Below are positions 1 to 32,000 of a stretch of 32,000 nt of DNA, piece by piece; the first letter of the stretch is position 1; the number at the start of each line of letters is the position of its first letter. Location of the stretch: the NCBI GenBank assembly GCA_020632335.1, contig JACKFV010000002.1, forward strand, positions 40,181 through 72,180, written 5' to 3'. The position numbers and the translations under genes are program-made. This stretch comes from Candidatus Saccharimonadota bacterium (GTDB lineage Bacteria > Patescibacteriota > Gracilibacteria > UBA4473). Under the pieces are notes generated by a model. That model had not been told where the DNA came from. It saw only the letters and a program-made list of their open reading frames with translations, and made no database searches.

Positions 1-143
1 CGGCGAATCCGGCCGGTATCCTCCCCGAGCAGCGGGATCCCTTCACCGGAGCGCCGCTCTCTGTCGCGCCGCTGACGTGGTCTCACGCCACCTTCATCGA
101 GGCCATGCTGGACTACTCTGAGCGCTATGCCTCTCTTCAATAA
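1..143 (+). CDS. Glycoside hydrolase family 15 (glucoamylase-like), C-terminal fragment; the gene starts upstream of the window
   Basis: The frame from nt 3 to TAA 141-143 reads ANPAGILPEQRDPFTGAPLSVAPLTWSHATFIEAMLDYSERYASLQ*. LPEQ...PLTWSHA..FI is the conserved C-terminal region of GH15 catalytic domains. Confidence 0.7.
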   Translation, partial: ANPAGILPEQRDPFTGAPLSVAPLTWSHATFIEAMLDYSERYASLQ

Positions 144-149
144 CTCTCT

Positions 150-995
150 ATGCAGGCTATTGGCATTGACATCGGCGGGACGAAAATGCTGAGTGTCCGC
201 TATGACACCCGCACCTGGCAGCCACTGGAGCGCGTGCTGCACCCTACCGGGGAGGCGCTGACGATTCCTCAGCTGCGGGCTCTCCTGAGAGAGAGCATCA
301 CCGCGCTGCGTACCCCAACGGTGAGGAGCATTGGCATTGGCGTGCCGGGGGTGGTGGACGGGGGGAAGATCATCACACTACCGAACCTCCCTCAGCTGCA
401 GGACGTCCCTCTGCTGGCATTCCTCGAGCAGGAGACGGGGCTGCCTGTAGCGCTGGCTAATGACGCCAGTCTCTTCACTCTGGCCGAGCACCATGCTGCT
501 GGTGGGGAGGGAATTACGCTGGGGCTCATCATCGGTACGGGGGTGGGGGTGGGGCTTTGCGTGGAGGGGCAGCTCTACCACGGGGCACATGGCCGCGCGC
601 CGGAGATGGGCCATATACGCGTGCACCGCTCGGGGACGGCAACGGTGGAGCAACTCTTGGCCGGGCCGGGGCTGGCGCGCTTCTTTGCCACCGAGGATAT
701 GGCGGCGATAGAGGCCGAGTATACGCAGCACGCTGAGGCCCTCACGGAGGAGATATACCCGCGGCTCCTGCTGCTGGTGGAGTTTCTCTACACGCTCGTG
801 CGGGCGTATGATCCGCACCGGATTGTCATCGGAGGCAGCGCAGGGCTCTCGTTTTGGCAGCTCTTCGCGGAGGAAATAGCGCAGGAACTCCGCCACCGGT
901 ATCCGCTCCCGCACCCGTTGCCAGTGCTGCGGTGGTCTCAGACGACGGACGCCGGAGCCTTAGGAGCCGCGCAGTATGGGGCTAGAGCGCTCTAG
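150..995 (+). CDS. ROK-family sugar kinase (glucokinase-like)
   Basis: 281 aa. It has the N-terminal IGIDIGGTK phosphate-binding motif, ANDA, and a glycine-rich GTGVGVG/GHGRAPEMGH core typical of ROK kinases. It starts 6 nt after the GH15 stop, so co-transcription is likely. Confidence 0.8.
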   Translation: MQAIGIDIGGTKMLSVRYDTRTWQPLERVLHPTGEALTIPQLRALLRESITALRTPTVRSIGIGVPGVVDGGKIITLPNLPQLQDVPLLAFLEQETGLPVALANDASLFTLAEHHAAGGEGITLGLIIGTGVGVGLCVEGQLYHGAHGRAPEMGHIRVHRSGTATVEQLLAGPGLARFFATEDMAAIEAEYTQHAEALTEEIYPRLLLLVEFLYTLVRAYDPHRIVIGGSAGLSFWQLFAEEIAQELRHRYPLPHPLPVLRWSQTTDAGALGAAQYGARAL

Positions 996-2877
996 CACGA
1001 GCGATGAGGACCGCCGCCTCGGCCCGGGTAAGCGGCGCGTGTGGGCGGTAGCTGCCGTCTTCATAGCCGCGTAGTAGGCCCCTCTCAGCGCCTAGCTGTA
1101 CCCACGGGGCGTATTCGGGGCTGACGTCACTGAGGGCTACCGGGGGCTGTAGGGTGAGGTCTGGGCTCTCTCCTAGAGTGCGCAGCAGGGTGATAAGCGC
1201 CTCTATGCGGGTGATGGGAGCCTCGGGCAAGAGCGTACGAGTACCGTCACTCTCTGCATAGCCACGGAGGATACCCGCCTCGCTCAGCCCCAGTATCTCG
1301 CTCTGGTAGGGGTGGCTTGGTGGTAGGTCACGGTAGAGCCTCTCGCTACTGGCGCTGCTATACCCCCAGAGCAGCCCCACGGTGTGGAAGAATTCGGCGC
1401 GGGGTTCAGTCCACTGCAGGGCCAGCGTTCCCTCATGCGTGAGGTTCCAGGCGCCCGCAGCCCAGAGCTCCGCCGTGGCGTCCCAGGCCCAGTGGGTGGG
1501 GTCAGCGTCAGGGGCCAGGGTGAGCATTACAGGCCGCACCATCGTTTCTCCGCCCTCAGACAGGGTGACGCAGCGCTCGGTACAGCCGGGGGAGAAGCTG
1601 CCGGGGTACTGCCAGTAGAGTCTCTGGTGGGCTGTACTTCCCGGCTGCAGGGTAAAGAGCGGCTCTGGGAGAGGGTCGAGAAAATCCGCATGCGGTTGCG
1701 CAGGCCCGGTATACTCGGCCGTGGTGTAGGCAGGGCGATCATCCGCTACGCTCCCCATAGCGCTCCTGCGCCAGTGGTGCAGCCCGAGCACCTCTGACGG
1801 CGAGAGTACCAGCGCCTCCGGGTTCATCGTTTGCCAGTCCTCCCGCATCTGTAGAGGGATAATCGCCAGCGGAGCATCACTCTGTAGAGATAGCGGTTCA
1901 CTCTCGGTCAGCAGGATAACCGCGTCACCCTCGGGGCCAGGAGGCACTGCCCGGAGCAGCTCTGCGGTGAAGGACCCCCAGGGTTTGATCCCCTCCAGGC
2001 GGCTGAGGACCTCCCGCTGCAGCGCAAAGGTATTCTGCGTGGGGGCCGGCTCCAGCCACGCTAGTTCGTCTCGCAGCACTCCCACCCGCACTGGCAACCC
2101 CGGGAAGGCCTGGAGAATCCGCTTGGTGAGCGACTGCAGCTCTAGCCAGCGTGGCCCTAGTGCCGAGCCACTGGCGTCTATAAGGAGGGTGAGGTGGGTA
2201 GGCGTGACGGCCGTGGGGGTGAGAAACTGCAGCGTGGTGCTCTGGCTGCTGAGCGTCGGGGTTTTCTTCTCCGTCCACAGGAACGTGAGGCTAGCGGCAC
2301 TATCAGGACTCCTCTGCGTGAGGGTATAGCGGCCATCCGGGTGCTGCGCTACGCGGTCATAGGGGTACTGCCAGTAGTACTCTGGCGGCGTGAGTAGCTG
2401 GGTATCGACCGTCAGCGTGGTGCTAGGGAGGGCGTCTGGCAGCGGCACGCGGGTGCTCGTCCAGCTGGCTTCTCGTACCAGTGGAAGGGGGAAGTGGTGG
2501 CTCAGACGCAGGGGCATACCGGCGGTCACGGGCAGGGTGAGGGGGAAGAGCGCGCGACCCTCGAGCGGGAGGGTGGTGGTCAGCTGGGCGTCCCAGAGAG
2601 TCTCCAGTGCCTGCTCATGTGGCAGTGGGGCGAGAGACAGCGGCTCCTCCGCGAGGAAAAACTGCGGCGTGGCCTCCGTCGGGAGCGTCCACAGGAGCGT
2701 CACCTCGCCCGTCACCAGGGGGGTGAATTCCTCGGTGATGAGCGCCTCCAGCATAGTGCTCTCCCGCTCCAGCAGGCTGACCGAGAGGGCATCACGGGTG
2801 AGCATAGCCTCGGGGTACCACGCGTGGCAGAGGGGAGGCAGGAGGAGAAAAAGCAGCCAGCAGAGAGCTCGGAGCAT
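982..2877 (-). CDS. Secreted protein with a vWA-like (MIDAS DxSGS) region and two C-terminal SLH (S-layer homology) repeats
   Basis: Signal-peptide-like N-terminus MLRALCWLLFLLLPPLCHA. An internal LLIDASGSA motif resembles MIDAS. The C-terminus carries two SLH-like repeats (...AGILRGYAESDGTRTLLPEAPITRIEAL... and SDVSPEYAPWVQLGAERGLLRGYEDGSYRPHAPLTRAEAAVLIARA). The ATG lies 3 nt after the gatA stop. Confidence 0.6.
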   Translation of the reverse strand: MLRALCWLLFLLLPPLCHAWYPEAMLTRDALSVSLLERESTMLEALITEEFTPLVTGEVTLLWTLPTEATPQFFLAEEPLSLAPLPHEQALETLWDAQLTTTLPLEGRALFPLTLPVTAGMPLRLSHHFPLPLVREASWTSTRVPLPDALPSTTLTVDTQLLTPPEYYWQYPYDRVAQHPDGRYTLTQRSPDSAASLTFLWTEKKTPTLSSQSTTLQFLTPTAVTPTHLTLLIDASGSALGPRWLELQSLTKRILQAFPGLPVRVGVLRDELAWLEPAPTQNTFALQREVLSRLEGIKPWGSFTAELLRAVPPGPEGDAVILLTESEPLSLQSDAPLAIIPLQMREDWQTMNPEALVLSPSEVLGLHHWRRSAMGSVADDRPAYTTAEYTGPAQPHADFLDPLPEPLFTLQPGSTAHQRLYWQYPGSFSPGCTERCVTLSEGGETMVRPVMLTLAPDADPTHWAWDATAELWAAGAWNLTHEGTLALQWTEPRAEFFHTVGLLWGYSSASSERLYRDLPPSHPYQSEILGLSEAGILRGYAESDGTRTLLPEAPITRIEALITLLRTLGESPDLTLQPPVALSDVSPEYAPWVQLGAERGLLRGYEDGSYRPHAPLTRAEAAVLIARARAL

Positions 2878-2880
2878 CGG

Positions 2881-4323
2881 CTAGGCAGTGCGAGCGGTGT
2901 AGAGGTGGTGTGCAGCCCGCAGCAGGGTATCCTCGCCAAAGGACGGCCCCATCAGCTGCACCCCCACTGGCAGGCCCTCTGCGGTGTGGCCCGTGGGCAC
3001 GCTGATGCCGCAGTTGCCGGCCAGGTTCACCGGAGCAACGAAGATATCCTCCAGGTACATCTTGAGCGGGTCGCTGGTGTTCTGCCCGATGGGAAATGCC
3101 GGCGTGGGAGAGACGGGGCTGAGGAGGAGATCCACCTGCTGGAAGGCCGCCTGCATCTCATCGCGGATGAGCGTGCGCACCTGCTGGGCCTTGCGGTAGT
3201 AGGCGTCGTAGTAGCCGCTGCTTAGGCTATAGGTGCCGATGAGTATCCGCCGCTTGACCTCGTCGCCTAGGCCCTGTTCGCGGGTCTCGTAGTAGATCTC
3301 TTGCAGGGTATCTCTGTGTGCTCCTTGGCCAAACCGTATGCCGTCATAGCGCGCCATATTGGCCGAGATCTCACTCGGGGCGATGATGTAGTAGGTCGCG
3401 ATGGCATAGGGCGAGTGCGGCAGTGATACCGTTGTCACCGTGGCGCCCAGCTCCTGCAGGGTCTCTTTCGCTCTCTCCAGCTCGGCCAGGACAGCGGCGT
3501 CAGTGCCTTCTATCTCGAGGAATTCTCGGGGGATCCCCACCCGCATACCGCGGATGTCCTGCTGTAGCGCGGCGGTGTAGTCGGGCACGGGGGCCGTAGT
3601 GGTAGTGGCGTCGCGGGGGTCCTTACCGGCTATAGCCTGCAGCAGCAGGGCGCAGTCAGCCGGGGTGGGAGCCAGCGGCCCGGTGGTATCCAGGCTGCTA
3701 GCCATAGGGATGGTCCCCCAGCGGCTCACGCGGCCATAACTGGGCTTGAGGCCTGTCACTCCACAGAAGTTGGCCGGCACGCGTATAGACCCTCCGGTAT
3801 CCGTCCCGATGCTACAGGGTGCCATACCGGCAGCCACACTCGCGGCGCTGCCCCCGCTACTGCCACCGGCTACTCGGCTCTGGTCATGCGGATTTTTCGT
3901 CACGCCATAGGCGCTATGCTCGGTACTGGCCCCCATGGTGAATTCGTCCGTGTTTACCTTGCCCAGCAGCACCATGCCAGCGGCTTTCAGTCGTGCCCAC
4001 ACCGTGGCGTCGTAGGGGCTCTGGTAGTGCTCGAGAACTTTGCTCGCGGCGGTAGTGCGCGCCTCTACCGTACACAGCACGTCTTTTAGGCTTATCGGCA
4101 TACCGTCCAGCGGGCCCAGCGTCTGCCCGGCTCTGTGGCGTGCATCGGCGGCATCAGCGGCGGCCAGGGCTGCCTCTGGGGTGGTAGTCAGGTAGGCGTT
4201 TATCTCGGTATTCTGCGCGGCTATCTGCTGCAGGAAGGCCTCGGTAATGGCTCTGCTGGTGAGCTCCCCAGACTGAAAACGCGCGCTGAGAGCTGATAGG
4301 TTGGTAGACGGAATGCTGCTCAT
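2881..4323 (-). CDS. gatA: Glutamyl-tRNA(Gln)/aspartyl-tRNA(Asn) amidotransferase subunit A
   Basis: 480 aa with the amidase signature GGSSGGSAASVAAG...GTDTGGSIRVPA and full-length GatA-like layout. Confidence 0.95.
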   Translation of the reverse strand: MSSIPSTNLSALSARFQSGELTSRAITEAFLQQIAAQNTEINAYLTTTPEAALAAADAADARHRAGQTLGPLDGMPISLKDVLCTVEARTTAASKVLEHYQSPYDATVWARLKAAGMVLLGKVNTDEFTMGASTEHSAYGVTKNPHDQSRVAGGSSGGSAASVAAGMAPCSIGTDTGGSIRVPANFCGVTGLKPSYGRVSRWGTIPMASSLDTTGPLAPTPADCALLLQAIAGKDPRDATTTTAPVPDYTAALQQDIRGMRVGIPREFLEIEGTDAAVLAELERAKETLQELGATVTTVSLPHSPYAIATYYIIAPSEISANMARYDGIRFGQGAHRDTLQEIYYETREQGLGDEVKRRILIGTYSLSSGYYDAYYRKAQQVRTLIRDEMQAAFQQVDLLLSPVSPTPAFPIGQNTSDPLKMYLEDIFVAPVNLAGNCGISVPTGHTAEGLPVGVQLMGPSFGEDTLLRAAHHLYTARTA

Positions 4324-4380
4324 GAGCGGACTCTAATGATTTCTCTGCTGTCGTCTAGCGTAGATGGGATGGGCCGCACA

Positions 4381-4408
4381 GAAAAAATACCTCGTGCAGA
4401 AGGTATTT
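4381..4408 (-). terminator. Rho-independent terminator of the AT-rich islet gene
   Basis: On the minus strand AAATACCT-TCTGCACG-AGGTATTT is followed by a T run, 10 nt after the stop at 4418-4420. Confidence 0.5.
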
Positions 4409-4417
4409 GAAGGAGTT

Positions 4418-4870
4418 TTACAAGTATAGGACTTCTTTCAATAAATAAAAGAAAAATAGATGTATTATGAATCCTATCATCTGCATAGTTACTATGAAGG
4501 AGATCCACCCTGTAACGCCTAATACATCGAATGCAAGCACTAATATCAATAGGAGAGATGAGTATTCAAGTACTAATAGCTTCCAAAAATTTTTACGCAA
4601 TTTTGGTATAGCTTTTATGTATATTAGATAAGAACCAAGTCCTATGATAGCTAATCCCAAATGGATAGTAGTTATTGTAACTGTATGAGGAAATAAAGCC
4701 ATGATATAGAATGTGATAGAGCACACTATAGTAACAAATAATGAGATAACGCCTGCGTAGAGGTATCTAGTGAGCCACTTATGGCTAGTGGTTTCAAAGG
4801 ACCATGCCTCTTTGAAAAGTTCCCATCTCCGTTGTTCTGGAGATAGATTACAATTATCGGATTTTTTCAT
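4418..4870 (-). CDS. Hypothetical multi-pass membrane protein (AT-rich, foreign-looking)
   Basis: 150 aa from ATG 4870 (MKKSDNCNLSPEQRRWELFKEAW...). About four hydrophobic helices. Third codon positions are AT-rich, unlike all neighbouring genes. The longer 167-aa ORF start at 4921 is not preferred. Confidence 0.6.
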   Translation of the reverse strand: MKKSDNCNLSPEQRRWELFKEAWSFETTSHKWLTRYLYAGVISLFVTIVCSITFYIMALFPHTVTITTIHLGLAIIGLGSYLIYIKAIPKLRKNFWKLLVLEYSSLLLILVLAFDVLGVTGWISFIVTMQMIGFIIHLFFFYLLKEVLYL

Positions 4871-4948
4871 AATATATATAATTCTTGAAATGATGAATAA
4901 ATAAAAGAAATGACGCGCCACAACTGCACTTGTGGAGGAGTCACCGGT

Positions 4949-4977
4949 ACTGTACTACAGATGCAGTATTTTGTCAA
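4949..4977 (-). promoter_or_regulatory. Candidate sigma70-type promoter for the islet gene
   Basis: Minus strand TTGACA (4977-4972), 17 nt, TACAGT (4954-4949). This predicts a leader of about 70 nt. Confidence 0.35.
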
Positions 4978-5000
4978 TATACCCTACTGGGGCACTGCGC

Positions 5001-5029
5001 TTGCCCTCCGTCACAAAGCAGCGTAGTAT
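5001..5029 (+). promoter_or_regulatory. Promoter of the cation exchanger gene, leaderless configuration
   Basis: TTGCCC (5001-5006), 17 nt, TAGTAT (5024-5029), 6 nt, ATG 5036. Confidence 0.5.
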
Positions 5030-5035
5030 AGCCTT

Positions 5036-5995
5036 ATGCAGAGCCTGCTTGCTGCCATCATTGGCTTCTCGCCCGTGCTACAGGGGTTGATAGCCGCGGT
5101 GTGCGTAGCGGGGCTGTGGTGGGGCGCGGAGCTGGTGATAGACGGGGCGCGGTCACTCGCGCGGCGGCTGGGCATCTCCGAACTCATCATTGGGCTGACG
5201 GTAGTGAGTGTGGGGAGTAGCTTCCCGGAGATATTCGTGAACGTGCAGGCAGGGCTCTCTGGGCTCTCTCCGCTGGGGGTGGGGAATGTAGTGGGTAGCT
5301 GTCTGGTGCAGATCAGCGTGATACTGGGGATCTGCGTACTGGTGGGGGGGCCGCTGACCGAAACCCGCCCCAGCATACGCCGTGACGGGGGCATGGTGGT
5401 GGGCTCCATCGCGCTGCTGTACCTGCTGGGGATGGACGGGCACATCTCGGTAGGGGAGGCTATCGGCATGGTGTCCCTCTACGGAGCGTATATCCTCTAC
5501 CTCACGCGCGCACCGCACGAGAAAGCCCACCACTACGTCACTCCTGAGCAGAGCGTGTGGGAGGCGCTGGCGAAGTTCGCTCTGGGGGCGGTGGTGGTGT
5601 GGGTAAGTAGCGATACGCTCATCCACATAGGGCTGCACGCCGGGGAGGTACTGGGGATCAGCCCGAGCGTGATCGGGATCATGAGTGGCATCGGCACCAG
5701 TGTGCCCGAGCTGGCGGTGAGTCTCATCGCCCTGCTACGCCGGAGTAACGGCATCTCCATCGGGAACCTCTTGGGGTCTAACATCACCGATCCGCTCTTC
5801 AGCCTGCCCATGGGTGCCCTCTTGGCCGGGGGCTACAGTGTTGACTCCCTACTGCTGGAGCGTGCTATACCCGCTTGGGGAGCCATCAGCCTGCTGGTGC
5901 TGCTGGTGTTTTACTTCCGTGGGAGGGTAGGCCGGCCGGTAGCGGTACTGCTGATAGCGCTCTACATCGGGAGTTTCTGGTGGTTTTTACAGTAG
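5036..5995 (+). CDS. Ca2+/cation antiporter, CaCA (YrbG-like) family
   Basis: 319 aa with about 10 hydrophobic segments and two alpha-repeat motifs: GSSFPEIF in the N-terminal half and GTSVPELAVS in the C-terminal half. Confidence 0.85.
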   Translation: MQSLLAAIIGFSPVLQGLIAAVCVAGLWWGAELVIDGARSLARRLGISELIIGLTVVSVGSSFPEIFVNVQAGLSGLSPLGVGNVVGSCLVQISVILGICVLVGGPLTETRPSIRRDGGMVVGSIALLYLLGMDGHISVGEAIGMVSLYGAYILYLTRAPHEKAHHYVTPEQSVWEALAKFALGAVVVWVSSDTLIHIGLHAGEVLGISPSVIGIMSGIGTSVPELAVSLIALLRRSNGISIGNLLGSNITDPLFSLPMGALLAGGYSVDSLLLERAIPAWGAISLLVLLVFYFRGRVGRPVAVLLIALYIGSFWWFLQ

Positions 5996-6063
5996 AAATT
6001 ACTCTGGCATATTGTCAAGTTGCTTGCGCTTCCCTGCTCTGCTGCTGTGCCTAGAGTAGGGGT

Positions 6064-7188
6064 ATGAAAGCGAAAGATATCCTTACCAAGAGTGCTCTGC
6101 AGTTCCTCGAGACCTACCTGAATACCGCCAGCCCCACGGGGTTTGAGTGGAAGGGGCAGCGGGTCTGGACGGACTACCTCCGGCCCTACGTCGACGAGCT
6201 CCATGAGGACAACTACGGCACTTGCTATGGGGTGCTCCACCCGCGGGACGCTAAGGGAAAGCCCACCCCCTCGGACTACAAAGTGGTGATAGAGGCGCAT
6301 GCAGATGAGATCAGCTGGTTTGTAAACTACATCACTGACAAGGGCCTGCTGCATGTCATCCGTAACGGGGGGAGTGATCAGGTCATCGCGCCGAGTAAGC
6401 GGGTACTGGTGCATCTGCGTGACGGCAAGACCATCGAGGGGCTCTTCGGCTGGCCGGCCATCCACACTCGCAAGGGCGAAAAAGAGAAGGAAGTCACGCC
6501 CAAGATAGAGAATATCACCGTAGATGTAGGCGCCAGGAGCAAGGAAGAAGTGGAGAAAATGGGCATTCATGTGGGGTGCGTTATTACCTACCCGGATGCC
6601 TTCCATGTGCTCAATGACCGGTATTTCGTCTGCCGAGCGCTGGATAACCGCGCTGGAGGATTCATGATAGCGCAGGTGGCGCGGCTCCTTCACGAGCAGA
6701 AAGTGCAGCTGCCCTACTCGCTCTATATCATCAATAGTGTGCAAGAAGAGGTGGGCCTGTATGGCGCCAAGATGATCGCACAGACGCTGAAACCCAACGT
6801 AGCCATCGTGACCGACGTCACCCACGACACCAGCACGCCGATGATAGACCTGCCCGTAGAGGGCGACGTGCAGTGCGGCAAGGGCCCGGTTATAGGCTGC
6901 GCGCCCAGCATCCAGCAGAATCTGCTCCATCTCATCACCGAGACCGCCGCAGAGAAGAAAATCCCCGTGCAGTGGAATGCCCGCAGCCGCTCTAGCGGGA
7001 CGGATACCGACGCCTTTGCCTTTGACGGGAATGCGGTCTCGGCGCTCATTTCACTCCCGCTGCGCTACATGCACACCACGGTAGAAATGGTGGACAAAGA
7101 CGACGTAGCGGCCTGTATTCACCTTATGTATGAGAGCCTGCAACAGATACGAGCGGGGCAGGACTTCCGGTATTTGAAGCTCTCCTAA
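6064..7188 (+). CDS. M42-family metallopeptidase (glutamyl aminopeptidase / FrvX-like)
   Basis: 374 aa. IEAHADEI, RALDNRAGG, VQEEVGLYGA and VTDVTHDT are the typical M42 metal-ligand blocks. Confidence 0.85.
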   Translation: MKAKDILTKSALQFLETYLNTASPTGFEWKGQRVWTDYLRPYVDELHEDNYGTCYGVLHPRDAKGKPTPSDYKVVIEAHADEISWFVNYITDKGLLHVIRNGGSDQVIAPSKRVLVHLRDGKTIEGLFGWPAIHTRKGEKEKEVTPKIENITVDVGARSKEEVEKMGIHVGCVITYPDAFHVLNDRYFVCRALDNRAGGFMIAQVARLLHEQKVQLPYSLYIINSVQEEVGLYGAKMIAQTLKPNVAIVTDVTHDTSTPMIDLPVEGDVQCGKGPVIGCAPSIQQNLLHLITETAAEKKIPVQWNARSRSSGTDTDAFAFDGNAVSALISLPLRYMHTTVEMVDKDDVAACIHLMYESLQQIRAGQDFRYLKLS

Positions 7189-7202
7189 CCCAGTACTATA
7201 CG

Positions 7203-8816
7203 CTAACGAGGGCTCTTGTCCGTCGCGGCAATCAGCCCGGCAAAGAGCGGGTGCGGCGTGAACGGACTGCTGATAAACTCCGGGTGGAACTGCGACGCGA
7301 TCATATACGGGTGGCCCTCTACCTCCACGATCTCGGGCAGCTTATGTGACGGGTCCCAGCCGCTCACCCGTAGGCCGGCCGCCTCCAGCGCAGGGGTATA
7401 GCGCGTGTTGATCTCATAGCGGTGGCGGTGCCGCTCGGTTATCTGCTCCTTGCCATACAGCCGGTGTGCCAGCGTGCCCGGGGTAATGAGGCAGTCGTAG
7501 GCTCCTAGGCGCATGGTGCCGCCCTTATCAGTGATGGTGCGCTGCTCGGGGATGAAGTGCACGATGTGGTGTTGGCTTTTGCCCTCCTCATCGAATTCCT
7601 CGCTGGTGGCGTCTGTCATACCCAGTACGTTGCGCGCGTACTCTATAGCCAGTATCTGTGACCCCAGGCACAGCCCCAGGTAGGGCTTTTTTCGCTCTCG
7701 GCAGTACTGCGCCACGCGGATCTTCCCCTCTATCCCACGAATGCCAAAGCCCCCCGGCACCACGATGCAGTCCATGCTCGCTAGCTTCTGGCGCTCTAGG
7801 TGGTCGTCCATCTCTATCTTCTCGGTGTCTATCCAGGTGATGTGCGGCTCCAAGTGCGCGTTATAGGCGGCTGACTCTAGGGCCTCTATGACGGATTTAT
7901 ACGCGTCGTCTAGCCCCACGTACTTGCCCGCCAAGCCGATGCTGACGCTCCCCACCGTGTGCTGGCGCCGCTCATACCCGGCCTTCCAGTGGTGCATCTG
8001 GGGCGCTTTGCCGGTGATGCCAAACTTCTCGAGAATTTTCTCCCCCACCTTCTGCGCGTCAAAATGCAGCGGCACGGCGTAGATGCTCTCTACCGTCGGT
8101 GCGGGGATGACACACTGCGGCTCGATATCGGCAAAGAGTGAGATCTTCTCCAGCAGCGATTCCGGCACGGGTTTATCTGCCCGGGCAAAGAGGAGATCTG
8201 CTCGCAGGCCACGACGATTCAGCTCCCGCACCGCCAGCTGCATGGGCTTGGTCTTGAGCTCCCCAGCGCCCTGCAGGTAGGGTACCAGCCCCAGCATGGC
8301 CACCCGCACCTGGTCATGGTACTGGGTTTTCATCCGCCGCACGGCCTCAAGGAAGGGGTCGGCCTCGATATCGCCCACCGTGCCGCCTAGCTCTATGAGC
8401 ATCACCTCGGCGTCGTAGGCCTCGGCCAGGCCCTCTATACGCTGCTGGATGGCGTCTGTAATGTGTGGCACCACCTGTATCGTGCCCCCCAGGTAGCTGC
8501 CTTCTCGCTCGCCCTGCAGCACCTGCTGGTAGATCTTCCCCGCGCTCACACTGCAGTCCCGCTGCATAGAGAGGCCCGTGAACCGCTCATAATACCCCAG
8601 GTCGAGGTCGGTCTCCGCGCCATCGTTGAGTACAAAGACCTCCCCGTGCTGGTAGGGGCTCATGGTCCCCGGGTCGATATTGAGGTAGGGGTCCAGCTTC
8701 ATGATGCCGATACGCACCCCCGCGCTGCGCAGTATGGTGGCGATGGAGGCCGCGCAGATGCCCTTTCCCAGGCTACTACAAACCCCCCCCACCACAAAAA
8801 GATAACGGCGATCCAT
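7203..8816 (-). CDS. pyrG: CTP synthase
   Basis: 537 aa. The N-terminus reads YLFVVGGVCSSLGKGI...LDPYLNIDPGTMSPYQHGEVFV. The C-terminal glutamine amidotransferase domain carries GLCLGSQ and HRHRYE. Confidence 0.97.
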   Translation of the reverse strand: MDRRYLFVVGGVCSSLGKGICAASIATILRSAGVRIGIMKLDPYLNIDPGTMSPYQHGEVFVLNDGAETDLDLGYYERFTGLSMQRDCSVSAGKIYQQVLQGEREGSYLGGTIQVVPHITDAIQQRIEGLAEAYDAEVMLIELGGTVGDIEADPFLEAVRRMKTQYHDQVRVAMLGLVPYLQGAGELKTKPMQLAVRELNRRGLRADLLFARADKPVPESLLEKISLFADIEPQCVIPAPTVESIYAVPLHFDAQKVGEKILEKFGITGKAPQMHHWKAGYERRQHTVGSVSIGLAGKYVGLDDAYKSVIEALESAAYNAHLEPHITWIDTEKIEMDDHLERQKLASMDCIVVPGGFGIRGIEGKIRVAQYCRERKKPYLGLCLGSQILAIEYARNVLGMTDATSEEFDEEGKSQHHIVHFIPEQRTITDKGGTMRLGAYDCLITPGTLAHRLYGKEQITERHRHRYEINTRYTPALEAAGLRVSGWDPSHKLPEIVEVEGHPYMIASQFHPEFISSPFTPHPLFAGLIAATDKSPR

Positions 8817-8822
8817 GCGCTT

Positions 8823-8851
8823 AGTGTAGATTCCTCCCTGAGGGGTGTCAA
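8823..8851 (-). promoter_or_regulatory. pyrG promoter, leaderless configuration
   Basis: Minus strand TTGACA (8851-8846), 17 nt, TACACT (8828-8823), 6 nt (AAGCGC), ATG 8816. Confidence 0.6.
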
Positions 8852-8895
8852 GTAGCGGGTGTAGAGAGAAATCAAAGAACCTTCATATACAGGGG

Positions 8896-8923
8896 TTGGC
8901 AGCCAGCGCGAGGGGAGTAGGGT
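8896..8923 (+). promoter_or_regulatory. Promoter of the cysteine desulfurase gene, leaderless configuration
   Basis: TTGGCA (8896-8901), 16 nt, TAGGGT (8918-8923), 6 nt (AGGGGT), ATG 8930. Confidence 0.55.
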
Positions 8924-8929
8924 AGGGGT

Positions 8930-9973
8930 ATGCAGTCGCTGTACTTCGACGCCGCCGCTACCACCCCCCTCGCACCAGAGGCCGCCGACGCGATGGACGC
9001 CCTGCGCGATACCTGGGGGAATAGTGCCTCGCAGCACCACCTGGGGAGGGAGTCCAGAGCTGTGGTAGAGCGCTCGCTCACCCGCATAGCCGAGGTACTA
9101 GGGGTGTCACCGCATCAGCTGACTCCTACGCATGGCGGCACCCACGGGAACCAGCAGGTGCTCCAGGTGGCTGCGCGGCGGTGGGGGTGGGCGCACCTTT
9201 ATGCCAGCACGGTGGAGCACAGCAGCGTTGTTGACCTCCTCCTGCCCGAGAATCGCTTTGACCCTATGACCTTTGCGGGTACCCGCCCGGAGGCCAGGCT
9301 GCTGGCTCTCATGCAGGTGAATAACGAGACCGGTGCCATCTATGATATCGCAGCGCTGCGGCGCTCCTTCCCGGACGCGGTGCTCCTCAGCGACTGGGTA
9401 CAGGCCGTGCACCGGGTGCCCCACAGCTGGCTGGCGGAGGTAGATATAGCGACCTTCAGCGCGCATAAATTCGGTGGACCTAAGGGCATGGGTGTGCTCT
9501 ATACCGCGGTACCAGAGGCCTGGCCGGAGCTCACCGCGCAGCACCACACCGTAGACCACGTGCGGCTGGCGGGCATGGCGGCGGCGCTCCTGCGTGACCC
9601 CAAGGCCGAGCATCTCCAGCGCCTCACGCTCCACCTCCAGCAACTGCTGCAGGCCTCTGTACCCGGGCTGATTATCCACCGCCATGGCATTGCTCAGGCT
9701 AGTGGTATCCTCAGCGTGAGTGTGCCAGGGGTGCGTGGAGCGCAGATAATGCGCCTACTGGACACCGAAGAGGCCCTCTGTGTGAGCACCGGCGCGGCCT
9801 GCACGCGGAATATTTTTGCTCCCTCACGCGTGCTCCAGGCCATCACCAGCGACACGCAGCACCACTACCCCGTGCGACTGAGCCTGCATACGGGCTTGAC
9901 GCTGGAGGATACCGAACACTTGGCCGCCGCCTTTGCCAGCATTGTGGGGCAGCTGCGGGCACAAGTGCGGTGA
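8930..9973 (+). CDS. Class V aminotransferase / cysteine desulfurase (NifS/IscS-like, short form)
   Basis: 347 aa. It has the PLP-lysine motif SAHKFGGPKGMGVLY and the catalytic-Cys motif STGAACT. It is the only CDS in the window ending in TGA. Confidence 0.8.
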   Translation: MQSLYFDAAATTPLAPEAADAMDALRDTWGNSASQHHLGRESRAVVERSLTRIAEVLGVSPHQLTPTHGGTHGNQQVLQVAARRWGWAHLYASTVEHSSVVDLLLPENRFDPMTFAGTRPEARLLALMQVNNETGAIYDIAALRRSFPDAVLLSDWVQAVHRVPHSWLAEVDIATFSAHKFGGPKGMGVLYTAVPEAWPELTAQHHTVDHVRLAGMAAALLRDPKAEHLQRLTLHLQQLLQASVPGLIIHRHGIAQASGILSVSVPGVRGAQIMRLLDTEEALCVSTGAACTRNIFAPSRVLQAITSDTQHHYPVRLSLHTGLTLEDTEHLAAAFASIVGQLRAQVR

Positions 9974-9978
9974 TTTTA

Positions 9979-10006
9979 TTGACACCCGGGCGAGGATTTC
10001 TACCCT
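9979..10006 (+). promoter_or_regulatory. Candidate promoter for the tRNA-Gly/tRNA-Tyr pair
   Basis: TTGACA (9979-9984), 16 nt, TACCCT (10001-10006). The tRNA starts about 20 nt after the predicted TSS. Confidence 0.45.
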
Positions 10007-10032
10007 GTGGGGGGCTTCTTTTATAGCGCGGC

Positions 10033-10107
10033 GCACGTGTCGTATAATGGCTATTACCACGGCCTTCCAAGCCGTTGACGCGAGTTCGATTCTCGCCACG
10101 TGCTCCA
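10033..10107 (+). tRNA. tRNA-Gly (anticodon UCC), CCA encoded
   Basis: Folded by hand. Acceptor GCACGTG/CACGTGC. Anticodon stem ACGGC/GCCGT with loop CTTCCAA. 4-nt variable loop. T arm GCGAG-TTCGATT-CTCGC. Discriminator T followed by CCA. Confidence 0.9.
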
Positions 10108-10117
10108 TTTCTCCCGT

Positions 10118-10202
10118 GGAGGGATAGTGAAGCGGTCAAACACAACAGACTGTAAATCTGTCGGCTCAGCCTTCGCAGGTTCGAATCCTGCTCCCTCCAC
10201 CA
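10118..10202 (+). tRNA. tRNA-Tyr (anticodon GUA), long variable arm, CCA encoded
   Basis: Acceptor GGAGGGA/TCCCTCC. Anticodon stem ACAGA/TCTGT with loop CTGTAAA. Long variable arm CGGCTCAGCCTTCGC. T arm GCAGG-TTCGAAT-CCTGC. ACCA end. Confidence 0.9.
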
Positions 10203-10210
10203 GTATGTTT

Positions 10211-11617
10211 CTACTCATAGGTGATGGCCTCTGTTTTTTCCGTGTACCGCCAGCGGTGCAATAGCCGCTCGTACCCCGGGCTGAAGAGACACCACCCCCA
10301 CAGCACTATGAGGAGCCCGAGCACGCTATACCCCACCGTGGGGGAGACTACCCGTAGCGGGATGCTGGAGGTGAGCTGCGCCAGGTGCAGCGTGAGCTCG
10401 AGAAGACTCCAGACCCCCGCACCCAGCAGGTAGCCCAGCCATGGGGTCACTGGCCCGAGCAGCAGTAGCACTACCCCCAGAAGCATCACCAGCGGGACAA
10501 CTGGCTCGATGAGGACATTGGCGATGAGCCCCGCCGGGTACCACACCCCAAACTGCAGCAGCTGCAGCGGCAGAGTGCTGAGGGTCGCGATGAGACTCAC
10601 CCCCAGGAGATCCCACAGCAGCCGAGACGCCCCTCGCAGTGCCACTCCCTCCCACAGCGGCAGCAGGGTAATAATGCCCAGCGTGGCCAGCACACTCAGC
10701 TGGAAGCCAATATCAAAGAGCAGTATCCTCGGCGTCACCGCGGCCATGAGCAGCACCGTCAGCAGCAGCACGTTGGGCATGTCCGCCATTCGCCCCTGGC
10801 TGATACCCCAGCCCGCCACCAGCCCCATGATGCTACTGCGCACCACTGGCGCGTCGGCCCCCGTCACCAGGCAGTAGAAGAGCACCACCCCCACACTACT
10901 CCAGAAGACCACCCGCCGCCCCAACCGTCGGAACAGGAGCGACACAAAGACCATCAGCACGGTGATGTTATAGCCGCTCACCACCAAGATGTGCTGGAGG
11001 GTACTGTGACGAAAAAGCGCCTCCGTGCGTGGTGGGAGGTCCTCCCGTATGCCCAGCAATATACCGCTGAGCAGCTGGCGGTGCGGCACGGGTAGCAGCC
11101 TTTTTAACCGAGATTCACTCCACTGTCGCAGGCTATAGGCCCACTGCAGGAGCGGATTTCCCTCAGCTGGTGCCACGAGCGCTGCCTCCTCCGCCCGCAC
11201 AATATGTGTGATGCCATACCGCAGCAGGTAGCCCCGGTAGTCAAAACTCCCCAGCACGGTGGGCAGCTGCAGCTTACCGGTTATCTCCAGGCGGTCGCCA
11301 TAGCCCCAGCTATTGTGCCTCTGGTCCCGCAGGAGCACCCGGGCGCGGGTCTGGCTAGCCGGTGGAGGGATATGCAGCCAGTCGTAGTACCAGTGGGGGC
11401 TGCTATAGTGGGTGAGCTCTAGCGTAGCCTGACGATGAGAGAGCCGTTGCTCAGGGAAGCTCACCACCTGCCCCAGGAGGGTCACCGGCTGCGCAAGCGG
11501 CAGCACTGGCACTGGTGGCGCTGGGCGCAGACTCCAGAGGGCCAGCAGCGCAATACCCATGCACAATAAAACCCGGAGTATGCGCTCCGGCGTAGCATAG
11601 CGGGCACTAGAGGTCAT
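10211..11617 (-). CDS. comEC: ComEC/Rec2-family DNA uptake channel (N-terminal OB/DUF4131 plus competence domain, no C-terminal metallo-beta-lactamase domain)
   Basis: 468 aa. The N-terminal region has one TM helix followed by a soluble segment, then a polytopic membrane core with ...ILVVSGYNITVL... typical of the ComEC competence domain. The protein ends right after the membrane domain. Confidence 0.8.
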   Translation of the reverse strand: MTSSARYATPERILRVLLCMGIALLALWSLRPAPPVPVLPLAQPVTLLGQVVSFPEQRLSHRQATLELTHYSSPHWYYDWLHIPPPASQTRARVLLRDQRHNSWGYGDRLEITGKLQLPTVLGSFDYRGYLLRYGITHIVRAEEAALVAPAEGNPLLQWAYSLRQWSESRLKRLLPVPHRQLLSGILLGIREDLPPRTEALFRHSTLQHILVVSGYNITVLMVFVSLLFRRLGRRVVFWSSVGVVLFYCLVTGADAPVVRSSIMGLVAGWGISQGRMADMPNVLLLTVLLMAAVTPRILLFDIGFQLSVLATLGIITLLPLWEGVALRGASRLLWDLLGVSLIATLSTLPLQLLQFGVWYPAGLIANVLIEPVVPLVMLLGVVLLLLGPVTPWLGYLLGAGVWSLLELTLHLAQLTSSIPLRVVSPTVGYSVLGLLIVLWGWCLFSPGYERLLHRWRYTEKTEAITYE

Positions 11618-11625
11618 CGTGCGGG

Positions 11626-12120
11626 TTAAGCAGCTTCAGTAACCGGAGCCTCTGCATCTGTGTCTGCAGCTGCGTCCTCAACGATTTCCGCAGCAGTATC
11701 TTCCGCTTCCGCTACAGGTGCTGCTGGCTCTGTGATTGCTGCCTTTTCCACGGTTATGTGCTCCAGTGTAAAGGGCACTTCCTGCATCCGCAGTGATTTC
11801 CCGCTCAGGTCTCGCACGTAGTTCAGCTTGGCTCGGCGTACCTTGTGCGCGCGCTTCACGTCTATCTGCACGATGCTGGGGGAGTGCAGCGGAAACACCT
11901 TCTCGACCCCCACACCACTGGCGATATTTCGCACGGTGAAGGTCGCGTTGATCCCGTCGTTACTATTTTTCACGCCGATCACCATCCCCTTGAAGATCTG
12001 GATCCGCTCTTTCTTCCCCTCTGTGATGCGCTGGTGCACCTCCACACGGTACCCGGGGCGCAGCGCGGGGACGCTGTCTTTACAATAGGCGTTAGAAAAT
12101 TGGCGTACGCGGGCGTCCAT
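11626..12120 (-). CDS. rplS: 50S ribosomal protein L19 with an acidic Ala/Glu-rich C-terminal tail
   Basis: From ATG 12120: MDARVRQFSNAYCKDSVPALRPGYRVEVHQRITEGKKERIQIFKGMVIG...TVRNIASGVGVEKVFPLHSP...VRRAKLNYVR. N-terminal spacing matches E. coli L19 (16 aa before VP.(F/L)RPG). The ORF-track start at 12174 is a TTG that I read as the -35 box. Confidence 0.9.
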   Translation of the reverse strand: MDARVRQFSNAYCKDSVPALRPGYRVEVHQRITEGKKERIQIFKGMVIGVKNSNDGINATFTVRNIASGVGVEKVFPLHSPSIVQIDVKRAHKVRRAKLNYVRDLSGKSLRMQEVPFTLEHITVEKAAITEPAAPVAEAEDTAAEIVEDAAADTDAEAPVTEAA

Positions 12121-12146
12121 GAAAGAGGGGGCAATTACACTCTTGC

Positions 12147-12174
12147 AATCTAACATAGTTGGCAGGGGTGGCAA
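12147..12174 (-). promoter_or_regulatory. Candidate rplS-comEC promoter
   Basis: Minus strand TTGCCA (12174-12169), 16 nt, TAGATT (12152-12147). The predicted leader is about 20 nt. Confidence 0.4.
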
Positions 12175-12329
12175 ATTTTTTTACGACTTCTTCATCTGGG
12201 AGTTCATGAGGTCTTCACGCATCAGCCGTTCAGCCCGTACCCCTTTGGTATATCTGGGGGATTTCCCTCACGACTTTCTTCATACATATGTACATATTAG
12301 AGGACAGAGAGTAGCGGGGCGTCCCGAGT

Positions 12330-12357
12330 TTGACAGCGGTGCTTTCTGCCCTACCAT
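12330..12357 (+). promoter_or_regulatory. Candidate fusA promoter
   Basis: TTGACA (12330-12335), 16 nt, TACCAT (12352-12357). The predicted leader before ATG 12379 is about 15 nt, with no SD motif. Confidence 0.5.
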
Positions 12358-12378
12358 CGCCGTGTAATTCTTTACGCT

Positions 12379-14460
12379 ATGACCAAGCACTATCCGCTCA
12401 ACCGGGTTCGTAACATCGGTATTATTGCGCATATCGACGCGGGAAAAACCACCGTGTCTGAGCGCATCCTCTTCTACACCGGGGTGAACCACAAGATAGG
12501 CGAAGTGCACGAGGGCCAGGCCACCATGGACTGGATGGAGCAAGAGCAGGAGCGGGGGATCACCATTACCTCTGCAGCCACCACGTGCTTCTGGAATGAC
12601 TGCCAGATCAACATCATCGACACGCCCGGGCACGTGGACTTCACCGTAGAGGTAGAGCGTAGCCTGCGGGTGCTGGATGGTGCGGTGGCGATCTTCGACG
12701 GGGTGAGTGGCGTAGAGCCCCAGTCCGAGACGGTATGGCGCCAGGCCGACCGCTATGGCGTGCCGCGCATGTGCTTTATCAATAAGCTGGACCGTACCGG
12801 GGCTAGCTTCATGCGCAGCTACCAGAGTATCCTCGACCGCCTGTGTCGCGACGCCCTGCCCATCCAGCTGCCCATCGGCGAGGAAAGTGCCTTCAAAGGA
12901 CTGGTGGATCTGGTGGGGAACTGCGCCTATATCTACCATGATGACTTGGGGCAGGAGATCGAGAAGATTGCCATCCCGGCCGATATGACAGATCTGGCCG
13001 CGGAGTGGCGAGAGAAACTGGTGGAGAATGTGGCGGGCACCGACGAAGTGCTGATGCATAAGTACCTGGAGGAGGGCTCGCTGACCGAAGCAGAGCTCAA
13101 AGAGGGCATCCGTAAAGCCACGCTCGCGGGGGATCTGGTGCCAGTACTCACGGGTACGGCGCTCAAGAACAAAGGGGTGCAACTGCTGCTGGACGCCGTA
13201 ACGGCCTACCTCCCCAGCCCTCTGGACATCCCCCCTGCAGAAGGCAAAGACCCCGAGAACCCCGAGGTTACCCTGGTGCGCAAACCAGACGATAAAGAGC
13301 CCCTGGCAGCCCTGGCGTTCAAGGTAGCGACTGACCCTTATGTAGGGCGGCTGACCTTTGTGCGGGTCTACAGCGGAGTGATGGAGAGCGGCAGCTACGT
13401 CTATAACCCTACCAGTGGGCAAAAGGAGCGCATCGGGCGACTGCTGCAGATGCACGCTAATAAGCGGGAGGAGATCAGCGTGATCCCCGCGGGGCAGATA
13501 GGCGCGGTAGTGGGGCTGAAGAGCACCAAGACCGGCGAGACGCTCTGCGACGATAAACAGCCCATTGTGCTGGAGAGTATGGAATTCCCCGAGCCGGTGA
13601 TTTCTATCTCCGTTGAGCCCAAGAGTAAGGCTGATCAGGAGAAAATGAGCCTGGCGCTGAGCAAGCTGGCGGAGGAGGACCCTACCTTCAAAGTGCATAC
13701 CGACGAAGAAACCAACCAGACCATCATCAGCGGTATGGGTGAGCTGCACCTGGATATCATTGTGGACCGTATGAAGCGGGAATTCAAGGTGGAGTGTAAT
13801 ATCGGTCAGCCGCAGGTGGCCTACCGCGAGACGATTCAGGAGGAGGTGGAGTCTAAGTACACGCACAAGAAACAGACCGGTGGACGCGGGCAGTTCGGGG
13901 AGGTGGTGTGTAAAATCCGCCCTGGTAAGCCGGGCCATGGCTTTGTCTTCATCAATAGTATCAAGGGGGCATCTATCCCGAACGAGTACATCCCCGGGTG
14001 TGAGAAGGGCTTTGCAGAGGCCATGACGCGTGGTATCCGCGCGGGTTACCCGGTGGTAGACGTGGAGGTCGAGCTCATCGACGGGAGCTACCATGACGTG
14101 GATTCGAGCGAGTTGGCATTCAAGATTGCCGCGGCACAGGCCTTCAAGGAGGGAGCCGTACGCGCTAAACCGGTCATCCTCGAGCCGATGATGAATGTAG
14201 AGATTACCACGCCAGAGGACTACATGGGGGATGTCATGGGGAATGTGAGCGGTAAGCGCGGGATCATCCAGGAGAGTGGTGACCGTGGCCTGGCCAAGTA
14301 CATCAAGGCGCAGATACCGCTAGCGAACATGTTTGGTTACGCCACTGACCTCCGGAGTATGACCCAGGGCCGCGCCAACTACTCTATGGAATTTGCCAAC
14401 TACGTGAAAGCGCCGAATACCGTAGCAGATCAGATCATCGCTGAGCGCTCCGGAAAGTAG
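12379..14460 (+). CDS. fusA: Translation elongation factor G
   Basis: 693 aa. G-domain motifs [14 protein letters not shown] and NKLD, with full-length EF-G architecture. Confidence 0.97.
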
Positions 14461-14485
14461 CTTTTATCAACGATATACTCACCAG

Positions 14486-14512
14486 AAAGACCCTCAATGC
14501 GGGGTCTTTTTT
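14486..14512 (+). terminator. Rho-independent terminator of fusA
   Basis: AAAGACCC-TCAATGCG-GGGTCTTT with a TTTTTT run, 26 nt after the stop. Confidence 0.8.
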
Positions 14513-14524
14513 GGCGGATAAGCG

Positions 14525-14552
14525 TTGACCATATGCCCTCAGTTTCTACACT
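14525..14552 (+). promoter_or_regulatory. tRNA-Met promoter
   Basis: TTGACC (14525-14530), 16 nt, TACACT (14547-14552). The tRNA starts at 14563. Confidence 0.6.
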
Positions 14553-14562
14553 CCGTACAGTG

Positions 14563-14638
14563 GGGCGAGTAGCTCAGAGGTTAGAGCAGGGCGCTCATAA
14601 CGCCTTGGCCGGGGGTTCAATTCCCTCCTCGCCCACCA
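14563..14638 (+). tRNA. tRNA with anticodon CAU, elongator type (Met, or Ile2 if lysidinylated), CCA encoded
   Basis: Acceptor GGGCGAG/CTCGCCC with the G1-C72 pair present, so it is not an initiator. D arm GCTC-AGAGGTTA-GAGC. Anticodon stem GGGCG/CGCCT with loop CTCATAA. T arm GGGGG-TTCAATT-CCCTC. ACCA end. Confidence 0.9.
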
Positions 14639-14673
14639 TTTCATGTCATGACAAACAACTTCCCTCATTTAAC

Positions 14674-15369
14674 ATGAAAGAAGATAATAAAAAAATATTT
14701 GGTGAGTACAGAAAAGAGGCTCTTGATTTTTGGAGGAAAGAAACGGGAAGAGCAGACGAAAAAGAATGTGAAGAGTCTTCAATTTACGAAGGTGCGTACG
14801 AATGTCGATGGCAAGGCGAGTTACCCGAACCAAAACATAACAGCTTTTTTTGCTCAATGGGTAATTTTGCAAGCAATGTAGATGATTTGTTGACTGATTC
14901 AAGGAGAGATGAAGTAGACATTCAAAAAGCTTTGAATGATCCTGAAAATCATGATTGTGGAGCTTTGTACCGATTTTACACGCGTATTTTACTGGTTGCT
15001 GAAACAATCGTTGAAGATTTTGAGATGGTTTTACAAAAAGACCTTCCCAAGTCAGCAAAAAATTTGAAGAAATTTGTAAATGCTGTCATCAAGCATAGTT
15101 GTAAAAATGGACGAGGGATACACTTTTACAAAAAAAACCACCACCTACCTCTTTTGATCGAACATTGGGGATTTGGTGATGATGATTCTGAAATGAAAGA
15201 ATTGTCAGTTGATACGTTAGGCAAGGATGATTACAATTGCCTACGATTGCCAAGTCTTTACTCGATAGTTGAAAGTCTTCTTGATTGTTATAAAAAGCTG
15301 GATGAGAAACTTAAAGATGATGATTTTGCGAAAAATTTTCACTATACCTATACAAAAACATGGGATTAG
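14674..15369 (+). CDS. Hypothetical soluble protein, orphan (231 aa)
   Basis: Long open frame in AT-rich DNA, where stops are frequent, starting MKEDNKKIFGEYRKEALDFWRKETGR... The upstream part of the 290-aa track ORF runs through the tRNA and is discarded. I recognise no motif. Confidence 0.65.
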   Translation: MKEDNKKIFGEYRKEALDFWRKETGRADEKECEESSIYEGAYECRWQGELPEPKHNSFFCSMGNFASNVDDLLTDSRRDEVDIQKALNDPENHDCGALYRFYTRILLVAETIVEDFEMVLQKDLPKSAKNLKKFVNAVIKHSCKNGRGIHFYKKNHHLPLLIEHWGFGDDDSEMKELSVDTLGKDDYNCLRLPSLYSIVESLLDCYKKLDEKLKDDDFAKNFHYTYTKTWD

Positions 15370-15574
15370 TAAGGGGTAGTGGCAAATTGCCTCCCTCCTA
15401 CCCGTGACAATCTGTCACGACCTGATGTAAATATTGCACCTGAGACGAGTTTGGATTTCCCCATTTTTGTACTACACTTTTAATGGTCATGACAAACAAG
15501 TCATCGTACCGTTTGGCTGGTAGTTCAATTGCTGTCTTGTCTAGCCCACCATTGATTATCATGACAAAGAACTC
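15370..15574 (+). repeat. Inter-ORF module A
   Basis: 5' block TAAGGGGTAGTGGCAAATTGCCTCC (15370-15394). Hairpin CGTGACAATCTGTCACG (15403-15419). Extra junction copy GTCATGACAAACAA (15486-15499). 3' block GGTAGTTCAATTGCTGTCTTGTCTAGCCCACCATTGATTATCATGACAAAGAAC (15519-15572). Alignable to module B at both ends. Confidence 0.75.
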
Positions 15575-15838
15575 ATGGAAAATCTAGAACAAGAAATACT
15601 CAGAATTAAAGAAAGAAATCAACAGAAAGAATGGGATAAGGCATGGGAAACTTCTCTTTTTCGAAAAGTTGTAATAGCTATTCTCACTTACTTGGTAATA
15701 GTACTTTTCTTCTATTTTGCTGAACTTCCTTCACCATTTATAAATGCAGTAGTTCCCACTCTAGGATTCGTACTTAGTACCCTCTCCTTACCTCTATTTA
15801 AAAGGGTTTGGCTCAGATACTTTCATCAAGACAAGTAA
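15575..15838 (+). CDS. Hypothetical small two-TM membrane protein (87 aa)
   Basis: MENLEQEILRIKERNQQKEWDKAWETS is followed by two hydrophobic helices and a basic tail. The ATG lies 23 nt after the pseudo-CCA end of module A. Confidence 0.6.
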   Translation: MENLEQEILRIKERNQQKEWDKAWETSLFRKVVIAILTYLVIVLFFYFAELPSPFINAVVPTLGFVLSTLSLPLFKRVWLRYFHQDK

Positions 15839-16016
15839 GGGTAGTGGCAAATTGCCTCCACCCCTGTTCGTGACAATTTGTCACAGTCTGAAATACCTCA
15901 ATCTCAAGAGGGGGACAATTTGTCCCCCTCCTTTTCTATTCGTGACACTCCGTCCGTCTGGTTGAGGGGTCAATTGCTGTCTTCCCCATGCCCACCATTG
16001 CATGTTATGACACATA
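15836..16016 (+). repeat. Inter-ORF module B
   Basis: 5' block TAAGGGTAGTGGCAAATTGCCTCC (15836-15859), beginning at the ORF stop codon. Hairpin GTGACAATTTGTCAC (15870-15884). Hairpin GGGGGACAATTTGTCCCCC (15910-15928). 3' block GAGGGGTCAATTGCTGTCTTCCCCATGCCCACCATTGCATGTTATGACACATAA (15964-16017). Confidence 0.75.
15910..15937 (+). terminator. Possible rho-independent terminator inside module B
   Basis: An 8-bp stem GGGGGACA/TGTCCCCC with loop ATT, followed by TCCTTTTCT. Confidence 0.45.
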
Positions 16017-16179
16017 ATGATGAATAGAGAAGTAGAAGAAAGTACTTCTGGAAACAATTCTTTCAATAGACTATTGCAAAGAGGAATTACACCATCATTA
16101 TGATTCTTTCAAAGCCATTTTTGCAGTATTTTAATAGAAGTCTACAACTATTGCATTGTGAAGTATCATCCCTTGATCC

Positions 16180-16207
16180 TTGCACTCGGGGCGCTTTTCA
16201 GTAGAGA
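16180..16207 (+). promoter_or_regulatory. Elp3 promoter, leaderless configuration
   Basis: TTGCAC (16180-16185), 16 nt, TAGAGA (16202-16207), 6 nt (GGCACT), ATG 16214. Confidence 0.55.
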
Positions 16208-16213
16208 GGCACT

Positions 16214-17998
16214 ATGAGCCTGCGCATCGCCAAGGACGCCTCTGGGCAGTATGTACACACGCCCTCTATGGAGGCGAAAAAGCACAAGATTGCCAGCTTT
16301 GGCACGCGTCAGCGGGTGGAGAATACCGCGGTGGTGGAGCGGTTCTTGCGCGAACTGGTGGCGGATATCCCCCCGGATAAGAAGACGCTCGAGCAGCGCA
16401 AGTACACTTTTGCGGCGGCGGAGCAGCTCCCACTCATCGAGAACCGGGACCTCATCGCCATCGCGCAGCAGTGGGAGCAGCAGGGGAATCCTGTACCAGA
16501 GACGCTCCTCCAACTGCTGCGGAAGCGCTCCGTGCGGACCATCAGCGGGGTCAGCCCCATTGGCATCCTCACCAAGCCCTACCCCTGCCCCGGCAAGTGC
16601 GTCTACTGCCCGACGGAAGACCGCATGCCCAAAAGCTACATGAGCAACCAGCCCGCCGCGGCACGCGCCCTGCGGAATAAATTTCACCCCTATGACCAGG
16701 TCATCAACCGGCTGCACGCGCTGGAGGACAGCGGCCACCCCGTCAGCAAGCTGGAGGTGATCGTCATGGGCGGCACCTGGAGCTTCCTCCCCAAGAAATA
16801 CCAGAGCTGGTACTGCAAGAAAATCTACGACGCGGCCAATGATGACGGGCGCGTACACGCCACGCACAAGAGTCTCTCGGCCAGCCAGCACGCTAATGAG
16901 ACCGCTGCACGCAAGATCATCGGGCTGACGCTGGAGACGCGCCCGGATTTCATCACCCCCAAGGAGCTCTACCGTATGCGCCAGTACGGCTGCACGAGGA
17001 TAGAGATCGGGGTACAGACGCTGGACGACACGGTGCAAACCCTCACCAAACGGGGGCACAAGAAGGCCGAGGTAGTACGCGCTATGCGGCTGATGAAGGA
17101 CTACGGGTTCAAGGTCTGCTGGCACCTGATGCCCGGGCTACCCGGCTCTACGCCCGAGAAGGACCTGCAGTGGCTGCGTGAGGTATTCGAGGACCCCGAC
17201 TGCCGCCCGGACTTTGTGAAGATCTACCCCTGTGTGGTGCTGGAGACCGCTGAGCTGAAGCAGTGGTGGCAAGAGGGCCGCTACCAGCCCTACACCGACG
17301 AGCAGCTCATCAAGCTGCTGCTGCAGTTCAAGACCTTTGTACCGCCCTGGACGCGCGTCATGCGGCTGATGCGCGACATCCCCGTGACCAACATCCTCGA
17401 CGGGGCCAAGTTCTCTAACCTTCGGCAGATACTGCGGTCTCAGCCCGAGAAGCTGCGCGAGATAGTAGGGGAGCAGTGGTACACCGCCTACCAGGCCGAG
17501 CGAGCCGAAGAGTCGGGGAGCTGGCCCTGCCGGTGCATCCGTTGTAGAGAGATTGGCTTCCAGAGCTTTGCCACCGCGGCAGAGGTGCCCGTGCCGGTGC
17601 TCAAACGCCGCAGCTATAGCGCCAGTGGGGGCACGGAGGAGTTTCTCAGCTTTGAGAGCGAGGACGAGCAGCACCTCTTTGCCCTGCTACGGCTACGGCG
17701 CCCCAGTGGGAAGAGCCCACTACTACAGTGGGAGGGCATACTGGGGGAGGGCTGCGCGCTCATCCGTGAGGTGCACAGCTATGGGAGTGAGATCGCCGTG
17801 GGAGACAGTGCCGGAGTGGGGCAGCACCGCGGACTGGGCACACGACTCATGCACGAAGCCGAGCGCTTAGCGCGGGAGGAGTGGGGTTGCCACACCATGA
17901 CGGTCATCGCGGGGGTGGGCACGCGGGACTACTACCGCAGGTTTGGCTATACCCTCCAGCATACGTATATGGTCAAGCGTCTACTCCAGAGCCACTAG
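16214..17998 (+). CDS. elp3: Elp3-type radical-SAM/GNAT enzyme (tRNA U34 carboxymethylation family)
   Basis: 594 aa. RTISGVSPIGILTKPYPCPGKCVYCP matches the Elp3 N-terminal block with the CxxxCxxC iron-sulfur motif. A TIM-like radical-SAM core follows (IEIGVQTLDD). The C-terminal GNAT domain carries the acetyl-CoA motif QHRGLGTRLMHEAERLA. Confidence 0.85.
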   Translation: MSLRIAKDASGQYVHTPSMEAKKHKIASFGTRQRVENTAVVERFLRELVADIPPDKKTLEQRKYTFAAAEQLPLIENRDLIAIAQQWEQQGNPVPETLLQLLRKRSVRTISGVSPIGILTKPYPCPGKCVYCPTEDRMPKSYMSNQPAAARALRNKFHPYDQVINRLHALEDSGHPVSKLEVIVMGGTWSFLPKKYQSWYCKKIYDAANDDGRVHATHKSLSASQHANETAARKIIGLTLETRPDFITPKELYRMRQYGCTRIEIGVQTLDDTVQTLTKRGHKKAEVVRAMRLMKDYGFKVCWHLMPGLPGSTPEKDLQWLREVFEDPDCRPDFVKIYPCVVLETAELKQWWQEGRYQPYTDEQLIKLLLQFKTFVPPWTRVMRLMRDIPVTNILDGAKFSNLRQILRSQPEKLREIVGEQWYTAYQAERAEESGSWPCRCIRCREIGFQSFATAAEVPVPVLKRRSYSASGGTEEFLSFESEDEQHLFALLRLRRPSGKSPLLQWEGILGEGCALIREVHSYGSEIAVGDSAGVGQHRGLGTRLMHEAERLAREEWGCHTMTVIAGVGTRDYYRRFGYTLQHTYMVKRLLQSH

Positions 17999-19215
17999 AG
18001 CCGACCCCGTAGCCAGAGCGCCTCGGCAATGCGCTGCATACTGAGGATAAAGGCCCCCATACGCAGAGAAGTGCGGTGCTGCGTGGCCATAGCAGAGACG
18101 TCGCTCAGGGCCTGCTGCATGGTGTGGGTGAGCTTCTCGTACACTGTCTCAGCGCTCCAGCGGTCACCACTGCGGTTCTGTACCCACTCGTAATAGCTCA
18201 CCGTCACGCCACCGGCATTAGCCAGTATGTCGGGGATAACCGTTATCTGTCGCTCCTCCAGCACCGTATCAGCCGTGGCCGTCACCGGGCCGTTAGCTAG
18301 CTCTACTATCTGCGCCGCCTGCACCAGCGCCGCGTTACCATCATGCACCACGCCGTCCAGCGCAGCCAGCACCAGGGTATCTACTGGTAGGGTAAGCAGC
18401 TCCTCGTTGCTGATGGGCTGCCCCACCGGGTGCTGCGTGACACTCCCGTGTTGTTTTTTAGTGGTCTGTACCGCAGAGACGTCCAGCCCCTCCGGTGCAT
18501 AGAGGCCCCCGCGGCTGTCGCTCACGGCCACTATGCGCATGCCCGCCGCAGCCGCCAGGAGCGCAAAGTGCATCCCGGCATTCCCAAAGCCCTGTACCGC
18601 GACCGTCCTCCCCACAAGCTTCTCGGCCCCCAGGTGCTGCGCCAGTACCGCAAAGCCCCCCTGGCTGGTGGCCGTCCCTCGCCCAGCGCTGCCCCCCAGC
18701 ATCAGTGGTTTGCCCGTGATGAACCCGGGAGAGCTATAGCCCAGGATTTTCTCGTGCTCGTCCAGCATCCAGGCCATGATCTCGGGCGTGGTGTAGACGT
18801 CCGGCGCGGGGATGTCCCGGTCCACTCCAGCGATGTTCTCTTCGGTCAGCCAGCGGCTATAGGCACGGCTGAGCTGCTCCAGCGCCTCTCGGCTCAGTGT
18901 CTTGGGGTCTACCTGGACGCCGCCCTTGCCCCCACCGAGGGGAATGCCCACCACCGCACACTTCAGGCTCATGAGGCTAGCGAGGGTCATCACCTCTGCC
19001 TCATTGGCCTCCGGGTGGAAGCGAATCCCGCCCTTGTACGGCCCCCGGGCACTGCTGTGCTGCACCCGGTACGCGGGGTAACGCTGCCCAGCCACTGAGA
19101 GGGTAGTACGGTGCAGGTGCTCTATGGTCTCCAGCTGCTGGAGGAGCGATGGCGGGAATCCTCCCAGCGTGTGCGCCCGGTGCAGATGGTGGCGGAAGGT
19201 ATCATAGGGGTTCAT
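17995..19215 (-). CDS. gdhA: Glutamate dehydrogenase (Glu/Leu/Phe/Val dehydrogenase family)
   Basis: 406 aa. It has the catalytic block KGGIRFHP...GIPLGGGKGG and the Rossmann motif VAVQGFGNAG. Confidence 0.93.
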   Translation of the reverse strand: MNPYDTFRHHLHRAHTLGGFPPSLLQQLETIEHLHRTTLSVAGQRYPAYRVQHSSARGPYKGGIRFHPEANEAEVMTLASLMSLKCAVVGIPLGGGKGGVQVDPKTLSREALEQLSRAYSRWLTEENIAGVDRDIPAPDVYTTPEIMAWMLDEHEKILGYSSPGFITGKPLMLGGSAGRGTATSQGGFAVLAQHLGAEKLVGRTVAVQGFGNAGMHFALLAAAAGMRIVAVSDSRGGLYAPEGLDVSAVQTTKKQHGSVTQHPVGQPISNEELLTLPVDTLVLAALDGVVHDGNAALVQAAQIVELANGPVTATADTVLEERQITVIPDILANAGGVTVSYYEWVQNRSGDRWSAETVYEKLTHTMQQALSDVSAMATQHRTSLRMGAFILSMQRIAEALWLRGRL

Positions 19216-19236
19216 GGGGAGGGGAGATATATCCCC

Positions 19237-19264
19237 ACTCTAGGCCCTGTACACCTCATGACAA
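19237..19264 (-). promoter_or_regulatory. gdh promoter
   Basis: Minus strand TTGTCA (19264-19259), 16 nt, TAGAGT (19242-19237). It is followed by a 21-nt leader containing a small hairpin GGGGA-TATATC-TCCCC before ATG 19215. It overlaps the 3' end of the ATPase gene. Confidence 0.55.
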
Positions 19265-19269
19265 GCCAC

Positions 19270-21900
19270 CTATGAGAAGCTCTGGTGAAACTGCCTATAC
19301 TGCTTCCACCCCTCACGGAAGAGAATCGGCACCACGCTGGCTATGCCCACAACTCCCCAGTCCTGTATCCCCAGCGGTACGGTGCCGAGGATACGGTTCA
19401 GCCACGGGAGGTAAAGCATGAGCAGCACCAGCAGCACTGAGCTGAGCACCGACACCAGTAAGAAGCTATTATCCCAGAACCGTCGGGTGAGGGGAGCGGT
19501 GTCACTCCGTGCACTGAAGACATTCAGCAGCTGTACCATCACCAGCGCGCTAAAGGCCACCGTCTGCGCGTGCTCGGTGTGGGTAAGCGCCCGCCAGGTC
19601 TCTCCCGCGCTGAAGACCGCATCGCCATAGAGGGTATAGATGTACGCCGCCACCACACTCAGACCAATGAGCGCCCCCATGAGAGCAAAACTCCACACAA
19701 AGCCCCCACGCATCATGCGGGCTTTCGGGTCACGTGGGGGGTGGGTCATGAGGTTTTTCTCGGCGGTGTCCGTCCCCAGCGCAATCGCCGGGAGGATATC
19801 CGTCCCCAGGTCTACACAGAGAATAAGCACGGCCGTCAGCGGCAGAGGGAACTGGAAGATAATCGCCGCAAAGATGGTGATCAGCTCCCCGATGTTGCAG
19901 CTGAAGATAAACCAGACGCACTTTTTCAGGTTGCCGTAGATCCGCCGGCCCTCGCCCACCGCCGTGACGATGCTCGCAAAGGAGTCGTCTTGCAGTACCA
20001 TGGTCGCGGCTTCTTTGCTCACCTCCGTCCCCGTGATGCCCATAGCAACGCCGATATCTGCCTTCTTCAGCGCTGGGGCGTCGTTCACGCCATCACCCGT
20101 CATGGCCACTACTTCGCCCAGGTCTTGCAGCAGGCTGACGATACGCCGCTTCTGCGCTGGGAGTGCGCGCGCGATGATCACCGCCTTACTCCTCTCTCGC
20201 AAGATCTCCTGCAGCTGCTGGTCGCTCATAGCGTCTACGTCAGTGCCCGTGAGCACCAGGTCATTGTTCTCATAGACGATCCCCAGCTCCGACGCTATCG
20301 CCCGTGCCGTGATGCCATAGTCGCCCGTGATGACGATCACCCGCACGCCTGCATAGCGGCACTGCGCCACCGCGTCGCGCACCTCGCTACGGGGGGGGTC
20401 TATCATCCCGATGAGCCCGAGGAAGACGAGCGCGCTCTCGGCCTCAGCCTCAGTGCTGGGGGAGAGTGTCACGCTCTTCTCGGCAAAGGCCAGCACCCGC
20501 AACGCATTCTCGGCCATGTGGCGGTAGTGCTGCTGGATCTCAGCGCGTTTGGCGTCGGTCATGGGCTGCACGGCGTTCCCGTCATGGTAGTGCATGCAGC
20601 GCTCCAGCACTGCATCGGGCGAGCCCTTCACTCGCACGGTACCCCCCGCCACCGTACTCATCATCTTGCGCTCAGCGTCAAAGGGGAATCGCAGCTCTGC
20701 ACGCGGCTCCGCGGGGTGATTGGCCTTGCGTGCTAGGGTCAGCAGGGCGCCCTCAGTGGGGTCTCCCAGCACCATGTACTGGCCCTGGTGCTCCTGCAGT
20801 GTGGCGTCATTACACTGGTCTGCCACCGCGTAGAGCTTCTCGAGCAGGGCATTATGCGCCCGGGCGCCGTCGGTCAGGGGGGTGACGTCCCCTATATGTG
20901 GGTCATACCCCACACCACTCACCTGGTAGAGCGAGCCGTCACTCAGCATAATGGAGCGTACGGTCATCTCGTTTTTGGTCAGGGTACCGGTCTTATCCGA
21001 GCAGATAGTACTCACGGCCCCCAGGGTCTCTACACCGCTCAGGCGCTTCATGATGGCATGCTTGCGCGCCAGCACCCCCGCCCCCAGTGCCAGGGCTATG
21101 GTGATGGTTGTCGGCAGCCCCTCCGGCACGGCAGCAATGGCCACCGAGACCGAGAAGAGCAGGCTATCCACCATGCCCTGGAGATTCCACCCATAGCGCC
21201 AGAGTCCTACAAAGAAGAGCACCACGCACAGCACCAGCGTCACCTTGGCCACAAAGACCCCTATGGTAAGCAGCTCCTTCTGCAGCGGACTCGGGGTTTG
21301 CTCGGTACTGGTGGTCAGCGCGGCTATCTCGCCAAACTGCGTGGCCATGCCCGTGGCCTGCACCTGCATGATGCCACTGCCCTTCACCACGCTGGTACCC
21401 ATGAAGACGCTGTCCTCGGTGTCCTTGCCCACCGGCAGGCTTTCTCCCGTCAGCGCGGCCTCGCTCACCCGCAGCTGCGCACTCTCCCGCAGCACCCCAT
21501 CTGCCGGAACTTTATCTCCCTCACTGAGGATAACGATGTCTCCGGGGACTATCTGGGTCGTGTCGATGAGCTGCTCCTGCCCGTCACGCACTACCCGTAT
21601 AGTGGGGTGTACCATCTGCTTGAGCGCCTCGAGGGTCTTCTCAGTGCGGTACTCCTGGAGGAAGCCAATAGCGCCATTAAGCACCACAATGCCCATGATA
21701 ACGATGCTGTCGGTGGTCTCGCCGAGGAGAAACGCCAGCACCCCCGCCACCAGCAAGATGATCACCAGCACGTCGGTAAACTGCCGCAGGAGGATCTTCC
21801 ACCAGGTATTGGGGTTCTGCGTCAGCAGTTCATTGCGCCCATACTGCTGCTGCAGGGCCGGAATAGTGCTACTCTGAAGGCCAGAAAACGACGTCTGCAT
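19270..21900 (-). CDS. Cation-transporting P-type ATPase (P2-type, Ca2+/Mg2+-like)
   Basis: Motifs TGES, PEGLP, CSDKTGTLT, TGDGVNDAPAL and about 10 TM helices. I prefer ATG 21900 (MQTSFSG...). The ORF-track start at 21930 is a GTG 10 codons upstream. Confidence 0.9.
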   Translation of the reverse strand: MQTSFSGLQSSTIPALQQQYGRNELLTQNPNTWWKILLRQFTDVLVIILLVAGVLAFLLGETTDSIVIMGIVVLNGAIGFLQEYRTEKTLEALKQMVHPTIRVVRDGQEQLIDTTQIVPGDIVILSEGDKVPADGVLRESAQLRVSEAALTGESLPVGKDTEDSVFMGTSVVKGSGIMQVQATGMATQFGEIAALTTSTEQTPSPLQKELLTIGVFVAKVTLVLCVVLFFVGLWRYGWNLQGMVDSLLFSVSVAIAAVPEGLPTTITIALALGAGVLARKHAIMKRLSGVETLGAVSTICSDKTGTLTKNEMTVRSIMLSDGSLYQVSGVGYDPHIGDVTPLTDGARAHNALLEKLYAVADQCNDATLQEHQGQYMVLGDPTEGALLTLARKANHPAEPRAELRFPFDAERKMMSTVAGGTVRVKGSPDAVLERCMHYHDGNAVQPMTDAKRAEIQQHYRHMAENALRVLAFAEKSVTLSPSTEAEAESALVFLGLIGMIDPPRSEVRDAVAQCRYAGVRVIVITGDYGITARAIASELGIVYENNDLVLTGTDVDAMSDQQLQEILRERSKAVIIARALPAQKRRIVSLLQDLGEVVAMTGDGVNDAPALKKADIGVAMGITGTEVSKEAATMVLQDDSFASIVTAVGEGRRIYGNLKKCVWFIFSCNIGELITIFAAIIFQFPLPLTAVLILCVDLGTDILPAIALGTDTAEKNLMTHPPRDPKARMMRGGFVWSFALMGALIGLSVVAAYIYTLYGDAVFSAGETWRALTHTEHAQTVAFSALVMVQLLNVFSARSDTAPLTRRFWDNSFLLVSVLSSVLLVLLMLYLPWLNRILGTVPLGIQDWGVVGIASVVPILFREGWKQYRQFHQSFS

Positions 21901-21972
21901 AAGCGGTAGTATGAGGAAAATGCGGCGCACTGCCAGCCACCAGCGGGAGAAATCCCTTGCACTGAGCGCGCT

Positions 21973-22419
21973 TTATCGTGCAGAGAGAGACCCTGGCGTA
22001 CGCTGCAGATTAAACTGCATCAGCGAGTGAAACGCATAGTCGCGCTGGGGGCTCTGTACTACCTGCTTCTCTTGGGCAAAGCTAATGGCCTGGCCCTCGG
22101 GGAGAAGCTGCCACTGTGTCCCCCCACTCACGATCTCCACCGCTGATCGGTACGCCGCCGAGTAGGCCGCTATCTCCGCACTACTGCGTACGGGGAGCTG
22201 CTGGCTCTCCTCCGGCATGGCACTGTGCGGAGATGTTTGCTCCGCTACAGTACTGGCTTTCGAAGCCTCTTCCGCCACACGGAGCTTCTCCGCCGCTGCC
22301 AGCTGCGCCTGGAGCTGCTGGGCCTGCTTGTTGGCCTCTGCCTGCTGCGCCTGGAGTGAGACGTCTTGGCTCTTGGCCATCTGCTGGATCTGCGCGAGGA
22401 TATCGGGTTGTTGGGTCAT
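21973..22419 (-). CDS. Hypothetical Gln/Ala-rich coiled-coil protein
   Basis: 148 aa from ATG 22419 (MTQQPDILAQIQQMAKSQ...). Composition is native-like. No motif recognised. The start choice is uncertain. Confidence 0.5.
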   Translation of the reverse strand: MTQQPDILAQIQQMAKSQDVSLQAQQAEANKQAQQLQAQLAAAEKLRVAEEASKASTVAEQTSPHSAMPEESQQLPVRSSAEIAAYSAAYRSAVEIVSGGTQWQLLPEGQAISFAQEKQVVQSPQRDYAFHSLMQFNLQRTPGSLSAR

Positions 22420-22498
22420 GGAGTCTGGGTATCCCTCTAGCCTAGCACGACTCTGGTGCCATCTGCAAGAGCTTCTCTCTCGATTTTCTCTGCCGAGG

Positions 22499-22526
22499 TT
22501 GTCATACGCTATCATCGCCCTAGGAT
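22499..22526 (+). promoter_or_regulatory. Promoter of the membrane-protein/exonuclease/GT2 operon, leaderless configuration
   Basis: TTGTCA (22499-22504), 16 nt, TAGGAT (22521-22526), 6 nt (GAGCCT), ATG 22533. Confidence 0.55.
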
Positions 22527-22532
22527 GAGCCT

Positions 22533-22940
22533 ATGATGCAGTACTGGCTTCTCCTCAGCACTATTGTGTTCCTCGCAGCTGCGGTGCTCTATACCACGCT
22601 GACGGAGATAGACCCCACGGGCGACCAAGCTATGGTGGCGTATACGACGTTTTTCATCGCGGTGTTTGCGGGAGTGTGGGCGCTAGTGGTGCTCGTGCAT
22701 ATGGGGGCGGTGCGCCTGTGGGAGGGGAGAGCCATCACGGGGAAGGGCTTCCGTACCGCGGTGCGCCGAGGCTTTCTCATCGCGCTGTACCTCTGTATTC
22801 TCTGCGTCTTGCAGCTCTACCGGGTACTGGGGGTGCTGGAGCTGAGCATCACTACGCTGCTTTTCCTGGCTCTGGAGTACACCTACGCGGCCCCCACACT
22901 GCCCCCCACGCCTGCTGACCCCCCTGCTGATGACGCCTAA
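22533..22940 (+). CDS. Hypothetical four-TM membrane protein
   Basis: 135 aa with four hydrophobic helices and a Pro/Ala-rich tail. It overlaps the next gene by 11 nt. Confidence 0.6.
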   Translation: MMQYWLLLSTIVFLAAAVLYTTLTEIDPTGDQAMVAYTTFFIAVFAGVWALVVLVHMGAVRLWEGRAITGKGFRTAVRRGFLIALYLCILCVLQLYRVLGVLELSITTLLFLALEYTYAAPTLPPTPADPPADDA

Positions 22941-23850
22941 CCACCTGCTGATAGACGGCCACGCCATGATGTTTCGTGCCTTCTACGGTGCGGGGAAGAC
23001 CCTCAGCGCGCACCACCCCGAGACAGAAGAGGACCTCAGCATGGTGTACGCCTTTGGGCTGATTATCCTCCAGGCACTGGAGCAGCTGCGGCCAAACCAC
23101 ATCATGGTGGCTTTTGATCGGGCGGAGAAAACCTTCCGCCACGAGGCCGATACCGACTACAAGGCCCAGCGTGGCAAGGCCCCAGATGTCTTCTTTGCGC
23201 AGGTGCCCCACTGCCAAGAGATGCTGGAGCAGATGCACATCCCCACTGCTAGCCTGGCGGGCTATGAGGCCGACGACATCATCGGGACGCTCGCGTTGCG
23301 GTCAGCTGCACTGGGGAATCAGGTCGAGATCCTCAGCCATGACCTGGACTACACCCAGCTGGTCAGCCAGCAGATTACACTCTGCAGACCCGGTAAACGC
23401 CAGCAAATAGAGCGCATCACCCCGGCCGAGGTAGTGGCGCGGTATGGCCTGCCCCCCGAGCAAATGGTGGACTACAAGGCGCTCATCGGCGATAGCAGCG
23501 ACAACTACAAGGGCATAGAAGGCATAGGCCCCAAGGCCGCCAAGCAGCTGCTGGAGCGCTACGGGAGCATCACGCAGCTGCTGTCTCAGCTGGAGACACT
23601 CCCCGAGAAGTGGCGAAAAAAGATCGCCCCGCAGGTGGACTCCCTGCTGCACTGCCAGCATCTGGCGGCCATCCATACTGACGTCCCGCTGGACTACACC
23701 TTCACGCCCTATGACCCCACGGGCGCCACGGCTAGTAGTTTCTTCATGTTGATGGGCTTTCCCTCGCTCTACCGCCGGTGGGAGAAATACCTGCAGCTGG
23801 GTGAGCAGCCCCTCCCGCCGCCTCCTGCGGAGCAGCCCTCACTCTTCTAG
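22930..23850 (+). CDS. Stand-alone 5'-3' exonuclease / flap endonuclease (Pol I N-terminal domain homologue)
   Basis: 306 aa. LLIDGHAMMFRAFYG, YKAQR, GYEADDIIGT, DLDYTQLV and the H3TH motif IGDSSDNYKGIEGIGPKAAKQLL. No polymerase domain follows. Confidence 0.85.
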   Translation: MTPNHLLIDGHAMMFRAFYGAGKTLSAHHPETEEDLSMVYAFGLIILQALEQLRPNHIMVAFDRAEKTFRHEADTDYKAQRGKAPDVFFAQVPHCQEMLEQMHIPTASLAGYEADDIIGTLALRSAALGNQVEILSHDLDYTQLVSQQITLCRPGKRQQIERITPAEVVARYGLPPEQMVDYKALIGDSSDNYKGIEGIGPKAAKQLLERYGSITQLLSQLETLPEKWRKKIAPQVDSLLHCQHLAAIHTDVPLDYTFTPYDPTGATASSFFMLMGFPSLYRRWEKYLQLGEQPLPPPPAEQPSLF

Positions 23851-23853
23851 CCC

Positions 23854-24897
23854 ATGCCTGCAACTCTCCCACATGTGGTGCTGGGCGTCCTCACCCATAA
23901 TAGCAGCCGCTATCTCCCACACACGGTGCCTTCCTACCTGGCGCAAAGAGGGGTCCGCTGCCAGGTGCTCGTGCTGGATAACGCCTCTAGTGATGACACC
24001 TGCGCCCTCCTGCAGCGCTCTAGCCCCGCCATTACGGTAGTCCAGAGTGAGCAGAATCTGGGGTTCAGCGCCGGGCATAACGCGCTTTTGCGTCTGGCCG
24101 TAGAGCAGGGGGCTACCTACTACGCGTGCATTAATGCCGACTGTCTCCTCGCGCCCGACTACCTGGCTCAGCTCTGCAGAGCGCTGGAAAACACCCCCGA
24201 TGCCGCCAGTGCCACGGGCCACGTGTACCGCTGGTACTTCCCTATGGAGCTCTTTCTCTGCCAGCTGAGCACTGACCTGCCCACGGACACCACCGGCATC
24301 GCTATGAGCCGTGCCCACCACTGGACGGATATCGCTCAGGGGCAGCGAGTACTCGCCGGAGCGGGGAGCACTCCTGGCTCGCCATGGGGGGTAAGTGGCG
24401 CCGCGGCGGTCTATAAACTGAGCGCACTGGAGGCCACCGCGCACCGGGTGACGGGGCAGGCAGAGTATTTCGACGAGCTCATCAATATGTATAAGGAGGA
24501 CGTGGAGCTCAGCTACCGGCTGCGCAGCGCGGGGTATGGCGCCTGCTATGTACCCACGGCGCACGCCTGGCATGACCGCACGGTGGCCAGTCGCAGCGGC
24601 TGGGGGAGGATTGTGCAGCTCTGGGAGCGCATCACAGACCCGCAGCTCTCTTCGCAGCGTAGCTATGCGCACCAGCGCTACATCGTGTGGAAGTACCGGC
24701 CGCTCTGGCGTAGCACTGCCCGCAAATGGCCCACCTGGTGGAGAATCCTCTGGCAGTGGCTGTATATGCTACTGCTCGAGCCACAGTGCCTCCGGGCTTG
24801 GTGGAGGCTCCAGCGCGAAGAGAAGCCCGCCATGCTGGCCAAGCAGCGCGAACTCTTTGACCGTATCCTCCCCATAGCACGCCAAGGCCAGCACTAG
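23854..24897 (+). CDS. Family 2 glycosyltransferase
   Basis: 347 aa. The N-terminal GT-A fold carries VVLGVLTHNS...VLDNASSDDT and the acidic motif INADCLL. It starts 3 nt after the exonuclease stop. Confidence 0.8.
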   Translation: MPATLPHVVLGVLTHNSSRYLPHTVPSYLAQRGVRCQVLVLDNASSDDTCALLQRSSPAITVVQSEQNLGFSAGHNALLRLAVEQGATYYACINADCLLAPDYLAQLCRALENTPDAASATGHVYRWYFPMELFLCQLSTDLPTDTTGIAMSRAHHWTDIAQGQRVLAGAGSTPGSPWGVSGAAAVYKLSALEATAHRVTGQAEYFDELINMYKEDVELSYRLRSAGYGACYVPTAHAWHDRTVASRSGWGRIVQLWERITDPQLSSQRSYAHQRYIVWKYRPLWRSTARKWPTWWRILWQWLYMLLLEPQCLRAWWRLQREEKPAMLAKQRELFDRILPIARQGQH

Positions 24898-26138
24898 GTA
24901 CTGCCGAAGCTAGGGCCGGTGGTGGGGATGGGCGTGAAGGGGTTGTCCGTCATGCGTATGGTCCCCAGGTTCTGCTCGATGAGGGTCTGGTTGTTACTCA
25001 GCAGGTTCTGCAGTGAGCGGAGGCCCTTATCGTACTGCTCCAGCTGCCGGAGGATAAGTAGCCGCGACTCCCGCGCCACCTGCGCCGTGTCATACTGCTG
25101 GCGGGCGGCTACCACACTGGGCAGGGCGTCTTGTACCGAGCGAGCGCTCAGCGTATCATAGCCCTCCTTCAGCGCCAGGGTAGCACTCCCCGAGGCTACT
25201 TTTGCGCTCTCCATCTGCGTGGTCAGGCCCTGTATCTGCCGGTAGAGTTTCTCTCGCACCACGCCAGATTCGTCCAGAAATTCTACTATCTGCCCCTGGA
25301 GCTGCTGCAGCCGGGCGCGTCTATCTGCCACCGTAGCACCGGATACCAGCGTCTCTAGCGGCTGGTTAAACTGCCGCTGCACTCGCGCGATGAGGTCCAG
25401 GCCGCGGTTCATGCCGTCTTGCAACAGGGTATCCCGCTGTATGGTGAGCTCCTGATGCGCGATGAGCACGGGCGTCACGCTGGCGTAGCGGGCTGTGGTG
25501 GTGTCTGCTAGGGGAGTGGTCACCATACTACCACCCTCCGCAGTAGTACTCGCATTGCTGGCGTCGGTGGTGTCGCTAGAGGAGCCCTTGCCAAACCAGC
25601 CCTTCACACGGCTCCAGAAGCCGCTCTTCTCGGCACTGGTCTCGGCGGTAGAGGTGCTTGTATTACTGGCCACGGGCGTGACTACTCGCACACTGGAGCT
25701 CCCGCTATTACTCCTCATCTCAGAGCTTGTACTCGTGCTACTCACATTGCTCACCATGGGCGTAGTCACTGCGGGGGTCTTCTCGTCCTCATCACGGCCG
25801 CCAGAGAACATCCCCACCACCAGCCACACCAGCAGCCCCGCCACCACTACGAATCCGCCAAAGAAACTCACCGAGACTATCTGCCGACGCAGCGGCCCCC
25901 AGAACCCCGCCCCGCCACCAGCCTCTGCACTGGAGAATTCGGAGTCCGCCAGCAGCGCGTCTAGGTCGTCCAGCTCGGCCTTGCGTAGTTCCTCCTCGGC
26001 TGTGGGGGTTACCACCGGCACGGGGGTGTCAAAGGGATTGTCAGAGAGCGAGGAAAACTCCTCAGCCGCTGTGGGAATCGCGGGCTCAGTAGGAGCTTGA
26101 CCCGTAGTGGCAGGGAGCGGCGCGGAGTGCTCGGTCAT
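24894..26138 (-). CDS. Hypothetical single-pass membrane protein with a Ser/Thr-rich linker and helical C-terminal domain
   Basis: 414 aa from ATG 26138 (MTEHSAPLP...). The ATG is placed by the TATACT-6nt-ATG promoter. One TM helix (SVSFFGGFVVVAGLLVWLVVGMF), then a long S/T-rich tract, then a Q/L-rich helical region. Confidence 0.6.
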   Translation of the reverse strand: MTEHSAPLPATTGQAPTEPAIPTAAEEFSSLSDNPFDTPVPVVTPTAEEELRKAELDDLDALLADSEFSSAEAGGGAGFWGPLRRQIVSVSFFGGFVVVAGLLVWLVVGMFSGGRDEDEKTPAVTTPMVSNVSSTSTSSEMRSNSGSSSVRVVTPVASNTSTSTAETSAEKSGFWSRVKGWFGKGSSSDTTDASNASTTAEGGSMVTTPLADTTTARYASVTPVLIAHQELTIQRDTLLQDGMNRGLDLIARVQRQFNQPLETLVSGATVADRRARLQQLQGQIVEFLDESGVVREKLYRQIQGLTTQMESAKVASGSATLALKEGYDTLSARSVQDALPSVVAARQQYDTAQVARESRLLILRQLEQYDKGLRSLQNLLSNNQTLIEQNLGTIRMTDNPFTPIPTTGPSFGST

Positions 26139-26144
26139 GGTCTC

Positions 26145-26173
26145 AGTATAGCGCAGAGCTTTTGTCAATGCAA
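26145..26173 (-). promoter_or_regulatory. Promoter of the 24894-26138 gene, leaderless configuration
   Basis: Minus strand TTGCAT (26173-26168), 17 nt, TATACT (26150-26145), 6 nt (GAGACC), ATG 26138. Confidence 0.5.
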
Positions 26174-26189
26174 TTCCGCCACCGGGGAC

Positions 26190-26218
26190 TTCTCAAGCCG
26201 CTGCAGCTGCGGTACGAT
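26190..26218 (+). promoter_or_regulatory. MscS promoter, leaderless configuration
   Basis: TTCTCA (26190-26195), 17 nt, TACGAT (26213-26218), 6 nt (GAGAGC), ATG 26225. Confidence 0.5.
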
Positions 26219-26224
26219 GAGAGC

Positions 26225-27247
26225 ATGGAACTCCTGAATTTTGTGGCCTACGCGCAAGAAGACAGCCCCTCCACCACCGACACCGTGGGGAATTTCTTCC
26301 TCGATTTCTTCGCCAGTACCAAGCTCTTTCTCGTCGCGCTGCTGATCTTTCTGCTCAGTATTCTCATCGCACGCATCGTGCAGCAGTCTCTCCTCCGGCG
26401 GCTTAATGATCGCATCGGCAGCCACGGCAACGCAGAGCTCAGCCTGCTTATTAGTCGGTCTATCTTTGCGGGGATCATCACCCTGGGGATAGCGGTGAGC
26501 TTCGGCATCATGGGGGTAGATCTCCTCACACTCCTGGGGCTGATGGGGCTGGGGATCGGCTTTGCCTTTAAGGACCTGCTGGCCAACTTCATCGCGGGGG
26601 TGGTCATCCTCATGCAGAAGAAATTCACCCTCGGTGACCTGGTAGAAATAGGCGGTGTGCGCGGCTATGTGGTGCAGATAGAGAGCCGCACCACGCAGAT
26701 ACGCACGCTGCTGGGCACAGATATGATCGTGCCGAATGCCAAGATGATCAACGAAACGGTGGAGAATCTGACCGCTAATTCCTTCCGCGCTATCCAAGTG
26801 ATGGTCGGCGTGCACTACTCCACTCCGCTGGAGAAAGCCACGCAGGTCATTATGAATGCGTGCAGAGAGATCCCGGAGCTGGTGAAGGAACCCGCGCCCA
26901 AGGCCTATGTACGGGAGTTTTCTGGCTCCAGCATTGTGCTGGATGTGCGCTGCTGGATTCGCTCCACGGACTTCTGGCTGCCCATTCGCTCGCGCATCAT
27001 CCAGACCATCAAACGCGCCTTTGACGAGAACGGCATCGTGATACCCTACCCCATCAGCACCCTCTCGCTGGACCCCTATGACAGCAACCTCGGCACGGCG
27101 CTCAGTACCTTTACCCAGCATGCCACCAGTGCCCCCACGGCTGAGGAGGCCGCGCATGGGGTGCAGCACTACCCCCCGCTGAACGTCATGCCGCCCGTGG
27201 CCGTCCCCGAGAAACCCGTGCTCGACGCCGCCCCCCAGCAGGCATAG
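26225..27247 (+). CDS. Small-conductance mechanosensitive channel (MscS family)
   Basis: 340 aa from ATG 26225. Three TM helices, then the MscS core FKDLLANFIAGVVILMQKKFTLGDLVEIGGVRGYVVQIESRTTQIRT...IVPNAKMINETVENLT. Confidence 0.85.
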   Translation: MELLNFVAYAQEDSPSTTDTVGNFFLDFFASTKLFLVALLIFLLSILIARIVQQSLLRRLNDRIGSHGNAELSLLISRSIFAGIITLGIAVSFGIMGVDLLTLLGLMGLGIGFAFKDLLANFIAGVVILMQKKFTLGDLVEIGGVRGYVVQIESRTTQIRTLLGTDMIVPNAKMINETVENLTANSFRAIQVMVGVHYSTPLEKATQVIMNACREIPELVKEPAPKAYVREFSGSSIVLDVRCWIRSTDFWLPIRSRIIQTIKRAFDENGIVIPYPISTLSLDPYDSNLGTALSTFTQHATSAPTAEEAAHGVQHYPPLNVMPPVAVPEKPVLDAAPQQA

Positions 27248-27264
27248 CCAAGCGCAGAAGCGCT

Positions 27265-27292
27265 TGCACTGCGCGTGTCTCCGTCTAGAGTA
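27265..27292 (+). promoter_or_regulatory. gltX promoter
   Basis: TTGCAC (27265-27270), 16 nt, TAGAGT (27287-27292). A short leader of about 13 nt without an SD motif precedes ATG 27312. Confidence 0.5.
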
Positions 27293-27311
27293 GGGGAGTA
27301 ACCTGCTCCCT

Positions 27312-28778
27312 ATGGCCGCTCCTACGCTCGTCCGCATGCCACCCAGCCCCACCGGCCAGTGCCACCTGGGCACCGCGCGCACGCTGCTGATGAACTATAT
27401 CTTCGCACGCAGTACCGGCGGGGAGTACATCTACCGCAGTGAGGACACCGACCAAGAGCGCAGTACGCCCGAGAATGAAGCGCAGATCCTCCAGATGATG
27501 AGCTGGCTGCTGGGTACCGACTGCAAGGCCGGCGCCAAGGAGTTGTACCGGCAGACCGAGCACACGCCGCTCTACCAGCATTACCTGGAGAAGCTCTGGG
27601 AGAGCGGGCATCTCTTTGCCTGTTTTACCTCCGCTGAGGAGCTGCAGCTGCTGCGTGACAGGGCCGAGACCGAGCGCGAGAACTTTGTATTCTGGTCACC
27701 CGACCGTGACCTGCCGCTTGCCGAGCAACGCGCGCGCATCGCCGCGGGAGAGAGCTGCGTCTACCGGCTGCGGTGCCCACGGAGCCAGACGCTCACCTTC
27801 ACCGACGCGATCAAGGGCGAGATAAGCGTAGAGAGCGACACCCTGGGGGACTTTGTCGTGGCACGCTCAGACGGTACGGTGCTCTACCTGCTAGCCAATG
27901 TGATAGACGACTGGCACGATGGCATCACGCATATCATCCGTGGGGAGGACCACCTGGCCAATACCCCCAAGCAGCTGCTGGTCTACCGGGCGCTGGAGGC
28001 TCTCTCACCAGGGCTGCAACTGCCCGTTTTTGCCCACATACCGCTGGTGGTCGACCACGAGAAACGCAAGCTCTCCAAGCGTCGCGCGCTGCCCGGTATG
28101 GCCGTCATGGTGCACGAATTTATCGAGCAGGGCTTTGTGCCCGAGGCGGTGGCTAATGGCCTTATGATGATCGGCTGGAACCCTAAATCCACCCAAGAGA
28201 TCTTCTCGGTAGAGGAGATGGCAGCGGTGTTCTCCCTCAGCCAGGTGCAGCGGGCAGCCGCGCAGTATGATTTCGAGAAGATGCAGTGGTATAACCAGCA
28301 GTGGTGCGCCCGCCTGAGCGATGTGCAGCTCACCGGCTATTACCAGCAGTGGCAGGCCACAACAGGCCAAGTAGTGACGCCGGAGAGCCCTCTCCTCACA
28401 AGGGCCCTGCGCCTGAGCATGGAGAAGGCCCGTACCTTCCGCCAGGCGGTGGGGGATATGCAGTACCTGCTCCAGCGCCCGCGCATCACCCTGGCCGAGA
28501 TCACCCAGCATAATGAGCCCCTCACCGAGCAGACCGTGCGGCAGATCCTCCTGAGCGTGCAAGAGACGCTCAGCCCCCTAGCAGGCGAGGTGTGGACGGC
28601 AGAGAGCATCAAGGCGGCTATCGTGGCCACCATACAGCACAGCGGGCTGAAAACCCGGGACTTCATGCCCGTGTGGCGGGAGGCCATGAGCGGCCAGACG
28701 CCCTCCGCGGGGCCTATAGAAATTGCCCTGGTGGTAGGCAAAGCCGAGACACTGGCGCGCACAGAGCGGCTTCTCTAG
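27312..28778 (+). CDS. gltX: Glutamyl-tRNA synthetase
   Basis: 488 aa. It has the class I HIGH-type motif PSPTGQCHLGTART and the KMSKS-type motif KLSKRR. Confidence 0.93.
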   Translation: MAAPTLVRMPPSPTGQCHLGTARTLLMNYIFARSTGGEYIYRSEDTDQERSTPENEAQILQMMSWLLGTDCKAGAKELYRQTEHTPLYQHYLEKLWESGHLFACFTSAEELQLLRDRAETERENFVFWSPDRDLPLAEQRARIAAGESCVYRLRCPRSQTLTFTDAIKGEISVESDTLGDFVVARSDGTVLYLLANVIDDWHDGITHIIRGEDHLANTPKQLLVYRALEALSPGLQLPVFAHIPLVVDHEKRKLSKRRALPGMAVMVHEFIEQGFVPEAVANGLMMIGWNPKSTQEIFSVEEMAAVFSLSQVQRAAAQYDFEKMQWYNQQWCARLSDVQLTGYYQQWQATTGQVVTPESPLLTRALRLSMEKARTFRQAVGDMQYLLQRPRITLAEITQHNEPLTEQTVRQILLSVQETLSPLAGEVWTAESIKAAIVATIQHSGLKTRDFMPVWREAMSGQTPSAGPIEIALVVGKAETLARTERLL

Positions 28779-28837
28779 AGGAGGAGAGAGGCGTCACAGT
28801 AGCCCGCCTTCCTGCGACGCAGCGCTATACTGCGCGT

Positions 28838-30379
28838 ATGCAGTTCATCCCCCCCGCTGACCGCCTGGAGCTCCTCTACACCGTACAAGACAAGGACGGT
28901 AAGACAGTGCCGTTTCTGCTCAACCGGGCGCAGCGCCACTACCACACGCATAAGCAGCAGCGCAATATCATCCTCAAGTCGCGGCAGCTGGGCTTTACCA
29001 CATATAAGTGCATCGACGCGCTGGACTTCATTTTGCGTAACCCTGGTACGCACGCGCTGATCATCGCCCATACTACTGAGGCCGCACAGGAGCTCTTCCG
29101 CCGCAAGGTACAGTTTGCGTGGGAGCACCTGCCAGACTGGGAGAAAGCCACCTACCGGGTGCGGAACCTCACCAGTGGGGAGCTGAGAGTGCAATTCCCC
29201 GACGGGCAGCTGAGCAGCCTGCAGGTGGGTACTACCGCGCGTAGTGGGACGTACCAGTACATCCACATCACGGAGCTGAGCTACCTGGACCAAATGCAGC
29301 CGGGGCGAGCCGAAGAGATCATCAGTGGGGCCATCCCCTCACTCAGCCATGGGGGACAGCTGGATATAGAATCCACCGCGCGGGGCAGCAGCGGCTACTT
29401 CTATCACCTCTACCAGACGGCTCTCTATAGCTATACTTCTGGGCCGAAGAGCTTCACCCCGCACTTTTATAACTGGACCTGGGACGACTACGAGCTGCAA
29501 AAAATCACCCCGGAACACACCCGTGAAGCGCTCTCCTCCCTCCCCACGGCGCTGCGAGATTACCAGCAGAAGCACCACCTGACCGACCAGCAGATCACGT
29601 TTTATGCCTTCCAGTACAGTGCGCTGGGGCAGCAGATGCGCCTGATGAGAACCGAGTACCCCACGGTGGCTGAGGAGGCATTCCACCGTGACGCTGACCA
29701 GCTCTTTGACCCCGACGCCATTGCCCTGCAGACCCCACGGGAGCCAGAGCAGATCACTCTCGATGGCTGGTACCTCTACGCCGAGCCAGAGCGCGGGCAC
29801 CACTACGCCATGGGGGTAGACGTCAGCGAGGGCATCGGGAAGGATAGCTCCGCGGCGGTGCTGTGGGATATGACCAGTAACGCGGTAGTGGCCACCTACG
29901 CCAGTAACCGCATCACCCCCGACGCCCTGGCCCAGGTGGTGGCGCGCATGGGGGAGCAGTACCACATGGCGCTGATAGGCGTGGAGCGCAATAACCACGG
30001 GCACGTGACGCTCAGCTGGCTACGGGATTCCTACCCACTGAGCAGCATCTATATGGAGGTGCGCAGCGAGCGAGCCCATGATGAGCTGACCCACCGGCTG
30101 GGCTGGCAGACCAGCAGCGTGACCAAGCCCAAGATGTTCTACGACCTCTCCCAGAGCCTGAGCGCTCAGCAGGGGAGCCCCCATAGCCTGACCATCAACG
30201 ACGAGCGACTGCTCAGAGAGATGCGGAGCTTTGGCAAGCAGGACGTCCAGGTGACGGAAATCACGCAGCATACGCGCCACTGGGACCTCCTTACAGCCTG
30301 TGCCATCGGCTGGCAGATGCGCAACCACTGCATCGGGCGGCTCCCCAGTGCGGCGCAGCTCGGCATTACGGATATGTAA
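28838..30379 (+). CDS. Phage terminase large subunit-like ATPase/nuclease, orphan
   Basis: 513 aa from ATG 28838, placed by TATACT-6nt-ATG. Walker-A-like ILKSRQLGFTT (the KxRQxGxS/T type of Terminase_6 proteins). Walker-B-like YQYIHITE. The C-terminal RNase-H-like nuclease blocks are YAMGVDVSEGIGKDSSAAVLWD, IGVERNNHG and HWDLLTACAIGW. The 82 upstream codons of the track ORF overlap gltX and are discarded. Confidence 0.75.
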   Translation: MQFIPPADRLELLYTVQDKDGKTVPFLLNRAQRHYHTHKQQRNIILKSRQLGFTTYKCIDALDFILRNPGTHALIIAHTTEAAQELFRRKVQFAWEHLPDWEKATYRVRNLTSGELRVQFPDGQLSSLQVGTTARSGTYQYIHITELSYLDQMQPGRAEEIISGAIPSLSHGGQLDIESTARGSSGYFYHLYQTALYSYTSGPKSFTPHFYNWTWDDYELQKITPEHTREALSSLPTALRDYQQKHHLTDQQITFYAFQYSALGQQMRLMRTEYPTVAEEAFHRDADQLFDPDAIALQTPREPEQITLDGWYLYAEPERGHHYAMGVDVSEGIGKDSSAAVLWDMTSNAVVATYASNRITPDALAQVVARMGEQYHMALIGVERNNHGHVTLSWLRDSYPLSSIYMEVRSERAHDELTHRLGWQTSSVTKPKMFYDLSQSLSAQQGSPHSLTINDERLLREMRSFGKQDVQVTEITQHTRHWDLLTACAIGWQMRNHCIGRLPSAAQLGITDM

Positions 30380-30380
30380 C

Positions 30381-30398
30381 AGGGGCGTAAGGGGCGTA
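30381..30398 (+). repeat. Perfect tandem 9-mer AGGGGCGTA x2
   Basis: Copies at 30381-30389 and 30390-30398, directly after the terminase stop and directly before the TTTGTCAATGC motif. Confidence 0.85.
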
Positions 30399-30470
30399 TT
30401 TGTCAATGCGAATTACTCGCGGCGCCGGGTAGAGAGCAGTAGAGTGAGAGTACTTACTAACGCTCTTCGT

Positions 30471-31310
30471 ATGGATCAGCCACTGTTCAACGCCTCCGAA
30501 CTCTTCATGGCACTGAAGGTCTCACTGCTGGAGATCCTCAACCAGTTCGTCACCGGGCTACCCAAGCTCGTTATCGCGCTGCTGATCATCATTCTCGGTG
30601 CGCTCATCGCGTCTGCCTTCCGTGCCGGCAGCAAGCGGCTCTTCCGCGCTATTGGCATTGATAAGCTGGCGGATGCCATCCAGCTGGACGAAGTCCTGAA
30701 GAAAGCACAGGTAAAAATGACCGTCAGCTCGCTGCTGGCCAAGATTATCTACTACATTATTTTCCTGGTGTTCCTCACCATGGGGCTGGAGAAGCTGGAC
30801 CTGCAGGTGGTCAATGAGATGATCCATGATCTGCTCGGCTACATCCCCAATATCTTCGGCGCGATTATCATCTTGCTGGTGGGCAGCTATGGCGCCAAGA
30901 TCCTCTCCGATATCGTCCGCGGAGCCGCTAATGCCGCTGAGATCAGCTATAGTGGAGTGCTGGCACGCCTGACCAACATTGTGGTGATGGTGTTTGTGAT
31001 CGTCATAGCTCTGGGGCAACTGGGTATGGACACCACGCTCTTCACCAGCAATATCACTAATATCATCACGGCTATCATCGCCGCGGGAGCACTGGCGGCT
31101 GGCCTGGGGGGTAAGACGCTGCTGAGCAACCTCATGAGCGCACAGACCGTCAAGGACGGCATCGACGTAGGGGATACCCTGCACGTAGGGGAGATGGTAG
31201 GCGTGGTGGTGAAGACCACCAGCCTGGGGGTAGTGATCTCTCGAGACGGCAAGAAGGAGTTCATCCCCGCGGCGAAGCTGATGGAGATGGGCTACGGGCT
31301 CCAGAAGTAA
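30471..31310 (+). CDS. MscS-like / conserved-TM-helix repeat membrane protein
   Basis: 279 aa from ATG 30471 (MDQPLFNASELF...). Repeated TM-helix units are followed by a short beta-domain-like end: GDTLHVGEMVGVVVKTTSLGVVISRDGKKEFIPAAKL. The upstream part of the 336-aa track ORF overlaps the terminase gene end. Confidence 0.7.
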   Translation: MDQPLFNASELFMALKVSLLEILNQFVTGLPKLVIALLIIILGALIASAFRAGSKRLFRAIGIDKLADAIQLDEVLKKAQVKMTVSSLLAKIIYYIIFLVFLTMGLEKLDLQVVNEMIHDLLGYIPNIFGAIIILLVGSYGAKILSDIVRGAANAAEISYSGVLARLTNIVVMVFVIVIALGQLGMDTTLFTSNITNIITAIIAAGALAAGLGGKTLLSNLMSAQTVKDGIDVGDTLHVGEMVGVVVKTTSLGVVISRDGKKEFIPAAKLMEMGYGLQK

Positions 31311-31336
31311 TAGGTCTACCGCACACACATGGCACC

Positions 31337-31366
31337 AAGAAGAGCTCCGAGATGGGGCTCTTTCTT
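31337..31366 (+). terminator. Possible terminator hairpin after the MscS-like gene
   Basis: AAGAAGAGC-loop-GCTCTTTCTT forms about 9 bp with one bulge. The T-rich 3' arm lies 27 nt after the stop. Confidence 0.35.
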
Positions 31367-31611
31367 GTACGAGATGGATGAGAGTTTCGCTCCTACAGCA
31401 GTACCGATGCCTTGCAAAAACACCCTATACTCCTAGAAATATAGCGAAGGTGGCAGTCTACAACGAATCTAGGTGGAACTCCACAATACGAGAACTTGAA
31501 CGATGGGGTGAGGTTTTACCCTGTGCTCTTGAACGAGCACTAGAACCCGAGGAATACAGAGCTTTAAGTGCTTGTTAAGACTACCCATTACACTATTGAA
31601 CACATAAAATC

Positions 31612-31635
31612 AAAAGTCCAAAAATTGGACTTTTT
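31612..31635. terminator. AT-rich hairpin, possible bidirectional terminator
   Basis: AAAAGTCCA-AAAAT-TGGACTTTT followed by T. The stem is weak because it is AU-rich. Confidence 0.3.
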
Positions 31636-31658
31636 CGGTGAAAATACTAGATTGGATA

Positions 31659-31807
31659 TTGCCTAACAAATTCTATTTTTTAACGCTGATCTACTTTTAT
31701 GAGTAGCTGATTGAAAACATCACGTTCGCACGATAAGTGGAAAATCTGGAGCCTCTTCTTCAGATACACTTTCTTGCGAGCTCAGCTTAATGGAATTTGT
31801 TAGGCAA
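31659..31807. repeat. 19-bp inverted repeat enclosing 111 nt
   Basis: TTGCCTAACAAATTCTATT (31659-31677) pairs with AATGGAATTTGTTAGGCAA (31789-31807): 18 Watson-Crick pairs plus one G-U. Confidence 0.85.
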
Positions 31808-31874
31808 CTGTCTAGGAGGCTCCAACTTTTTGAAGTTGGTAAATCCCTCAGACGGATTTCCTAACTTTTTTGCT

Positions 31875-32000
31875 ATGAAAACTCTTCGCATCATCATCGG
31901 TCTCCTGCTGATTCTTATCTTTCTCGGTACTGCCTTTCGAGAATTCCCCTACAGCTTACCCTTTGGGGGTCTGGGGATTTTGTTTGGACTTTTGCTCGTG
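31875..32000 (+). CDS. Hypothetical membrane protein, N-terminal fragment (continues past the window)
   Basis: ATG 31875 opens 42 stop-free codons to the window edge: MKTLRIIIGLLLILIFLGTAFREFPYSLPFGGLGILFGLLLV. This is a hydrophobic, signal/TM-like sequence. Confidence 0.45.
   Translation, partial: MKTLRIIIGLLLILIFLGTAFREFPYSLPFGGLGILFGLLLV

Follow-up and report, generated by a model that had tools for sequence, protein, structure and literature searches.

A tRNA-Met-anchored array of one-gene units bounded by a conserved mimic of the tRNA 3′ end in Patescibacteria

Introduction

Patescibacteria (CPR) have small genomes with few recognised mobile elements, and to our knowledge the ways in which they gain defence and accessory genes are poorly understood. 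The window analysed here, a stretch of 32,000 nucleotides from a Candidatus Peribacteria genome of this group, raises the question at a single locus: what is the 1.5 kb of AT-rich DNA that lies directly 3′ of a tRNA(CAU) gene, and how did it come to be there? A first-pass annotation had described a tRNA-Met-anchored array whose units have one gene each, a description that our analysis supports. We lean, with slightly better than even confidence, towards the reading that mini integrative elements lacking an integrase accumulated at the 3′ terminus of the tRNA gene through a recombinase acting in trans. The segment is then probably two tandem elements of this kind and the stump of a third, all of which would have originated in low-GC donors.

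Results

An AT-rich island begins at the last base of an intact tRNA gene

The anchor of the array is the tRNA(CAU) gene at 14563-14638 on the forward strand. It is intact and of the elongator type with G1-C72 paired, which fits Met or Ile2; ARAGORN called it tRNA-Met(CAT), and it matched the Rfam tRNA family with 70.7 bits. GC-rich, host-like sequence makes up its acceptor and T stems, which pair with the 5′ half. Directly past the gene the GC content falls from about 0.56-0.62 to 0.35-0.42, and it returns at about 16200, as had been described before. The ORFs at 14674-15369, 15575-15838 and 16017-16103 are present, and the junction strings quoted in the first-pass annotation were found in their places. 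The island is not an assembly artefact, since positions 14579-16189 recur with 100% identity in L053, a Logan assembly obtained independently (SRR12358675); this single independent assembly of the locus displays no unit-level change relative to the window and gives no sign that the units move in this organism at present. Upstream of four relatives of the Elp3 gene (62-67% identity, Gracilibacteria and Peribacteria MAGs), tRNA-Met was absent in all four.

Two units and the probable remnant of a third are bounded by the tRNA end

Two units, and probably what is left of a third, follow the tRNA-Met gene. The final 7 nt of the tRNA, CCCACCA (14632-14638), are the sole block that is exact in every junction. 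Unit 1 (14639-15551, forward strand, 913 nt) is delimited by this heptamer at 14632-14638 and 15545-15551 and consists of a left-end motif, ORF1, a right arm and the junction J_A. The left-end motif TCATGACAAACAA (14646-14658, forward strand), with the palindrome TGTCATGACA inside, is also located directly 3′ of tRNA-Met in two of the related arrays described below, L014 and L018. ORF1 (14674-15369, forward strand, 231 aa by ORF call; hypothetical protein H6771_03200 at NCBI) is an orphan cargo gene. It had no Pfam, PADLOC, NCBIfam or PDB match, is unrelated to the first cassette of L014, and has a single weak homologue (P0002, 28%) in an unrelated context; its single-sequence AlphaFold model was unusable (pLDDT 38). 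The right arm of unit 1, IG_A (15370-15508, forward strand; fold z -3.9), contains hairpins at 15372-15396 and 15403-15419 (GTGACAATCTGTCAC) and a further copy of TCATGACAAACAA at 15487-15499, and is 88% identical to another locus, L044, across 15398-15528.

Unit 2 (15552-15997, forward strand, 446 nt) was delimited by a three-way alignment and is also found in the L014 and L047 arrays. It comprises a left-end motif (15559-15571), ORF2, a right arm and the junction J_B. ORF2 (15575-15838, forward strand, 87 aa by ORF call) has a long central hydrophobic stretch that, read by eye, suggests two membrane helices. In Patescibacteria and Woesearchaeota its family counts more than 1500 members, with identities of 60-76%. 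Since no J was found at the homologues in L007, L010, L054 and L055, the family is mostly an ordinary resident gene, and ORF2 was rejected as a marker of arrays. The right arm IG_B (15839-15953, forward strand; fold z -5.5), homologous to IG_A, contains hairpins at 15839-15863, 15870-15884 and 15908-15930, the last of which precedes a T run and resembles a terminator in the terminator scan. For a hairpin 17-mer, GGTAGTGGCAAWTTGCC, the matches in IMG/VR were judged coincidental: its 11 hits are about as many as a rough chance estimate gives, and 7 of them belong to one family of Aaphi23-like Pasteurellaceae prophages, where the 17-mer is terminator-like.

On the basis of composition (GC about 0.35) and of a degenerate left-end motif of repeat family D8 (TTATGACACATAA, 16004-16016), the segment at 15998-16165 on the forward strand is a probable remnant of a third unit. 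No closing junction was found in it, ACTATTGCAT at 16147-16156 being only a weak echo of ACCATTGCAT, and the 28-codon ORF3 inside it (16017-16103) is unsupported.

The junctions resemble the tRNA 3′ end and belong to a longer homologous module

J_A (CCGTTTGGCTGGTAGTTCAATTGCTGTCTTGTCTAGCCCACCA, 15509-15551, forward strand; nhmmer E 1.2e-10 against the J profile) is an element-borne mimic of the tRNA 3′ end, and J_B (CCGTCTGGTTGAGGGGTCAATTGCTGTCTTCCCCATGCCCACCA, 15954-15997, forward strand; E 1.7e-8) is a more degenerate version of it. The three-way likeness reported before stood up to shuffled controls: local alignment of the tRNA 3′ end and its flank gave a score of 26 with copy A and of 22.5 with copy B, whereas the best of 1000 dinucleotide shuffles of the island scores 16, and blastn inside the window recovered the two copies with E 7.6e-6 and 4e-4. 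The 14-mer TCAATTGCTGTCTT is restricted to the two junction copies. The 13-mer TCATGAYAAASAA occurs three times without mismatch in the window, where 0.02 matches are expected, each time within the island. One match lies in the partial junction at 15486-15499, which had been suggested to mark an empty unit. The repeat itself exists, but a counterpart occupies the same place in L044 (GTTATGAGAAACAAGTCATC), and low-GC right arms contain it as CTGACAAAGAAT; it is therefore a fixed piece of the right-arm module and not an empty unit. The extent of this module had been overlooked: homology between the intergenic segments 15370-15574 and 15839-16016 spans their full length (blastn E 1e-13; alignment score 48.5, with 17.5 as the highest among the shuffles), and both arms have the perfect 21-mer GGGTAGTGGCAAATTGCCTCC right behind the stop codon.

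Do the junctions act as RNA? Within a polycistronic transcript from the tRNA promoter they could be stabilisers or signals for processing or punctuation (RNase P/Z-type), duplicated together with the genes and not serving as recombination sites. They stand between co-oriented ORFs directly 3′ of a tRNA, a T-loop-like sequence and ACCA are kept in them, and the terminator scan found no terminator between the tRNA and ORF1. However, J with its flanks, folded as single-stranded DNA, was no more stable than shuffled sequences (z 0.10, -0.51, -0.06 and -0.50), the variable positions flanking the conserved core showed no covariation by eye over 17 copies, and J has neither a 5′ acceptor strand nor an Rfam match; tRNA was the only RNA family matched in the window, L014, L018, L044 and L047. 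In addition, many L014 units have genes on the opposite strand. J was thus rejected as a structured RNA or single-stranded DNA, and we regard an RNA-level role as very improbable.

An antisense ORF of 54 aa (MIINGGLDKTAIELPAKR...) runs across J_A (15398-15562, reverse strand). A search of 1.84 billion representatives returned one true relative, P0136 from L044, together with two spurious repeat proteins, and at J_B the same frame meets a stop after 15 codons. Most likely, the ORF reflects conserved DNA and is not a gene. The idea that J is the coding sequence of a split gene was also rejected: the N-termini before GG are unrelated, a 15-mer within J lacks synonymous variation, the J part is predicted to be disordered, and no recombinase domain is present. 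A small protein (..KEYLDQ..FYYW..) was observed 3′ of many J copies, and minus-strand frames through J stay open.

J is a conserved family carried by the elements

J sites were found at 12 or more other loci, which brings the distinct loci with a J to only about 13. In 241 million metagenome records, a scan for the exact pattern turned up 27 hits, 8 of them true; from these counts the family may be narrow. No true relative of J, the right arm, the left-end motif, the small protein or the island was found in the viral, phage and plasmid collections, and an origin in such elements was rejected. The J copies of other loci match one another at 36-42 of 43 positions and their own tRNA at 27-31 of 43; likewise, J_A matches the J of L018 at 34 of 43 and its own tRNA at 30 of 43. 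The 5′ end of J_A, CCGTTTGG, is like foreign J copies and unlike its own tRNA (CGCCTTGG). When J is compared with the tRNA as a displaced fragment would be, identity is exact only in CCCACCA(T) and in part of the T-loop, and a conserved non-tRNA stretch occupies the middle of J. Within this stretch CTGTCTT is conserved throughout the J copies, only two variants departing from the canonical form, and the 15-mer TTCAATATCTGTCTT is invariant in 13 of 15 low-GC copies. These results demonstrate that the J copies form an element-borne family and did not arise by decay of the local tRNA, in agreement with the earlier view that the junctions are kin and were not copied independently from the tRNA. 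The near-invariance of the non-tRNA stretch across genomes indicates that the sequence is under constraint, and, since the 15-mer lacks synonymous variation, this constraint acts on DNA.

Such constraint bears on an alternative history in which the units are dead debris: integrase-bearing islands or prophages would have entered tRNA-Met serially and been deleted to one gene and an attR-like fragment each, leaving the units immobile. Serial integration followed by decay is well documented, as in tycheposon islands with fragmented integrases and scattered partial tRNAs (10.1101/2020.12.28.424599). Several observations at our loci are consistent with it. J_B is more degenerate than J_A, and the second assembly of the locus is identical. 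The L044 copy of the window right arm runs into a tRNA-like 3′ end with a hairpin terminator behind it, as a classical attR does, which fits the mini-element reading as well. Related loci contain half-junctions (CCGTTTGG..GGTTCAA without CCCACCA) inside a repeated non-coding module of 170-190 nt; these look like debris, and they hint at breakpoints in the T-loop as well. A further point against the mini-element reading is that in L044 the 3′ half of J is tRNA-like where J_A has CTGTCTT, indicating that exchange within J occurs too. Against the debris history, the non-tRNA stretch of J is almost invariant across genomes, integrase fragments were seen in none of the five complete arrays, and the 0.4-kb ORF2 unit has the same limits in three arrays with differing neighbours, which independent deletions would not yield. 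We therefore consider it unlikely that the units are dead debris.

Related arrays have sharp boundaries, and two of them share the ORF2 unit

Same-strand J copies were found behind tRNA-Met at three further loci (L014, L018 and L023), and a fourth, L047, starts in a tRNA 3′ end at the contig edge, with two units behind it. These arrays, which lie in low-GC genomes, have one to five units. In L014, the tRNA-Met gene (4743-4818) is followed by J at 5506, 7169, 9937 (a variant), 10320 and 12734, and several units are without the TCATGAYAAASAA left end. L018 has tRNA-Met, one gene of the metallo-beta-lactamase fold and J. In L023, from a Patescibacteria group bacterium, a 5.8-kb island encoding a restriction-modification methylase and a LexA-like peptidase lies between tRNA-Met and J. 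The cargo of the arrays, AbiL-like defence pairs (two of them), restriction-modification genes, Eco57I/N6 methylases, HNH, RhuM and genes of unknown function, is typical of islands.

The check proposed in the first-pass annotation thus has a positive outcome: the repeat recurs elsewhere, and variation occurs at the level of single units. Three arrays, those of the window, L014 and L047, contain the ORF2 unit, and its neighbours differ among them; its similarity starts right past CCCACCA, and the L014 and L047 copies part right past the next CCCACCAT. In each array the anchoring tRNA has acceptor and T stems specific to its host (CTCGCCC, CTGGCCC or CAGGCCC), which are paired with the 5′ half, and foreign DNA begins right past CCA; this places the join in the last ~8 nt of the tRNA.

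These boundaries also bear on a rival in which DNA uptake is followed by homologous recombination. In this case J and the tRNA 3′ end could provide portable homology by which natural transformation and RecA-type recombination swap or add units without a site-specific enzyme. A ComEC competence gene at 10211-11617, 3 kb upstream in the window, would suit this route, as would the varied combinations of the 5′ and 3′ variable parts of J, which are what crossovers in an invariant core would produce, and the absence of a recombinase at every array. The identity between J and tRNA is short, however, with blocks in the window of at most 8 nt that are interrupted (TTGG, GTTCAATT and GCCCACCATT), the boundary between host and foreign DNA is sharp at the tRNA end in every array, and the ORF2 units of L014 and L047 diverge at an exact point. 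Homologous recombination appears to us decidedly unlikely as the source of the array.

No examined array encodes a recombinase

In line with the first-pass annotation, which had seen no integrase in the window, a scan of the 26 larger ORFs over the 32 kb detected no recombinase domain. None was found in the ORFs of L014, L018, L023, L034, L041, L042, L045 and L047 either, and no Phage_integrase or other recombinase hit was obtained among the scanned island ORFs. Because no examined array encodes a recombinase, under the mini-element reading the enzyme must act in trans, and units without a recombinase of their own would behave like cis-mobilizable elements.

Discussion

The favoured reading can be put as a model. 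Each element begins with T and a few bases followed by TCATGAYAAASAA, carries one gene directed away from the tRNA, continues in a right arm of ~140-200 nt rich in GACA/TGTC palindromes, and ends in the 43-nt J, which mimics the variable-loop and T-arm part of tRNA-Met, contains TTCAAT-NN-CTGTCTT and terminates in CCCACCA. A circular unit would recombine through this terminal CCCACCA with the identical last bases of the tRNA, that is, the acceptor end, discriminator and CCA; the putative crossover block is GCCCACCA(T). Integration of this kind would leave the tRNA intact and place the newest unit next to it, older units being shifted outward. The trans-acting enzyme would most likely be a tyrosine recombinase, supplied by the host or by a larger helper element. 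Units in the direction of the tRNA could be transcribed from the tRNA promoter.

How does such an array compare with known systems? Tandem integrations with partial-tDNA repeats and integrase-less remnants are known from tycheposons (10.1101/2020.12.28.424599) and from the ssrA islands of Dehalococcoides (PMC3146451), a review treats cis-mobilizable elements (CIMEs; PMC5704250), and the earlier statement that no system of this architecture has been described was too strong. Like tRNA/tmRNA islands of the Islander type and those at Dehalococcoides ssrA (PMC3146451), the arrays have an intact tDNA at one end, direct repeats of its 3′ part between the inserts, foreign composition, defence-type cargo and, on the model above, newer inserts nearest the tDNA. 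The window, L014, L018 and L023 each show an intact tRNA with a same-strand 3′ fragment at the far end; in L047 the place of the intact tRNA is taken by a tRNA 3′ end at the contig edge. Classical tDNA islands, in contrast, each have their own tyrosine integrase and extend over several kb or more, whereas the units here measure 0.45-0.9 kb (relatives reach 5.8 kb), no tyrosine integrase was found in the ORFs scanned, and the repeat looks more like a conserved mimic than an exact displaced tRNA end. For a tandem, Islander demands an integrase in every member, and among 3919 islands it lists 4 arrays of three or more (PMC4383910). The tycheposons of Prochlorococcus share with the present arrays the location next to tRNA genes, streamlined genomes, remnants, scattered partial tRNAs and adaptive or defensive cargo, but they are defined by their own tyrosine recombinase and a replication module (10.1101/2020.12.28.424599). 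No such recombinase with a replication or PICI-like module was present in any array scanned, and here a single-gene unit recurs intact in several arrays.

The resemblance to other classes is partial. CIMEs are att-flanked elements without recombination and transfer genes that occur in tandem with related elements and rely on an integrase in trans. Units 1 and 2 are each bounded by tRNA/J sites, hold one non-recombinase ORF each and lack integrase, excisionase and transfer genes. CIMEs, however, are recognised by kinship to an ICE or IME with a cognate integrase, whereas for the units, which are also much smaller and more numerous, no integrase-bearing relative was found among the arrays scanned or in the viral, phage and plasmid collections. 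In SSV-type integration an ORF likewise runs antisense through a tRNA-like att, and what follows downstream of att is placed at the insert's attR end; the J frame reads ..KTDIEPxTKR.., which we take to be comparable to ..GFEPGT.. of SSV1 Int. Unlike SSV-type genes, the J-frame ORFs encode 45-90 aa with no recombinase domain and no Pfam or NCBIfam hit, and the modelled product is a small helical hairpin whose J-encoded part is predicted to be disordered.

The first-pass annotation had placed the logic of the array closer to integrons or pdif modules, a placement that our data do not bear out. Integrons have a fixed insertion point, mostly promoterless single-gene units that each end in their own site, possible expression from an upstream promoter, and the same cassette in different arrays; the ORF2 unit, bounded at CCCACCA in the window, L014 and L047, corresponds to the last of these. 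Yet no IntI-type recombinase gene adjoins the array in the window, L014, L018, L023 or L047, J is conserved in sequence and is not a hairpin attC (fold z about 0), the GTTRRRY core is missing, and the anchor is a tRNA gene. As for Xer/dif, pdif and IMEX, repeat searches and folds revealed no 28-bp dif-like 11-6-11 palindrome at J, and the J copies are all direct, as are the TGAYAAASAA repeats that flank them, whereas pdif sites alternate. The arrays are thus best read as a variant of tRNA-targeted islands and no proven new system. What is unusual about them is the small size of the units, the lack of a recombinase in any complete array seen, and the conserved, element-borne tRNA mimic.

If the mini-element reading is true, a conserved integrase-less cassette site at tRNA-Met, in hosts of very different base composition, would point to a specific route of gene capture in CPR. 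Island finders that need one integrase per island, such as Islander, would miss such arrays, and the 43-nt site together with the universal tRNA end would offer a handle for targeted insertion once the enzyme is known. Were the units dead debris, the locus would be an ordinary decayed tRNA island of little importance. By analogy with integrons, we raise one further possibility, tentative and on the unlikely side: Patescibacteria may possess a gene-capture platform in which the tRNA-Met CCCACCA corresponds to attI and J with the TGAYAAASAA repeats to attC, in which a recombinase encoded elsewhere would shuffle single-gene cassettes, defence genes included, between very distant hosts (GC 0.30-0.62), and in which the tRNA promoter would drive their expression.

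Results

The tRNA gene at 14563-14638 (plus strand, anticodon CAT) was called intact by ARAGORN and Rfam. Read from the sequence, base pairing is intact in its acceptor stem (GGGCGAG/CTCGCCC, with a G1-C72 pair) and in its anticodon and T stems, and it is therefore an elongator-type tRNA(CAU), Met or Ile2. GC content is ~0.56-0.62 in fusA (12379-14460), 0.35-0.42 starting at the first base past the tRNA, and again above 0.6 at 16214-17998, in a gene for an Elp3-like protein. This protein is full-length (594 aa), combining radical SAM and GNAT acetyltransferase domains in a bacterial genome, and has relatives with 62-67% identity in Gracilibacteria and Peribacteria MAGs (L001-L004). The AT-rich island behind the tRNA contains ORF1 (14674-15369), which NCBI lists as 'hypothetical protein H6771_03200 [Candidatus Peribacteria bacterium]' and which thereby marks the host as a CPR bacterium, ORF2 (15575-15838) and a 28-codon ORF3 (16017-16103), for which no support was found. 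Unit 1 (14639-15551) and unit 2 (15552-15997) each close with a 43-nt mimic of the tRNA 3' end, the junction J (J_A, 15509-15551; J_B, 15954-15997). The AT-rich stretch past J_B (15998-16165) starts with a degenerate left-end motif, has no closing junction and is read as the probable stump of a unit. Two further AT-rich stretches were seen in the window. An islet at 4400-4950 (GC ~0.37 versus 0.63) has no tRNA, J or left-end motif, and its single orphan ORF (minus strand, 4418-4870), whose 150-aa product is hydrophobic by eye, is flanked by genes for an amidase and a Na/Ca exchanger; the other (31500-32000, GC ~0.41) follows a mechanosensitive-channel-like gene and runs off the window edge.

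Taken with 22 nt of flank, the tRNA 3' end gave local alignment scores of 26 against copy A of the junction and 22.5 against copy B, compared with a best score of 16 in 1000 dinucleotide shuffles of the island, and blastn within the window gave E values of 7.6e-6 and 4e-4. The intergenic regions 15370-15574 and 15839-16016 are homologous over their full length from stop to next start (blastn E 1e-13; local score 48.5, shuffle maximum 17.5). They have in common a perfect 21-mer directly 3' of each stop codon, both contain strong hairpins (z -3.9 and -5.5), and they share a 5x excess of TGACA/TGTCA half-sites (10 versus 2.1 expected), reached in 0 of 2000 shuffles. The three copies of the 13-mer TCATGAYAAASAA in the 32 kb are all in the island, past the tRNA, before J_A and past J_A. 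L053, a Logan assembly from a different run, is identical to the window across 14579-16189, and the arrangement is therefore not an assembly artefact; being identical, it gives no indication that units vary within this organism. These results confirm the tRNA-anchored AT-rich array with junction repeats described in the first-pass annotation. The hairpin GGTAGTGGCAAWTTGCC, directly past the stop codon at 15374-15394 and 15839-15859, also occurs in 11 IMG/VR contigs (L056-L066), a number close to a rough chance estimate for a 17-mer; seven of these belong to one family of Aaphi23-like Pasteurellaceae prophages, whose copies are terminator-like, with a C-run and then a T-run behind the hairpin.

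An exact-pattern scan of a metagenome collection returned 27 loci, eight of them with true junctions, and a protein search added more. The low-GC J consensus is CCGTTTGG-N7-GGTTCAATATCTGTCTTG-N5-CCCACCA, and 13 of 15 low-GC copies have the 15-mer TTCAATATCTGTCTT without any change (in the window, TTCAATTGCTGTCTT and GTCAATTGCTGTCTT). Across genomes, J copies are identical to one another at 36-42 of 43 positions, but to their own tRNA at only 27-31. J_A likewise matches the junction of the related locus L018 (34/43) better than the window tRNA (30/43), and it starts with CCGTTTGG, as foreign copies do, where the local tRNA has CGCCTTGG. These findings mark the junctions as an element-borne family, and bear out the earlier view that copies A and B are not independent copies of the local tRNA. 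The 8-nt insertion noted in both copies is present, but since J copies resemble each other more than their own tRNA, it is reread as the hallmark of a conserved site and not as random decay.

J folds no better than shuffles (z ~0), displays no covariation and matches no Rfam family, which rules out both an attC-type hairpin and a structured RNA; a role at the RNA level is on these grounds highly improbable. No dif-like palindrome was found at J, all copies being direct repeats. Minus-strand frames across J stay open, encoding ..GGxxKTDIEPxTKR.., and a genuine small helical protein (..KEYLDQ..FYYW..) is encoded behind many low-GC junctions. As coding sequence, J was rejected: copies are unrelated to one another before GG, the invariant 15-mer lacks synonymous changes, and disorder is predicted for the J-encoded part, so that the constraint on J acts on DNA. 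The likeness of these frames to SSV-type integrases, which have attP within int, is formal only. The small acidic protein (..KEYLDQxEE..PFxYSxLTKxLFxxVYLxFYYW..VEEF..; proteins P0124-P0135) is conserved, and in many low-GC islands its gene lies just within the right end, directed away from J (L023 8919-9164 and L014 12527-12700, both minus strand). AlphaFold predicts a confident helical hairpin at residues 47-80 and a disordered J-encoded N-terminus. Its fixed place beside the junction makes it a candidate for a role in recombination or its control.

ORF2 homologues number more than 1500, one of which is on a low-GC contig of 1.93 Mb (L006; in its extended form, L014). There, tRNA-Met(CAT) at 4743-4818 is followed by five same-strand J copies over 8 kb before core genes resume. 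In L018, tRNA-Met is followed by a single gene of metallo-beta-lactamase fold and J. L023, whose protein P0125 NCBI assigns to a Patescibacteria group bacterium, has a 5.8-kb island between tRNA-Met and J that encodes an HTH regulator, a LexA-like peptidase and an Eco57I/N6 methylase. L047 and its siblings start inside a tRNA 3' end (..GGGCCCACCA) and continue with two units, and in L042 a 775-aa N6 methylase adjoins J. The ORF2 unit is common to three arrays with different neighbours each time: the window (15552-15997), L014 (~9981-10362) and L047 (2726-2344, reversed). In a three-way alignment the left-hand junction differs among arrays and similarity begins directly past CCCACCA, the units starting with TTGATTATCATGACAAAGAAC, TTTATATCATGATAAAGAAT and TTTATGTCATGACAAACAAC, respectively. 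Between L014 and L047, similarity spans the gene and the right arm (the intergenic stretch between gene and J) and ends at the next CCCCACCAT.

The ORF2 family (83-102 aa; window 15575-15838, L007 4001-4264, L010 4001-4270, L054 8001-8267, L055 573-842) has a long central hydrophobic stretch, by eye probably two membrane helices, and belongs to no Pfam, NCBIfam or PADLOC family. Its members are 60-76% identical across Patescibacteria groups (among them Pacebacteria, Nomurabacteria, Komeilibacteria and Liptonbacteria) and Woesearchaeota archaea, which is striking for an uncharacterised gene in two domains. The homologue in L010, a locus with archaeal-type genes, lies directly behind an ArsR-type HTH gene. 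In L007 (Woesearchaeota), a tRNA-like gene at ~2873-2993, with an apparent intron past the anticodon region and no ARAGORN call, lies 1 kb upstream of the homologue.

In the three arrays that combine a complete tRNA with this left end, the tRNA stems are host-specific (3' acceptor strands CTCGCCC, CTGGCCC and CAGGCCC), yet the same foreign left end comes just past CCA, so that host DNA has to give way to incoming DNA within the last ~8 nt of the tRNA gene. No other block is identical in all tRNAs and all junctions, and we therefore infer a crossover at CCCACCA, from boundaries and not from an observed recombination event. Homologous recombination via J following DNA uptake is a further, quite doubtful explanation of the arrays.

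The repeat of GTCATGACAAACAA at 15486-15499, which lies 9 nt before J_A, had been suggested as a possible mark of an empty unit. In L044, a 944-nt contig that has both hairpin types and a right arm with 88% identity to 15398-15528, the equivalent GTTATGAGAAACAAGTCATC occupies the same position, and one low-GC right-arm subfamily has CTGACAAAGAAT ~10 nt before J. The motif is thus a fixed feature flanking J on both sides as a direct repeat, suggesting accessory or arm-type protein-binding sites and not an empty-unit scar.

The L044 junction has a tRNA-like 3' half (GGTTCAAATCCAGCCAG..) and a hairpin terminator behind it, resembling a classical attR; exchange within J, near the T-loop, must therefore have occurred as well. 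Behind the tRNA or J of related loci are half-junctions and a 170-190-nt non-coding module containing them (L014 7217-7385, 10368-10535 and 5900-6050; L047 4068-3890 and 2352-2140, reversed; L023 3353-3530). The module combines two half-junctions (CCGTTTGG..GGTTCAA without CCCACCA) with a GGGTTCAAG/GGGTTCGAA box and a terminator-like GGGCTTTTTT, has no Rfam match, and is adjoined by genes mostly on the opposite strand. The left end TCATGAYAAASAA is missing from some L014 units. These features look like debris of the sort that old tRNA islands contain, and they favour the alternative that the units are dead debris of ordinary islands, which we regard as unlikely yet deserving serious weight.

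Discussion

As had been noted, the window contains no integrase: none of its 26 larger ORFs has a recombinase domain, and none was found in the arrays and flanks of L014, L023, L018, L034, L041, L042, L045 and L047. The most likely reading, held with moderate confidence, is an accretion array in which integrase-less mini integrative elements would have accumulated at the tRNA(CAU) 3' terminus, served by a recombinase acting in trans. CIMEs are att-flanked elements without an integrase that are mobilised in trans, and the units here have att flanks and no integrase; the class also presupposes an autonomous relative. Tandem integration at tRNA/tmRNA genes with partial-tDNA repeats is known from Islander-type islands (PMC4383910), Dehalococcoides ssrA islands (PMC3146451) and tycheposon islands, which also contain degenerate remnants (10.1101/2020.12.28.424599). 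Unlike Islander islands and tycheposons, the arrays lack the defining integrase. The first-pass annotation, which had proposed an integron- or pdif-like logic, is thus supported in part. The tRNA-Met anchoring and the shared unit stand, and the array works like an integron in that the site is fixed, every single-gene unit ends in a site of its own, and cassettes are common to several arrays; membership of the integron or Xer/dif families fails on defining sites and enzymes, as does the empty unit on the evidence of the flanking motif. Searches of full-text literature yielded nothing specific on arrays of this kind in Patescibacteria, which does not disprove a prior description.

The units of L014 include two AbiL-like defence pairs (7744-9608 and 10533-12445), in each of which an AbiLi-type AAA ATPase is coupled to a small protein, RloB/AbiLii-like in one of them; L023 and L042 have restriction-modification methylases in their place. 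By this gene content, these arrays act as small defence islands.

Follow-up and report, generated by a model that had tools for sequence, protein, structure and literature searches.

Three kinds of known system come closest to the locus analysed here: tandem tRNA/ssrA islands, CIMEs and integron arrays. In tandem islands, partial copies of the tRNA or ssrA gene stand between one island and the next, and beside the repeat there is a conserved motif that does not belong to the target (bioRxiv 10.1101/2020.12.28.424599; PMC3146451; PMC5704250; PMC4383910); kindred systems include the ssrA-GIs of Dehalococcoides (PMC3146451), the tycheposons of Prochlorococcus (bioRxiv 10.1101/2020.12.28.424599) and Islander-type islands (PMC4383910), and in the ssrA-GIs it is the repeat-adjacent motif, conserved without matching the target gene, that helps to locate the crossover (PMC3146451). 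CIMEs are att-flanked, integrase-less elements mobilizable in cis, described as remains of decayed elements that can move only in company with a functional neighbour (PMC5704250), while integron cassette arrays are organized around attC and attI sites and the integrase IntI (PMC4889954, PMC9668308).

The locus to be compared with these systems lies in a window of 32 kb (the whole stretch of DNA that was analysed), in which a low-GC islet (14639 to about 16190, 34-40% GC) is found directly 3' of a tRNA-Met(CAT) gene, among flanking genes of 58-63% GC in a host of about 60% GC. The islet would consist of small, foreign cassettes of one gene each, inserted in succession at the 3' end of tRNA-Met(CAT), namely cassette 1 (14639-15551, with ORF1), cassette 2 (15552-15997, with ORF2) and a truncated third unit; the stretches behind ORF1 and ORF2, which an initial annotation had singled out as conserved modules, are referred to as modules A and B. 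The features are as follows.

14525-14552, + strand: putative sigma-70-like promoter TTGACC-16-TACACT just upstream of tRNA-Met, which may drive read-through transcription of the cassettes (consensus match).
14563-14638, + strand: intact tRNA-Met(CAT) gene, the proposed integration target on the attL side (ARAGORN; Rfam RF00005, 70.7 bits).
14632-14638, + strand: core copy 0, CCCACCA (acceptor 3' strand, discriminator and CCA), at the end of tRNA-Met.
14639-14673, + strand: leader 0, beginning with TTTCATGTCATGACAAACAAC, proximal arm of cassette 1 (sequence comparison).
14674-15369, + strand: ORF1, cargo of cassette 1, 231 aa, 35.5% GC, of an unannotated family (ORF prediction, homology searches).
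15370-15394, + strand: 5' block A, TAAGGGGTAGTGGCAAATTGCCTCC, with the palindrome GGCAAATTGCC; found in this window only.
15403-15418, + strand: inverted TGACA pair or hairpin A, CGTGACAATCTGTCAC (repeat search, folding).
15486-15500, + strand: distal-arm copy of the leader motif, GTCATGACAAACAAG, extra in module A.
15507-15551, + strand: tRNA-Met 3'-half mimic A, ACCGTTTGG..GTTCAATTGCTGTCTT..GCCCACCA, with core copy 1 at 15545-15551; right end of cassette 1.
15552-15574, + strand: leader 1, TTGATTATCATGACAAAGAACTC, proximal arm of cassette 2 (sequence comparison).
15575-15838, + strand: ORF2, cargo of cassette 2, 87 aa, a two-TM protein, 34% GC (ORF prediction, homology searches).
15836-15859, + strand: 5' block B, TAAGGGTAGTGGCAAATTGCCTCC, whose TAA is the ORF2 stop codon (repeat search).
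15869-15884, + strand: inverted TGACA pair or hairpin B, CGTGACAATTTGTCAC (repeat search, folding).
15908-15940, + strand: terminator-like hairpin, GAGGGGGACAATTTGTCCCCCTC plus CTTTTCTATT, the first such site on this strand after the tRNA.
15942-15997, + strand: distal-arm GTGACAC and mimic B, CCGTCTGG..GGTCAATTGCTGTCTT..GCCCACCA, with core copy 2 at 15991-15997; right end of cassette 2.
15998-16016, + strand: leader 2, TTGCATGTTATGACACATA, start of the truncated third unit (sequence comparison).
16017-16103, + strand: short 28-aa ORF where a cassette ORF would begin, probably a remnant (direct reading).
16104-16190, + strand: low-GC tail of the islet, including a promoter-like match before elp3 (base composition, pattern match).

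The repeats are real and lie far above chance. The last 7 nt of tRNA-Met, CCCACCA, recur at 15545 and 15991, followed each time by a (T/C)ATGACA leader, and the pattern GCCCACCATTn7ATGACA is found at 14631, 15544 and 15990 against an expectation of 0, the tRNA itself being copy 0, with identity between the 3' copies extending about 22 nt past CCA. The T-arm- and CCA-like block that had been described as closing both modules is present in both, but it exists in three copies, and the series opens with the genuine 3' end of tRNA-Met. Preceding the second and third core is a 47-nt mimic of the tRNA-Met 3' half whose T-stem is broken; it follows the pattern ACCGTTTGG-N6-GKTCAATWKCTGTCTT-N5/6 and contains an insertion of 5-6 nt with respect to the host tRNA. 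The leaders share the consensus TT..(T/C)ATGACAAASAA and end 3-25 nt upstream of an ATG, and TGACA or TGTCA occurs 10 times in the 422 nt of the modules where 0.84 would be expected, its positions in A corresponding to those in B.

At the other end of the modules, the reported repeat TAAGGG(G)TAGTGGCAAATTGCCTCC was recovered at 15370-15394 and 15836-15859 (its 19-mer occurs twice against 0 expected, and the two blocks are identical at 21/21 positions), as were the CGTGACAAT(C/T)TGTCAC hairpin at 15403-15418 and 15869-15884 and the additional element of module B, GAGGGGGACAATTTGTCCCCCTC, at 15908-15930. That the modules start at the preceding stop codon is true of ORF2, whose stop is the TAA, but not of ORF1, which ends with TAG at 15367-15369, the TAA coming after it. 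Nor are the centres of the modules unrelated, as had been proposed: A and B align over their whole length, with an internal duplicate in B and an extra leader motif in A. The hairpin at 15908-15940 belongs to this duplicate in B, a diverged copy of the module's 5' part, and at the position equivalent to the extra copy at 15486-15500 the modules of the loci L017 and L009 carry TGACAAAGAA. The exact 5'-block 19-mer had no match in viral contigs and two in genome contigs (L002 and L003), both within coding DNA, which were dropped because about that many are expected by chance; the pattern of 5' block plus hairpin gave 0 matches in a metagenome scan. These window-specific elements may be extra protein-binding sites or mRNA 3' hairpins. 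Beyond core copy 2 the tail (15998-16190) has 33.7% GC, and the closing block is absent from the third unit as far as 16190; in a synteny comparison the closest homologues of the adjacent Elp3 were only 68% identical to the window's, and gene order was not kept.

Full copies of the 47-nt block number six in three genomes, all on one strand: A and B in the window, three in L009 and one in L017, the latter two genomes being unrelated to the window's. Exact-pattern scans of genome, metagenome and viral collections returned no more copies; a metagenome scan with a general core pattern gave one match (L008), attributable to chance, block and leader patterns had 0 matches in viral contigs, and BLAST of the junction against plasmids and phages had none. 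Truncated or degenerate copies stand at 24-45, 3931-3980 and 4507-4528 of L009, and also in L014. The blocks match those of foreign genomes at 40-57 bits and the host tRNA at 9.6 bits, and a profile of the six copies (nhmmer) also recovers real tRNA-Met 3' halves (L017, E = 2e-4; window, E = 0.11).

Homology between genomes starts and stops at the cores. An ORF2-type cassette is shared by L017 (9973-10363) and L009 (3973-4363) with 91% identity over 391 nt, from CCCACCAT to CCCACCAT in a BLAST comparison; in L017 this 391-nt single-gene unit is the sole insertion between an intact, orthologous tRNA-Met on its left and a terminator-like site on its right, whereas in L009 it is flanked by other units. 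L014 (9523-9848) and L009 (6771-7086) match at 82% from CCACCA onwards (BLAST), and to the left of this shared cassette lies the 3' end of tmRNA in L014 and a mimic block in L009. Window positions 15545-15768 likewise match L009 3973-4194 at 74%, beginning at the core (BLAST). The tRNA-Met of the window is colinear with the spliced tRNA-Met of L017 and of equal length; leader 0 equals the leader behind the latter save for one extra base, in front of different cargo, and the two tRNAs are visibly more diverged than their leaders.

As to what the units carry, the proteins of ORF1 and ORF2 are of different families, and both ORFs have about 35% GC. ORF1 has no match in Pfam, PHROGs, PADLOC or NCBIfam; its AlphaFold model is confident and has no PDB neighbour, and the loci of its relatives (L004, L005) are without modules. 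The ORF2 family comprises more than 1500 clusters, with named members in Patescibacteria and Woesearchaeota and no relatives in viral contigs, and genuine integron cassettes, which have R''/R' boxes, carry it as well (L018-L027). Among the cargo of the L009 units there are AbiLi/AbiLii defence pairs, which are typical mobile cargo.

The modules are junctions of a tandem cassette array and not tRNA-like RNAs; how the repeats are built, that the DNA is foreign in composition, that unrelated genomes have the block too and that homology begins and ends at the core are all observations. The tRNA-half mimic in each joint most probably serves as a site of DNA recombination rather than as RNA, and among the readings put forward in the initial annotation, that of recombination sites with conserved ends is supported and sharpened, the cross-genome comparison placing the boundaries at the CCACCA core. 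We consider it likely that site-specific recombination at CCACCA moved these integrase-less cassettes in trans, and that their transcription probably starts from the tRNA promoter. A junction would then be made up of the distal arm of the upstream cassette (TGACA-type repeats and the 47-nt mimic), the core CCCACCA(T), which is common to the junctions and to the real tRNA acceptor/CCA end, and the leader of the next cassette as its proximal arm. A putative recombinase encoded elsewhere in the genome would swap strands within or beside CCACCA, the inverted pair TGTCTTGA / TCATGACA, centred on the core with a spacing of 17-18 nt, being candidate core-type sites and the repeated TGACAA motifs candidate arm-type sites; with both kinds of putative site the junction looks like a reconstituted attP, and an excised cassette would be a circle with one such site. 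Classical tyrosine recombinase cores have an overlap of 6-8 bp, and the proposed site architecture is tentative because the spacing of 17-18 nt exceeds it. Xer/dif modules (IMEX, pdif) are in turn built on a 28-bp site of two 11-bp arms with palindromic inner ends and a 6-bp centre; by direct reading, with E. coli as the reference, TCATGATAAAG agrees with the XerD arm at 8 of 11 positions and no matching arm was read on the left side, the inverted pair standing 17-18 nt apart.

No recombinase was found in the 32-kb window, nor in L009, L014 and L017; Pfam, PHROGs, NCBIfam and PDB-sequence searches, which covered the large ORFs of the window and unannotated ORFs in L009, L010 and L017, returned none, and no Phage_integrase-type domain is present in the large ORFs of the window. 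Neither an allele with an empty site nor a circular junction nor an excision product was seen. Because the cassettes have the promoter-like site of the tRNA before them and the first terminator-like hairpin after them, transcription by read-through is probable, and the mRNA would be freed by normal 3' processing of the genuine tRNA. Two other placements were tried and rejected, namely a crossover in the T-loop or anticodon loop, because module-type sequence would remain inside the tRNA, which is intact, and a MITE or REP-like repeat, all copies being co-oriented and marking homology limits.

The same repeats have been, or may be, read in terms of RNA. If they were tRNA-like punctuation, with acceptor/T-arm mimics cut by RNase P or RNase Z to yield monocistronic mRNAs from a transcript begun at the tRNA promoter, then the lack of a terminator-like site between the tRNA and 15908, the conservation of ACCA and of the T-loop-like TTCAATT, and the pairing of the module ends with each other in the MFE folds of A and B would all fit; read-through is plausible, and it is the structural part of the claim that finds no support. 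ARAGORN detects only real tRNAs and nothing in the modules, Rfam at E<=10 has no tRNA-clan match in either module or in L009, and the genuine tRNA is the only one that either search recovers; the T-stem of module A, GGTAG, is not complementary to GCTGT. The acceptor-like closure of module A at six of seven positions exists, but at chance level (shuffle p = 0.048 for A, 0.54 for B), and the modules of L009 and L017 are, by reading, without a complementary 5' partner. Module A folds like its shuffles (z = -0.76 as DNA, -1.2 as RNA), and for the six blocks, taken from three genomes, RNAalifold arrives at -2.9 kcal/mol, a penalising covariation term (+0.92) and a double change in one of nine pairs, with neither a consensus fold nor covariation. 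We regard punctuation of this kind as very unlikely, and give a slender chance to RNA-mediated joining through template switching at CCA 3' ends. That a unit of tRNA plus ORF was duplicated in tandem and then decayed is highly improbable: the tRNA 3' end does recur downstream with its orientation kept, and over its first 14 nt the 5' block agrees with the start of the tRNA at some 9-10 positions (by reading), but ORF1 and ORF2 are of distinct families with about 35% GC in a host of about 60%, the blocks are closer to foreign blocks than to the host tRNA (40-57 versus 9.6 bits), and the ORF2 cassette has the same limits in other genomes. A local precedent for such repeats exists in the E. coli tRNA-linked repeats of the tyrT/rtT type, in which copies of the tRNA 3' end follow downstream in the same transcription unit as local paralogous duplications.

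Within the realm of DNA, an integrase-less classical integron array (CALIN), whose attC sites would be the modules, is suggested by the conserved ends, the variable middle and the start at a stop codon, as well as by the presence of the ORF2 family in true integron cassettes with R''/R' boxes (L018-L027). A regex scan for RYYYAAC/GTTRRRY, however, finds these boxes in neither module on either strand while recognizing the attC of L018 (GCCTAAC...GTTAGAT) as a positive control; homology boundaries fall at CCACCA and not at G|TTRRRY, IntI was not found in the window, and module A forms no significant hairpin (DNA fold z = -0.76), the L018 attC control reaching z = -3.6 with R''/R' paired and the z = -3.35 of module B being due to its local terminator-like hairpin. 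Membership of the modules among attC sites was rejected, and an array of this sort is scarcely credible. More weight belongs to the possibility, in our view unlikely, that the units are not individually mobile, being either deletion-worn tRNA islands that once bore an integrase or pieces whose blocks do no more than offer portable homology to RecA-type exchange or gene conversion. Not one unit carries a recombinase, degenerate block copies in L009 and L014 demonstrate that decay takes place, the 21/21 identity of the 5' blocks suggests local homogenisation, and islands decaying into CIMEs are documented (PMC5704250). Against wear, the same 391-nt unit, with the same two ends, stands in another context in L009 than behind the tRNA-Met of L017, and deletions would have had to end precisely at both att sites, twice; against RecA-type exchange, the homology limit is a core of 7 nt, too short for efficient homologous exchange. 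Movement in trans at CCACCA is the reading that we carry forward; that one unit stands alone in L017 but within an array in L009 suggests that units travel singly in trans.

A broader version of this reading, which we put forward tentatively and with more doubt than confidence, is that of a distinct gene-capture platform, analogous to integrons, in genomes of Patescibacteria type, in which promoterless single-gene cassettes with a tRNA-Met 3'-half mimic would be captured singly at the CCACCA of tRNA-Met or tmRNA by a putative dedicated recombinase acting in trans, would owe their expression to the tRNA promoter and would pass from lineage to lineage. If cassettes do move as units in trans, they would constitute a second cassette platform beside integrons, whose docking site would be the 3' end of an essential RNA gene and whose portable site would be a tRNA-half mimic. 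The host genomes carry genes typical of ultra-small, Patescibacteria-type bacteria, whose routes of gene exchange are poorly known, and such a platform would explain how very small genes for defence or the membrane, such as the AbiL pairs and the very widespread 87-aa ORF2 family, spread between genomes that differ greatly in GC content. The 47-nt block is at any rate a concrete search key for mapping arrays and for finding the recombinase by co-occurrence.

Set beside the known systems, the locus shares with tandem tRNA/tmRNA islands the insertion at a tRNA/tmRNA 3' end with the target gene left intact, the 3'-end direct repeat that closes each unit, the stacking of successive insertions and the low-GC foreign DNA with defence or accessory cargo, and with ssrA-GIs the conserved motif beside the repeat that has no match to the target gene. 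In contrast to those islands, which span several to tens of kb, the units here measure 0.4-3 kb and often hold one gene, an integration module is present in none of about nine units, and the distal repeat is a cassette-borne 47-nt tRNA-half mimic with an altered T-stem and not a displaced piece of host tRNA. By the Islander definition (PMC4383910), the intact tRNA-Met at one end and the 3'-part repeats at 15544 and 15990 are both there, but the islet, the 32-kb window, L009, L014 and L017 lack an integrase of their own, and the 5-6 nt insertion and the scores of 40-57 versus 9.6 bits set the distal repeat apart from a displaced host tRNA fragment.

CIMEs resemble these cassettes in being att-bounded units without recombination genes, in tandem at the 3' end of a target gene, and cores plus arms do flank cassettes 1 and 2 with no recombinase; no parent element with the same att site turned up in viral, plasmid or phage collections, and unlike CIMEs one single-gene unit occurs both alone behind the L017 tRNA-Met and inside the L009 array. 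The E. coli tyrT/rtT repeats also consist of tRNA 3'-end copies repeated downstream of a tRNA gene, but the intervening genes here are unrelated and foreign and have the same limits in other genomes. With integrons the locus has in common promoterless single-gene cassettes whose own recombination site comes right after the stop codon, a directional array beside a fixed site that is probably expressed from an upstream promoter, and the ORF2 cargo family; it differs from them in having neither R''/R' boxes nor the attC hairpin signal, in a boundary at CCACCA instead of G|TTRRRY, and in a fixed site that is the end of a tRNA/tmRNA gene, with no IntI seen, where integrons have attI beside intI.

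The genome around the array is GC-rich, at about 60%, with flanking genes at 58-63% and 500-nt windows outside low-GC patches mostly at 55-68%; directly behind an intact tRNA-Met gene the GC content drops to 34-43%, in a patch extending from 14639 to about 16190 that holds ORF1, ORF2 and the two repeated inter-ORF stretches that follow them, modules A and B.

Features of the low-GC islet and its flanks (window coordinates)
12379-14460, fusA/EF-G, upstream flank of the tRNA and the patch
14563-14638, intact tRNA-Met(CAT), directly 5' of the patch (ARAGORN; Rfam tRNA, 70.7 bits)
14674-15369, ORF1, 231 aa, in the patch before module A
15575-15838, ORF2, 87 aa with two TM helices, in the patch between modules A and B
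16017-16103, 28-aa ORF after module B, followed by the low-GC tail
16214-17998, Elp3-type radical-SAM/GNAT gene, downstream flank of the patch

The islet also occurs as a separately assembled 1.6-kb Logan contig (L001, SRR12358675), identical to exactly window 14579-16189, whose assembly broke off inside the tRNA and 25 nt short of elp3, which hints at graph branching and possibly at strains with and without cassettes. A second small foreign-looking patch (4418-4921, - strand, about 37% GC) is flanked by an amidase gene and a Na/Ca-exchanger gene; its product, a 167-aa multi-TM protein, has no match in Pfam, PHROG or PADLOC, and the patch lacks all the module motifs. At 31500-32000, where the window ends, the GC content falls to 41% across apparently non-coding DNA and then the start of a small hydrophobic ORF.

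The sequence features that the initial annotation listed for the modules were all recovered in place and well above chance, including the repeated 5' block, the TAAGGG(G)-type module start (a 19-mer seen twice against 0 expected). The module ends, described there as T-arm-like and CCA-like, are present as well and, as had not been stated, each repeats the 3' part of the genuine tRNA-Met once more, the likeness extending about 22 nt beyond CCA (GCCCACCATTn7ATGACA at 14631, 15544 and 15990; 0 expected). Local alignment with the tRNA 3' end confirms these three sites as the only strong copies and picks out weaker partial ones at 15480 and 15909. The claim that the module centres are unrelated does not hold: they align, with indels, and module B holds a diverged internal duplicate of its own 5' part.

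Exact-pattern scans of genome, metagenome and viral collections with the 5' block and a general core pattern (the core being CCCACCA, the last 7 nt of the tRNA) returned nothing beyond chance, and relatives were reached through the ORF2 cargo, by fetching the contigs of its homologues. The ORF2 family spans over 1500 clusters; the 120 best listed are about 82-131 aa long and 57-76% identical; its few named members are Patescibacteria and Woesearchaeota. On a 1.93-Mb contig (L009), ...CACCCACCA/TTTATATCATGATAAAGAATT-ATG leads into the ORF2 homologue and CCTTTTGGTAGATGGTTCAATATCTGTCTTGAAAGCCCCACCA comes after it; two further full copies of this last block, and three partial or degenerate ones, are found in the same orientation within 8 kb. 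The units between them include two AbiLi/AbiLii defence pairs: AbiLi-type ATPases are carried by the block-bounded units at 1744-3608 and 4533-6445 (E = 7e-51 and 2e-62), the latter also with an AbiLii/RloB-like partner, so that the array acts like a small defence island. In L017 the order is tRNA-Met(CAT), CCCACCA/TTTATGTCATGACAAACAAC-ATG of the ORF2 homologue, block and terminator-like hairpin; this tRNA is equal in length to, and colinear with, that of the window, and folds normally once spliced, its gene (9417-9979) being split in the anticodon loop by a 487-nt group I intron (Rfam RF00028, 62 bits). L014 has, in this order, a tmRNA gene, a 23S_rRNA_IVP gene and an ORF2 homologue; behind the tmRNA gene (9285-9530) lies a 229-nt ORF-less insert bounded by a second tmRNA 3'-end copy (CTCCGGGCCATCTCCACCA), past which the cassette series begins. 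L010 (3348-4267) shares the window's layout with another tRNA, tRNA-Pro(TGG): a 163-aa ORF comes directly behind ..GACCA, an ORF2 homologue comes next, and no mimic block can be recognised; the contig runs on for only another 100 nt. Since the 5' block (GGCAAATTGCC) is absent from the modules of L009, L014 and L017, it does not belong to the defining features of the system.

The tRNA-like block that closes the modules is present in three genomes only (window, L009, L017). An nhmmer profile of six full copies, which themselves score 40-57 bits, also detects the genuine tRNA-Met 3' halves of L017 (E = 2e-4) and the window (E = 0.11), so that the block evidently is an imitation of the tRNA half that begins immediately 3' of the anticodon, in which (AT/TG)CTGTCTT and 5-6 more nt take the place of the T-stem's 3' strand. 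That the modules mimic a tRNA as RNA was rejected: Rfam at E<=10 gives no tRNA-clan match in A or B, and ARAGORN finds nothing in either; the T-stem of module A is not complementary; neither the proposed acceptor-like closure (p = 0.048 for A, 0.54 for B) nor the folding of module A (z = -0.8 as DNA, -1.2 as RNA) does better than shuffled sequence, composition-matched in the case of the closure; the fold signal of module B stems from one local terminator-like hairpin (15908-15940); and RNAalifold on the six blocks yields -2.9 kcal/mol with a positive, i.e. penalising, covariation term.

The comparison of boundaries is decisive. L017 9973-10363 and L009 3973-4363 are 91% identical over 391 nt, from CCCACCAT to CCCACCAT, in loci otherwise unrelated; L014 9523-9848 matches L009 6771-7086 at 82% from CCACCA onward, L014 having the 3' end of a tmRNA to the left of that point and L009 a mimic block; and the second core of the window is where a 74% match between window 15545-15768 and L009 3973-4194 begins. 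Moreover, the leaders between tRNA-Met and ATG are alike in the window and L017 save one extra base, while preceding ORF1 in the former and the ORF2 homologue in the latter, and these leaders visibly diverge less than the two tRNAs do. Discrete CCACCA-bounded units therefore occupy different genomic contexts, which is the signature of site-specific insertion. As the tRNA is intact and module-type sequence always lies left of the distal core, the exchange point must fall in or next to CCCACCA, the asymmetric 3'-end sublocation described for tDNA targets (bioRxiv 10.1101/2020.11.02.365908); the same facts rule out exchange in the T-loop or anticodon loop.

Each internal core is flanked by a core-centred inverted pair (TGTCTTGA-type left, TCATGACA right, 17-18 nt apart). 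TGACAA-type motifs hold constant positions: an inverted pair about 35 nt past the stop codon (the hairpin noted initially), a single copy about 55 nt before the core and another about 10 nt after it. In all, 422 nt contain TGACA/TGTCA 10 times, where 0.84 would be expected. The cassette-cassette junction thus appears laid out like an attP, with arm-type repeats, core and arm-type repeat. Neither the window nor L009, L014 or L017 yielded a recombinase domain. Single-cassette circles may be the intermediates, recombined in trans at CCACCA, and new cassettes would be added at any internal core as well as at the tRNA; neither a circular junction nor an allele with an empty site was seen. Transcription would start from the tRNA promoter-like site (14525-14552), because the cassettes follow on the + strand with no terminator-like site before 15908; the L017 cassette is likewise placed between tRNA and terminator-like hairpin. 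The ORF1 product is confidently modelled by AlphaFold as mostly helical (pLDDT 88, pTM 0.88), with no PDB neighbour at E<1; in its family, of about 114 cluster representatives, some R, W, H, C, D, K and N residues are invariant, and among these positions are a conserved KH and, close to it, an invariant H.

Of the initial proposal that the modules are recombination sites, there stands an array of foreign origin with a conserved portable block and precise shared boundaries. Its attC-like side fails: the array is similar in logic to an integron, and membership was rejected on the lack of R''/R' boxes, of an attC hairpin signal and of IntI, and on a different boundary. Classical integron cassettes do carry an identical 89-aa ORF2-family protein in L018-L027 (e.g. 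L018 603-681), with attC boxes R'' GCCTAAC and R' GTTAGAT and three different upstream attC sites joined at the same point between G and TTAGAT; two different cassette systems therefore share a single family of small membrane proteins as cargo. The closest known kinds are tandem tRNA/ssrA-specific islands, such as the tycheposons (bioRxiv 10.1101/2020.12.28.424599) and the Dehalococcoides ssrA-GIs, in which, as in the window, a conserved non-target motif adjoins the repeat (PMC3146451); CIMEs, integrase-less derivatives of such islands (PMC5704250), are close too. Compared with these islands, the units are unusual in being very small (0.4-0.9 kb in the window), in that the integration module is absent from all units seen, and in that the distal repeat is not a displaced host fragment but a conserved tRNA-half imitation travelling with the cassette.
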